A stretch of 55,725 nucleotides of DNA, the filler included, from Stramenopiles sp. TOSAG23-2 (lineage: Eukaryota): the NCBI GenBank assembly GCA_900128395.1. It is 3 parts of 3 records of this genome, joined end to end, with 100 filler letters (N's around TTAATTAATTAA, not from the genome) between each part and the next. Parts side by side here need not be neighbours in the genome. Positions count along the whole stretch, not along the records: positions 18,736 to 37,325 come from LT649604.1; 2 more parts are not named here. One strand, written 5' to 3'. Positions 1-55,725 of this stretch are shown here, piece after piece. The position numbers and the translations under genes are program-made. Every line of letters starts with the position of its first letter. The stretch's first letter is position 1. The notes under the pieces are model-generated. The model was not told where the DNA came from. It ran no database searches and saw only the letters and a program-made list of their open reading frames with translations.

Positions 1-9
1 TCTAATATA

Positions 10-2718
10 TTACAAACCTGTGGAATAAAATGGTGACAATCTAGGTGGTCGTAAAGTATCATTTTCACCAACACCACCATCACTATCATCATTACTACTA
101 CTTTTATATCTTTGAATTACACGACGGCGAGGTGTACTAGTAGCATTATTATTATTATTATTATGATTATCATTGAAACCACCGTCAAACATTCGTTTTC
201 GATAAACAAGAATATATACACTGGATGTATCGATATCTAAATTTTTTTTCCATTGTTGTGATTTTAATGGTCTTGATTTTTCATCATTGAAAAAAATCCA
301 ATTTTCCTCCCCTAAACAACTGTATGCAGTATAATGACCAGATGATAAACTACCAACATGCGTGGACAAGGCAACTAAATCGTACATATATTCATTATTA
401 TCTAGCTGATCTCCATTTACAACAACATTTTCACACATATATGGTGCCATATCAAGTCCAGTGACAGGGAATTCAACATTTGATGTTATTTTTTTCAAAT
501 CAGATTCAAAACGTTTTAATAATACAACTAAAACGGTTGGCAATTTAATAAATTTCAAATCTTTCTTCGCTTGTACTCTTTTTTTACATTCAGAACAATG
601 ATATTCCAATGAATCTTCCGTTTGTGTATAATGATGAAAACAATCTTGTAATGATATTGAACTTCTGGAATCTTCATTATTTGGTCGATGTGTAAATGTC
701 GTATGTAGAAAAGCGGCAGATGCTTTTTCGTCATCATATATTGAATCTTCATACCAATCAAATGTAACATGCATTTTACGGCTAGGTAACCAATTATGTA
801 CATTATCATCACCATCTGGGACATCGGAACCTCTTCTCCATAATAATGAATTCGATGATACAATACGCAAAATACCATATCGTAATAATTGTAACAGATG
901 ATCCGCATTGTTCTCATCAAACCATAATGATGATGTTGATGAGGAATCATCATTTTCCTTTTGTATCATATTTACATCAACCGATTTTAACACTTCATAA
1001 CATGTTCTAGCATTAAATTGAATAGTACCACAATCATTTGGTACAAATACTAAACCTGGACGGCCGATTATTGTATACTTTCCACCATTATCTTCTTTAT
1101 AGATACGATGTACGAATGGAACAAATGTACCATTATACTCCAAAATTTCATTGTCGTAAACATTGTTGTTATTGTTATTATTATTATTATTATTATTTAC
1201 ATCTATATCATCCTCATCGTAATCATTTGAAAACGTTTTCGTATCATTAAAACTAGATTTATATATTGAATTATCCATTTCAAATGCATACAACATTTCC
1301 CCACCAGATAAACGCTTTAATCCATCACTTGTTATGCAAACATCTGACACAGCCCCCGTTCCATCGTTTGCTACTGTGCATAAAATAATATTTGATGGTC
1401 TTGTATCTCGACCATATTGTTCAGCAATCATATCAACACATGATTTTGTTATGGTTAAAATTTCTGGATTTTTAAATACCCAAAAACCAAACACTACAGG
1501 TTCCGATTCTAAATCAGATGGAAATACTTTAACATTGATAAAAATAGATGGTGGAGGTAAAGGTAACGATATTTGCCATGATGTATCGAAACTTGGATTG
1601 CTATGAGAGCAGATTCCACAAGCCACAGTCGAACGAACTTGGCCTAGGAAAATATCCATCAATGGACTTTGATTAGACAATTTATACTCTGCTAATGTAC
1701 GCACGGATCTTTCATGTGCATTTAAATGATCAAAACTAGATCCACGTCGTCTATATTTAGAATGCTTTGCACAATTTAAATCTTCATGCAAATTATCAAT
1801 TAATGTTGTTAAAAATTCATGTGAATCTTGATGTTCCGTCCCACCAAACATTTTATACTTTTTTACGATGGTTTTACGAAATTTAATTGGTGCAACTGCA
1901 GTAAATTCATTTCCCCACATTTCATTTAAAAGCTCACCAACTGCTAATGCTAATTTTCCATGTGTACCAAATTTGGAATCATAATTGATACGAGTTTGTA
2001 ATTCTGGATTTAAAAAAATATGACGAAATTCCGGAATAGCACTGAGACATTGTAATGTTGAATTGATATAACATGTATTGCCTAAATTAATTAATCCACA
2101 TGAACCGTTAATATATGGTTTTCCAAGTACATTTTTTACTTGTCTTTTTGACAAAGGTGAGCCACTGAACGGTGAGGATACAGTAGAATACAATTGTTCA
2201 AAAAAATTTGAACCACCACTACTGCTGCTTCTACCACGTGTATTATTATTATTTGATTCGTTATTAAATTCATCATCATCATAATCGAAAAAATTATCAT
2301 CATCATCATCATCTTGTTCGACGGAAAAAAAGAATTTAGATGCGTCATACATATATATATATATTGATAAATATATTAAAAACATAGACATAATAAAACC
2401 ATACATATTGTCATACTTTACTAAATGGCGTATATCAAGTAGGTTTATGATATTATTGTAATAATTATTATTGATGCTGTAATAATTTTCCTCTATTTGA
2501 ATATCTTTATCGATATCTATAGATGCATCTTCATTCTTCGTATCATCTACATCATCTTCATTTATTATTATATTTTTCATATTGTGCTGGTCAACCACGA
2601 TATTGTCTATTTTATTCATAACTAACATTACATTTGTAATTCCTACAATAATTAATATTATACAAAAAACAATTTGGAACAAATTGATTAATTTTTTATA
2701 GCATCGATTGTTTTTCAT
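10..2718 (-). CDS. Ubiquitin-specific protease (peptidase C19), split catalytic domain, N-terminal hydrophobic segments
   Basis: Cys box GLINLGNTCYINSTLQCL, HQDSHEFL, CxxC fingers, His box HVGSLSSGHYTAY...WIFFNDE. First ATG is at 2718; the ORF track starts at a GTG at 2751. Confidence 0.92.
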   Translation of the reverse strand: MKNNRCYKKLINLFQIVFCIILIIVGITNVMLVMNKIDNIVVDQHNMKNIIINEDDVDDTKNEDASIDIDKDIQIEENYYSINNNYYNNIINLLDIRHLVKYDNMYGFIMSMFLIYLSIYIYMYDASKFFFSVEQDDDDDDNFFDYDDDEFNNESNNNNTRGRSSSSGGSNFFEQLYSTVSSPFSGSPLSKRQVKNVLGKPYINGSCGLINLGNTCYINSTLQCLSAIPEFRHIFLNPELQTRINYDSKFGTHGKLALAVGELLNEMWGNEFTAVAPIKFRKTIVKKYKMFGGTEHQDSHEFLTTLIDNLHEDLNCAKHSKYRRRGSSFDHLNAHERSVRTLAEYKLSNQSPLMDIFLGQVRSTVACGICSHSNPSFDTSWQISLPLPPPSIFINVKVFPSDLESEPVVFGFWVFKNPEILTITKSCVDMIAEQYGRDTRPSNIILCTVANDGTGAVSDVCITSDGLKRLSGGEMLYAFEMDNSIYKSSFNDTKTFSNDYDEDDIDVNNNNNNNNNNNNVYDNEILEYNGTFVPFVHRIYKEDNGGKYTIIGRPGLVFVPNDCGTIQFNARTCYEVLKSVDVNMIQKENDDSSSTSSLWFDENNADHLLQLLRYGILRIVSSNSLLWRRGSDVPDGDDNVHNWLPSRKMHVTFDWYEDSIYDDEKASAAFLHTTFTHRPNNEDSRSSISLQDCFHHYTQTEDSLEYHCSECKKRVQAKKDLKFIKLPTVLVVLLKRFESDLKKITSNVEFPVTGLDMAPYMCENVVVNGDQLDNNEYMYDLVALSTHVGSLSSGHYTAYSCLGEENWIFFNDEKSRPLKSQQWKKNLDIDTSSVYILVYRKRMFDGGFNDNHNNNNNNATSTPRRRVIQRYKSSSNDDSDGGVGENDTLRPPRLSPFYSTGL

Positions 2719-2890
2719 CTTTAAAAAATTGTTTAGTCGTCTTTCCGTCACACTTCTATATAATATTTTCGTAACGATATGAAAATGTGTTAAAGAATAG
2801 ACGAATTGATTAATAAGTGCTAGTAAGATATAATATCATATGTAGAACGAATGGTAGAAAGCAATTATAAAAGTAAAAATTAAAGTAAGC

Positions 2891-4588
2891 ATGAAATGTA
2901 TCATAGTAAAACAAGTTTTATATCATATTATATTGATAATATTATATCTCCAAATTTGTTGTTATGTAAATATTATTGCATCAACCAGTACGAGAAAAAA
3001 TAATAATAATAAAATTTATGTTGATTCATCTGTTGGGCGATTTGTACTACCAGATAAGCGGGAAGCGACATTTCATGGTATTTGTTTAACGGAATCTTCT
3101 ACATTACAAACCGTCTCAGGATTAGTAAATATTACGGATGAAAAGGCGGCAATGTTGAAAAATTTAGGATTTAATATTATTCGGATAGGTTTTCATTGGA
3201 ATTTATATGAAATTTCCCCAAATATATTTAATGAAACATATATGATAGAATTAGAAAATTTAGTAAATAGGCTTGGTAATAAACATGATTTTTATATTAT
3301 ATTAGATATGCATCAAGATCAAATGTCGGAACGTTTTTGTGCAGGGCATGGAATACCATCATTTTACTCTACCGTGAATTTGCCGGAATATAATAATAAT
3401 AATAGTAAAGCATATCCACAACCAGTTGCAGTACCAATAATTAATAAATCAGCAACAGAACCTCCATTTATTCAATGCGAACCATTTTTACATAATCATC
3501 ACGGTTCTGCAGTTTCATTGTATACTTATTATTTAGGTAAAGCATTTCAAAATTTATATGATAATGTTAATGGTGCATTGGATGCATATGGTAGATTTTG
3601 GAAAAAAGTTGCTAGTAAATTTGTAAATAATAAATATATTTTTGCATATGAAATTTTAAATGAGCCATGGTATGGCGAAATTCCTATCTTAAATGATAAT
3701 TTGCCGGGTGGAGTAGATGGTTATTCCGTAAATGATACATTATATTTTGCAAAGTATAATGTAAAAAATTTACAAAATAAATTAAATATTGCCATACACA
3801 ATGCAATCCGTTCAATTGATAAAGATACCATATTATTGTTTGAACCAGCTGCGGGAGGATCAAGATATGATATTATGCCATCAGGATTTACAAAAGGTCC
3901 AGGTGGTAATGCATTTAATGATCGTCAAGCATTTGCATACCATTTATATTGTGCGAATGCTACGAATGGAGGCCCATGGGGTGAAGGTAATCAAGAGGAT
4001 TATGATGTGCAATCATCATCATGTGCTACGTACGTAAATACTTCTGTACATATACGGACAAATGATGCAAGAAAAGCTGGATCTGCTGGAGCTACAATAG
4101 TTACTGAATTTGGTTGTACAAATAATGATACAGTTGGTATCAATGCAATGGAGAAAAGTTTAAGTGGATTTGAAAGTGTTAAAAATAGTTGGACTATTTG
4201 GAGCGTACAAATGATGCATTATTTCCAAGTTGGTGGTGTACCTGGTATAAAATGGAAAGCATCTCCACCTCCACCAAACTTTATAAATGTATTAGCTAGA
4301 CCATACGTACGATATTTAGCAAATGCGCAACTTGTTAATAGTACATATGTAGGAGAAAAAAATCTATTAATTTTTTTCATTTTGCCAAATTTTTCTTTGC
4401 CAATATTGGAAACAGAAATTTATTTTCCATGTAATCAAGGGAGATTATTAAATATCGAATTTCAATCAAAATATGTTTCTGCTTCTGTGGTTTCCTTTAA
4501 TAATATTTCGATAAATTATGTATTAAAAGAAGAAAGTAATGATTATAATTTTGAAGTTGTAGTGGAAGGGATTGTTCGTTGTGAGTGA
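2891..4588 (+). CDS. Secreted glycoside hydrolase family 5, endoglycoceramidase-like
   Basis: Signal-peptide-like N-terminus; LGFNIIRIGFHW, ILDMHQD, acid/base motif YEILNEP, AYHLYC, nucleophile motif IVTEFG. Confidence 0.85.
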   Translation: MKCIIVKQVLYHIILIILYLQICCYVNIIASTSTRKNNNNKIYVDSSVGRFVLPDKREATFHGICLTESSTLQTVSGLVNITDEKAAMLKNLGFNIIRIGFHWNLYEISPNIFNETYMIELENLVNRLGNKHDFYIILDMHQDQMSERFCAGHGIPSFYSTVNLPEYNNNNSKAYPQPVAVPIINKSATEPPFIQCEPFLHNHHGSAVSLYTYYLGKAFQNLYDNVNGALDAYGRFWKKVASKFVNNKYIFAYEILNEPWYGEIPILNDNLPGGVDGYSVNDTLYFAKYNVKNLQNKLNIAIHNAIRSIDKDTILLFEPAAGGSRYDIMPSGFTKGPGGNAFNDRQAFAYHLYCANATNGGPWGEGNQEDYDVQSSSCATYVNTSVHIRTNDARKAGSAGATIVTEFGCTNNDTVGINAMEKSLSGFESVKNSWTIWSVQMMHYFQVGGVPGIKWKASPPPPNFINVLARPYVRYLANAQLVNSTYVGEKNLLIFFILPNFSLPILETEIYFPCNQGRLLNIEFQSKYVSASVVSFNNISINYVLKEESNDYNFEVVVEGIVRCE

Positions 4589-4657
4589 GAGAGATAGAGA
4601 TAGAGAGAGGGGGTTGTTTAAATTGAATTTTTATATACAATGTTTCTAATTTATTTT

Positions 4658-5185
4658 TTACAACGATTTTAAATGTACCGCCACTTCTACCCGATACCAT
4701 AACTCAGTCCCCTTTTTGTATAACGTCCCCAAAGCATTTGCAACACGGTGCAGGGCAAAGTCAACTACAGTGCCAATGTCGTTATCAATAACTTCAGTCA
4801 TTAAAATAGATCCATCATGTATCAGTGCATAATCCAACAAAAACAACAGTAATTGGAACCCATTTTTATCTTTGCAGTTGTCAACGGCTACATGCAACAT
4901 ATTTAGTTGAGTATCACGATGAAATAAAAGGGTTGGATTACCGTTTATTTCTTCGTCAACTTTCAGCAAATATTTAACTAAATGTTGTTTACCGAAATAA
5001 ATAGCGGTGAAAAAGCTACAGAAACATCGCTGTGTTTTTGTATTTGTTCCAGGTAAAGTCAAACACCGGAAAAACTGTTCAGTTCCGCTAGTGTACTTCA
5101 CAAATTTACGCATAAATGTCATGTCTCCTCTTTCACATGCAACGCATATATGCGTGAATCCTTTGCATTGTCGATCGTTGCACAT
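4658..5185 (-). CDS. Small ankyrin-repeat-like protein
   Basis: 175-aa ORF with degenerate ankyrin helices (ACERGD, FFTAIYFGKQHLVKYLL, NMLHVAV, GTVVDFA). It fills the space between two glycosidase genes. Confidence 0.6.
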   Translation of the reverse strand: MCNDRQCKGFTHICVACERGDMTFMRKFVKYTSGTEQFFRCLTLPGTNTKTQRCFCSFFTAIYFGKQHLVKYLLKVDEEINGNPTLLFHRDTQLNMLHVAVDNCKDKNGFQLLLFLLDYALIHDGSILMTEVIDNDIGTVVDFALHRVANALGTLYKKGTELWYRVEVAVHLKSL

Positions 5186-6737
5186 GTTCTTATCAATTTA
5201 CGTAATTACATTCGTAATAATAGCAATAATTCAAAGTAGCAATGCAAATAATCTGAATTATGTTGCTTTCAGTTTTGATACTTCAGAAATCATTGGAAAC
5301 TTTTGGAGTGCGGGAAGTGCCTTATCGCAATTGAAAAAAGAAAGATTCCAAATATTAACAAAAGCTTTAATAGAAAACAAATATTCTTCTTCTAGCACAA
5401 CAGCCATTATACGCGTTGGTGGGACGGATGCGGATAATGTTTTTTGGAATGTTTCTGCTCCAGGTAAGCCAAAACCAAAATTTACAGGTGACAAATATAC
5501 TCTTAATTCCACAAGATTAGAAGTATTATGCAATTATATTCACTTAACCAATTTGTCTCTTGTTTTAGGATTAAATGGTGGAATTCATCATCGTTTTGAA
5601 TCAAATAAAAGTTGGAACCCTGCGCCAGCAAAGTCATTGTTGGAATATTTAACAAATCCAATTTCAAAATGTTATGGACATTTATATGCTGTTGAATTGA
5701 CAAATGAACCAAATCTTTTTTTAGAAAGTCAAAAGTTTTATTTATCTGGGAAGCAATTGGCCTTGGATTATGCCAAATTAAAAGAATTAATATTGGAATT
5801 AAATTTAACGGAAGTTAAGATAGCTGGTATAGATGTTGCATATCAATTTCCTATTGGATTAGGCCCCGTCGTCCCAACAACAAAATATTTTTTAGAACAT
5901 GGTGGTGGCAAGTATTTAGATATTCTAACATGGCATTGGTATGCATTAGAGTCTTCACGATGTCCATTCAAAGGAAAATTCAGCCCTGCGACACAATCTA
6001 CAGCAATGAGTTTAAATACTTTAAACAAAGGCGATAGATGGAACATAAAATTAAATGAATTGCAAGCAAAATATGCACCAAATTCAGAATTATGGTTAGG
6101 TGAAATGTCATTGGTAAGCTGTGGTGGTGCGGAAAATATTACAAATACATTTTGTGGCAGCTTTTGGTACATAGATGAGTTGTGTAGAAGAGCCTTGCAA
6201 GGAAATAAAGTAATTGTACGACAAACAATTACTGGTTCTCGATATGGAATGATTGATGCAACAACATTGAATCCACTTCCAGATTATTGGACAAGTTTAT
6301 TATATAATACACTTGTAGGAGCTAATGTACATAATGTAACAGCAATAAATGTTATTAGCAAAAATGATAACAACAACAATTTACGTGCATATGCATTTAG
6401 CAATAAAAACGATCCTAAACAATACCAGTATACTATTGTATTAATAAATATTGATCCAATGCTTGAGTTTAAAATTGATGAAATAAATATTGATGGTGTA
6501 GATATTTCAACAAAAATTAATAGTAGAATGGAATATCATATAAGATCAACATCATCCAATACCACTGTATCAAACATTTTAAGCAATAACAAAATCAAAG
6601 TGAATAACGTAACACTTGTAGTTGGAGCTGATAATGTAGTACCATCAATCGTTGATCTAGGTGCGATGAAAAATAATAATTTGAAAGATGAACCTTTGAG
6701 TATTGATCGATTGTCATTTGCATTCATTTTAATGTAA
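5184..6737 (+). CDS. Glycoside hydrolase family 79 (heparanase / beta-glucuronidase-like), secreted
   Basis: In-frame ATG at 5184 is followed by a signal peptide (MFLSIYVITFVIIAIIQSSNA); motifs IRVGGTDAD, VELTNEP, LWLGEMS, RQTITGSRYG, PLPDYW. Confidence 0.88.
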   Translation: MFLSIYVITFVIIAIIQSSNANNLNYVAFSFDTSEIIGNFWSAGSALSQLKKERFQILTKALIENKYSSSSTTAIIRVGGTDADNVFWNVSAPGKPKPKFTGDKYTLNSTRLEVLCNYIHLTNLSLVLGLNGGIHHRFESNKSWNPAPAKSLLEYLTNPISKCYGHLYAVELTNEPNLFLESQKFYLSGKQLALDYAKLKELILELNLTEVKIAGIDVAYQFPIGLGPVVPTTKYFLEHGGGKYLDILTWHWYALESSRCPFKGKFSPATQSTAMSLNTLNKGDRWNIKLNELQAKYAPNSELWLGEMSLVSCGGAENITNTFCGSFWYIDELCRRALQGNKVIVRQTITGSRYGMIDATTLNPLPDYWTSLLYNTLVGANVHNVTAINVISKNDNNNNLRAYAFSNKNDPKQYQYTIVLINIDPMLEFKIDEINIDGVDISTKINSRMEYHIRSTSSNTTVSNILSNNKIKVNNVTLVVGADNVVPSIVDLGAMKNNNLKDEPLSIDRLSFAFILM

Positions 6738-6812
6738 TGTGTGTTGACAATATACCGGTGAAGAAAAGTTCCCTGTGAAGTGAAGAGAGAGAAGTATCCG
6801 CGAGAAAGTATA

Positions 6813-8813
6813 TTAAAAATGGGGTTTTAATTGATTTAAGAGGATGGATTGGTCGTAATTAATTTTATCTTCTATCCCTATTTTCATATCGTCATTAAAC
6901 AATATAATGTTACTTCCTTCTTGAAGATTAATCGTTGAAAAAAATCCACTGATTTTCATTTCTTCCTCAAATAATTTCATTTCTTCCTCAAATTTCTCAT
7001 GTATACTGCCATAATTATTATATTGATATTTTAAGAACGGATGTTTATCATCAGTATTCACATCATCATCTTGAACACTACTTCCAGTACTACGAGATTG
7101 TGGATTCGAAGAACAACTGCTGCGACTATCGTCATCTCCATTACTTTTACTACTCATCTTTCTTATTGTTGGATTATTAATATCATCGATTTTTCTTACT
7201 AATAATTCAGATAAATACAACATTAAACTTTTTGAATTGATTACGGTTGCTACAATTTGCATATGAGTTGGATTGACACCATCAACACTTTTCGAAATCA
7301 TGACTGCAGCACCATATGCACCTGCTCCTGTATTCCAAGCTATGCATACAATTTGAACGACGATTAAAAAACTAATATATAAATTCAATAATGGTGCATT
7401 TGGTTTTAATTTGTTTAAATATAAGTTTAAACCTTGAATTAAATTATTAATACATGGTAATATTTGAATTGCTGAAAGAGAATACAATGCATATGAAGCG
7501 GAGGAGCCAATATCCCCAAGTAATCCATAATATTCTAAAGGTATTTCATAATGAATGTCAAGCAAATTTATCCAATTAATTACCCCTAATACAAACGTAT
7601 ATTGAAAGAATGTTCTAAGAAATCGAAATATAACGATTGCAAAGAAAAAACTTATGATTGGGCTGGAAATGAAATGAATACATTTCAATACAAAAACTGA
7701 AACATGTCGCATATTACAATTTGATCTGTAATAACTAGTAGCATTTACTGTCCAAGCACATCCCGACGATGCTGTAGTATTACTTATTGAGTCTTTTCTT
7801 GAATCTTTAAAAGCAGTTTTTGATAAGGGGAGGAAATTTGTATATAAAATTTCTGTACGTTCAGTATTGTTTGTAGCCAATAATAATCTACCAAACTGTA
7901 AAATGGTGTCACATAATTTAGTCATTCCACCCACACGAGCTGAAGCGTACATGAATAAATTAATAATGCAAAATGATACAGCTAAAACGAAATTGATTTC
8001 TTTCGTATCTGTTACGCATATAACAGAGTTATAACCAAGTAGTGAAAATATGATTCCAGCGCCAAGCGAAAAAATCAAGATAATTCCTTTTTTTAGCACT
8101 AGCAAAACATTTTTGATCTTTGTCGCTGTTGGCACATTCGTTGGTGGCACAAACGACGCATCAAACGAAGATCGTCTATTGCTATTGACTTCCAAACTCT
8201 CGATGTCTCTGATAGCTGTTTCAATATCGTCTTTTTTTTTAATACATGGAAAAATTATTTCCATTGCATTCTGTTGGTACTCATAGTTGAAGAATGAATT
8301 TAAGAATAAACTGAAGGTTCCATATATGATACCCTTAAATGCTTTTTCTTTAATGAACATAGATGACATTAAAAATGTACTTAGTAATTGGGCTGCGATG
8401 AAGATTTCTGAATGCCTATGATCTTTCTTGGTTGTATTAGATTTCGAAGTAAATACAATCCAAAGTAATGCTAAAATGCATATTAGACATATGATCGTGG
8501 GTAATTCTAAATTCCAATGTAAAACTGGTTGAATTGTCGTACGACATTCTTTGGTCACTGGATCTTTGCCTAAATTGAAATCAAAGGTTGCAAACAATGT
8601 CAATACAGCCGTCGGAATGGCCGTCACTATCGCAAGAAGAACCCAAAGAAGCGATTTATCCCCTTTTGCATTACTTTGAAGATCATTATCATGATTTTCT
8701 TCTTCTTTTGCCGAATTTGAAGTTGGCGATTCTGCTAATGGTTCATATGCTTTGGTGGTTGATGTTCCCGATGCAGTTGAATGAAAAGTATTACGTAAGT
8801 TACGTTCACTCAT
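6813..8813 (-). CDS. Multi-pass membrane protein of unknown function
   Basis: 666-aa ATG ORF with many hydrophobic helices and hydrophilic termini; no family motif recognised. Confidence 0.7.
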   Translation of the reverse strand: MSERNLRNTFHSTASGTSTTKAYEPLAESPTSNSAKEEENHDNDLQSNAKGDKSLLWVLLAIVTAIPTAVLTLFATFDFNLGKDPVTKECRTTIQPVLHWNLELPTIICLICILALLWIVFTSKSNTTKKDHRHSEIFIAAQLLSTFLMSSMFIKEKAFKGIIYGTFSLFLNSFFNYEYQQNAMEIIFPCIKKKDDIETAIRDIESLEVNSNRRSSFDASFVPPTNVPTATKIKNVLLVLKKGIILIFSLGAGIIFSLLGYNSVICVTDTKEINFVLAVSFCIINLFMYASARVGGMTKLCDTILQFGRLLLATNNTERTEILYTNFLPLSKTAFKDSRKDSISNTTASSGCAWTVNATSYYRSNCNMRHVSVFVLKCIHFISSPIISFFFAIVIFRFLRTFFQYTFVLGVINWINLLDIHYEIPLEYYGLLGDIGSSASYALYSLSAIQILPCINNLIQGLNLYLNKLKPNAPLLNLYISFLIVVQIVCIAWNTGAGAYGAAVMISKSVDGVNPTHMQIVATVINSKSLMLYLSELLVRKIDDINNPTIRKMSSKSNGDDDSRSSCSSNPQSRSTGSSVQDDDVNTDDKHPFLKYQYNNYGSIHEKFEEEMKLFEEEMKISGFFSTINLQEGSNIILFNDDMKIGIEDKINYDQSILLNQLKPHF

Positions 8814-8896
8814 CTCGTTCTTTTGTATGTTGTGTATACTATATTGATAGATAATTTGTTATATAAATAATGTTATAATTAAAATGTTCTATGTTT

Positions 8897-10990
8897 TTAA
8901 TATTCTTTTATATGTATATATATATATATATCCTCTGCAAGTCTTTTTTTCTTTTCATCAGTTACAGTAGCATTTTCATCTGGAAATTTCTCAGGCATGT
9001 TTCTCCACCAAAATTTTGGTGCAACATCATTACGCTCAATCATTTTCGCTTTATCTTTTGCAGCAGCGTCAATGTTAATTTTATATGCATTACGCTGTTC
9101 TTTTTTTAAACCAACGATATGTTTCACGCCTTCAACAGCAACAATAGCATTTGGTTTGAAAAATTGTTTGATTTTATCACCTTCTTTACCTAGTATACCA
9201 GCTGATAAGAACGAAAAAAATGCTATATCAAATAAATTCTTATATCGTTTCTTTGGTTTATTTACTAAATCAAGCATGGTCATATCCATCATAAATATTT
9301 TTGCACCTGATAATACTTCCATAATTTTCACAGCACGTTCAATAGCTGCACGTTCTTCAAATTCACGCCTTTGTTTTTCCATTTCAGTCTCTACTCGAAC
9401 TTCTTCTTCTTCTTTCTCTTCTACCTTTTCTACTACAGGTGGTTTCATTGGTTTATTGGTAACTTGTGGTGCAGGTGGTGCATTGTTGTCCTGCTCTGCA
9501 ACTGGCTTCTCTTCTTCCACAACTTCCATTTCATTTTCTTCATCATCCTCATCATCATCGGAATCATATTTACCATCACCTTGTGCTAATTGTTCTTCCA
9601 ATGATAACTCTTTCTTTTTCATTTTTTTCACAGCTGGTGTATCGATAGATTGTATTGGAGCTTCCTCGACTATTTCTTCACCTTTTTGTTCATCATCTTT
9701 TATCACTACTACATCTTCCGTTTGTTTCACTAAATTTGGCATTTCACCATCATCATTTTCTGCTTCTTTTGGATTCTCCTTCTTTGTATCATATACTTCT
9801 GTTGGTGTAATTTCAGATTGTTTATCTCCATCTACTTGATCTGCTTCATCGTTTTCATCTTCTTGTGCTGTTGGTTCATCTCCATTAATTTCTTTATCCG
9901 CCGATGTTGTTTCATTTCCACCTAAACCACTGTAAACTTCATGTTTTTTCTTCATTTTATAAATACAACCTGATTCAATTTCATATAGATATGATAGTAT
10001 ATTATGCACGGCAACTTCAACGGCATGATGGCGATGTTGCTCACTTCCAGAATCTTTATTGTAAATTTCAAATAATCCTTCGGCATTTTTATTTGGCATT
10101 TCTGAATCTATGCCAAATCCAATGAATGGACTTGTCACGATATCACACCAAAAACCACGTCGTAAATGGCTTAATCCACGTTCTTTACCTTCCGCATAAC
10201 TTGCCATGGTCCTGTTTGATTTGTTATATACTTGATCACCAAATTCATATGCTATACCACTTTGTCTCCATTCTCGATATTGTTTGATATGTATGACACT
10301 TGACAACGGGCGTACAATTTCTTGATAATCCCAATCAATGACGTTTCTACGGAAATCATACCGATCTTTGTATAACGCACGTAAGCGCTTATCACGCAAT
10401 TCTACCGTTTCAAATGGTATTTTATCATTCCAAGTTTGAAATACTTTTTGCAATTCATCGCGTGTTTTGTATTTTAATAAACTGAAATCAAATAAATCAT
10501 CCATACCACTTTCACCTTCACCATCACACAACAATTTTTCAAGTTCCTTTGATATTGTAGTGATGTATTGCTCCGTTCGTCGTTGCACCGTTGCGTTGCC
10601 ATATACTTCTAAAAATACATTGGTACGATAACGTATTGGTAGTTCCCAATCAGCTAAAATGCGAAATAATATTAAATGTCTAGCAAAACATTCAACGGTT
10701 TGTTCAGATATATAAAAATGTACTGGTCGTTTTGGATGTCTACGCCTTTGTGCCAATGTTTTGATAACATGACGCATATCCCCAGGTTGTGCTAACAACA
10801 CATTCAATGGTTCCTCCGTAGCATTTTTCTTCTTCTTTTCCTTTATTTTTTTCTTCTGTCCTTTTGTTAACGTAGCATTGCTATCACTAGTTGTTGATAT
10901 ACCATTTGCTTTATTATATACATCAATACAATCAAATGGTGGTGTGACACCCCACATGGATGATACACCCATTCCTTCACTAAATGACAT
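8897..10990 (-). CDS. DNAAF3: Dynein axonemal assembly factor 3 (PF22 family)
   Basis: N-terminal GMGVSSMWGVTP, GDMRHVIKT, E.FARHLIL, FLEVYGN, RD.RLR..Y..RYD.R...DWDY, RGFWCDIVTSPFIGFGI. First ATG is at 10990; long acidic insert. Confidence 0.88.
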   Translation of the reverse strand: MSFSEGMGVSSMWGVTPPFDCIDVYNKANGISTTSDSNATLTKGQKKKIKEKKKKNATEEPLNVLLAQPGDMRHVIKTLAQRRRHPKRPVHFYISEQTVECFARHLILFRILADWELPIRYRTNVFLEVYGNATVQRRTEQYITTISKELEKLLCDGEGESGMDDLFDFSLLKYKTRDELQKVFQTWNDKIPFETVELRDKRLRALYKDRYDFRRNVIDWDYQEIVRPLSSVIHIKQYREWRQSGIAYEFGDQVYNKSNRTMASYAEGKERGLSHLRRGFWCDIVTSPFIGFGIDSEMPNKNAEGLFEIYNKDSGSEQHRHHAVEVAVHNILSYLYEIESGCIYKMKKKHEVYSGLGGNETTSADKEINGDEPTAQEDENDEADQVDGDKQSEITPTEVYDTKKENPKEAENDDGEMPNLVKQTEDVVVIKDDEQKGEEIVEEAPIQSIDTPAVKKMKKKELSLEEQLAQGDGKYDSDDDEDDEENEMEVVEEEKPVAEQDNNAPPAPQVTNKPMKPPVVEKVEEKEEEEVRVETEMEKQRREFEERAAIERAVKIMEVLSGAKIFMMDMTMLDLVNKPKKRYKNLFDIAFFSFLSAGILGKEGDKIKQFFKPNAIVAVEGVKHIVGLKKEQRNAYKINIDAAAKDKAKMIERNDVAPKFWWRNMPEKFPDENATVTDEKKKRLAEDIYIYIHIKEY

Positions 10991-11986
10991 ACTACTTGTT
11001 TTTTCGGTTCTATTAAAAAAAAACAAAAACAAAAAAAAAATAATGTTGTATTATTGATATCTATATATCTATATATATTTAGTAATACGTCTTTCCCTGT
11101 TTCTGATTTTCAATTTGTATTTTCTATTTCTTCAAATTGTTTTCTATCCAATAGTATTTGTATTTATAATATTGAAATAGTCAAAATTCGAAATTGTAAA
11201 GAAGGTGGTGGTGTGGTGATGTTTTGAAAGTCGGTTTTAATGATCAAAATCATTAAAATATCAGATAAGTATGTAATATATCCGTAGAGGCACAAACATT
11301 TATGTTGTTGATTTATACATTATATGCAATTATATAATATCGAATATAGTAAAATAAAAATATACATATTTTATCCACTTATCATCTATCAAGTTTATCC
11401 CATCGAATTGGCAATAATTTGTAAATTTCAGTTGTTTTTCCACGACAAAAATTCCAATTGAAATATATATATTTTTTTTAACCACAACCATTTATAAATC
11501 ATTTACTATTTCTACTATATATAGAATATCGATTGAATACAATACTATAAAAACCCATTTCTTCGATTATTATTATTACATATATGTAAATATCCATATA
11601 ACCACATCACGTATGAATAAAATGAACACGATAAATTTTGAAAACTTTTTTGCACGAGAGGTGAAAAAACCAGTGGAATATCATAGGACCATGATCATGG
11701 TATTTGTACTGATAGTATACGAACGGAATCATTTTTCAAAAAAGATTTCTTCACAACAGCAGCACAGCATAGAATAATCACACCAATACAATTGAAATGG
11801 TGATTTTATTGAATTTAATGGTTATGAATTTGAATTAGTACTAAATATTGTTTGAATACTTTTGTATGTATCATCCTGGATAACAACAGAATATTTGTAG
11901 AGAACAAGAAAACAAAATAGTTATCACAGAAAAGAGATCGTATACCATCTAATATAATAATAATTGTAGTGTATAATATAATATAA

Positions 11987-13417
<1,431 letters not shown>

Positions 13418-13965
13418 GTGATGTATACGTATATATATATATGTATCACATGATATATATATTTTCTATAAACATGTATATGTGTATAGGCGTTGGAGAG
13501 AATGAGACGTGTGTGTGAGGCGAGTATAAAACAACCATAAAACGTGTTCTAAAATGATTTATTTTTCAAAGAGAAGGCGTCCTGTTATATAATTGTATCT
13601 ATCCAATTTTTTACTTTATTTATTCTTCTCCCTATATATAGGAGTTAATTTGTTGTTGATCACGTGTAGAAAAAATATATAATTTCAATAGACTAATATT
13701 ATTGATATATATATCTATCTCTATTATTTTTTTTCTATTGCCAGTAGTGGTGATGGTGTTGTAATAAATAAATTCAATATAATAATAAAAGAACAACTAT
13801 ATTATTCGAATAATAGCTAATAACGGTTGATAGAAAGGAAGAAAACTAAAAAAATGAAACTGAGTATGTATGAAAAGAAATAATATTGTATCATCTAAAA
13901 GAAATCGTGTCATTGATTAAAATAGCCCATTACGTCGTCCTCCTCGTCCTCATATTCATACATCA

Positions 13966-15135
13966 ATGTCGTTGTTTGCACCATCACCACGTGAAAAAAA
14001 TAGAAAGAAACATAATGATAAACATTTTAATAATAAGCAAATTTCAGATGGAGTTTTATATGAAGAAGATGAAAGAGGATCAAATTACTTTTTAAGTTTT
14101 TTAAAACCAAGAGGTATATATGTAAAAGAGAGACGTATTGAAAAGTTATATGGGTTTATACGCACTGGAATCACATTGTCAAGTTTGGTATGGTCTGCAA
14201 ATAATTATGGATTTTTTTCCATCGTTACAATAATTATATTTGTAGTTCTACTTGCATTAATATTACCCAATGAACATGTAAAACATAATAATAATGATAA
14301 TAATAATTCTAATAGAATAACAATAAATGATACTGATAATGGATATATTTACAATCCTGCTGATTCCTATGATGATAATGGTGATGGAGACAAAGTAAGC
14401 AATCACCTTTTATTGCCAAAATCGAAACATATTCTTCCATGGCATAGCGTGATACATCAAATTGGACGGCAAACATTATTAAATGAATTCAAAGTCTTAT
14501 GTTCAGGTACTTCATGGCAAAACGAAGTACGCAATGGTCTTGTAGAAATTTTCAAAACTGGTAAAACAAAAATAAATGGTGAATATCATGAGCCACTTCT
14601 TACGCGATCCGATATGGATTGTATTGGAAAACGTTGTAAAGGAATAATTCGTAGAATAATACGACAATCTCCATGTAGTGAACGTCTTAGACAACAATAT
14701 TTAAATGAGATGGAAACATCTAAATATTTTACATGGTTACTTGATAATGGTGGACTAGGTTCTTATATTGAATTATTACCATATTCACTTGAAAATCCAG
14801 ATGATGTATTTGCTGGAGTGAATATATTAAAACCGGAACCATATTTACATAAACCTATTACATTTAGAATATGGACATTGAAAATATTTGCATGCCATGT
14901 AATAAAACGATATTTAAAGATATTAAAGAAATATCCTATTTATGATTCATTATGTGTCATTTGTAAAGAAAAAAAAGTATCGATGAGTTTTATTGGTTGT
15001 AATCATACGATTTTATGCGGACAATGTGGGCGTGAAGTATATTATTCAGAAGAAAAATGGGGAAATCAAAAATGTCCTCTTTGTCGACGTGGTATATTGG
15101 GATTAACAGATGAAAGTTTAGAAAGGGTAAGGTAG
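13966..15135 (+). CDS. Membrane-anchored RING-HC finger protein (putative E3 ubiquitin ligase)
   Basis: Hydrophobic segment near the N-terminus; C-terminal CVIC...GCNHTILCGQC...KCPLCR C3HC4 RING. Confidence 0.8.
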   Translation: MSLFAPSPREKNRKKHNDKHFNNKQISDGVLYEEDERGSNYFLSFLKPRGIYVKERRIEKLYGFIRTGITLSSLVWSANNYGFFSIVTIIIFVVLLALILPNEHVKHNNNDNNNSNRITINDTDNGYIYNPADSYDDNGDGDKVSNHLLLPKSKHILPWHSVIHQIGRQTLLNEFKVLCSGTSWQNEVRNGLVEIFKTGKTKINGEYHEPLLTRSDMDCIGKRCKGIIRRIIRQSPCSERLRQQYLNEMETSKYFTWLLDNGGLGSYIELLPYSLENPDDVFAGVNILKPEPYLHKPITFRIWTLKIFACHVIKRYLKILKKYPIYDSLCVICKEKKVSMSFIGCNHTILCGQCGREVYYSEEKWGNQKCPLCRRGILGLTDESLERVR

Positions 15136-15496
15136 AGAGTGTACGGTGTGTTACAATATGATATAAATGAAGAGTGTACATGATTGTAAATTATATGGAA
15201 CATGAAGAAATCATAATTTTCGTCTTTTTAAATACAGAGACACATGCAAATGTGTGTAAATTTGTATCACTCTTTTAAAAAAAATAATTTCTATACACGC
15301 TCCTTATGAAAACCCTATATACAAACATTTAAAAAATATCTGTCATTTTCCAATTGCTTTTGTATGATGTACAAAATATCTATCTGTAAGATACGAACAC
15401 TTTTAACCCTTTACAACGAAAAGATTATATCAAATGTATTTTAACCAATCATTACACCAAATAGAAAAATAAATGTACATATAATGACGAGGAAAT

Positions 15497-17166
15497 TTAC
15501 AATCCACTTTTAAGTTTCTTCACGTATAGACTTTTGACATCAACAAATTCTTTCAAACCAATTGCACCGCCACCTTCACGGCCAATACCACTTCCTTTTA
15601 CACCACCGAATGGTGCATTTTCGTTTCCGGCTAAATGTTGATTTACCCAACTCATGCCAGATTCAAGCTGTACAGCAACTTCAGCTGCTTTCTCTGCATC
15701 TGGACCCCATACGGAACCACCTAAACCATATTCAGAGTTATTTGCACGTTCCAATGCTTCATCCACATCTTTGTATTTCAAAATTGGCAATGCTAAACCA
15801 AATTGTTCTTCTTTAACAAGACGATCTTCGTCAGTCAAATCAGCAACAATGGTTGGTTTGAAGAAGTAACCACCTTCCTTGCCTGGTACGGTAGCTTTGC
15901 CACCACCAGCAACAATACGACCACCACTTTTTTTAGCATCTTCAACCAATTCGGAAATACGTTCGAATTGCATTTTATTGTTCATTGGACCATATGCAAC
16001 ACCTTCTTCTAAACCATCACCAATAGTTGCTTCACTTGCAACTTTGCCGATTTTTTGAACCATTTCTTCATATTGACTTTCATGGACAAATACACGTTTG
16101 ATTGCAACACAGGTTTGGCCAGAGTTAAACATAGCACTGCCAAAGATTTGTGGTGCAACTTCATCGAGGTTTGTTTCAGGCATAACAATTGCTGCATCGT
16201 TACCTCCTAATTCCTTTCATGGACAAATACACGTTTGATTGCAACACAGGTTTGGCCAGAGTTAAACATAGCATAACCAAAGATTTCTGGTGCAACTTCA
16301 TCAATATTAGTTTCAGGCATAACAATTGCTGCATCGTTACCTCCTAATTCCAATGTCAATTTTTTCAGTGTACCAGCTGCAGTTTGCATGATATTTTTAC
16401 CAGTTGCTGCACTACCGGTAAACGAGATATGAACAATATCTGGATGTTCAACGATCCAACGTCCAAGATCATTACCACCGGAAATAATATTCATAACACC
16501 AGGTGGAAATGCTTGAGCTGCAATTTCACCCATCATAACCGTAGTTAATGGTGTATGTGGAGATGGTTTTAATACAACCGTATTACCAGTGATTACAGCT
16601 GGGAATAATTTATTTGCTGCCATACTCATTGGGAAATTCCATGGTGTGATACCACCAACGACACCACGTGGTACGTAGTGTAATTCAACACGTCCGCGTT
16701 TATCTTCACTAACAACTTCTGGTTTTAACAAGTTTTGTTCAGATAGACCATGGCATTTACGTACAGTGGACATAACTTCACCAGTAGCAAATGCTAATGG
16801 TTTGCCTTGTTCCATTGTCAAAGCTTTTGCAAATTCTGCTTGTCGTTCTGCAAGTAAATCACCGAATTTTCTTAAACATGCAGCACGCTCTTCAAAAGAA
16901 GTTTTCTTCCATGATTTGTATGCCGTTTTTGCGGATTCAATTGCCCGTTCCAAATCAGCCTTGGATGCTTCTGGTACAGTGGTAACTGTTTAGCATAAAA
17001 TATGTGAATGTTTGATAGAGTGTTAGAGATGATATCCATTACGTATGTATATATGTATATATATATATTACTTACATGCTTTACCAGTTGCTGGGTTGAT
17101 AACATCAGCACGTGCATCACCTTCTGCATTTTGTAATTGACCATTAATTAAAATTTTAGTTGCCAT
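15497..17166 (-). CDS. Aldehyde dehydrogenase, copy A (exon 1 17166-17076, intron 17075-16986, exon 2 16985-15497, interrupted by a 137-bp tandem duplication)
   Basis: ITPWNFP, ISFTGS, LELGGND, FNSGQTCVA, EEQFG, PFGGVKGSG. Splicing GTAAGT...CAG restores GKA-F-TTVP as in the paralog; removing one copy of the duplication at 16077-16351 restores the frame. Confidence 0.9.
16077..16351. repeat. 137-bp tandem duplication with identical flanks and divergent centre
   Basis: Copies encode ETNIDEVAPEIFGYAMF and ETNLDEVAPQIFGSAMF; the duplication causes a frameshift. Confidence 0.9.
16986..17075 (-). other. 90-nt spliceosomal intron (phase 1)
   Basis: Minus strand reads GTAAGT...TGCTAAACAG; removal gives an in-frame match to the intronless paralog at 18072. 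Confidence 0.9.
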
Positions 17167-17355
17167 ATTTGGATAAATATATAAAAATACAATGATGTAT
17201 ATAATATAATGTTCTTTTAAAATTGTTTTGTATGTGCATCACCTTCTGCATTTTGTAATTGACCATTAATTAAAATTTTAGTTGCCATATTTGGATAAAT
17301 ATATAAAAATACAATGATGTATATAATATAATGTTCTTTTAAAATTGTTTTGTAT
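17112..17355. repeat. 122-bp tandem duplication covering the ALDH-A start codon and 5' region
   Basis: Direct repeat starting at 17112 and 17234. Confidence 0.9.
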
Positions 17356-17964
17356 ATGTAATTTGTTATTTTTTTGTTTCTTTTACTAGTTTGTTCTGGA
17401 TATATTGTCGTCTGGCCATTTCCATACAGCATGTATAAGATGTTCATTCTTAGTTCTTCTAGTGGTGATCAAATCAAGAATGTCACGCGCAATTAACAAT
17501 TGGTTTTACATGCTATTACATGCTAATGCACACACTGTCCAACGCAAATTAATTAAAAAATATCTTTTTTTTCTAAAAAAAGCACAAAAGTGCATGCCTT
17601 GCATGATGGTTATATACATTAGGGTTTTTTTTGATAAAACATAGTTAAATAACCCTGTAAAGAATGAAATGAGGATGATGTTTGACCTAATATTGAACAC
17701 TATTGTTGGCGTTCAATAGGGATCTGGACCAAAACCTCCTTATCCTCTCGAAAAATTATTTATTCTTTTTTTGTAAATTCATTTTACCTTTTTATTATGT
17801 ATAAAGATTCACTAGCTTATGTACTGGTGTATAGAAAAGAGAGTATTATAACCAGAGAACAAAAAAACAAATTAATACCTATACAAAAGGTTACATTTAT
17901 TTATATATAGATATATTATATTCAAAACAACGTACATTTTATAAAACAAAAGACACAAAAAAAA

Positions 17965-18156
17965 AGTAATAAAAAATGGCAGCAAACAGATTATTAATTG
18001 GCGGAAAATTAATACTTGCAGAAGGTGGTAGAGTTAGTGATGTTATCAACCCTGCTACAGAGTAATAAAAAATGGCAGCAAACAGATTATTAATTGGCGG
18101 AAAATTAATACTTGCAGAAGGTGGTAGAGTTAGTGATGTTATCAACCCTGCTACAG
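17965..18156. repeat. 96-bp tandem duplication covering the ALDH-B start
   Basis: Direct repeat starting at 17965 and 18061. Confidence 0.9.
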
Positions 18157-18635
18157 GAAAAGCATTCACGACCGTACCAGATGCATCCCGTGGTGACTTG
18201 GAAAAAGCAATTGCAGCAGCAAAGAATGCATACAAAACATGGAAGAAAACTTCGTTTGAAGAACGTGCTGCATGTTTAAAAAAATTTGCTGATACGTTGA
18301 AAGCAAGACAATCTGAGTTTGCAAAAGCATTAACCCTTGAACAAGGCAAACCTTTAGCATTTGCAAACGGTGAAGTTGGTGGTGTTATCAGAGAATGCTA
18401 CAATTTAGCAAATGAAAATTTATTAAAGCCAGAAGTTGTCAGTGAAGACAAACGCGGACGTGTTGAATTACATTATGTACCACGTGGTGTTGTTGGTGCA
18501 ATCACACCATGGAATTTCCCTATTAGTATGGCAGCAAATAAATTATTCCCATCTGTTATTACTGGTAATACGGTTGTCATCAAACCTTCACCACATACAC
18601 CATTAACTACGGTTATGATGGGTGAAATTGCAGCT
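18072..18635 (+). CDS. Aldehyde dehydrogenase, copy B (3' truncated by the contig end)
   Basis: Highly similar to copy A (VINPATGKAFTTVP, EQGKPLAFA, ITPWNFP); no intron. Confidence 0.9.
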
Positions 18636-18735
18636 NNNNNNNNNNNNNNNNNNNNNNNNNNNNNNNNNNNNNNNNNNNNTTAATTAATTAANNNNNNNNN
18701 NNNNNNNNNNNNNNNNNNNNNNNNNNNNNNNNNNN
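18636..18735. other. Artificial contig spacer (N run + TTAATTAATTAA + N run)
   Basis: Six-frame stop linker at 18680-18691 between N runs. Confidence 0.95.
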
Positions 18736-19053
18736 ATCGTGTATAAATTCATGTATTTTTGTCTTTGATTTTACATCATATATAGTTGTTTTCTTTGCAC
18801 CATCGCCAGTTGCCAATAATCTACCATCATTTAAAAATGATACACTATATACAAAACTATCGTGTATAAATTCATGTATTTTTGTCTTTGATTTTACATC
18901 ATATATAGTTGTTTTCTTTGCACGATCGCCAGTTGCCAATAATCTACCATCATTTGAAAATGATACACTATATACAAAACTATCGTGTATAAATTCATGT
19001 ATTTTTGTCTTTGATTTTACATCATATATAGTTGTTTTCTTTGCATGTTTCAC
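18736..19053 (-). CDS. WD40-repeat protein fragment with near-identical 123-bp (41-aa) repeats; partial or pseudogene
   Basis: About 2.5 copies of KKTTIYDVKSKTKIHEFIHDSFVYSVSFxNDGRLLATGDxA; no in-frame ATG; runs into the gap. Confidence 0.7.
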
Positions 19054-19230
19054 ACGCAGCCTTAGATTTTTTTTTTTTGCATCATGTATTTATTGGAATT
19101 TTTGATGATATTTTCTTAATGCCTTGTTCATACTATTGTGTATAAATTGTATCATAAATTATTAGTATATTTTCATATTTTATAAAATTAATATATACAA
19201 TAATTGTCATTTTGGTTCTTTCGCTTCCGT

Positions 19231-19445
19231 CCTCATTCCTGCCGCCATTCCATATTCTTATTACATACTAAGTACATAAAACTATCTATCAAATACATTT
19301 GCCTGTATCTACAGCAGGTAAATACAAGGGACAGGTTTTTGCCTCATTCCTGCCGCCATTCCATATTCTTATTACATACTAAGTACATACTACTATACTA
19401 TCAAATATACCTCTACAGCAGGTAAATACAAGGGACAGGTTTTTG
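19231..19445. repeat. ~110-bp imperfect tandem duplication (identical ends, different centre)
   Basis: cctcattcctgccgcc... at 19231 and 19342. Confidence 0.85.
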
Positions 19446-19981
19446 TCCCGCTGGCCAGCCTGCCAGCCTGGGAAGGAAAAGAAAACTACAGTATTATAAA
19501 CAACAAACAATAACAAAAACGACTAGAGCTAACCTCTGGTTACAGTATTAATAAGGAATAACCACACACAGGCCACAGGCCACAGGCTATAATATAAATA
19601 ACGACGACGACTAAAAAAATTCGAAAACTGCTGTTGGTAGTCCAGTAGTCCAGCCTGGCCAGGTACTGTAATAGCCAAGTATGAGAAGAAAAAAAAATAA
19701 TAATAAATAAAAAAAAAAGAACAAGGGTATGTCATAAAGGTATACGTTATTAGAATAATCTAGATATATCTATCTGTCGATAATAGCGAGTCAAATGGTT
19801 TTGTAAGCTTATATAATTGAAAAATAGGAAAAAAATTCATTATTATATACGCACGCGCACCATTGACCCTTTTTTTTTGTCTTTGCGTGGGATATTGTTT
19901 GGATCATATATATACTTACCGGATAAACGAGTGCGTAGAAACTTTTGGAAGTTTGAAGAAGTTCACTGGACTTATTCTAAA

Positions 19982-21880
19982 ATGTTATTAAAGGTGTTTT
20001 TCACAATAATACCATTCATTTTAATTACATATTGCAGCATATTATCACAAGCGAAAATAATACATGGTACCATAAATACAGCCGACTCGTTTTATTATAT
20101 AGGATCTTTTGTTTTCAATCAAAATACAACTAATGGCGCCGGCAATTTTGGTGTTTCTATTACACATCACAAAGACATTGACTATGGCATGGCAGTATAT
20201 TATTACCAAAAATATATGACAGATATACGTGATTCAAAGGCAAATTGCCTTCAAAGAATCCATTTAAGTTGGGGGAAGACATCGATGAATTATTTCACAA
20301 CAAGTGAATTTAAACACAGGCCAGTAGACGAGCAGGTGTTAAAAGACAACCCAGAATACAAGGATATGAACATGGTAACTTCATATATTTCGCTCGATTT
20401 TAACATAAATCACCCACGTTGGTTTTATGTTGCATTAACAAATTGTGCATATGATAAAAATTATTATAAAAATTTGCATCGAATAAAGTACATGGGGAAC
20501 AAAAAAGACGAAGAGTATTTTAGAAGTAACACAAGCTCAATTTATAAAAACTTAGGAAACATAACTTTAAAACCGAATCAAGGTCCGATTTACGCCACGT
20601 TTAACTTCACATTCACAAATGGAAATGCCATGCGGAGTAGACACTTTTCATTTAATGAATTTGATGACTTATTAATTGCAATTACTTTTTTTATCATTTA
20701 TTTAATATTATTTGCTACTTATTTATGTATGAAAAAAAAGGCACCAAATAGATCAACAAGCGGTAATGGATCAAGCGGTGGTGCGAACACGATAAATGAT
20801 AGTTATGGATATGGACTAGTAAGTCAGCATAAAACGGTGACCCTTCTCGGAATATCTGTATTATTACAGTTAATTGGCAATTTTATAGATGTAATACGTT
20901 TAAATGACTATAGCGATACAGGTATACAAGACGAGACCTTTCGTTATTTCGAAGCTGTCAGCTTAGGGTTTCATCATATGTCAGATGTTGTATTTGTATT
21001 AGATATACTGTTAATTGCAAAAGGATGGACGGTAATACGACGTAAGATAAGTGCAAATGGTCGAGTTAAATTAGCCATAGCGATGACAACGTATACTATT
21101 TGTGGCATCTTTGCGATAAATATTTATCAAAATTTAAAAGATGAAGACCGTATCGATCAAAGTTCACTATATTCCTCTGATGCTGGTTATGTCATAGTTA
21201 TCCTTCGTTGTTTAATCTTTTGTTGGTATATGCGTTCAGCATACACAACATTTACTAAGCCATCCTTTAAACGGAAAAAGAGATTTTATTTTTACTTTTT
21301 TATTGCATCTATCTGTTACCTGATAATTGTACCATTGGTATTTGTAATAACAGATAGTTCGCAATTATATAATCGTACTAAACATAGTAATTGGGCAAGT
21401 AATATTTTAATCACATTAGGTCATATGTCATTTTTATATTTATTTTGGCCATCTAATTATAATAGTTATTTTCCATTTGCATTTGAAACAAAAGAGCAAG
21501 AGATGGCACGTATGGATGCATTTAAAAGACAGTCAGAGACTTTGTTCAATAGACAAGCTGGAGCTACTATTAGTAATGGCAATAATCCAGAAAATAATAT
21601 AAATGGTGTTGAAAATGGTTTTGGACCTCAATATAATACTACTACTACTAATAATAATAATTCTACGAAAAATATTCGAAAAAGAAGTAGTCACCGAGTG
21701 TCACGCGCATCTATTAGTGGTGGTAGCCAAAATGTATCGCCACGTGCAAATATAACAAGTTTAAGTCAAAGTTTAAAAAGCAAAATCAAAGTAATATATG
21801 ATTATAGTGAAGATTTGGATGAAGCAATTTCATTATTTTTTGATGAGGAGGAAGATATAAATATGCATCAGAAAGAATGA
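19982..21880 (+). CDS. TMEM145: TMEM145/GPR180-family seven-transmembrane protein
   Basis: Signal peptide after the ATG at 19982; luminal PRWFYVALTNC and FTNG...HFS; LLIAKGWTVIRRKIS..G.VKL, YSSDAGY, PS.YN..FPF match TMEM145 as I recall it. Confidence 0.8.
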   Translation: MLLKVFFTIIPFILITYCSILSQAKIIHGTINTADSFYYIGSFVFNQNTTNGAGNFGVSITHHKDIDYGMAVYYYQKYMTDIRDSKANCLQRIHLSWGKTSMNYFTTSEFKHRPVDEQVLKDNPEYKDMNMVTSYISLDFNINHPRWFYVALTNCAYDKNYYKNLHRIKYMGNKKDEEYFRSNTSSIYKNLGNITLKPNQGPIYATFNFTFTNGNAMRSRHFSFNEFDDLLIAITFFIIYLILFATYLCMKKKAPNRSTSGNGSSGGANTINDSYGYGLVSQHKTVTLLGISVLLQLIGNFIDVIRLNDYSDTGIQDETFRYFEAVSLGFHHMSDVVFVLDILLIAKGWTVIRRKISANGRVKLAIAMTTYTICGIFAINIYQNLKDEDRIDQSSLYSSDAGYVIVILRCLIFCWYMRSAYTTFTKPSFKRKKRFYFYFFIASICYLIIVPLVFVITDSSQLYNRTKHSNWASNILITLGHMSFLYLFWPSNYNSYFPFAFETKEQEMARMDAFKRQSETLFNRQAGATISNGNNPENNINGVENGFGPQYNTTTTNNNNSTKNIRKRSSHRVSRASISGGSQNVSPRANITSLSQSLKSKIKVIYDYSEDLDEAISLFFDEEEDINMHQKE

Positions 21881-22310
21881 TTTTGAACAGGGGGTTATAT
21901 TTTGCTTCTATCAAAAATTTTGAAATTTTAAAAACAACAAAAGGCTGAGCAAGCCTGGCAAGCCAATTCTGTGGCACCTCTATGCACGTGTTAGTTTTAT
22001 AATACAGAGTATTTTCTTTAATAATATTAATACTAAATTGATATCATACGTAACATTAATAATATCCTTTATTTTTTTATTTATTAAAATATCATTTTAG
22101 TATGCCAGTATGCTGGTATGCATAATTTTTCGATATTAAAATTAATCTCCCTGCTATATACTATCAGGTGTTATATAATATACTTGATAGTAATATAAAT
22201 ATTATAGCTCTAGTTATAATATTTTATTATATTAAACACTATCAACTATCATATAAACGTTAAATACTATACCAAGCTAGGTCCTGTGGCTAGCCAGCTG
22301 GCCAGCTATA

Positions 22311-22544
22311 CAGTAACTTGCAAAAAAGATCATCCACGAAAACCGGCGGTGCCCCCCCCACACGCACGCACACGCACACGCATTTTTACATTTTTTTACT
22401 TTTTTCATTAAAATAACATAAAAATCAATAAAATATATATAATATATATAGATACAATAGATATATAGATACATAGATACATATATTTATATTTATATCA
22501 CATCGTATTTAGAAAAACGTAGTTGGATGGAACGAAGGGATATC
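22311..22544 (+). repeat. Left terminal inverted repeat (234 bp)
   Basis: Reverse complement of 24203-24440, differing only by small indels in the poly-C and AT tracts. Confidence 0.95.
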
Positions 22545-23163
22545 TATTAATATATACTAAAGGCATAGTTTGTTTTGTACAAGTATTCCTGCAAGTATAT
22601 ATTTGTTCTTTAGTAGATATGATTTATATATTTATAACATTTTGAAAGTCACTGAGTGATATGCTTTTTTGAAATTATCATTTAGTACAAAAATAAATTT
22701 TTGTACTATCAAAGTAAAACTATATTTAGAATATCTATTTGTCGTTCTTTGGTTTTGATGCATCGTTAGAAAGAGTTCCAAAAGATAATGTTTTAATTAA
22801 TTCGATGCGTAGAAGCGTGTTTAAAAGCTGATATATTTTGTTTTTCTATTTTAACAGCTTATTTTTTAATTTATAGAAGTATTATTTTATATTTTATGAT
22901 ATGATAAAAAAAATATGAAAAATTTCCCAAAAGAAGACTTATCCCCTAATGGCCAATACTGTTTTACTCTACGAAAAATATATTTACAATTTCGTAATAA
23001 TACATGTAGATTATTATAATTTTGGAATAATATATACTCATATCCTGCACATATGAAAAATGATGAAGATACGTTTTGTAAGTTCGTACCGTGTACGAAT
23101 ATAATTTTTACAATTTGGATCTAAAAATATTTCATACTTCGTATTTTTTATCATTAATTATTT

Positions 23164-24084
23164 TTACACTCTCGCTTTGTTTGTTGGTTTATCTTCAACG
23201 TCCTTCGATGCAGTTCCTGTTACGCGATATATATTTCCAGTAGCAAATATCATTAATTCCATTTTCTTATCTTTAAACATTGTATATACAGCAGTGATAC
23301 TGAATAATAAAATTTGTAGAAAAATGGATCGTTGTGTTGAACGTTGCATAATTGTGTACTTTTCACCTTGTATGGTATAATTGAATAAAACTACTCCTTT
23401 ATTCCAATTTCCAAACGTATTATTATATATATTGTAAATATTTAACAACGTTGATAAGCTTCCAACAAAAATCAAAAATATACGACTTTTCAGTTTTACT
23501 GCGTCCATCAATACAAAAGCATTTGTTGCGAGCATTAATATTAAACCAAAAAGTGGTGATAATGGTGTCCTTGGTCGTGCAATCTCAATAGTCCAATTTA
23601 AAATAGTCAATATAATAATGATTACAACATTCGTTTCTTTTAACAATCGTTGTATACTCACTAATGATACATTTTTATAATACCATATAACAGAACATAT
23701 TATCGTAATGATAGCAAATGTGGCTGTTGCAATTCGTAATCCAATATTTGTTCCACCAGAAAGAATGTGACATAAAACTGCAATCAAACCACACAATCCC
23801 CCCCCACGCTGTCCCCATTTTACACGCCAATCCAGCCAATCATCCATTACAACATCCTTCCCAAGCAATTTCAAACTTTTACGTCGAACCGTGTTGTTGT
23901 GGTAGATTGCTGCCCAAGAGTTTCGACTCGCTTTACGATCTCTCGTTTCAGGTTCTAACTCAACCTCTAACGTAGATCTACTGGTTTCTTTTATCTCATT
24001 CCGCAATTGTTTATTCTCTTCCTTTAGTAATTTGACTTCATTGATAAGTACCTCGTACGCAGCTCTGGTAGGTGGAAATGACAT
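23164..24084 (-). CDS. 306-aa multi-pass membrane protein with short N-terminal coiled coil (cargo of the TIR element)
   Basis: Uninterrupted ORF from the ATG at 24084; coiled coil LINEVKLLKEENKQLRNEI followed by about six hydrophobic helices; no DDE/D motif. Confidence 0.8.
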   Translation of the reverse strand: MSFPPTRAAYEVLINEVKLLKEENKQLRNEIKETSRSTLEVELEPETRDRKASRNSWAAIYHNNTVRRKSLKLLGKDVVMDDWLDWRVKWGQRGGGLCGLIAVLCHILSGGTNIGLRIATATFAIITIICSVIWYYKNVSLVSIQRLLKETNVVIIIILTILNWTIEIARPRTPLSPLFGLILMLATNAFVLMDAVKLKSRIFLIFVGSLSTLLNIYNIYNNTFGNWNKGVVLFNYTIQGEKYTIMQRSTQRSIFLQILLFSITAVYTMFKDKKMELMIFATGNIYRVTGTASKDVEDKPTNKARV

Positions 24085-24202
24085 TTTTATTTGCTTTGAA
24101 TTGTATGAGATAATTTGTAGTTGATCTGTTTGTCTATCGATAATGATTATATGTATCGTTTTATATAAATACTTCACTATTTTACTATATCAGGTGTCTA
24201 AT

Positions 24203-24440
24203 GATATCCCTTCGTTCCATCCAACTACGTTTTTCTAAATACGATGTGATATAAATATAAATATATGTATCTATGTATCTATATATCTATGTATCTATAT
24301 ATATATTTTATATATATTTTATTGATTTTTATGTTATTTTAATGAAAAAAGTAAAAAAATGTAAAAATGCGTGTGCGTGTGCGTGCGTGTGGGGGGGGGC
24401 ACCGCCGGTTTTCGTGGATGATCTTTTTTGCAAGTTACTG
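24203..24440 (-). repeat. Right terminal inverted repeat (238 bp)
   Basis: Reverse complement of 22311-22544. Confidence 0.95.
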
Positions 24441-24697
24441 TAGAAACGTAGTAGAAATTATATGGCCGTATTATTGCAACTATTTCTGTTATTAATATAA
24501 TATAGACATAGCATTGGCGTATTAACGTTGCGTATTAACGTTTGATTAACACACACATAGAACTACGTTATACGCAAAATACACATGTACGAAATTAGCG
24601 TAACGTGCTTATTACATCTCTTAGATTTTTTACATTCTTCTCAAAAGAAGAAAGTAGAAAAGAAATTTACACATCACAACCATCATCACAACAATTA

Positions 24698-24909
24698 CAT
24701 TTTAATATTTGCTCGGATTGATATTGTACAATACAGAAAGAAATGTTAGCGCCAAACTCATCGACCTCCTCTTTAATGAATGGATATGCAACATTTAATA
24801 AGCCATTTTAATATTTGCTCGGATTGATATTGTACAATACAGAAAGAAATGTTAGCGCCAAACTCATCGACCTCCTCTTTAATGAATGGATATGCAACAT
24901 TTAATAAGC
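24698..24909. repeat. 106-bp tandem duplication spanning a start codon
   Basis: Direct repeat starting at 24698 and 24804. Confidence 0.9.
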
Positions 24910-27623
24910 AACAACATAATAATAGAGCTACTTCAGCATCAAGAAGTTTCAGCCCAATGGGATCAAGAGGTAGAAATAACAACAATAGGTCCTCTTCTCA
25001 CCAGCCTTTAAAAGGATCCATGGGATACAGTCGGATGAATGTTGGTAATAATAATTCAGGTTTACCACCAATGAGTGCTAATAATAGTAACCAGCCACAT
25101 ACGGACAATGATCAACAAAGGTTTGCTGCCTCACATAATCCAATGTCATATTATTCAAATGATTATACAGATTCTAGCCGTCATAATAATGCATTAAAAA
25201 AACAGAATATGTTTAAACGAACTACATCAGCACCAACACATGGCATCAAATCTTCAACTCGAGGTGGAATTATTCAATTGAATGGCAACCATAAAGGCAG
25301 CAAAAGAAACAATAAACGAAGCCAAAGCAATTATGGTAGGCAACGTAGCGCAAATAATGGTAAAAGTTTATTATTTGCGAATGGTGCTCATATGACTGGC
25401 AAACAACAACAAGCTAAAAGAAATGGCAATAACAATAGCATCAAGCAACAATATCCACAATTTCGTACAGCAAATCCAAATAATTATGGCAACGTAGCAA
25501 ACGGTAATTCAGCATCTGCATCAGCTCTACTTGCTAATTACTCGTCTGTTTCTGATATCAATAATTCAAATTCAAACTCCGTATCAACTTCTGGTAGACC
25601 ACCATCCGCATCCATTTTACATGATAAGAAAAAAATGAATAATAATGGTATGATTGGCGGAATGTCATTTGAGGAAAGGCAGCGGGTAAACAACCGGAGG
25701 CCAAATACAGCACCTACCGCACCATCACCAACAAAAGATGAAAACAAAGATCTAAAAAGGGAAAACGCTAGATTACACCAAGAAATGGCATCGATGCGTG
25801 ATTCGTTTTTTCGCAAAATGCGTGGTGGTAAACGTTTTGTTAGTGGTGGTGGCTTTCGCACTGGTGGATTTCCGCAACACGAGCAAAAAAGCGATAGGAA
25901 GAAAAATGACAATGAAAAAAATTTAAAAAGTACGATAAGAGCATTGCATGCGGAGAGGAAACGTTTGGAGGAAGAATTATCAAATGCAAAATTACAAATA
26001 AGGCGTTTAAATGAACAAGTTCGTATATGTCAAGCGAATGTTAAAAACTCAGATGGCGAAGTGAAACGTTTACTTGAGATATTGAAATTGAAAGAAAATG
26101 ATATTGAAAACTTTAAACAAAACTTAGATGAAATTCGTGAACAAGCAATTGCTTTTGAAAAACAATGTAAACAACAATCAGATGAAATTTATCAATTGAA
26201 AGAAGCATTAAAAGCCATGGAAAATGGCCAACCATCGCCAATTAAAATTAAAGAAGTTGTTCCTGATCCTGAAACTTTAAATAAATTAGCAGCTGCGGAA
26301 GAAGAATTAGCATCGCTTAAAAAACAATTAAACGACTTTTCAACAAAGCAAGAAGAATTAAAAAAAGATTTGGCAAATGAAAAAAAGATTAGTGAAAGAA
26401 AAGACAAAAAGCTTGATGATCTTAGCAAAATAAAAAAAGTGCTGGAAAAGCAAGCAAAAGAAATGTATAAAACAATTGAAACACAAAAAACGGTAGTAGC
26501 AGAGAAAGAGATTCAAGTGATTGAATTAACTCGTTGGAAAACAGAACATATTACTATCGTGGAACAAAAAGACAATGAAATTGGAAAACTAAAGAAAGAT
26601 TTGAAAGAATTGCAAAAGGAATTTGATTTACATAAGGAACAAAGTCGTGGTGCACATGGATCAATGCAACAAGCTTTAGAAGAAGAAATTGATCGCTTGA
26701 AAAAACAACATGCAGATTTATCGATGATGTTGGAAAAAGAAAAAGCGGAACGGGTAAAAGCACATGATGGAAAAGTCATGGCAGAAGGTAGATGTAAAGG
26801 TTTTAGAAAAGAATTAGAAGCTGAAAAGGAAGCACATAATAATACCAAGGTAGAGTTGGCAGCTGCGAATGAAGAGATTGATCGCTTACGTGCCGAGTTA
26901 AATGCATTACAAAAACAATTAAACCAATTGAAAAATCAATTAAATAGTAATGATTCGAAAAACAAGGATTGGGTAATGAAAATGGAAAAATATAAAGAGC
27001 TAATACAAAAAATGAAAGATGAAATATCTGACTCAAATCGCAAGCTCAGAAATGCAGAAAGTGCTCTTAGCCGCGAAAAAGTACAACATGATGCAACAAA
27101 ACGTGATTTAAAAGAAACAATTGATGAGAAGAAGCAATTACTAAGCCAAATTGAGGAGTTGAAGCAACAATTAAATGATGCCAATAGAGCATTAAGTGGT
27201 ATGGAGGAAGCAATTAAAAATGCAAGGCGCGAAGCAAAGAAAGAAGCCATGGAAAAAACATTGCAAAGTATGGTTCGATTATGTGTTGTTGCACCAACTG
27301 TTAATGTTCATTTCAATCAACAACAGACTTCATGTAAAGCTCCGATGCCATCAAATCGTATTAAATCTATCATTCAAAACGAAGTCTTACCAAATTTTAC
27401 GTCATTATTTTTACAAATGGAAGAAGGTGTTGCACAAAATGGTAGCAGATTAGACAAATGGCTGGAGGAAATGTTGGCAGAAATGCAAACTAGTATTCAA
27501 GCGCATTTACACGATGTTTTTTCAGGTGATTCAGGTAATATTAATGGTACTACTAGTAATACTCCAAGCCGACCATCGTCTCGTCAGTCTCGCAGCCGGC
27601 CTTCAAGTCGTAGCGGGTACTAA
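24849..27623 (+). CDS. Long coiled-coil protein with N/S-rich disordered N-terminus
   Basis: 924-aa ORF; about 500 aa of E/K/L heptads; small globular-looking C-terminal segment (VRLCVVAPTVNVHF). Confidence 0.8.
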   Translation: MLAPNSSTSSLMNGYATFNKQQHNNRATSASRSFSPMGSRGRNNNNRSSSHQPLKGSMGYSRMNVGNNNSGLPPMSANNSNQPHTDNDQQRFAASHNPMSYYSNDYTDSSRHNNALKKQNMFKRTTSAPTHGIKSSTRGGIIQLNGNHKGSKRNNKRSQSNYGRQRSANNGKSLLFANGAHMTGKQQQAKRNGNNNSIKQQYPQFRTANPNNYGNVANGNSASASALLANYSSVSDINNSNSNSVSTSGRPPSASILHDKKKMNNNGMIGGMSFEERQRVNNRRPNTAPTAPSPTKDENKDLKRENARLHQEMASMRDSFFRKMRGGKRFVSGGGFRTGGFPQHEQKSDRKKNDNEKNLKSTIRALHAERKRLEEELSNAKLQIRRLNEQVRICQANVKNSDGEVKRLLEILKLKENDIENFKQNLDEIREQAIAFEKQCKQQSDEIYQLKEALKAMENGQPSPIKIKEVVPDPETLNKLAAAEEELASLKKQLNDFSTKQEELKKDLANEKKISERKDKKLDDLSKIKKVLEKQAKEMYKTIETQKTVVAEKEIQVIELTRWKTEHITIVEQKDNEIGKLKKDLKELQKEFDLHKEQSRGAHGSMQQALEEEIDRLKKQHADLSMMLEKEKAERVKAHDGKVMAEGRCKGFRKELEAEKEAHNNTKVELAAANEEIDRLRAELNALQKQLNQLKNQLNSNDSKNKDWVMKMEKYKELIQKMKDEISDSNRKLRNAESALSREKVQHDATKRDLKETIDEKKQLLSQIEELKQQLNDANRALSGMEEAIKNARREAKKEAMEKTLQSMVRLCVVAPTVNVHFNQQQTSCKAPMPSNRIKSIIQNEVLPNFTSLFLQMEEGVAQNGSRLDKWLEEMLAEMQTSIQAHLHDVFSGDSGNINGTTSNTPSRPSSRQSRSRPSSRSGY

Positions 27624-27937
27624 ATAACACGCATCGATGCGGTTTTGGTTTTTATAAATAATATAATTAAATTTACGTTTTTATAAAAATATATAATGAT
27701 TTTTATTTTATAAAATATTTATAAATACGCATAAAATATATATTTTAATATACGTGTAAAAAATTACGAGTATTATCATATACTCGTATAACTTAGCCCA
27801 GGTTAGATTTTAACCACATCAATTATTTTTATTTTAAAAAAAATATAAAAAATAAATAAAAAAAAATTATTATGATACAACTTGTGAGATATCACATAGA
27901 TATATATACAAATGATACCTTTCTTTACTTTTCTCTT

Positions 27938-30900
27938 TCAAATATATCTTGTTATGCCTTTCATACTTTGAGCTAAAATGCTACCATCTGTATCTGCTGG
28001 CTTCACACTCTTTGCTTGGTCAAGGCGATTCGATATACTATGTGACTCTATTTGATGCAAAGCAATTTGCCGTTTTAATGCAAGAATTTGCATCTTTTGC
28101 TCATCTTGTTCATGCAGTTTATCCCTAACTTTAGCAAATTGTTCATCAATATTTTTAATTTTTTTATGCATTTGAATTCTCAATTTAGCTACCTGTTTTT
28201 GATTGTTTTTGATTCGTAGTTTAGCTGCATGAACCTCACTAGTTGTATATTTGATTTGATTGAACACATGCGTACGCTTCCATTTTTCAAAACCACGTTT
28301 CATCAAGTAGCGATATTTAGAGGCTGATCTACACATTGAATATACACGTTTTGACAACTGATTTTCATATTCCTTTTTAATATCACGTGCATTTATACTG
28401 ATCATAGTAGTATTTGATTTCCACTTCTGGAAAAGAAGATATACATTATCTACACCATTAAATTTATTGATGATTTTATTCAAATTTTCTAAGCGTTGCA
28501 TGGTAATTTGCTTCAATAGATGCTCATCCTTGTCAATATTTTTGTGGTAATGAACATCTTGTTGACCAAAATATACTTGCCTTCGTTTTTCCTGGTCTTC
28601 TAACGATGAGTTTAACTTTCTTTCCAGTCTCTCCTTAGAATATAGACGAAGGTAGTAAAATTGTGATGTCGCAATTTTACTCCATAAGAAAAATGCTCGT
28701 TTCAAGTTGATTCTATTCATTTTTCTCATAATTTTAATCATTTTCCATTGAAACGGGTATTTGTTCACATCGTTGCTTCCCTCATTATCTTTCCCTTCTC
28801 TAGCTTTGTCGGAATTAACATGGTTATCTGTAATTTGTGAATCATATTCATTTGCAGTTATTTCGTGGCTTCTTTTTGTCCTAGCATCATGCCATTGTAG
28901 TAAATCTTTTCCACTTTCAATTAATCCACGCTCCATTTTCCTGTACATATAATTTTCTATAGCAGGCTTTTCACATTCACTTAATATTTGATAGAAAAGT
29001 AATCTAGCTTGAAAATTCAAAGCGTTTCTCTCCTGGGTATTGCGAAAGGCCTCGTCTCTTTCAAAAGTATCATATAGGCTTTCTTTCGTTTTCCGTCGTC
29101 CTAGGTATGCACCATGCCAACGTCTTGGTGTCGTTCCTGTTTGTTTTGTCCATGCATAAATGTTGCTTTTATTATAATCATGGCGTAACGGAGGAAATTT
29201 CTGTTGAAATTCATTGGTCAAAATTGGGGGCGAAAACGCTAGTAATTTTGGCAGGCTAGTACATACAGTGCTTCGCAGCAACAGCAATTTTTTTTTCGAA
29301 TCGTATTTTTTCAAAAAAGGATTATCATGCCACATTAAATTTTGCAGCTTTGGCGTTCTGTTACGTAAAATTGAACATGCAGACAGAACTTGCTCGATTT
29401 CCCAAGTAAACTTATTACCAGATAAATCAAGTGTTTCAAGAATTTTAAATTCTATATTTGGGTTTGAATAAAAATTCATGGCTGCATCGAGACTGCCAGA
29501 AAGTTTGTTATTAGATACATCCAATACTCGTAGATTTGCGCAATAAAGTAATGGGAGTTTCTTAAGTCTATTAAATGACAAATCCAAATACATCAATGTT
29601 GTATTAAATATTGTTGACATTTGTACCATCAAATTTTTCGATAAACGTAAAATTTTTAATGACGATAAATGAGATAATGTTAAATATTTTGCTTTTTTTC
29701 TCAATGCAACATTGTTTTGGAAATCTTCACTAGTACCTTCAATTTTCATCGGAAAACATTCTATTTTATGACCACGTAAATCGATTTCTTCAACAGTTTG
29801 TAAATTTTTAATATGATTTGAGTAAGTTCGCGATTCTTCGGGTGTTGCAACAAGTGCCTTGGCGTTATGTAAAAATTGTTTTGATTGCCAATATGACGCA
29901 ACTTTACGAACATCTAATCTAATTAAAGCCGATGGTAAGCGTACAACGCGGTAGCCTTTGTAATTTTTTTTAAACTTTCTTTCATCAATGGTTTCATAAA
30001 ATAAAGGAACTGTTAATTCTTCTGTTTCTTGTTCTTGTTCGTCCTCATTATTTCTAATAGATTCAACAATACACTCATCAACAACATCTAAATATCCTTC
30101 CATACTAGCTTTCAATAGCTTTTTCTGTTTCAAATCTAAAAGAATTTCGCTTAAATTTTGTTTTTGTACATACACTTCGAGTGGCACAGTGACCGATGTC
30201 TTATTTGCACCCAGCTGCTTCATTAAATATGCTTCATAACACTCAGCAGCCATACCCCTCAACCATTCTAAAGACTTTAACCGGCCATAGGATTTTAGCT
30301 TTTCTTGGTAATTTTCAATTAATTGATTTTGCTTCTCCTTTGCTATGCCTGAATATTCTGGATCATATAATTTATAGGTTTTTCTTAAAATTTCTTTGTA
30401 ATTATTAATCGCATAGTCATAATATGTTGTAGCAACATCTTGGCTGTCTAAATTTAATATGTCTATGGTAGACTTGTTTGCCATTTTTTCATTATATTTT
30501 TTCCACAAAAATCCATTTAAGCAAAAATCTATTAAAACGGACAAAGGGTGGTTTATAACAAGTTTATTTGAACGTATCATCGCTGTCCCGTTTCTATTTG
30601 CGCGAACACCTTGCCTATCGCTAAATTCATAGACGGAATGTTTATGATAAACGCCAATACGGTTCCGTCCATTGAATACATTAAAGTTTCTCATATGACT
30701 TCGTATTTGGGCAGTTATTTTATCTGTAAGTCTCCAATGACCTTTTGTAAAGTTAAATTCACCACCACCCTGTGTTTCAAATCCAGGTTTGACAAGACTT
30801 GCATTGCCAATTTTCATATCCTCGGTAATGCTCTTCTTATCAGAAAACCATTCCATTTCTTCAGGCTTTAATGTTGAATTTAAAGTTTCCATTGATAAGT

Positions 30901-31858
30901 TTGTTGGCACGAGTTGGTAGAAATATCTACCGGGATATTTTCTTCTATGAGACTCTGCCGTATCAATTACTGCATGTTTGATTGTATCTGGAAATCCTTC
31001 TATCTTTCCTTTGCCATCTAAAACTAAAATAAGAAAATCGGCACCAAGTCTTGTTTCCCATGAGTACTTTGCTTTATCTGCTGAATAAATATATTTAATG
31101 TCTTCATTACTAGGATTGTTATGCTGTGACATGACTACTTCAATGAGCATATTGCCTTTGGCAAAATATGTAATGCCATCTAAATTAGCAATTTCTACCC
31201 ATTTGTTCTGTTTCATTTTTCGCAAGCCTTTCACGACTCTTGCATATGCGACTGCCATAGTTTCCTTGAAAGGAAGAAGTTTCGATTGTTCATCTTCTTC
31301 TATTTCTTCTTTTGAACATGGATGAAATAATATACGAAACACATAATTGTAATTTCTTGGCAATCGCCAACTTTTCTGATTATTATGATCCAGTTGTATG
31401 ACGCTTGATAATTCGTCCCGTTTTGAGCTTAATTTGGAATTAATGCTATTAAACGTATCTCGGGCATTTACTAGAAACTTGTTTTCCTCACTAGCAGCTG
31501 TCTCTTTATTTTTTAACAGTTTTAACACGTCACTCATTTTCCTTGTATACAATAATAGTCTTTCAGGTAACATTTCAATAGATGTGACCGGAACCTCCTT
31601 TTGAATGTATTTCTTTGAATGATCTGCGGAACTATTATTTATATCTTTAACAATTTCTTTTAATGAAAAATCTTCATTATCCATTTTGCTACAATCTATT
31701 AGGCAACAAGTTTCATTTTGTTCATCAACTTTGTATATAATACCTATCTTTTCATTTAGTTGTTGTTCACTTTTGTTGTTTTTATTCGTAGCATTATTAT
31801 TGTCTGGTGTATTTAGTAACACAACTCGTCCAAGGTGTAAATCCTTGACCTTTAACAT
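27938..31858 (-). CDS. Large leucine-rich-repeat protein with C-terminal coiled coil
   Basis: 1306-aa ORF; LRRs LKILRLSKN, LMYLDLSFNRL, LRVLDVSNNKL, LETLDLSGNKF, with cap LQNLMWHDNPF. Confidence 0.8.
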   Translation of the reverse strand: MLKVKDLHLGRVVLLNTPDNNNATNKNNKSEQQLNEKIGIIYKVDEQNETCCLIDCSKMDNEDFSLKEIVKDINNSSADHSKKYIQKEVPVTSIEMLPERLLLYTRKMSDVLKLLKNKETAASEENKFLVNARDTFNSINSKLSSKRDELSSVIQLDHNNQKSWRLPRNYNYVFRILFHPCSKEEIEEDEQSKLLPFKETMAVAYARVVKGLRKMKQNKWVEIANLDGITYFAKGNMLIEVVMSQHNNPSNEDIKYIYSADKAKYSWETRLGADFLILVLDGKGKIEGFPDTIKHAVIDTAESHRRKYPGRYFYQLVPTNLSMETLNSTLKPEEMEWFSDKKSITEDMKIGNASLVKPGFETQGGGEFNFTKGHWRLTDKITAQIRSHMRNFNVFNGRNRIGVYHKHSVYEFSDRQGVRANRNGTAMIRSNKLVINHPLSVLIDFCLNGFLWKKYNEKMANKSTIDILNLDSQDVATTYYDYAINNYKEILRKTYKLYDPEYSGIAKEKQNQLIENYQEKLKSYGRLKSLEWLRGMAAECYEAYLMKQLGANKTSVTVPLEVYVQKQNLSEILLDLKQKKLLKASMEGYLDVVDECIVESIRNNEDEQEQETEELTVPLFYETIDERKFKKNYKGYRVVRLPSALIRLDVRKVASYWQSKQFLHNAKALVATPEESRTYSNHIKNLQTVEEIDLRGHKIECFPMKIEGTSEDFQNNVALRKKAKYLTLSHLSSLKILRLSKNLMVQMSTIFNTTLMYLDLSFNRLKKLPLLYCANLRVLDVSNNKLSGSLDAAMNFYSNPNIEFKILETLDLSGNKFTWEIEQVLSACSILRNRTPKLQNLMWHDNPFLKKYDSKKKLLLLRSTVCTSLPKLLAFSPPILTNEFQQKFPPLRHDYNKSNIYAWTKQTGTTPRRWHGAYLGRRKTKESLYDTFERDEAFRNTQERNALNFQARLLFYQILSECEKPAIENYMYRKMERGLIESGKDLLQWHDARTKRSHEITANEYDSQITDNHVNSDKAREGKDNEGSNDVNKYPFQWKMIKIMRKMNRINLKRAFFLWSKIATSQFYYLRLYSKERLERKLNSSLEDQEKRRQVYFGQQDVHYHKNIDKDEHLLKQITMQRLENLNKIINKFNGVDNVYLLFQKWKSNTTMISINARDIKKEYENQLSKRVYSMCRSASKYRYLMKRGFEKWKRTHVFNQIKYTTSEVHAAKLRIKNNQKQVAKLRIQMHKKIKNIDEQFAKVRDKLHEQDEQKMQILALKRQIALHQIESHSISNRLDQAKSVKPADTDGSILAQSMKGITRYI

Positions 31859-32513
31859 GGTAGGGCTTTATATACGTCGTTTCACACTGTATATTGGTAA
31901 GTTATTCATTACAGTTGGCTTCATAAATTGTATATTTTAGTATATATATATATTTCATATGTTTTATTATTATATTCTATTATATTCCATCCTGGTATTA
32001 TTATATAATAATAATATCATTATTACAGCTTAAGCTACAGTATATATTATTTCAACTGTGACATCTTCTAATTCTTATTATTTTTTTGTATTTTAGTATT
32101 TTTAATAGTAAGCTGTGTTGTTTTCCTCAAAACTAAAACACAAAAAAAAAAAACACTGTCCTGCGTGGTGCTATGGCTATGGTATAATATCTACCTTGTG
32201 TTGTGTGGTGGCGGCGAAACACCATCAACTCTGTAAAAGACTTTAACTTCGCAGCCGCCTATTATTCTAATTATACCTGGTATCGTGAAATTTGAATTTT
32301 GATGTGCACTCCAGGCACTGTGGCGGCGGGCCCGCGGGCTGGTGATGCATGTTAATGTGACCAGCAATTATTGCCAATATATTAAATAATATAACCATAA
32401 ATTAATATATATCCCTAGATATTAACTGTACAGCAAGAAAAACATATTATGTACACGCAAATACACCATTTTTAACCGGTGTAACAAAACAATAACATTT
32501 TTGCCAAAAGAAA

Positions 32514-35500
32514 ATGCTTTTATCATCTGGAATAACGTCTCCAAAATTTGCATCTGCAACTTTTAATGCAACTCAAAATAATAATAATAATTTCAATTAT
32601 GGACAAAAAACTTTGAGAGCAAAAGTATTAGAATTTTTCGAACAGCACGCGCCTGCAAAAACAGCAACTGTTGACATTCTTATTGAAAAGTTTAAAGATG
32701 AAGATGCAAGTGCCCTTATTTCCAAATTGGAAGCAAAATACAATGTAAAGATGCCTGCTGACAATAATAACAATACATCTGGTTCAAATGGCCTATTAAC
32801 TTTTGCACAACAATCCCCTTTGAGTTCATTTACCTTTAATAATAATACAAACATGTTAGCACCTGTAAGTTTTATTTCTTCGTTTGGTGGACAAACCAAA
32901 AAATTACCACCACAACCACCACCTTCAACAAATAATTCTTTACGAAGTAGATTGATTGATTTTTTCAAAAATAATAATGCAGAAGATAAAATTATTACCG
33001 TAGATATATTAATCGAGAAATATAAAGGGAACGAAAAGCAAATATTTCAAGCTTTAAAAACAAAATATGAACAAGGTAAAAATAATAATATTGCTAAATC
33101 GAACGCAATGGTTGCTGTAGAAAAAGACAGCAGCAATATTAATGCACCAGATTCAATACCTTTTTTCGACCTTGAGGGTAAGCGTGAATTGTTGACGAAG
33201 GAACGTGCTATTGAATTGTTTCAACCAATTACAAATGAAAATGCTCAGACCGTGGAAAAAATACGTTTGAGTAGTAAAAGCTTTGACGAGGCTTCAGCAA
33301 TAGTAGCTGCTGAGAAATTGAGGTTAATGAAAAATTTACGTTATGCTGATTTAAGTGATATTATTGCTGGGAGAGAAACGTCGATTGGCTTGAAAGTCCT
33401 TAGTACGTTTAGCGAGGCACTTGTCGAAACACCCCTTTTATGGGTTGATTTAAGCGACAATGCACTTGGTCCACGTGGAGTGAATGTGTGCGAACCTCTG
33501 TTGTCATCATCGGAAACACTTGAAGGAATCGCATTTCGTAATGATGGATTGTCAGCAGAAGCGTGTTATGAAATCAAGCGATTATTTTTGAAACTTTCAA
33601 GCCCTACGCGTTTGAAAAAATTGCATTTTTGGAATAACATGAGTGGGGATGGTGGTGGTATAGCGACTGCGGAATTGCTGTCGCAATCTCCATTTATGGA
33701 AGATTTTCAATTATCAACAACACGATGTGGGGAGGAAGGTGGAAATGCAATTTGCGCATCATTGAAAAATTGTCCAATGCTACAAAAAATAGATCTTAGT
33801 GACAATACATTTAATGTTAGCGGTGCAATTGAGCTTAGCAAAAGTTTAAGATCGTTACCCCGTATGGTAGTGTTAAATATTGGTGATTTGAATTTCAAAG
33901 ATGAAGGTATTGGCCATTTATTGAAGGCGTTGGTGCAACCAGTTTGTCCCGTTTTAGAAACATTGGATATATCATTAAATGACGTTTCTGTTGACTCATT
34001 GAAATATTTACCAGATGCATTGGCGGGGAAAAATCAATTTAAAAAGTTGATAGTTAAAGGCAATTTTGATCTTGGAAACAAAGGGTGTGTCATAATTGGT
34101 AAAACATTTAATGCGAATGGATTTTCTTCCAAAGTATTGGAAGCAATTGATTTAGAAGAATGTGATATACATGATCGTGGAGCAATATTTTTAGCAAATG
34201 AACTCGGTTCATCTATTGGTAATAAACACAGAAACTTTAAATTATTGAATTTAAAAGATAATAAAATATCAGATTCAGCTTGCAAAATGGTTCAAGCAAA
34301 AATGAGTACTGCAGAAATTAGCATTGAAGATCAAATGGAAGAGAGTGATTATGAAAGCGATGGGGATGACATCGATTTAAAATCTGTTTCAAAAACCATT
34401 GCAGAAATATATAGCCCAAAATCATCACCTAAAGCCGTAGTAGAAGAAATCGCAACTCCATTTTTATCGTTTGAAAATAGTAGCAGTAGTAGTAATGGAG
34501 GAAAAAGCTTAAATATCGATAGCAACGATCTATCCTTTCGCCAAAAATTACACAAATATTATAATAAAGTTGAACCGGGAAAACTTCATTCGATGGACAT
34601 TTTGCTAGAAAAGTATAACGGCAAGCAAACGAAACTAGTTATGGATCTTGAAAGCAAATATAAAGTTACGTTTAATTCTAAATCCTTGTTGGGCAACGGT
34701 GGCACCAATAATAATAATATAGGTAGAGGAAATCGCCCACGTATTGTACAATCGCTGGAAGAAGGAATGTACGAGGAGGTGAAGAAAGAACCACCGCAAC
34801 AGGAGGAATCTGTAAATCTAGTTTTTTTTAGAAAACAATTACTTCACTTTTATAAGAGATATGCACCGGAAAAAATGAATTCCATAGATATTCTATTAGC
34901 AAAATTTAAACGAAATGAGAAGCAATTAATTAAAACTTTGGAAAAGAAATACAATGTAAATTTTGCAAGGGACAAGGAAGCACCACCAGTAACAACAATG
35001 ACGACAACAAAAACAACATTGCGTGTGCAATTATTTAATTTTTTTAAAAAACATAATCCAAGAAACTTGGAAACTGTAGATATTTTACTTGAAAAGAACG
35101 ATTTAAGTGCAGATGAATTAATGAGTAAATTGAAATCAAAATATGGCATCAACAGCAACAAGAATGTTATGGACAATGCACCAATGGAAAATTTTTCCAC
35201 CAAAACATTGGTATTTGATCTCGGCAACGAAGGTCAGGACGAAACAATAACTCTTGATATGATACACGAGCGTCTTCAAGTTCATTCACAAACAAATCTG
35301 TCTGAGATTGGTTCAATTGTATTTAATGATAAAAGTTTCGATGTAGATGCAATGGACGTCTTGGCTAGCAAAGTTACAGAAATGGAAAATCTTCATACTG
35401 CCCAATTAAGAAATATGACACATGGCCGAGATCCAGCTGAAGGACTTGGCGCAAAAGCATGTAGTATTTTGATCTCAGCATTGACTTCAAAAAAATTACG

Positions 35501-37325
35501 ATCACTTGATATCAGTTCAAATATGTTGGGGGCAGCAGCCGGGGAAATATGGGGACCGCTTTTGACTTCACAGCCATATGTAGAAGAATTAATTTTCGAA
35601 GCCGATCACCGATTCAGGCATGGTTACAAGGGAGATGCATGCAACGATTTACTAAAAAACTTTGAGCCGAAAAATTTAAAAAAGCTAGTTGTGGTAAAAC
35701 ACGCTGATGATGAACCTTTAACAGGCGATGGCGTTGCAGCTATATTCAGTACAGTCATTGCAAACTCCACGTTGCTTGAGCATTTGTGTTATACAAAGAA
35801 TAAATGCGGTACTGATGGGGGGATACAAATCAGCGAAGCGTTGGGAAATTGTGGCAAAAACCTAACTTTTCTTGATTTAAGTGAAAATAATTTTCATGCA
35901 GAGGGTGGCGTTGCATTAGGAAATGCAATTTCCTCCATGCAAGCTTTACGAACATTAAAGCTTGACGACATGGGTTTGGAGGACGAAGGCGTGTCTTCAA
36001 TATTACATGAATTATGCGGTTCATGCTCTGATCTTGAAGTATTATCATTTAAATACAATGATGCAACAAGCGATGGTATTAAAAGTTTATACAATGCATT
36101 AGAAAACAAAGCAAAATTGTTTGAACTTCGTTTAGGTGGCAATCCTATCGAACGAGAGGGCTGCATAATTGTCCAAAAAGCTTTGCCTAGTTTAAATGGT
36201 TTGCAGGTATTGGATATGGAAGAATGTGGACTTCATAATAATTCTGCAATTGCTTTGTGTGATGATATTATTAAAATCTTCAAATCTATTTCAAAATTGG
36301 AGTTGGATTCAAACAATTTAACCGACACTGGTGTAAATGTTGTAACGAATAAGATTACGGAGGTATTCGGGGAAGAATCGTTAGGTGACTTTGAATGTAA
36401 TGACCCACCGGAAATGGAGGATGCGACAGATGAATTGGATAAAATACGAGACGACATTGTTAAGCAATATGGCACTGAAAAAAAAAGTAGTAACTCTTCG
36501 GAAGAAGAAAAAGTTAGTGAAAAAAATAATAGTGGCAGTGGTGGTATTTTTGCTAATTTTGCACCAAAACCTGGTTCATGGAAATGTCCTGTTTGCATGA
36601 TTAATAATAATAAGGAAGCTAATAAATGTGTATCATGCGAAGCACCAAATCCTAATGCTGAAAGTATGCCGACTGATACAAGCAAATCTAACGGTTTTGG
36701 AACGGGTGGTGATGTTGGTGGTACGAAATTTACATTTGGTAGTAGTAATAGTAGCACATCAGCGATAGAAACAAAGGTATCATTAAAGTCGGTAAACAAT
36801 TCAGGTGGTGATGTTGGTGGTACGAAAGTTACATTTGGTAGTAGTAATAGTAGCACGCCAAAGATAGCAGGAGAAAACGGCAGCTTATCCTTTGGTTCAC
36901 CACCAAAAGTTGCAGAAGGTGGATTTTCGTTTGGCACAGCAACGGGTGGATTTGGGCAACCAACAGGTTCGACAATTACATTTGGTGCACCACAACCATC
37001 AACAACTAATACACCTGTATTTGGTGGTGGTGATAATACACAGTCAACAGGTGGATTTGGGCAAATAGAAGGTTCGACAATTACATTTGGTGCACCACAA
37101 CCACAACCAAGTGGTGATAATACACAGTCAACAGGTGGATTTGGGCAAACAGCAGGTTCGACAATTACATTTGGTGCACCACAACCATCAACAACTAATA
37201 CACCTGTATTTGGTGGTGGTGATAATACACAGTCAACAGGTGGATTTGGGCAAACAGCAGGTTCGACAATTACATTTGGTGCACCACAACCATCAACAAC
37301 TAATACACCTGTATTTGGTGGCGGT
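32514..37325 (+). CDS. RanGAP-like protein with two RanGAP LRR domains, five small helical repeats, a RanBP2-type zinc finger and FG repeats (3' truncated)
   Basis: DLSDIIAGR, DLSDNALGPRG, NDGLS, NNMSGDGG, DLSDNTF (RanGAP1/Rna1-type motifs); a second degenerate LRR block; GSWKCPVCMINN...KCVSCEAP; FG-rich tail. Confidence 0.85.
36945..37325 (+). repeat. Coding tandem repeat (~120-bp unit) encoding FG-nucleoporin-like repeats
   Basis: GGFGQxxGSTITFGAPQPSTTNTPVFGGGDNTQST repeated about four times up to the contig end. Confidence 0.9.
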
Positions 37326-37425
37326 NNNNNNNNNNNNNNNNNNNNNNNNNNNNNNNNNNNNNNNNNNNNTTAATTAATTAANNNNNNNNNNNNNNNNNNN
37401 NNNNNNNNNNNNNNNNNNNNNNNNN
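37326..37425. other. Artificial contig spacer
   Basis: N run + TTAATTAATTAA (37370-37381) + N run. Confidence 0.95.
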
Positions 37426-37845
37426 AAAAATATCGTGCATTTTGATCATTTACATTAGGGTTAGAGATGGTAGCATTACTCAGCATTGCGGGGTCATACC
37501 CATACATGACGGGACCTCTCACTCTGCTTTTCAGCACCCACATACACTCACACGAATGCCATTTCTACACTTTCCTATTATATACGAAGCTGAAACCAAT
37601 ACCTAAAAGTCATAAAATGATCACCTAAACAATCTCCGACTGTTCTCCTGTCCATACACCATGTATAAGTCGAGCTTTACCCCGATATGTGATTTTCAAG
37701 ATTGAATTATTTTAAGGTTATAGTCCAAAAAATCACCAAAATATTGAAAAATTATCAGAAATATCACCAAAATACAATGTGTCGATTTTTTCTATCTAAA
37801 TCTTCTACAAATTAATTCGAAATAAGACACATCTCTCAACACATG

Positions 37846-37987
37846 TCTAAAGGAAAGAAGTACATGAATATTTTGATCTAAATATGTTTTAAATGAAACT
37901 GACAAGGTAACGAATTTCTAAAGGAAAGAAGTACATGAATATTTTGATCTAAATATGTTTTAAATGAAACTGACAAGGTAACGAATT
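37846..37987. repeat. 71-bp tandem duplication
   Basis: tctaaaggaaagaagtacatg... at 37846 and 37917. Confidence 0.9.
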
Positions 37988-38436
37988 TTTTTCAAAATGG
38001 TGATTTTTTTCGAAATTAGTATGGACATAGGCTGGACTAAAAATGTAAAATCTGAAAATTATAAAAGGTTCTTTATTGTATATAAAAACACATAACTTTA
38101 TCAAAATAAGTATCTACAATGATTTTATATATGTTTGGTAATAAACGTTCGAGATATCTCAATATTCTTGTATCTAATTCATACTTGAATAACCGTTAAA
38201 AGTTGAAAAAAACGCGTAACCCTATAGCTGTAACTCTATTTGATAGGTGATTTTTACTTGTAGTGTCGGCTCTGTCTTACACTAATTAGTACAAAATTAT
38301 TATACTTATTTTTAATAGGTTTCAATATTCCAAAAATGATATTTACAATTTATGTAAAAAATGACATTTCCATCTAAAATATGATATTTTGTATGATTTC
38401 ATATTTGGTGGTATTTATATGTTATTTTATGAAAAG

Positions 38437-38578
38437 GATGAAATTGTTAAAATGACGAGTAATTTTTACATGTATTTTGTGTTTTAAAAAAATGGATATT
38501 TTTATAAGATGAATTTGTTAAAATGACGATGTAATTTTTACATGTATTTTGTGTTTTAAAAAATGGATATTTTTATAA
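38437..38578. repeat. ~71-bp imperfect tandem duplication
   Basis: gatgaa.ttgttaaaatgacga... at 38437 and 38508. Confidence 0.85.
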
Positions 38579-39454
38579 TTTAATGATTTTTATGAATTTT
38601 ATAATTTGTTTTCGTTATTTCGGTAAATTAATAATTTATTTAAGTACAAATTTTAATGTATAAATTTGATGCCAGAAATTCTGCTATCCCTAATTTCTGA
38701 AAACGTGAAATGTCAAAATTATTTTGCCAATTGATAGGAAAAATAGTATACTAGTGGAGCCTAACTTAAAAAAGGTATTTTCAAAGTTTTTCCTTTGTTT
38801 TCATGTAATGAAATGAAAAATCCAACATTATAACAATGAAATATAAGAATTTAGGTTGAAAATGATGGTTTTATTGAAATTTGATGGAAAATATGCGCGA
38901 TGTAATGGTATTGTAGTGTTATTTAGACTTGAGCTAATTTTAAGTACTATTAAACTTTGCTAATGTCATTAGACTGTAGTAGTACCTGGTATTTGGTATT
39001 AGCTATACAAGTATGTAGGTAGTTCTATAAATATTATACTTACTATATAGAATATAATATATCAAATGTGCTGCTATTATTTACTTTTCTAAATATTTAA
39101 CAATGCTGGAAGAATGGCACAGGCAGTGTATTATAATAATAATACCAGTAATAATAATAATTAAATACTTATATTTATTATATATATTTTAATTTTTACT
39201 TGGGGAGAATTTTCCCATAATTATTATAAACACGACATTGTTATAGCAACTCAAAAAACTTATCCGTACATGTACGATTACCCCTTTGTATTGCCAAATA
39301 CGTACCCCACGTAAAGCATTCGTTTGTATTTACCGTCATACCAAACATCGAATATAGCTATAAAAAACGGTTGTCGACAAGAGCCACCATTACCGGTTTA
39401 ACTATGTAACAGTAAGTATACTAGATAAATATCAGTAGAAATGCACAATTAAAT

Positions 39455-40180
39455 ATGTCACATAAAGAAAAGAGACTAAGTTTAAAAAAAAAAGTTGAGA
39501 GCGCACCTGCACAGCATATAGAGGATGATCTTCACGGAGACAATTCTCATGTGTTTATAACGAGAGACGGACATACAAAAATTGTATCAAAAGAGGAGAA
39601 AGCCAGATTAGAATGGCAAAAAAAAAATCACGAAATTCACGATGAAAAAGGTATTCAACCACCAGCTCCTTCTCGTCCACATATTGTAAAAAAGAGCTTT
39701 GATCGCGTGTCAATAGCTATTAATTGGAGACCACCAGATGAGTATTGCCACCCAAGCAAAGTGAAATACGCGTTGTTAAAATGGGATTATGCGAAGAGAA
39801 AGGAAACCTTTTTCTATGAAGAAGAGGCACAAGAGAATATAGGAGTTACTTTATATAAACATGAAGCACAAGAAATGGAAAAAAAAATTGTAAATAAAAA
39901 AATCAAATTTATCACTATTTCCAATCTAGTCCCTGGCCAACGTTATGAATTTAAAGTCAGGTTTATGTATGATAGTAGTGTTACCGGGAGGATTGAAGAC
40001 GCGGAGAAAGATGCAATAGAAGGCAAACAATCGTTGGGAACGGAAGTACATTTGCCAATGCGTATATTATCTTGTACTAAATGTGCCGCAACTCTTCTTT
40101 GGGGACTAGAAGTGTGTCCAAGATGTGCGGGGGAAGCTAGTCAAATGCCTTGGATGAGCGGAGGAAAAAAATTTCGTTAG
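39455..40180 (+). CDS. Fibronectin type III-like domain protein with C-terminal zinc ribbon
   Basis: PPAPSRP...SIAINWRPP...Y...ITISNLVPGQRYEFKVR (FN3 pattern); CTKC...CPRC. Confidence 0.75.
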   Translation: MSHKEKRLSLKKKVESAPAQHIEDDLHGDNSHVFITRDGHTKIVSKEEKARLEWQKKNHEIHDEKGIQPPAPSRPHIVKKSFDRVSIAINWRPPDEYCHPSKVKYALLKWDYAKRKETFFYEEEAQENIGVTLYKHEAQEMEKKIVNKKIKFITISNLVPGQRYEFKVRFMYDSSVTGRIEDAEKDAIEGKQSLGTEVHLPMRILSCTKCAATLLWGLEVCPRCAGEASQMPWMSGGKKFR

Positions 40181-40309
40181 AATAAACGGATTCGTATGAA
40201 CATTTGGTACGACGTATTAAAAAAAAAGGGGTTTTGTAATGTGAGAGACACAAAATGATACCAGAAATAAATGGAATACACTATAGAAGAATCAAAAAGT
40301 CGTTTAATT

Positions 40310-43300
40310 TTATTTTTTCGTACTTTTATGGCTACTCTCCTCAGATTTCCTTTTTGATTTCTTTTTCTTCTTTTTTTTTCTTTTTCCTTTCGAGTCTGTA
40401 CTTCCTCTACTACTTCTACTACCTCTACTTCCCTTGCTATCTCTACTTCCTTTGCTGCCTTTAGAATTAACACTACCAGTCTCACTACCATCATTACTAA
40501 CATTGTCATCATTTGTTTTGGTCTCATCGCCGAAGTCTTGCTTCTTTCCTTCATTTTCACCATTCTTTTCCTCGTTTTTCCTTTCCTCTTTCCTTGCCGT
40601 TCCAAATAATCTTGAAAAAAAAGATCTTTTCTTTTTTTTCTTAGATCCATCTTCATCATTTAACACAGTTTCTCCTTCTTTCCCCTCGTCATTATTACTA
40701 TGAGGACTAAATAAACCAGAAGTAGAAATAGACCCAACTTTGCCAACAATTCCTTGCGCAGCTTTATTTTCTTCAGCTTCTTTCAAAAGTCTCTGCACTT
40801 CCTCTATCTTTTCCCCATCATCACTCTCCTCATCCATGTCATCCTCCAACATTAGTTCTAAATCCGCTGCATTCATTTCGTCAACATTCATGATCATTTT
40901 TTCTTGGTCTTCTTCTAAAAGTTTTTCTTCAATAGTCTTCTGCTCATCTTCATCATCTTCATCGTCATCTTCTTCATATTCTTGTTTTTGTGTTGCACTC
41001 GATCCAAACAGGCTTTTCTTCTTCTTCTTTTTATGGTGCCATTTTACTGGTTTTACTGGATCTTCAAGAATTAAATGTGCTATTTCTTTCAATCGCAAGA
41101 CCCTACCACCTGGTGCACGTTTTACATAGCCTCTGCATTTTTCAACTGGCCATGAATGACGCAAAACACACAACTCACACTTCACTCCACCCCGACAAGT
41201 CAGACATTTGACTTTTGCTGATATATTTTCTCCATATTCATCGTAATGCCCATAATATTCTTTATATTGGCGTAAGATATGAGCATTGTAAGGATCTGCT
41301 TGCACAGCACGTTTGTAACACAGCTCAACTTCGTCCGGGTCTTTATCAACATCGATTACCACTGCTGTATTCTGGGCACCACAATAAACCCTGTCCGCCG
41401 GACCTACACTTTTTGCAGTACCCCATGTTCCGAAAATTTGACATTGGGCAAAATGTAAATAATTTGTACTCTCTAACTGCACGCGGACGTATCTGCCAAC
41501 TGTATTCACAGGCAAAGACCATGTCGTACGCCTTTTCACTGCTGTGAATTTTTTCCTTGCAACAGCCATATTAAAAGAGCCAGACAAATTGTCTCCACCT
41601 GTACCCTTTTCAAAAGGAGACGCACTGATCATAATCCAACATGGAAAAAGCCTCCTAGAATAATAATCTGGCCCCAAGGAAGGGTCAGCAGGCATATCCT
41701 CTCGATTCCAAAGTACAATCGTATGTACAACAGCTAGACGACCCATATCTACCTCCCACCATGGATTTTGATCCATTTGAGTATGTACACATTTATCTTC
41801 ACCATCTCCATTATTGTCACCGTTATTAGCGAGAATCGCTTCTCTTTTATTATACACACTACTTAATTCAGATGGTCTATTCAACCCTAAACTTTCTGAA
41901 GATACAAATAGACACTTTATAACAGTTGGCTCGTAATTAAAACGGCAACTCGTAGGATGTCCACTACAACCATGATTGTTACTACCCCAAGTATATACTT
42001 CACCATAGACAGTTACTGCCGCGGAATGATTATTGCCACAGGCAAGCGACTTGACTGGTTTATCTTTCATTTTATTAATTACCTCAAATCTTGGACGAAA
42101 TTTACCAATCGCAGCAGCCGCTCCACATTGTAACAACTCACCCCCAGTATATTCAATGATTTGAGTGTGCCCAGTACCCCTTGTTCTTTTTTTAACAACT
42201 AAAGATATAACTGTGTGAGCCGATCCGCATGCTACCAAAGTAACCATTACATCCATCCCGACTAAATATTCAACTAAAGTTGGACGAGGATGAATTTTTT
42301 GACCATCGCCGCTACCTAAGCCGAGCCGACCTCCGTCACCACTACCCCAAACAAACAATTCTCCGCTCATACAAACGGCAGCGGAGTGAGAGTTTCCACA
42401 CGATACAGTGCGAACTCTTCTATCACCCGGCAAAGGCAAGGGTATAGGATATTGTACATAAGCTTCAAATTCTTGTGCAATTGGACCAATACCAAGTTTT
42501 CCGCTAGCAACACCACCCCATACATATAACTGATCACCTTTTACAATCGCAATATTGTGTGAATATCCAGCGGCAATTTTTTTCGCACCCCGACCTTTTA
42601 TTGCCTCAACCAACGTTGGTACTGTCCTTTCTACACGTGCATTTGGGTCTACGTCATCAGAGGGTATACCTAGACGACCAAAAGTGCTGTCCCCCCAAGC
42701 ATATAAGTCACCTGCATGATGTGCAGCTATTACATGATGAGCCCCAACACCTATAGTCTTTACACGACCACCCATTGGTGTAATAGTTGGGCCTGGTCCA
42801 CGCTCCGTTATACCACCAACTACAACTCGTCCACCACCTCTTTCTGTTCTATCAGCATAATCCACATCTCCCTCCGCCTCTCTTTGCCTCCATAGTTTAT
42901 AGCGCCTCTCTAATTTTAAATATTCACGTTTTTCGCGTTGATATTTACGTCTAGCATGCCTTTCCCGTTCTTCTTGCTGTTTAATTCCTAAAACCTCCCA
43001 AACTTCTTTAATTTCTTCTGTAAATTTCGTAGCTTTTTCTCTATTACCACGCTTCCTAAAGTCGTAAGCTTCAAATTCAATTGTCTTCAATCGCTTTTGC
43101 TCACTTCCCCCAATCATCTTCAGCTCAAATTTTAAATCGTCGTATATTGCAAAACACAATTGTTCATTGTTTTTATTCTTACCTAATTTTGCATGATTTC
43201 GAACTTCTAACGTGAACAACAAAACCTTTTGCTCCAACAACGGCAAAATATTGTCACGCATATATTTCACTTTATCATTCACATTTCCCTGAGGTGGTTT

Positions 43301-44782
43301 AAAAACACCGTAGTATTCGCTTACAATTTTTAATTTTTTAAATATTAAATCTTCTTTAGAAAGTTTCTCATCTTCTTCAAGTTTTTCCAATCGCCTTGCT
43401 TCTCTCGCACGCTCCCGAACAATCTCTTGTGCTAACCAAGGAAGACGGCCTTTTATACCCAGCAAAACCTGACTTCTGTGTGTCATTTCACCCCTATTCT
43501 CCCTTGCCCACCTACTTCCAGGTAATATTTTTTCCCACAAATGTTTCCTACCACCCCAACCAAAAATTTCCCCGAATTTATTACATGCAAATGCTGTATT
43601 TTCGCCAACCCCAACCTCTGTGACACCTCTACCCCATAATGTTGAGCAGTGCGTTGCACAATATACATTATCAAAGTAACTAGCGTCTGGATCCATTTCA
43701 TTGTTTTTCTTTTTTTCTTTCGTTGATCCGTATACATGTAACGCACCTTGCTTTGCTAATTCGTCCGAGATCCTAGCTACTTGAAAATCTACTGGTGGGC
43801 CATTTGGTGCTACTCGTTTCGTAAACGTTTCGTCTACCTCTTTAAAACCATCAAAAACTTGACCGGGTCTAACAGCACCATGCAAAAATTGACCACGCGT
43901 TCCACTTCCAAATAAATAGACTTGCCCCGCAACATCTAACGCATTTCCTAACTCTATATGGGCTCGTTTACGTGCGGCTGCTACATCTACTTTCTTCTGG
44001 GCTAAATTTATCATGTGTGTTCTGAATGCTTCTGCTGTCGCAATGGCATGCGCTTCTTGATCTTCTTCTGCCTCTACTACTTCTGCCAACTTTTCCTTTA
44101 ATGCCCACGGGGTCATGAACAAGGGAAGCTCAACATCCCGTTTCTCTAGCTCTTTACGAGGGTTTACAATTTCTAACCAAATTTTTTTAAATTCGTGGTA
44201 TTCTACGGATCCGCTACCATCAGCATCTGCCTTATGAAATAAATACTCTAGTTTCGCATCATCTACGGGCATTTCCATATATTCTAGCGCCAAAGAAAAC
44301 TCATCCTCATCCAGGTTTCCAGATCCATCTTCATCGTACATTTCAAATGCATCTTTCGGCGATAATATAGACGAAGGTTTGAATCCAACACTGTTACCAC
44401 TATTAGGATCAGTCATGAATAGAGCAACTTTTAATTCATCCAGTCCAATTTCACCAGATCCATCTGTATCACATTGCCGAAAATATTTCAATGCTTTTGC
44501 TTCACTTAGTTTAACATTAAGTTCCGGCAACATAGTCTTGAATTCCTCAAAATCAATCGCACCTGAATTGTCTTCATCAAATCTTTTAAAAACTTCTTCC
44601 GGTGTTGCCTTTCGCCAATCTACTTTATCTTTGTTCTTGTTCTCACCATCCTCATCTTCATCATCATCATCCTTCTCTTTCTCTTCTATCTTGTATTCTT
44701 CATCAGATTCTTCGTCACTATCATCGTTTTTCTTTCTAGACTCATTTTCCAATTTGTCAATCACATCCTCCTCGTCAGACAT
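40310..44782 (-). CDS. EF-hand + RCC1-repeat + fucolectin/F5-8C-like domain protein
   Basis: Four EF loops (DEDNSGAIDFEE, DTDGSGEIGLDE, DEDGSGNLDEDE, DADGSGSVEYHE); RCC1 repeats (LYAWGDSTFGRLG, LFVWGSGDGGRLG, VYTWGSNNHG); HTQ...PWWEVDMG...LWNRED...GRYVRVQL. Confidence 0.87.
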   Translation of the reverse strand: MSDEEDVIDKLENESRKKNDDSDEESDEEYKIEEKEKDDDDEDEDGENKNKDKVDWRKATPEEVFKRFDEDNSGAIDFEEFKTMLPELNVKLSEAKALKYFRQCDTDGSGEIGLDELKVALFMTDPNSGNSVGFKPSSILSPKDAFEMYDEDGSGNLDEDEFSLALEYMEMPVDDAKLEYLFHKADADGSGSVEYHEFKKIWLEIVNPRKELEKRDVELPLFMTPWALKEKLAEVVEAEEDQEAHAIATAEAFRTHMINLAQKKVDVAAARKRAHIELGNALDVAGQVYLFGSGTRGQFLHGAVRPGQVFDGFKEVDETFTKRVAPNGPPVDFQVARISDELAKQGALHVYGSTKEKKKNNEMDPDASYFDNVYCATHCSTLWGRGVTEVGVGENTAFACNKFGEIFGWGGRKHLWEKILPGSRWARENRGEMTHRSQVLLGIKGRLPWLAQEIVRERAREARRLEKLEEDEKLSKEDLIFKKLKIVSEYYGVFKPPQGNVNDKVKYMRDNILPLLEQKVLLFTLEVRNHAKLGKNKNNEQLCFAIYDDLKFELKMIGGSEQKRLKTIEFEAYDFRKRGNREKATKFTEEIKEVWEVLGIKQQEERERHARRKYQREKREYLKLERRYKLWRQREAEGDVDYADRTERGGGRVVVGGITERGPGPTITPMGGRVKTIGVGAHHVIAAHHAGDLYAWGDSTFGRLGIPSDDVDPNARVERTVPTLVEAIKGRGAKKIAAGYSHNIAIVKGDQLYVWGGVASGKLGIGPIAQEFEAYVQYPIPLPLPGDRRVRTVSCGNSHSAAVCMSGELFVWGSGDGGRLGLGSGDGQKIHPRPTLVEYLVGMDVMVTLVACGSAHTVISLVVKKRTRGTGHTQIIEYTGGELLQCGAAAAIGKFRPRFEVINKMKDKPVKSLACGNNHSAAVTVYGEVYTWGSNNHGCSGHPTSCRFNYEPTVIKCLFVSSESLGLNRPSELSSVYNKREAILANNGDNNGDGEDKCVHTQMDQNPWWEVDMGRLAVVHTIVLWNREDMPADPSLGPDYYSRRLFPCWIMISASPFEKGTGGDNLSGSFNMAVARKKFTAVKRRTTWSLPVNTVGRYVRVQLESTNYLHFAQCQIFGTWGTAKSVGPADRVYCGAQNTAVVIDVDKDPDEVELCYKRAVQADPYNAHILRQYKEYYGHYDEYGENISAKVKCLTCRGGVKCELCVLRHSWPVEKCRGYVKRAPGGRVLRLKEIAHLILEDPVKPVKWHHKKKKKKSLFGSSATQKQEYEEDDDEDDEDEQKTIEEKLLEEDQEKMIMNVDEMNAADLELMLEDDMDEESDDGEKIEEVQRLLKEAEENKAAQGIVGKVGSISTSGLFSPHSNNDEGKEGETVLNDEDGSKKKKKRSFFSRLFGTARKEERKNEEKNGENEGKKQDFGDETKTNDDNVSNDGSETGSVNSKGSKGSRDSKGSRGSRSSRGSTDSKGKRKKKKKKKSKRKSEESSHKSTKK

Positions 44783-45794
44783 TCTTTTTATTGTAAGACG
44801 AGAACGGAATTTAACGATTAAAACTTGGGTTTAAATTAAATTTCGAACTCAATATCTTTCCACAAGACTTCAATGATTATATATGTGTCTAAAAAATAGT
44901 TTTTATCTGATTGCAATAGCTTGTTACATGAACTAATAATGCTATATTCCATTATTATATTTAATATTTAGTTGTTGTAATTATATAATACTATGGTGTA
45001 GGCTTGGTTTTATACAACAGCCGTTGTAAAAATGTAATAGTGTAATAATCTGGTATTATTACTGTAATAATTATATTATACTAGTAATTATTAGACTAAG
45101 ATATTCTCAAATCTACGAGGATTCCTCGTATTGAGTATTGATAAGCGCCTATATAAAATGTCGCTTTTAGTTTACGTGGTAGGTGGTGGTGTGGTGGTAT
45201 TAATAAATGGTAAATGGCTGGATGGCACAAAGAGCCTGCTAAAAAGCTGGAAAAAGCCTGGAAAGCACCAAAACAAAAGGCTGGATTACCTTAAAAAATG
45301 ATAAATAGATAAAATGTGTCATACTAATACGAGGAGTCGACTATACGAGGACGAGAACTAAATTATGGGCTGGACGTTGAGCAGTTTTTAAATACGAGGA
45401 ATTACCACCAGTACCAGGTATTATACGGAATGCTGGAATGCCAGAATGCTGGAATGCACGAATTACGCATCAAGTTTTTTCGTTTTACTATTATAATTAT
45501 ACCAAGTAAGTCCAGTTTCCAGTGCAAGTCCAGCATCAGTTACACAGCGTACATCATGCTTTTACCATGTAATATATGTATTTCTAATAATCTATCCAGC
45601 TATCATAACACCAATTATGTAATAATAGTTACTGTAAAGTATATGTTTTGTAAAAGTTATAAAAAAGATCAACAGATTATTATCGTCGATTTCATCTGCA
45701 TAGGTTTGATTCATTGCATTACCAAAGTATTTTAAAAACAGTTAGGTAAAAAGTCCTTTGCAGTGAACGGTATTTTCTATAACTAAATCTGAAC

Positions 45795-47669
45795 ATGCCC
45801 ATGCAAAAAGGCAAGACAAATATAATCCGAACACCTTCAGTTACAGTTAAGCGGAACAATGGTAAGCCAAAGACAGCTGGTAAAATAGAGCCTAATAGAC
45901 CAAAAAATGTAAATCAAAAGAAGACACAGCAAAGACGCAGTAGACCCGGGCGAAAGGTAGGAGTCCGATCAAATGCAGAAATGTTATCAATGAATCCCGA
46001 AGAAGAATCTGCTGTTGAAAAGGAAACTAGGAAATGTTCTGCTGATTTAGAAGAACGACTGATGGAGATAACAAAGCAAGAAATAGAAAATGCTTCAAAA
46101 CTATCTCAAAGATTAAGAAAACGATGCGATTATTTTCAAGCCGCATGCAAAGAAAAGCAAGCAAACATTGCTAAAATTAGACAAGAGATTGCAATACTAA
46201 AACAATCATCAAGTCAATCAGCTGGACATTCATTACAGGTACAAAAAAACAAACTGGAAGAGGATTTAGTGATTTTACAAGGAGACTATGACTCTGTTGT
46301 TGCTCAATCGGAAGTATTTGACCATATGTACAAGCGAATTACTCGTGATCTTAAATCGACGGATAAACAAATGATTTCCATACAAGTACAACTGAGACAA
46401 GTAGAAAAAAAATACGATGAAGCGTTTCGTAAGCATTTAAAAACGCAACAAAGTAGAGATGTCGCTGTTAAAACTGCAGCCAGATTAGAGGCAAAGCTGG
46501 CAAAGGGTAGAGAAAGGCAACATGCAGAATTATTAAAAATCAAACATGTCATTATGGAAAGTAAATTACAACGGGAAAAAATTAAAGAATATGTTGAAAA
46601 GACGGACCCAGCAAAAAAAAAGAAAGGTAAACTAGGAGCCTTGTTTGCTACCAAGCAACTGCAAGCGTCCCTAGTAGGACAACAAATAAAAGAAGAATCA
46701 GAGAAGATGGATTCGCTTTCAATGGCCTTTGCAAAAATACAAAATTCTACCGGACTTAGTGATGTAAATGAAATTGTTCAGAAATTTTTAACACGTGACG
46801 AAACCTACGAATCTTTATGTAAATCAGCGGAAAGCGCAAGGCAACAAATCGATGATCTTAGAAATGAGCAGGTAGAATTAAATACAAAATTAGCTGAACT
46901 ACAAAGTGGTGGTGGTTCAGTAGGTAATCGCGAATTATATAAAGAAGTTGATGTGCATGAACGAAAATTGAGCGAGGCTCAACGTTTATATCGTGATTGT
47001 AGGGATAGAAATATGAGGGTGCAGGTGTTATTAGAAGAGTGCCGTAGTAGCGTTTTGAAGTTTTTAAACATACTCGATCCATCCACGAAAGCGGAGAAGC
47101 CAACCTTACAAAAGTTGCCAGAGTCCTTGTCTATCGTTGAAATAAGAGTATCAAAAATGTTAGATTTAGTTGCTGCATCATTGAAAAATCCATTAGCTAA
47201 ACATGGAAGCGCTATTAAAACGACTGATATACCACCACAAGATAGAAAACCAATGTCACCTAATAAAGCAGAAAAAACTTCCATCTTGGCTACCCCACAA
47301 GCTGACGAATTAATTTTCCAAAGTATTATGAATGCACAACCGGATACATCACCAAGAAATGTTAGAATCGCGAAGCAAAAAGCCAGACAGGGAGAAGAAT
47401 CAGCTGTGGCAACGATTATGGGATATGATATTCCTGTTCTTGGCGATGAAGATTGGGATATAAACTCTATGAAAACCCCGAGCTCAATGTACTCAAGTAG
47501 TGACGAGGACAGTGGTGACGAAAGACCGATTTTAGTGAAAAAAACTTTGGACAGGAGACAAATGAAAAAGAGAGCAAATAAATTAATAGAAAAATCAAGA
47601 AAAGAAATTGCAAAAGAAAAAGAAAAAGCACCTGTAGAAGTAGAAAAAAAAAAAAGAAATCGTCGATAA
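45795..47669 (+). CDS. Outer dynein arm docking complex-type coiled-coil protein (CCDC151/ODAD3-like)
   Basis: Coiled coil with the motif AFAKIQNSTGLSDVNEIVQKFLTRDET, typical of the ODAD1/ODAD3 family. Confidence 0.7.
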   Translation: MPMQKGKTNIIRTPSVTVKRNNGKPKTAGKIEPNRPKNVNQKKTQQRRSRPGRKVGVRSNAEMLSMNPEEESAVEKETRKCSADLEERLMEITKQEIENASKLSQRLRKRCDYFQAACKEKQANIAKIRQEIAILKQSSSQSAGHSLQVQKNKLEEDLVILQGDYDSVVAQSEVFDHMYKRITRDLKSTDKQMISIQVQLRQVEKKYDEAFRKHLKTQQSRDVAVKTAARLEAKLAKGRERQHAELLKIKHVIMESKLQREKIKEYVEKTDPAKKKKGKLGALFATKQLQASLVGQQIKEESEKMDSLSMAFAKIQNSTGLSDVNEIVQKFLTRDETYESLCKSAESARQQIDDLRNEQVELNTKLAELQSGGGSVGNRELYKEVDVHERKLSEAQRLYRDCRDRNMRVQVLLEECRSSVLKFLNILDPSTKAEKPTLQKLPESLSIVEIRVSKMLDLVAASLKNPLAKHGSAIKTTDIPPQDRKPMSPNKAEKTSILATPQADELIFQSIMNAQPDTSPRNVRIAKQKARQGEESAVATIMGYDIPVLGDEDWDINSMKTPSSMYSSSDEDSGDERPILVKKTLDRRQMKKRANKLIEKSRKEIAKEKEKAPVEVEKKKRNRR

Positions 47670-47676
47670 CACCACA

Positions 47677-48290
47677 ATGATACGAATTCGTACCGGAGTA
47701 GCTATGATAGGTCCATATGCGAGTAATCATTACGTATATAAAATTTTCTCTTATCATACTCATATATATTATATTTTAAAAAATATATGCATCATATAAA
47801 AAATTCTCTTACTTATGATACGAATTCGTACCGGAGTAGCTATGATAGGTCCATATGCGAGTAATCATTATATAAAATTTTCTCTTATCATACTCATATA
47901 TATTATATTTTAAAAAATATATAAAAAATTCTCTTACTTAAAAAATATATATATTATATAATATTAGAGTAAGAGAACATTTTATAGATAATATATATAT
48001 ATTGGTTAAAATCTAAGTTATAATAATTTTACACTTCTCGTGTTAAAGTAATGATACGAATTCGTACCGGAGTAGCTATGATAGGTCCATATGCGAGTAA
48101 TCATTACGTATATAAAATTTTCTCTTATCATACTCATATATATTATATTTTAAAAAATATATGCATCATATAAAAAATTCTCTTACTTAAAAAATACGAG
48201 TATATATATTTAATTTACGCATAATTTATACGAGTATATATATATTATATATATATTAAGAGTAAGAGAACATTTTATAGAGATAATATA
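47677..48290. repeat. Three near-identical copies of a ~125-140 bp unit just 3' of the CCDC151-like gene
   Basis: atgatacgaattcgtaccggagtagc... at 47677, 47815 and 48051. Confidence 0.9.
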
Positions 48291-48340
48291 TAATATACTC
48301 GTATTATAATTATTTAAAAATAATTTAAATTTGTACGCGT

Positions 48341-48603
48341 GCATAATTTACGCTTTCGTATTTTTTAATTTACTCATGATAATTCCTCTAGATGCATATG
48401 ATACTCTTCAAAGGAATACAATAACTGAGACAATATAACATCTTTCTCACACTAGTGTGTTTTGATATTCCCATAATAGAGAAATACCAATGAAGGTAAA
48501 TAGATGGTATCAACTTGCAGTTAATGAAAAACGGACATCATAGGAAGGCGAAGAATAAATTGTACCGGGGTACAAGTCATTATACGACTCGCCAAATGCA
48601 CAT
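48341..48603 (+). repeat. Dispersed ~260-bp intergenic repeat, copy 1
   Basis: Colinear with 54222-54560 (tttaatttactcatgataattcc ... cacactagtgtg ... ccaatgaaggtaaataga ... ttgtacc..ggtacaa ... ccaaatgcacat). Confidence 0.85.
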
Positions 48604-48734
48604 ATATATATATATATACGAGTAATATAAATATAATATTATACTCGTATATATATACATGTATTTTTATTTTTATTAAAAAATACATATTAATATATCT
48701 CATCAGTACGATGTATCATATGTCTTCGATTTTA

Positions 48735-48805
48735 GTGAGATAGATTTTAATATTGACGCAAATCATTAGTATTCCCAACGGAGAGTAAGGAATTGTCATG
48801 GGGTA
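48735..48805 (-). repeat. Partial inverted copy of the 5' part of the dispersed repeat
   Basis: Minus strand catgacaattccttactct...gaatac...aatctatctcac matches 54250-54304. Confidence 0.65.
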
Positions 48806-48950
48806 GAAAAATAAAAAATTAAAATACGCGTACTTTAGTATGATAATATGATATTTATATTTTATAAAATATTATAATATATATATAATATATATACATA
48901 CTCGTATATCAATATCACATCCAAAAAAATAAAAAAGAGGGGCCTTTTTT

Positions 48951-50750
48951 TTATTCTCTTTTATCTCTCCTGATCAAAGTTTGGCCATGTAATGGTATTA
49001 ATTTCATTCTTCGATCATAATCTTCTTTTGTTTCACTAACAAATGCCTTCCATGGATTATTTAATGGTTTGTTATTAACATGTAAACGCGGACCATTTTT
49101 TTTTGATTTGTGAATAGATGGTGGTAAAATACCAGGTGGATTAACAGTAGCTTCTTTACGTTTACCAGCACCGAGCAATTCTGCAATTTCTTTACGTTTT
49201 CTTTCTTCCTGCTGTTTTCTCATTAAATTTGGATCCGTAGGCGGTGCTGGCGGTACTGGATGTGTTCCCCTGGTAAATACCAAAGAAGCCGTTGCTGGAC
49301 GACATCTTAATGCATTTGATGTTGTGTTTTTTTTTGAAACATCGTTTATAACGCCGAAGACCATAGATTTACGCCTTGCGGTTGCCTGTGTCCTTTGTTT
49401 TACATTATCATCAATAACTTTGACCACTTCACGATTCTTTTTAATTTTAAAATTTCTATATACATTCATACGTTTAACAGACGGTCGCAAATCATGAGCT
49501 TCCTGAGCTCTAATTTCTTTTGCATCTTTCTTTTTATCACGCCATACTTTTAAAGCCATCTCCGCTTCGCTCTTTACTGCTGATTTTTTCAACATCGGAC
49601 CTGAATCTTCAGCGTCTTGCATGGATGTTACTCTGACTCCCTTACCAATATTCCCTTGTACTGCCCGATCAGTATTTTCAAATTCCAATAGTAAACCAGC
49701 AACCCCAGGTGTAATTGACAATGGCTGAGTTTTGATGTCATCGAAAATAAAATCTTGCCATTTTCTAAAAAATTCGTCTATTTTCATATCACCACTTACA
49801 TGTTTATAATTTGCAACTACACGCGATATCTCATGTCTATTGTATTTTTTTGCATAATCAAAAACATTTTCACCCTCTACATTTTCTATATATGGATCCG
49901 CACCAAAACGGATCAAAGCGATAATTAAATTGATTATATTATACCTGGTCGCCAAGTGCAATGATGTATTCCCATCAAATCTTTGACAATTAATATTTGC
50001 ATTGTGTGCTAATAATAATAGCGACATTTCAATGATATATTCACCTTCTTTTCGTATGACTTCACTCCTTAATTTAGGATTCATTTCAAATTTACTCCAT
50101 GGCATTAAAAAAACAGGCCTTCCAGCATGATCTTTTACATTTGGATTTGCATCCATTTTCAACAAACCTTCAGTGAAAAAGATATCTCTTTTTCTAACAG
50201 CATCAACTAAAGCCGTTTCGCCATTGTCTTTTTGCAAATTTATACCGTCAAACTTGTATTGCATTGCTAAGTCGTTAATTTGATGAATATCAGCTTTCTT
50301 GACTGCTCTCCAAAAGCGTTCAGTCAACATAGGATCTTGTCGTTGTGAGCTATTAATCATTCTTTGTACCTCGGTTGACCTAGCATCAACAATTTCTTCA
50401 ATTCTTTTAAATGTTTTACCTACACCGTAATTTTGCCTCATGTTTTGCAAAATTGCATATGTTTTCATTCGCAAGGATCTATTATGCTCTTCCTCTTTAA
50501 TTCGTTTCTCTACTGCATGATCCATTCGTTGTTGGTGATATTTCCTCCAATTTTGACGGTCTTGTTCAATACGCAACTGCGTTCCTGGTATTGGATGCTT
50601 GGAGTGAATTTTATGTGCGTGATAATTACCACGGAATTCGCGTATGGTATAGGGTTCAGTTACAAGGGAGTGATTGCGATGGCTCCGTTTGCCGCTAGGC
50701 GCAACCTTAGGAAGAGAAATGCTATTGGTTTCTGGTCTCTCTAGTTGCAT
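48951..50750 (-). CDS. Ankyrin-repeat protein
   Basis: NGETALVDAV, DANPNVKDHAGRP, DGNTSLHLATRYN, FGADPYIENVEGENVFDYA. Confidence 0.85.
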   Translation of the reverse strand: MQLERPETNSISLPKVAPSGKRSHRNHSLVTEPYTIREFRGNYHAHKIHSKHPIPGTQLRIEQDRQNWRKYHQQRMDHAVEKRIKEEEHNRSLRMKTYAILQNMRQNYGVGKTFKRIEEIVDARSTEVQRMINSSQRQDPMLTERFWRAVKKADIHQINDLAMQYKFDGINLQKDNGETALVDAVRKRDIFFTEGLLKMDANPNVKDHAGRPVFLMPWSKFEMNPKLRSEVIRKEGEYIIEMSLLLLAHNANINCQRFDGNTSLHLATRYNIINLIIALIRFGADPYIENVEGENVFDYAKKYNRHEISRVVANYKHVSGDMKIDEFFRKWQDFIFDDIKTQPLSITPGVAGLLLEFENTDRAVQGNIGKGVRVTSMQDAEDSGPMLKKSAVKSEAEMALKVWRDKKKDAKEIRAQEAHDLRPSVKRMNVYRNFKIKKNREVVKVIDDNVKQRTQATARRKSMVFGVINDVSKKNTTSNALRCRPATASLVFTRGTHPVPPAPPTDPNLMRKQQEERKRKEIAELLGAGKRKEATVNPPGILPPSIHKSKKNGPRLHVNNKPLNNPWKAFVSETKEDYDRRMKLIPLHGQTLIRRDKRE

Positions 50751-51621
50751 ATTTATTAAAGAGATAGCTTATCTTTATAGACTATGTAACGTTATACTTT
50801 TGGAACATGAAAATACTTTTTCTTACTACACTGCAACTGGTTTGAATGATAACGTTTTTTTGCGCGTCTTGGTTAACTCATCTTATCTGCACCAAACACG
50901 TCTAATTATATATCTTAAAAAACAATAAGAAGACACGTGACCAAGAGTAGACTAATAATTATATAATAATATTAATTATTATTAATAATCTGTAGTAGTA
51001 TAATAATAATAAATGAAAGTAAGCTGTGGCCACCAGCAGGTATAATAATAAGCCAGTCCTGTCGTCCTGTCAGTCCATTGATGGAGGCGAAGAGCGCATT
51101 ATAATAAAAAAAAAAGACAAACGGCTACTATTACTTACATAGACTACCATCTGGTGGTAGCTACCTGCTATTATGGTAACCATTGTTTTTTTAAAATATG
51201 ACTGTACGAGATACAAAAGAACGCAACACTTGCACCTAACACGCTAAAAAAAGGCTGTTTGCGCTGTGTATGCTGGTATGCTGGTATGCTCTGGTATGTT
51301 ATTGTCTTTTTAAGCTATAAAAGCTAGAGCTCGTATAGGGTATAATCGTCCCAAAAGTATATAATACAGTACCCGGTATACTACATAGACTACCACCAAG
51401 CATAGATTACCTCGTATTACTTGCGTGGTGAGCACGTGAATCTCTCTCATGCTGATGCTAAAAGGCACATGCAAACTCACAGATAAGTGGTATATTTTTA
51501 AAAAAAATTCAAAATCTACTTATTAATTTTAGAAAACAACAAAAGAGGAAGCATTTGCTGCGTAAAAAGCGTGGATATACATACTACAATTTCCACACTT
51601 TTCGTCATACACCGCATTAAA

Positions 51622-54141
51622 ATGCCAAGGAAGAAAATTGTTTTTCCAACAAAACCTCGTCGCGTTCGGAGGAGCACTAAGCAAGGAAAATTACGTTTGA
51701 AAGAATTACGTGAAAAACGTAGGGACCGTGCACAGTGGCAATCTAAAGTCGATATATCACGTCATCATAAAGCAGGCACTCCAATAAATGTTTCAAACGT
51801 CAATGGTGCTTTAGAGTATGTCCCACGTATTGCTATTATTGGTGGTGGTGCTGGAGGCTTGGTATCGTTACGTTATTGTTTAGCAGCAGGTTTAAATGCA
51901 ACATTATTTGAACAAAGTGAAGGTATTGGTGGCGTTTGGCGTTATGATAAAAATATTTCAAACAATTTCGTTAAAAAAAGCAGTATGGATAAGGTCAACA
52001 ATAATAATAAAGATCAAATACTTCCAGTATTATCGCCACTGCATAAATCTCCGATGTACGAAGCTCTTATAACAAATTTACCAAAAGAAATAATGGCTTT
52101 TTTTGACTTTCCTTTTAAATCAGATTTACCATCTTTTATAACTCATGAAGATATGTTATCGTACTTATATGAATATGCATATCATAACCATTTAATGGAG
52201 CATATCCAATGTTCAAAGCGATTGTTAAGAATGTGGCAACAAGAAAAGACGGAAGCGGACACGATCAATAGGAAGAAAGATAGCAGTGTAGTAAACAATG
52301 GGATGGAAGAAGCCACAGACGACAATGTTAATGAATTGCCAATCATTAAAGTAGATGCACAAAAATGGATGTTGGAGTTCGATGGTCACGATAATAAATA
52401 TGGGTATACAACAACTCACAATTTTGATGCTGTCATAATAGCAAATGGGCATTATAATCGTCCATATATGCCGCAAATTAATGGTTCAAACACATTTCCT
52501 GGTCGTATTTTACATAGTATTGATTTTCAACATGGAAAGGATTTCGAAAATAAAATCGTATTGATATTGGGAGCAAAAGCATCTGGGACAGATATTGCAT
52601 TGCAAATTAAAAAATATGCCGTGAAAGTTTATGTATGCGATAAATATTTTAATGAGGATGATCAAGTTAAGTTTAAGGAGTTACATTCGCATGAAAACGT
52701 TTCTAATATATTCTGGCATAGCAATGTTGATAGATTTAATATTGATGGTAGTGTAGATACAGTTCAAGGAAATCATATTGAAAATGTTGATGTTGTGATT
52801 TATTGTACTGGTTATCAATATGATTTTCCGTTTCTAATAAACGAGGATTTTCAGGAAGGACAAACAATTGTCCACAAAAGTGGTCGACGGGTAAATAATT
52901 TATATAAACAATGCATTTACAAAAAAATACCATCGTTAGCATTTGTTGGTTTGCCATATAGCGTTATTCCATTCCAACTAGTTGAATTGCAAGCAAGATT
53001 AATCTCATCATTTTTTGCAGGCGAGATTGAACTAACTCTGGACGAACGGATGGAAGAGGGGTATGATGATGATGACGAAAATGTTTCGAATGCACATTTT
53101 TTAGGACCTCAGCAATGGGAATACTGCAAGGATTTGATAGAGTTAGTGAATCCAGCTGTTAATTTGATCGATGGTGATTATGATGGTAATAAGTACGAGG
53201 ACGTAATCTCAGGAGTTAATGAGAGAGTTGTTCATAGTAAAATGACGATAAGTTCTGATATCGAGAAAGAGAAGCAAAGCGATGAGGTTACATTTATCCC
53301 ATATAATATACCATCTAAGGAAGAACTCATGTCTACTATTGGAATGAATCATGAAATTTGGCAACATGTTTCATCGAATCGCCCGAAGCATGTTGGAGGT
53401 GATGCCACTTACAGAAATATATTCTATAATATTAAAGAGATTGTTGACAAGGATGATGCTTTACAAAAATCGTGGAACATATTGAATGACAAGGAAAGTA
53501 AAGAGCGAAAAATAGAACTTAAAGAATATTACGATAAGCTTGAAAAAAAAAAAATCGTAGAAACAACTGGATATAATGTTGAATTGAATCATTTAAAGAA
53601 AATGAAGAATTTGTTATCAAAAATGAAAAATATTGAAAGTCAATTACCAACAATACCGACTACAAAGCAGTGGGATGAGTGTTTAATTGGTATTGAACGT
53701 TGTGCATTGTGGTGGCGGGAGTTGATACCCAGTGTGGATGATCCAAAGATGTTAAAGAACTATTCAACACAATTGTGGATGTTGATACAACATGCAATGC
53801 AATCTGGACCTTTGATCAACAGTAAACCGGCATACTTTAAACGTACAGATTATATATACATCAAACGCTCTTATGAATTTTTAAGTTATATTCATAAGAT
53901 TGGCGAATTAGGATTTACAGATACACAAAAGAAAAGATTGGAAAAATTTATAAACAATTGCGAGAAGTCAATGCAGAAGGCTAATACAGATAACGATAGT
54001 GTAAATGAGATGGGTATGAACATAAATTTAAACGAAAAAATATCAAATGTTGGGAATAAAAAGAAAATGAAAAAAGATGGTAAGAAGAAAAAGAAGAAAA
54101 AAGGAAATTACAGTAAGAAAAAAGGTAAGAATAAATTATGA
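51622..54141 (+). CDS. Flavin-containing monooxygenase (class B) with basic N-terminus and extra C-terminal domain
   Basis: IAIIGGGAGG (FAD), GGVW, SPMYEALITN, DAVIIANGHY, FMO motif FPGRILHSIDF, GAKASG (NADPH), YCTGY. First ATG is at 51622. Confidence 0.9.
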   Translation: MPRKKIVFPTKPRRVRRSTKQGKLRLKELREKRRDRAQWQSKVDISRHHKAGTPINVSNVNGALEYVPRIAIIGGGAGGLVSLRYCLAAGLNATLFEQSEGIGGVWRYDKNISNNFVKKSSMDKVNNNNKDQILPVLSPLHKSPMYEALITNLPKEIMAFFDFPFKSDLPSFITHEDMLSYLYEYAYHNHLMEHIQCSKRLLRMWQQEKTEADTINRKKDSSVVNNGMEEATDDNVNELPIIKVDAQKWMLEFDGHDNKYGYTTTHNFDAVIIANGHYNRPYMPQINGSNTFPGRILHSIDFQHGKDFENKIVLILGAKASGTDIALQIKKYAVKVYVCDKYFNEDDQVKFKELHSHENVSNIFWHSNVDRFNIDGSVDTVQGNHIENVDVVIYCTGYQYDFPFLINEDFQEGQTIVHKSGRRVNNLYKQCIYKKIPSLAFVGLPYSVIPFQLVELQARLISSFFAGEIELTLDERMEEGYDDDDENVSNAHFLGPQQWEYCKDLIELVNPAVNLIDGDYDGNKYEDVISGVNERVVHSKMTISSDIEKEKQSDEVTFIPYNIPSKEELMSTIGMNHEIWQHVSSNRPKHVGGDATYRNIFYNIKEIVDKDDALQKSWNILNDKESKERKIELKEYYDKLEKKKIVETTGYNVELNHLKKMKNLLSKMKNIESQLPTIPTTKQWDECLIGIERCALWWRELIPSVDDPKMLKNYSTQLWMLIQHAMQSGPLINSKPAYFKRTDYIYIKRSYEFLSYIHKIGELGFTDTQKKRLEKFINNCEKSMQKANTDNDSVNEMGMNINLNEKISNVGNKKKMKKDGKKKKKKKGNYSKKKGKNKL

Positions 54142-54221
54142 TTTTTTGGATTTTGTTCACACAATAATTGTCTCATGTAATATTTATTTTAAAATAATAC
54201 GCATATTACATTTTTAATTTA

Positions 54222-54560
54222 CGCATAATTTATTGTGTTTTAATTTACTCATGATAATTCCTTACTCTTCAAAAGAATACAATAACTGAAATAATCTATC
54301 TCACACTAGTGTGTTGATATTCTCATAATCGAGAATACCAATGAAGGTAAATAGATAGTATCAACTACTCATAATAGCTGATGGAAAACGTACATCATAG
54401 TCACACAAGTGTGTTGATATTCTCATAATCGAAAATACCAATGAAGGTAAATAGATAGTATCAACTACTCATAATAGCTGATGGAAAATGTACATCATAG
54501 GAAGGCGGAGAATAAATTGTACCAGGGTACAATTTATTATACGACTCACCAAATGCACAT
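54222..54560 (+). repeat. Dispersed intergenic repeat, copy 2, containing a 100-bp internal tandem duplication (54301-54500)
   Basis: Colinear with 48341-48603. Confidence 0.85.
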
Positions 54561-55037
54561 TTTAAAGCAAAACGATTATTATAGGCGCAAGTTTTAATAA
54601 TCGCGGTTTGTATATCTCTACATCATATATAAAATATATGGTTACACATCATATATATATATTAATGCATATGTAATAATATATATATAATATCATACGA
54701 ACCGCGCTTCGTACATCTTTTTTCGTATTTTTAATAAAATATTTAATATGATCCTGCTGAGCTCCGGTATCATCAAGCACACTTGTGTAAACGTTCAGTT
54801 TGAGACTACCTGTAACACTAAAACAATTCAAGGATTTCATTACAATGGGTTGCTCAAATATACCAGGTACGTATGAAATATTCATTTGCCGATTATGAAA
54901 AGACGTTGCGCCCTGTAGTAATCGATATACTTTATGATAGTGGTACTAACAAACCTCTTCAAACTCCTACTATAAGTAGTGGTAAATTACTCATAACACG
55001 TGGTGAGTATTCAATAGGTAGTGAGACACTTTCCCCG

Positions 55038-55725
55038 TCAACCAGGCTCCTTCCGGGAAGAGAGGGATGGGGAGTGGAATCGAATAATTTCGTCAAATTC
55101 GATATCACTGATTTCATCCTCATCATCAAATGTAACATCAAATTTACCATCACTTCCTATTGAATTAACATATCCTGGATATGCAGTATTTTCTTCCCAA
55201 CCGTCTCTTTCAGGGTTCATAATCCATATTCGATACCTTTCTTTTATGATGGCATCTTTTGCTAATACCATTTCATCCTCAACCATATCTTCTATCTCTT
55301 CGTCATATTCATCATGAAGTGTTACATACATTTCCCCATTTTTCTTCTTCGAATTAAATGTACATTTAAATACTTGGTTTTTTTCATATCCATCCTCTGC
55401 GTCCCACCTCCCATAAACATCTTTTAACCATACTGTATCTCCTGGGTTTAATTGTTTAGCCTTTTCTTCTTCTTCCGCTTTTTTTTTCGCAGCTGCCTCT
55501 TCTTCCTCCTCTTTACGCTTTGCTTCTGCTTCTTCCTCCTTTGTAGCAGCTAGTGATTTAAGCAATTGCATATATTTATTACGTGCGATATGGCCACGAT
55601 ATAAACTTTGTATTTTTATAGCAGCAGAAGCCTCCTCTAACCGCTTTGCTTCTGCTTCTTCCTCCTTTGTAGCAGCTAGTGATTTAAGCAATTGCATATA
55701 TTTATTACGTGCGATATGGCCACGA
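55038..55725 (-). CDS. IQ-motif repeat protein with Tudor/SH3-like C-terminal region (5' partial)
   Basis: AAIKIQSLYRGHIARNKY IQ motif within a tandem repeat unit; LNPGDTVW and AYPGYVNSIGSDGKFDVTFDD resemble Tudor/Agenet strands; the ORF runs off the window. Confidence 0.7.
   Translation of the reverse strand, partial: RGHIARNKYMQLLKSLAATKEEEAEAKRLEEASAAIKIQSLYRGHIARNKYMQLLKSLAATKEEEAEAKRKEEEEEAAAKKKAEEEEKAKQLNPGDTVWLKDVYGRWDAEDGYEKNQVFKCTFNSKKKNGEMYVTLHDEYDEEIEDMVEDEMVLAKDAIIKERYRIWIMNPERDGWEENTAYPGYVNSIGSDGKFDVTFDDEDEISDIEFDEIIRFHSPSLSSRKEPG

Follow-up and report, generated by a model that had tools for sequence, protein, structure and literature searches.

The window, i.e. the whole 55,725-nt stretch of Stramenopiles sp. 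TOSAG23-2 DNA that was analysed, contains a spacer of about 3 kb that separates a GPR180/TMEM145-like gene, whose stop codon is at 21880, from a coiled-coil gene with its ATG at 24849. Within this spacer lies an element of 2130 nt, which together with a TA at either side occupies positions 22309-24442 and is bounded by two inverted arms of 234 and 238 nt. The sequence reads through the element as ...GCCAGCTA-TA-CAGTAACTTG...CAAGTTACTG-TA-GAAACG..., with TA|CAGTAACTTG at both ends. The following features were distinguished:

22309..22310, no strand: TA adjoining the left end, putatively one half of a target-site duplication of TA (from the sequence)
22311..22544, plus strand: left terminal inverted repeat, 234 nt, starting with CAGTAACTTG (0 substitutions versus the right arm)
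22545..23163, minus strand: non-coding internal segment of 619 nt, 3′ of the cargo gene (no ORF of at least 60 aa)
23164..24084, minus strand: cargo gene for the 306-aa multi-pass membrane protein P0001, stop codon included (from translation)
24085..24202, minus strand: 118 nt from the cargo start codon to the right arm, putative 5′ leader or promoter region
24203..24440, minus strand: right terminal inverted repeat, 238 nt, ending with CAAGTTACTG (from repeat search and blastn)
24441..24442, no strand: TA adjoining the right end, putatively the second half of that duplication (from the sequence)

The original prediction had described 234/238-bp inverted repeats that bound 2130 bp and have their limits at TA|CAGT, and this description was confirmed. 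Alignment of the arms with blastn gave 239 identities in 246 columns, no mismatches and four small gap openings over seven columns; the gaps are accounted for by a C-run of 8 versus 9, by 4 nt and 1 nt within a microsatellite rich in TA and by 1 nt at the inner edge. The lack of substitutions fits the earlier suggestion that the element is young. A repeat search resolved the arms into the inverted segments 22309-22359/24392-24442 (51 nt, 100%), 22352-22454/24296-24398 (103 nt, 98%) and 22457-22544/24203-24290 (88 nt, 100%). The window contains just two exact copies of the 30-nt terminus, one on each strand, and none of 100 dinucleotide shuffles of the window gave a match. Nothing convincing was seen when the arms were searched by eye for an IR/DR arrangement of binding sites. 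Besides the cargo, three ORFs of at least 60 aa overlap the element: one of 65 aa within the left arm and, within the cargo, an antisense pair of 67 and 85 aa; the claim that an intact membrane protein of 306 aa is the sole substantial ORF inside was likewise confirmed. With 2130 nt and this intact ORF, the element falls outside the MITE/foldback class, whose members are a few hundred bp long and lack coding capacity. The GC content of 22550-23163 is 23%, and no Rfam match at E<=0.1 was obtained in 21800-24900.

A single exact-motif scan of metagenome contigs with the terminal motif yielded two other contigs, L001 and L002. The flanks of both are unlike the window and the similarity is confined to the repeat; the same end is accordingly carried by three different flanks (window, L001 and L002). 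L002 is 97-98% identical to the arms over 133-134 nt, up to the contig end (97.8% over 134 nt for the right arm), and L001 is 87-88% identical over 164-165 nt (87.2% over 164 nt for the right arm). As L001 has only about 120-160 nt in common with the 234-238-nt arms, it belongs to a sister subfamily. When the four ends (window left and right, L001 and L002) were aligned, identity began exactly at TA|CAGT and was unbroken for 72 nt, TA included. TA precedes CAGT at all four ends; with the TA dinucleotide at a frequency of 0.094 across the window and of 0.143 within the flanking spacers, the chance of this is about 8e-5 to 4e-4 if the ends are taken as independent. L001 and L002 are metagenome contigs, which are linked to the species of the window by composition and repeat identity alone; GC3 of their host genes is window-like (0.18-0.29). 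The second end of L001 lies off the contig, and the content beyond the repeat in L002 is unread because the contig ends within the repeat. A candidate repeat remnant upstream of the L001 end was rejected, its local alignment score of 35 being below the maximum of 45 obtained in 200 shuffles. A further motif match in the genome contigs, from a bacterial MAG, was compared with the window, L001, L002 and both proteins and was a chance match (GC 54%, unlike beyond the motif). Viral contigs gave no match to the terminal motif and no relative of the transposase.

In L001 the end, at position 5503, is followed by an open frame (5812-6873) that runs off the contig and matches Pfam DDE_3 with 63.9 bits (cut-off 28.6, E 2e-17). 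A full-length 388-aa form of this transposase, P0143, is 100% identical to it and is represented by 16 member sequences on 10 contigs; another protein, P0144, is 93% identical. P0143 passes the NCBIfam IS630 transposase model with 112.3 bits (cut-off 100). Its catalytic triad D175, D269 and E304, with spacings of 93 and 34 residues (D-93-D-34-E), is invariant in nine of nine relatives, and its N-terminal helix-turn-helix region reached 30.5 bits with Pfam HTH_32, under the cut-off of 33.7. The best solved-structure match of a profile of the transposase was the Mos1 mariner transposase (E 7e-4). The AlphaFold model of P0143 (pLDDT 72.9) matched Mos1 in Foldseek with E 1.7e-7, and SETMAR and the catalytic domain of Sleeping Beauty were also listed; the predicted fold resembles Mos1 and Sleeping Beauty. 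The ends had originally been called Tc1/mariner-type, and a search for an autonomous partner with the same ends and a transposase had been proposed. The same terminus at the unrelated L001 and L002 and the DD34E transposase behind the L001 end bear out the former, and L001 provides the latter. Sequence comparison thus supports the assignment of the ends to a dispersed transposon family of the Tc1/mariner superfamily (IS630-like, DD34E).

The window copy itself had been described as transposase-less, in agreement with tblastn, which revealed no transposase remnant: the transposase found no match below E 3.4 in the window, and no transposase-family match was obtained among the 17 window ORFs scanned. 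Likewise, the 619-nt segment showed no similarity to the internal sequence of L001, nor did the 118-nt segment to the L001 stretch between the repeat and the transposase ORF.

The cargo ORF extends over 23164-24177 with its first ATG at 24084 and is intact. Kyte-Doolittle analysis of P0001 showed four strong hydrophobic segments between residues 114 and 220, and long helices were predicted by AlphaFold at 82-109, 114-138, 151-169, 176-197, 201-224 and 250-289 (pLDDT 64, pTM 0.38). No PDB match at E<=0.001 was obtained with this model in Foldseek. P0001 matched no Pfam family above cut-off and no NCBIfam family; a WTAP-like Pfam match over the N-terminal coiled coil was weak (16.4 bits, cut-off 35). 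The best ESM Atlas score for P0001 was 0.76, a lead only. In a collection of 5.8 billion proteins, 223 homologs were found at E<=0.001, indicating a conserved family without family annotation. Many of these are about 300-325 aa long and align at 98-100% coverage, and the uninterrupted P0001 ORF aligns with its relatives from end to end. Of 122 strongly conserved columns, P0001 retains 113 (median of 46 relatives, 114). GC3 of the cargo is 0.277, compared with 0.15-0.29 in eight other ORFs of the window and 0.459 in the transposase. The cargo is non-transposon, with no similarity to the transposase or to the internal DNA of L001. Judged by its homologs, conserved positions and GC3, it looks like a normal host gene. 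Among the 19 cargo differences listed against run contigs at least 90% alike, 12 were synonymous and 7 nonsynonymous. The exact protein is absent from the collection, where no parental gene was found either, the best match being 78% identical. A contig from a poly-A RNA library (record 14) matches 147 nt at the 5′ end of the cargo coding region at 96% and carries another leader; it is no more than a candidate for the parental copy.

The stretch 22311-24440 is probably a non-autonomous IS630/Tc1/mariner transposon. The usual place of the transposase gene appears to be taken by a complete gene of host type that encodes a membrane protein of 306 aa, which would make the element a whole-gene Pack-TIR or transduplicate. 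Its autonomous relatives share the terminal 72 nt and encode a 388-aa DD34E transposase (L001, P0143). This partner may bind the shared termini and could cut and paste the element in trans. Template switching or gap repair might have brought the cargo into an element that already existed, in place of its transposase region, and this capture was probably a recent event, because the arms are without substitutions.

The source appears to be a patchy, amplified or co-assembled genome, and this is the premise of an alternative explanation, namely that the locus is an assembly chimera in which a paralogous membrane-protein gene, or two gene halves each lying by a copy of the repeat, was threaded through the dispersed repeat, giving a repeat-bounded unit with no counterpart in the real genome. 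Being dispersed, the repeat is a natural place for a misjoin. The window also contains paired 44-N runs and perfect tandem duplications of 96-140 nt (17112/17234, 17965/18061, 24698/24804 and 47676/48050), which are of read length and resemble artefacts of assembly; one of these duplications lies 256 nt away from the element. Within the cargo, 23255-23385 is covered by the window assembly only, and at 23317, 23382 and 23383 run X1 shows only contigs with other letters, presumably paralogs. None of the listed contigs of four runs bridges the right outer junction 24442/24443, which therefore depends on the window assembly; run X1, probably the source, has no contig right of 24450, a stretch without cover that counts neither for nor against a chimera. 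Other joints are, however, tied together by X1 contigs with 0 differences: record 5 (21827-22338) joins the left flank to the left repeat, record 7 (22515-23254) runs from the left arm's inner edge through the 3′ segment into the end of the cargo, and record 8 (23386-24232) runs from the cargo body through the 118-nt segment into the right arm, of which it takes in the inner 30 nt. An independent metagenome contig of run X2 (record 20, 22514-22687, 5 differences) also spans the left inner edge, so that this edge is linked to the 3′ segment in two runs. Further, the cargo ORF is unbroken and aligned end to end with its relatives, and the unit of repeat, cargo and repeat would stand even if the right flank had been misjoined. 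A chimera is distinctly unlikely on this evidence. No joint skipping the element was observed among the listed contigs of the four runs, and as no empty site was seen we infer the TA duplication and the insertion itself; the TA may instead be part of the end. Left-flank contigs stop at 22274 (X2) and 22193 (X3), and on the right flank the metagenome contigs X2 record 21 and X3 record 30 match the window no further left than 24459, beyond which they continue leftward for 315 and 62 letters, respectively.

The failure to find a parental copy or a second copy of the unit, together with the membership of the cargo in a normal cellular family, would also fit a resident host gene that was bracketed by two separate truncated elements or solo ends in opposite orientation. 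Such a coincidental composite is very improbable, as each arm is a single outward-facing end and not a two-ended element, and the arms are identical over 234 nt apart from slippage indels, including the inner 80-110 nt that are absent from L001; two independent truncated insertions are not expected to share their inner end base. The opposite extreme would be an actively spreading vehicle, in which the unit moves in one piece and its relatives bring along other intact genes, duplicating and shuffling genes for membrane proteins. Both termini are intact and do not differ from those of the transposase-encoding copy, the arms have no substitutions and L002 has the same repeat subfamily at another site. 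In addition, window-like contigs of independent runs break off exactly at the cargo stop codon (X2, place 23165) and within 5 nt of the cargo start codon (X15, place 24079), with unlike sequence beyond; either the backbone is shared and its contents differ, or the gene recurs in other surroundings. These break-offs and L002 are hints of a DD34E Tc1-like family of uncultured marine protists in which the transposase ORF is exchanged time and again for intact host genes that the family then spreads, and that would thereby act as a vehicle for whole-gene duplication contributing to the expansion of a family of membrane proteins of about 300 aa; so broad a role is unlikely. Active spread of the present unit is unlikely to the same degree, as narrow searches of the window, the protein collection and the motif-scan contigs yielded no second copy of the cargo-bearing unit, and no other cargo between these ends was seen in the protein collection or in motif scans of metagenome, viral and genome contigs. 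Nor did the 65-aa ORF of the left arm, used as a counter of repeat copies, find any candidate in the protein collection. The original prediction that the element amplifies membrane-protein genes gained no support, and neither did other cargoes or movement since capture: one cargo-bearing copy was seen, and the nearest protein is 78% identical. According to the text of Tan et al. 2021 (PMC8277862), gap filling without transposition is the default for single-copy Pack-TIRs, most of which arise in this way. The reading of the locus as a non-autonomous whole-gene Pack-TIR or transduplicate is thus preferred.

A Tc1/mariner-type shell with a complete, conserved and apparently undecayed gene would then be present in an uncultured marine protist, of a host group whose genome dynamics are almost unknown, and a matching transposase has been identified. 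If the unit moves, a means of duplicating whole genes, and perhaps of passing them from cell to cell, would already be in place. Together, the two identical termini and the 388-aa transposase make up a defined, testable transposon system in a lineage without genetic tools.

Gene capture by cut-and-paste transposons has been documented mainly as small fragments, in plants and lately in animals. Tc1 ends begin with CAGT, and some Tc1-like families have repeats of at least 200 nt. Autonomous Tc1-type (DD34E)/IS630 elements are resembled in the partner L001/P0143 with its DDE_3 domain and D-93-D-34-E motif, in the TA flanks and in a size of about 2 kb; unlike these, the window element is without transposase. 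The solved mariner, SETMAR and Sleeping Beauty transposases are distant relatives only, with E 7e-4 at best. TcMariner Pack-TIRs have been published for animals and plants (PMC8277862, PMC8903248). For protists, narrow text searches, with the supplementary tables of both papers outside their scope, turned up no published Tc1/mariner Pack-TIR that holds a whole gene. In 100 animal genomes, the text of Tan et al. 2021 (PMC8277862) counts 370 Pack-TIRs, 115 of them TcMariner, with a median captured piece of 224 bp and exon sequence included in 13.4%. Like the animal TcMariner Pack-TIRs described there, the window element has host sequence between its TIRs, is non-autonomous and is single-copy as far as seen, whereas it carries an intact 921-nt gene with 619 and 118 nt of flanking non-coding DNA and belongs to a marine protist. 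A printed precedent for whole-gene packaging is Ssk-FB4 of Drosophila melanogaster, in which, as here, a nearly complete gene lies between long inverted repeats of a non-autonomous element (text of PMC8277862). Ssk-FB4 is described in that text as multicopy; its duplications of 9-10 bp are distinct and its repeats are about 700 bp long. FB4 is considered by the authors more likely a MULE than a TcMariner element, and its transposase is given as unknown. In contrast, no second copy of the window element was found, and the latter is TA-flanked and has an identified DD34E partner. The Pack-Mariner elements (Stowaway-type) of rice and maize, as presented in the text of Gisby & Catoni 2022 (PMC8903248), share with the window element the Tc1/mariner ends, the TA duplications (putative in the window element), the captured genic DNA between the ends and a mostly low copy number. 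The examples given there are a few hundred bp in size and hold gene fragments of 58-280 bp, whereas the window element holds an intact gene.

The TA-flanked inverted arms and the intact 306-aa ORF of the original prediction were confirmed by repeat search, blastn and an ORF scan. The element and its left neighbour comprised the following features:

19817-21880, 687-aa GPR180/TMEM145-like seven-transmembrane protein, left neighbour of the element (Pfam PF10192, E 3e-27)
22311-22544, left inverted arm, TA-flanked (repeat search and blastn)
24084 to 23164, minus strand, cargo ORF of 306 aa (protein P0001), the sole substantial ORF between the arms
24203-24440, right inverted arm, TA-flanked (repeat search and blastn)

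Alignment of the two arms by blastn gave 239 identities in 246 columns, no substitutions and four small indels. One indel lies in a C-run (8 versus 9), two are slippage differences within a TA-rich microsatellite, and the last is a single base at the inner edge. The lack of substitutions points to a recent event, or to repair in which one arm served as template for the other. The 30-nt terminus occurred twice in the 55.7-kb window, once on each strand, with no match in 100 shuffles, and whole-window self-comparison revealed no further copy of the repeat in the window.

A single scan of metagenome contigs with the terminal motif yielded two contigs, L001 and L002, whose flanks were unrelated to the window and to one another, the repeat alone being shared. 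L002 matched the window repeat at 97-98% over 133-134 nt, where its contig ends, and L001 did so at 87-88% over 164-165 nt. All four ends compared (window left, window right, L001 and L002) were preceded by TA, and in their alignment the flanks differed, while from TA|CAGT inward 72 nt were identical in 4/4. The matching of the window arms thus stops where homology to the independent copies begins, and a common boundary of this kind is what a mobile element shows at its end. Over their inner 80-110 nt the window arms had no counterpart in L001, which places the window element and L002 together in one subfamily and the L001 copy outside it. At L001 5493-5512, the 8 nt with which the element begins recurred in reverse complement in the flank directly before the end, with C-TA between, so that a short palindrome spans the junction. 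A degenerate second end upstream of the L001 end was also considered and was rejected, as it scored below shuffled controls in a wider search.

The autonomous partner called for in the original prediction, with the same ends and a transposase, was recognized in L001, which combines the shared terminus with a DDE_3 domain and DD34E spacing. An open frame began about 315 nt inside the L001 end and ran off the contig; it matched Pfam DDE_3 (E 2e-17), preceded by a homeodomain-like helix-turn-helix region. The L001 part was 100% identical to P0143, a full-length 388-aa transposase from the protein collection (with 16 member sequences, which come from 10 contigs of up to 2120 nt), for which the collection also held a 93% variant, P0144, named 'transposase' by one source, and seven more distant relatives. 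P0143 passed the NCBI IS630-family transposase model with 112.3 bits (cut-off 100), and its catalytic residues D175, D269 and E304, spaced by 93 and 34 residues, were invariant in 9/9 relatives. A profile of nine sequences, compared with solved structures, matched Mos1 mariner transposase best (E 7e-4), with SETMAR and Sleeping Beauty next; the AlphaFold model of P0143 (pLDDT 72.9) likewise had Mos1 as its nearest fold (Foldseek E 1.7e-7), and its hits included SETMAR and the Sleeping Beauty catalytic domain as well. GC3 of the transposase (L001 5819-6873) was 0.459, compared with 0.15-0.29 for host ORFs of the window and 0.18-0.29 for those of L001 and L002, which hints that it may have arrived recently from another genome. 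No trace of a transposase was detected in the window element by tblastn (best E 3.4), nor any transposase family among the 17 window ORFs scanned.

Apart from the cargo, the ORFs of at least 60 aa in the element were a 65-aa frame lying in the left arm and, within the cargo, two antisense frames. P0001 had four strong hydrophobic segments and six long helices in its model, which support its description as a multi-pass membrane protein; searches for a Pfam family above cut-off, an NCBIfam family and a recognisable fold were negative. Its well-conserved family comprised 223 proteins at E<=0.001, found in marine assemblies and in gene sets of protists, many of them of about 300-325 aa and covering 98-100% of the query, with a top identity of 78%. 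Aligned with 46 relatives, P0001 retained 113 of the 122 columns that were at least 80% conserved (median of the others, 114), and its GC3 of 0.277 lay inside the 0.15-0.29 range of eight other window ORFs. Compared with contigs at least 90% alike from four runs, 19 listed differences were 12 synonymous and 7 not, a rough count in which strains and paralogs are mixed. These results gave no sign of decay and therefore indicate a complete host-type gene and not a fragment.

The window was eukaryotic and gene-dense, with a GC content of 33% and ORF matches to UCH, GH5, GH79, RuvBL2/TIP49, RING, aldehyde dehydrogenase, GPR180/TMEM145-like and LRR families. Parts of it were present in 20 of the 22 sequencing runs listed, nearly all of them marine or seawater metagenomes; the small run X1, with 74% of sampled words present, is probably the source of this DNA. 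The element sits in a spacer, 428 nt from the GPR180-like gene (stop at 21880) and 406 nt from a 924-aa coiled-coil ORF (ATG at 24849), and the locus thus has two unrelated membrane-protein genes adjacent. Elsewhere, two aldehyde-dehydrogenase genes lay head to head (15497-16953, minus; 18072-18683, plus), with inverted copies 16516-16983 / 18635-18168 of 82% identity over 473 nt; this is an inverted gene duplication that has since diverged and has no relation to the transposon repeat. Tandem or near-tandem duplications of 96-187 nt, perfect or nearly so, were found at 17112-17355, 17965-18156, 24698-24909 (overlapping the start of the 924-aa ORF), 47676-47815/48050-48189, 54301-54500 and 18736-19045, the pairs of 122, 96, 106 and 140 nt being 100% identical; their size is on the scale of a read, which suggests artefacts of assembly or gap closing. 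Four N-runs, each of exactly 44 nt, formed two pairs with 12 nt between the members (18636-18679 and 18692-18735; 37326-37369 and 37382-37425); one pair breaks an aldehyde-dehydrogenase copy, and the second breaks a 1619-aa ORF at its end.

Independent contigs bear on whether the repeat-cargo-repeat structure could be an assembly chimera. Four contigs, three from X1 and one from X2, a seawater metagenome of another study, matched the window structure:

21827-22338, X1 record 5, 0 differences, joins the left flank to the left arm
22515-23254, X1 record 7, 0 differences, left arm inner edge, 3' segment and cargo end
23386-24232, X1 record 8, 0 differences, cargo, 5' segment and right arm inner edge
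22514-22687, X2 record 20, 5 differences

The contigs crossing the inner edges therefore tie the cargo to the repeat on both sides, and a chimera is quite improbable. Some weight was left to it because the right outer junction is contained in the window assembly only, because the X1 contigs all have other letters at 23255-23385, presumably from a paralog, and because the perfect tandem duplications of 96-140 nt and the paired N-runs look like artefacts, the duplication at 24698-24909 lying only 256 nt off the element.

The segment is thus best read as a non-autonomous Tc1/IS630-type element carrying a whole gene, which we consider probable. These two parts of the original interpretation were supported by the shared ends, the L001 transposase, the lack of a transposase of its own and the intact cargo. 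A whole host gene would have replaced the transposase region. Transposases of the Tc1/IS630 superfamily bind element termini, and mobilisation in trans by the partner is plausible since the element's termini are identical to those of the transposase-encoding copy. The gene may have entered a resident element through template switching or gap repair, as in printed models. In PMC8277862, a transposition-independent origin is given as the rule for single-copy Pack-TIRs in animals.

The further proposal, an active vehicle amplifying and shuffling intact membrane-protein genes, appears unlikely. No empty site was found among the contigs of four runs, and no second copy of the unit, other cargo or parental gene in the protein collection, the run contigs or motif scans of viral, metagenome and genome contigs. 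It is kept alive by two breaks: an X2 contig was window-like up to 23165, the cargo stop codon, and then continued with at least 255 unlike letters; and X15 record 14, a contig of a poly-A RNA library, was 96% alike over 147 nt of the cargo 5' coding end, diverging at 24079, at most 5 nt from the start codon, with 61 unlike letters thereafter. Pieces nearly identical to the window thus also occur in different surroundings; they may represent the parental gene, ordinary paralogs or the same backbone with different contents.

PMC8277862 reports 115 of 370 Pack-TIR elements in animals as TcMariner, with a median capture of 224 bp, and in PMC8903248 the example captures of Pack-Mariner elements in rice and maize are fragments of 58-280 bp. 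Ssk-FB4, the whole-gene case printed in the former, combines repeats of about 700 bp with 9-10-bp duplications and is MULE-like according to its authors. Narrow text searches, supplementary tables aside, found no such case in protists. The window element is of the same known kind as Pack-TIRs and Pack-Mariner elements, with host-derived DNA in Tc1/mariner-type ends, but is unusual in its intact gene, its identified DD34E partner and its host.

What the first reader, a model, noticed from the sequence alone, without database searches (positions are those of the whole stretch)
32514..37325. RanGAP-nucleoporin fusion: double RanGAP LRR + RanBP2 zinc finger + FG repeats in one ORF
Seen: one uninterrupted ORF with a canonical RanGAP LRR (~33160-34330), a second LRR block (~35200-36420), a W-x-C-xx-C...N...C-xx-C finger (~36573-36655) and an FG-repeat tail. 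Known: animals tether RanGAP1 to the pore through SUMO and RanBP2/Nup358, which itself has such zinc fingers and FG repeats; plants use a WPP domain; yeast Rna1 is soluble. Inference: this is another tethering solution, with the GAP built directly into an FG nucleoporin and functionally mimicking the Nup358-RanGAP1 complex.
Basis: partly seen in the sequence, partly recalled or inferred. Interest (0 to 1): 0.8.

Follow-up and report, generated by a model that had tools for sequence, protein, structure and literature searches.

The report
RanGAP fused to pore-type finger, FG repeats
An unnamed, probably stramenopile protist encodes one giant protein that joins a working-looking Ran GTPase activator, a degenerate second copy of it, a nuclear-pore-type zinc finger and FG repeats, which may be a new way of holding this enzyme at the nuclear pore.

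Summary
Window 32514-37325 (+) is one stop-free, intron-free frame of 1604 aa. It contains a canonical RanGAP LRR domain, a second RanGAP-derived LRR domain, one RanBP2-type zinc finger and an FG-rich tail. The frame is incomplete: it stops at a contig end inside a near-perfect 105-nt tandem repeat. Full-length relatives (1795-2125 aa) add about 230-400 residues, ending in a conserved helical domain with no known relatives.

The architecture is not an assembly artefact. It recurs in four other full-length assemblies of the same or a sister species and in a 60%-identical orthologue.

- LRR2 has lost the catalytic-site Asn and 26 of 66 RanGAP-invariant positions. It is probably not a second GAP.
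- Five copies of a 47-aa three-helix module were overlooked.
- There is no Ran-binding domain, WPP domain or SUMO-acceptor domain.

The finger belongs to the Nup153/Nup358 class. An oomycete FG protein combines the same finger and the same helical module.

Pore localisation is inferred, not shown. No transcript reads could be laid because the tool was unreachable, and no genome was available to look for a stand-alone RanGAP. My searches found no description in print. Verdict: new variant of a known kind, moderately high interest.

The parts
32514..37325 (+). Open frame of 1604 codons (P0001). This is the 5' ~85% of a gene whose relatives encode 1795-2125 aa. It starts at an ATG shared with the relatives and has no stop, because the contig ends here.
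32607..32750 (+). Three-helix module copy 1 (aa 32-79)
   Evidence: HMM built from the copies, domain E 8.5e-25; AF2 model of the module has three helices, pLDDT 85
32937..33077 (+). Three-helix module copy 2 (aa 142-188)
33153..34328 (+). LRR1: canonical RanGAP domain (aa 214-605). It keeps the Arg aligned with Rna1p Arg74 (R287) and the Asn aligned with Rna1p Asn131 (N343). It keeps 57 of 66 RanGAP-invariant columns and is 82% identical to P0003.
34329..34388 (+). Acidic stretch directly after LRR1 (aa 606-625; 9 Asp/Glu in the first 16 residues), placed like the acidic tail of RanGAPs
   Evidence: read from the translation; stand-alone and oomycete RanGAPs show the same placement
34533..34673 (+). 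Three-helix module copy 3 (aa 674-720)
34821..34964 (+). Three-helix module copy 4 (aa 770-817)
35013..35156 (+). Three-helix module copy 5 (aa 834-881)
35190..36413 (+). LRR2: RanGAP-derived but degenerate LRR domain (aa 893-1300). It is collinear with LRR1 and keeps the Arg74-equivalent. It has lost the Asn131-equivalent (now Arg, next to an insertion) and 26 of 66 invariant columns. It is 69% identical to P0003.
36414..36518 (+). Acidic / Ser-Glu-rich linker after LRR2 (aa 1301-1335)
   Evidence: translation
36567..36653 (+). One RanBP2-type zinc finger of the Nup153/Nup358 class (aa 1352-1380; W-x-C-x2-C-x10-C-x2-C)
36693..37325 (+). FG-repeat tail (aa 1394-1604): 16 FG in FxFG / GFG contexts. 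The last ~390 nt form 84/105/189-nt tandem repeats.
37326..37425 (.). Artificial contig joint (N44 + TTAATTAATTAA + N44). The sequence beyond it belongs to another contig.

Best explanation
This is a real single gene of an unnamed, probably stramenopile, protist. It encodes a modular Ran-cycle protein.

Domain order:
- two three-helix modules
- an active-looking RanGAP domain with an acidic tail
- three more three-helix modules
- a degenerate RanGAP paralogue
- one Nup153/Nup358-class zinc finger
- FxFG/GFG repeats
- beyond the window: a low-complexity stretch, a further helical stretch and a conserved, lineage-restricted helical end domain

Most likely mechanism (inferred):
- The FG repeats, and possibly the end domain, hold the protein at or in the nuclear pore by binding transport receptors or pore components.
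- The finger binds Ran.
- LRR1 stimulates GTP hydrolysis on Ran as export complexes emerge.
- On this reading, RanGAP tethering is solved by covalent fusion rather than by SUMO/RanBP2 (animals) or WPP (plants).
- LRR2 is probably not catalytic. It is conserved, so it most likely serves as a binding or scaffolding surface.

Shown: the domain identities, the conservation of the architecture, and the loss of invariant residues in LRR2.
Inferred: GAP activity, Ran binding by the finger, pore localisation, and which face of the pore.
For: One gene, not an artefact:
- A search over the whole length found 6 proteins at E<=0.001 among 8000 candidates. Two clusters have the full architecture: P0002 (97% id, 1834 aa) and P0003 (60% id, 2125 aa).
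- The P0002 cluster holds three more full-length versions from separate contigs (P0009, P0011, P0017). These differ mainly in FG-repeat number.
- Fragments P0040 (50% id) and P0019 (75% id) show the same module-RanGAP order in more distant relatives.

LRR1 is a RanGAP:
- PDB matches.
- 57 of 66 invariant columns kept, including R287 and N343.
- 42-46% identity to stand-alone RanGAPs.

LRR2 is RanGAP-derived:
- E 5e-46 against LRR1.
- Sister to LRR1 in the 60-row tree, SH-aLRT 95.
- Inside an 11-row RanGAP clade at 98/97 in the 33-row careful tree.

Finger class: the top 25 of 58 PDB hits are Nup358/Nup153 fingers.

FG tail:
- FG density of 16 in 210 aa.
- P0003 keeps 17 FG although its spacers differ; the tail is 39% identical, against 82% in LRR1.

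Link to pore-type proteins: a Phytophthora lilii protein (P0006) combines two very similar fingers, 56 FG and three copies of the same three-helix module.

Independent fusion of the same parts: P0069 has five RanBP2-type fingers followed by a RanGAP domain.

Literature: RanGAP anchoring differs between lineages (passages of PMC11825100).
Against: - No localisation, activity or binding data exist.
- No reads or transcripts could be laid: the look-up of sequencing runs was unreachable 8 times (and the first try).
- FG-like repeats and RanBP2-type fingers also occur outside pore proteins.
- In animals the most similar finger-plus-FxFG protein, Nup153, sits on the nuclear side, where a GAP would be harmful. 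The side of the pore therefore cannot be read from homology.
- There is no Ran-binding domain, which Nup358 uses together with RanGAP1 (Pfam reported none).
- The Pfam score of the finger is only 1 bit above cutoff.
- The sister relation of LRR1 and LRR2 is unresolved in the careful tree.
- Whether the organism also has an ordinary soluble RanGAP is unknown, because no genome is held.
Confidence: 0.55

Rival explanations
1. The protein is a soluble cytoplasmic RanGAP scaffold, not a stable pore component. The finger and FG repeats capture Ran and receptor complexes anywhere in the cytosol, or only transiently at the pore. The three-helix modules and the end domain dock it to some other structure.
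For: - Yeast RanGAP works without pore anchoring (passages of PMC11825100).
- The end domain has no similarity to any known pore-anchoring fold: Foldseek found no hit at E<=0.001 and the best VIA Z was 4.8.
- The three-helix module matches only generic bundles, best Z 5.2.
- The FG tail is short (16 FG in the window, 11-17 in relatives) compared with the 56 FG of P0006.
Against: - The finger is specifically of the Nup153/Nup358 class.
- The same finger, FG repeats and helical module co-occur in an oomycete FG-rich protein.
- FG number is kept although the spacers have turned over.
Confidence: 0.25
2. The protein acts mainly outside interphase transport, for example at the spindle, at kinetochores or at the nuclear face of the pore. 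It could also be a Ran-binding regulator in which neither LRR domain is an efficient GAP.
For: - LRR2 has lost invariant residues.
- Nup153-type fingers sit on the nuclear side in animals (recalled knowledge; Nup153 candidates in chromalveolates are tabulated in PMC2951903).
- Animal RanGAP1-RanBP2 also acts at kinetochores (title and abstract listing of PMC4695854).
Against: - LRR1 keeps 57 of 66 invariant columns, including both residues aligned with Rna1p Arg74 and Asn131, plus the acidic tail.
- LRR1 is the most conserved part of the protein, 82% between orthologues. This fits a working enzyme.
Confidence: 0.12
3. The architecture is an artefact: a chimeric assembly or a read-through of neighbouring genes.
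For: - The window is a stitched pseudomolecule, and the gene touches a contig end inside a repeat.
- Read support was not obtained.
Against: - All junctions lie inside one contig and one frame.
- The same order of all parts is found in a 60%-identical orthologue and in four other full-length assemblies.
- The linkers are conserved at 24-51%, below the domains, as expected for real linkers.
Confidence: 0.03

Closest known systems
RanGAP (S. pombe Rna1p, human RanGAP1)
   Same: LRR1 aligns over the whole LRR crescent. It keeps the residues aligned with Rna1p Arg74 and Asn131 and is followed by an acidic stretch.
   Different: The protein is three to four times longer. It has a second, degenerate copy of the domain, five three-helix modules, a zinc finger and FG repeats. 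Pfam reported no animal C-terminal SUMO-acceptor domain.
Animal Nup358/RanBP2 with SUMO-RanGAP1
   Same: It brings together a RanGAP, Nup358/Nup153-class zinc finger(s) and FG repeats.
   Different: The parts are in one polypeptide instead of a SUMO-dependent complex. There is one finger instead of eight. Pfam reported no Ran-binding domains, no cyclophilin domain and no recognisable N-terminal solenoid. Nup358 itself is tabulated only for opisthokonts (PMC2951903 tables).
Nup153-type nucleoporins and the Phytophthora lilii protein P0006
   Same: The same kind of finger with similar flanks, followed by FxFG repeats. P0006 also carries three copies of the three-helix module.
   Different: P0006 has no RanGAP domain. 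The present protein lacks the Nup153 family domain (PF08604), which was seen only in P0005.
Plant RanGAP1/2 (WPP domain)
   Same: A RanGAP that carries its own targeting module on the same chain. Plant RanGAPs are among the named homologues.
   Different: Pfam reported no WPP domain (PF13943) here, although it is precomputed for the plant hits.
Oomycete tandem RanGAPs (P0020, P0022-P0028; about 830-870 aa)
   Same: Two RanGAP LRR domains in one chain, each followed by an acidic tail.
   Different: The duplication is separate: the oomycete N and C halves group inside the oomycete clade. For the two C halves tabulated (P0020_C, P0022_C), most invariant columns are kept, including the Asn. These proteins have no finger, no FG repeats and no three-helix modules.
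P0069 (680 aa, unnamed GC-rich organism)
   Same: RanBP2-type fingers fused to a RanGAP domain.
   Different: It has five fingers at the N-terminus, with a different residue pattern after the second Cys. It has only 2 FG and a single LRR domain.

Membership tests
RanGAP (Rna1/RanGAP1) | LRR crescent collinear with solved RanGAPs | tested here: met
   LRR1: human RanGAP1 residues 35-365 at E 4.5e-24 and Rna1p residues 5-301 at E 1.5e-15. LRR2: collinear with LRR1, but against the PDB ribonuclease inhibitor ranks first (9.5e-16), with Rna1p at 2e-10 over the C-terminal half only.
RanGAP (Rna1/RanGAP1) | Arg aligned with Rna1p Arg74 (its role is recalled from the literature, not from a call) | tested here: met
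   R287 in LRR1, by counting along the alignment. LRR2 also keeps the Gly-Arg pair.
RanGAP (Rna1/RanGAP1) | Asn aligned with Rna1p Asn131, which supports the catalytic Gln of Ran (its role is recalled) | tested here: met
   LRR1: N343, in a column that is Asn in 46 of 47 reference domains. LRR2 does not meet it: Arg in both orthologues, next to an insertion.
RanGAP (Rna1/RanGAP1) | Family-wide invariant positions | tested here: met
   LRR1 keeps 57 of 66 columns that are >=85% one residue in 47 reference domains. LRR2 keeps 40 of 66.
RanGAP (Rna1/RanGAP1) | Stimulates GTP hydrolysis by Ran | not testable with these tools
   Needs a biochemical assay. No cognate Ran sequence was available for modelling.
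Nup358/RanBP2 | Ran-binding domains (RanBD) | tested here: not met
   Pfam scans of P0001 at E<=1 and of P0002/P0003 at E<=0.1 list no Ran_BP1 family.
Nup358/RanBP2 | Cluster of RanBP2-type zinc fingers | tested here: inconclusive
   There is one finger only, of the right class. Human RanBP2 shows eight matched stretches.
Nup358/RanBP2 | Cyclophilin domain and SUMO E3 region | tested here: not met
   No such Pfam family is listed. The E3 region has no model that I tested.
Nup153 | Nup153 family domain (PF08604) | tested here: not met
   Not listed for P0001-P0003. It is precomputed only for P0005.
FG nucleoporin (generic) | Clustered FG repeats in a low-complexity region | tested here: met
   16 FG in aa 1395-1604; 17 in the tail of P0003 with different spacers.
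FG nucleoporin (generic) | Resides in the nuclear pore complex | not testable with these tools
   Needs localisation or proteomics.
Plant-type RanGAP | WPP domain (PF13943) | tested here: not met
   Not listed, but precomputed for the plant hits.

The most novel reading that the evidence does not exclude
This is a single-chain functional analogue of the animal RanBP2-RanGAP1 assembly, and it arose independently in a stramenopile lineage.
- An active GAP (LRR1) is paired with a catalytically dead RanGAP paralogue (LRR2) that holds or senses Ran-GTP or receptor complexes.
- A Ran-binding finger and FG repeats recruit export complexes.
- A previously unseen helical end domain, together with the three-helix modules, forms a new pore-anchoring system shared with an oomycete FG nucleoporin.
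Probability: 0.3. Interest if true: 0.8.

Novelty: new variant of a known kind. Interest (0 to 1): 0.6.

Why it matters
Where RanGAP sits decides where Ran-GTP is hydrolysed, and so gives nuclear transport its direction. Known lineages solve the tethering differently: SUMO/RanBP2 in animals, WPP in plants, none in yeasts, unknown in trypanosomes (PMC11825100).

A direct fusion of RanGAP to pore-type modules would be a further, independent solution in a supergroup whose pore is barely studied. It also offers three things to follow up:
- a natural pseudo-GAP domain (LRR2);
- a 47-aa three-helix module and an end domain with no known relatives, whose partners can be sought;
- recurrent independent joining of RanGAP with RanBP2-type fingers (P0069) and tandem RanGAPs in oomycetes. 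Both suggest selection for multivalent Ran handling.

Tried and rejected
- No whole genome is held for the window. A stand-alone RanGAP, RanBP1 or the missing 3' end could therefore not be sought.
- The look-up of sequencing runs was unreachable at every try. Read laying was never used, so there is no read or transcript evidence.
- The C-terminal part of the gene is not elsewhere in the window (tblastn).
- The ESM Atlas gave no usable hit for the end domain or the three-helix region.
- End domain: the deep search found only 4 proteins among 1.84 billion representatives, all apparent orthologue fragments. Foldseek against the PDB gave nothing at E<=0.001. VIA wide gave a best Z of 4.8, which is within noise for helical models.
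- Three-helix module: Foldseek gave a single row at E 7.7. VIA gave a best Z of 5.2, with RFC lid, CUE and viral P-protein bundles tied. No assignment was made, and no other ORF of the window carries the module.
- A literature search for the Rna1p residue roles found nothing usable. Those roles are recalled.
- Complex prediction was not used: no cognate Ran sequence was in hand, and no binding claim rests on it.
- I considered Naegleria or another intron-poor, AT-rich flagellate as the source and rejected it. The close relatives carry no NCBI/UniProt names, and the named RuvBL2 neighbours are mostly stramenopiles.
Full report
**What is in the sequence**

Window 32514-37325 (+) is a single frame of 1604 codons with no stop and no sign of introns. 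It is not a complete gene.
- Positions 37326-37425 are an artificial joint: 44 N, TTAATTAATTAA, 44 N. A second joint lies at 18636-18735, so the window is three contigs stitched together.
- The contig carrying the gene stops inside a 105-nt tandem repeat with 99% matches. That explains the assembly break.
- The window is AT-rich (GC 0.28-0.42) and packed with long intron-free ORFs.

**Is it one gene?**

A whole-length search found 6 proteins at E<=0.001 among 8000 scored candidates. Two clusters share the entire architecture:
- P0002: 97% identity, 1834 aa.
- P0003: 60% identity, 2125 aa, labelled 'Ran GTPase-activating protein 1' by its source.

The P0002 cluster has 11 members.
- Three of them are further full-length versions from separate contigs: P0009 (1840 aa), P0011 (1795 aa) and P0017 (1874 aa). 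They differ mostly in the number of FG repeats.
- Three of the four full-length contigs are 5.5-5.9 kb, about the size of the coding region plus short ends. This suggests transcript assemblies, but that is my inference only.

Two fragments show the same module-RanGAP-module-LRR2 order in more distant relatives: P0040 (50% identity) and P0019 (75% identity).

A chimeric assembly is therefore very unlikely. Direct read or transcript evidence could not be obtained: the look-up of sequencing runs was unreachable on every try.

**Source organism**

No genome is held. I used the RuvBL2 gene at 11999-13417 as a marker.
- Its closest relatives (85-99% identity) are unnamed.
- Among the 120 listed rows, those with an organism name at about 77-81% identity are mostly stramenopiles: Aphanomyces, Saprolegnia, Phytophthora, Peronosclerospora, Heterosigma, Hondaea, Nannochloropsis, Ochromonas, Chromulina and Ascophyllum.
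- Exceptions are one Symbiodinium row, one Palpitomonas row, and two longer proteins labelled Quercus and Ixodes at 69-71%.

The RanGAP tree also puts oomycetes in the nearest named clade. I take the source to be an unnamed stramenopile. This is an inference.

**LRR1**

Residues 214-605 align over the full crescent with solved RanGAPs.
- Human RanGAP1 matches at E 4.5e-24 and Rna1p at E 1.5e-15. These are the top three of the 25 PDB sequences found.
- Counting along that alignment, Rna1p Arg74 corresponds to R287 and Asn131 to N343. The roles of these residues are recalled from the Rna1p-Ran structure work, not taken from a call; one search found nothing usable.

I tested family-wide conservation on an alignment of 60 RanGAP-type domains.
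- 47 of the 60 served as references. Excluded were the four domains of this protein and P0003, eight oomycete C halves and the outgroup.
- Before the alignment I dropped fragments, redundant cluster members and matches covering fewer than 300 query residues.
- 66 columns are at least 85% one residue among the references. LRR1 keeps 57 of them.

An acidic stretch follows directly (aa 606-625). LRR1 is the most conserved part between orthologues, at 82%.

**LRR2**

Residues 893-1300 are collinear with LRR1 from the N-terminal cap to the last repeat: 30% identity over 418 aa, E 5e-46.

Against the PDB, however, ribonuclease inhibitor ranks first (9.5e-16). Rna1p (2e-10) and RanGAP1 (7.3e-10) rank 11th to 14th of 30 and cover only part of the domain.

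Two trees place LRR2 within RanGAPs:
- 60-row quick tree, rooted on an NLR-like LRR: LRR1 and LRR2 of the two species are sisters (SH-aLRT 95). LRR2 sits on a long stem of 2.88 changes per site.
- 33-row careful tree (27 long or near-duplicate rows left out): the sister relation is unresolved, but LRR2 lies inside an 11-row RanGAP clade supported at 98/97. It is far from the oomycete C halves.

So LRR2 is a lineage-specific duplicate of the RanGAP domain, separate from the oomycete duplication.

LRR2 keeps only 40 of the 66 invariant columns.
- It has lost the Asn131 equivalent, which is Arg in both species.
- It has lost the Asn-Asn-Met motif, two Asp near the Arg74 motif and other polar positions.
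- It is still 69% identical between species, well above the linkers at 24-51%.

I read it as a conserved, non-catalytic derivative.

**Zinc finger and FG tail**

- Pfam Zn_ribbon_RanBP passes narrowly, 28.0 bits against a cutoff of 27.
- The 50-aa segment searched alone gives 58 PDB sequences at E<=1. The best 25 are all Nup358/RanBP2 or Nup153 fingers (3.9e-43 to 1.1e-4). Other classes start at 4.9e-4: YAF2, RBM10, FUS, RYBP, TAB2/3, TRABID, HOIP.
- After the second Cys the finger has Met-Ile-x-Asn where the animal fingers have Leu-Val-x-Asn. That this motif contacts Ran is recalled, not from a call.
- The tail holds 16 FG in 210 residues, against 2 in the preceding 1394.
- P0003 has 17 FG with quite different, charged spacers. 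The tail is 39% identical.

Three-helix module:
- Five copies of a 47-48-aa module flank the LRR domains (HMM domain E-values 1e-24 to 1e-26).
- AlphaFold2 on the five copies predicts a three-helix bundle with pLDDT 85.
- Fold searches give only generic bundles.
- P0003 has six copies.
- The Phytophthora lilii protein P0006 has three copies, together with two very similar fingers and 56 FG.

C-terminal region, present only in the full-length relatives:
- It has a low-complexity stretch, a further helical stretch and a highly conserved final domain of about 140 aa.
- A search of 1.84 billion representatives found only 4 relatives, all apparent fragments of orthologues.
- Its model is helical (pLDDT 69 overall, 81-93 in the core).
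- It has no significant fold match.

**Comparison with known systems**

- Pfam lists no Ran-binding domain, WPP domain, RanGAP1 C-domain, cyclophilin domain or Nup153 domain. The protein is a RanGAP family member through LRR1, but it is not a member of Nup358, Nup153 or plant-type RanGAP.
- Nup358 is tabulated only for opisthokonts, while Nup153 candidates are tabulated for chromalveolates (tables of PMC2951903).
- Passages of PMC11825100 state that RanGAP anchoring differs among lineages.
- Six full-text searches returned no description of a RanGAP fused to FG repeats, nor of stramenopile RanGAP architecture.

**Mechanism and verdict**

The best-supported reading is a pore-associated RanGAP.
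- LRR1 supplies catalysis.
- The finger supplies Ran binding.
- The FG repeats supply receptor or pore affinity.
- The end domain or the three-helix modules supply anchoring.
- LRR2 has a non-catalytic role.

The domain identities and their conservation are shown. Activity, binding, localisation and the side of the pore are inferred. The main rival is a soluble cytoplasmic scaffold.

It is a new variant of a known kind.

Noticed in passing
window 18636-18735 and 37326-37425: Two identical artificial joints (N44 + TTAATTAATTAA + N44). The window is a pseudomolecule of three contigs, so gene neighbourhood across these points means nothing.
   Followed up: yes
P0020, P0022-P0028 (proteins): Oomycete RanGAPs of about 830-870 aa are tandem double RanGAPs, each half with its own acidic tail. 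For the two C halves tabulated (P0020_C, P0022_C), most invariant residues are kept. The duplication is separate from the one in this gene.
   Followed up: partly
P0069: A 680-aa protein from a GC-rich unnamed organism has five N-terminal RanBP2-type zinc fingers followed by a RanGAP domain. This is an independent joining of the same two parts.
   Followed up: partly
P0006, Phytophthora lilii unnamed protein: A 1994-aa protein with two Nup153-like fingers, 56 FG, EF-hand-type regions and three copies of the 47-aa three-helix module. It is a likely oomycete FG nucleoporin sharing modules with this gene.
   Followed up: partly
window 40310-44782 (-): A 1490-aa ORF with EF-hands, RCC1-like repeats and a galactose-binding-like domain. 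It lies on a different contig, in the most GC-rich part of the window (0.39-0.42). RCC1-like domains include the Ran exchange factor, but nothing ties this one to Ran.
   Followed up: no
window about 37846-37990: An AT-rich non-coding stretch after the joint holds a roughly 72-nt segment repeated twice head to tail.
   Followed up: no
window 27938-31858 (-): The divergently oriented neighbour is a 1306-aa ORF with a short block of classical LRRs (Pfam LRR_4, LRR_1). It is unrelated to the RanGAP-type LRRs.
   Followed up: no
window 8897-11032 (-) and 8997-9839 (+): A DUF4470/DUF4471 protein gene has a 280-aa ORF on the opposite strand. This is probably a chance antisense frame.
   Followed up: no
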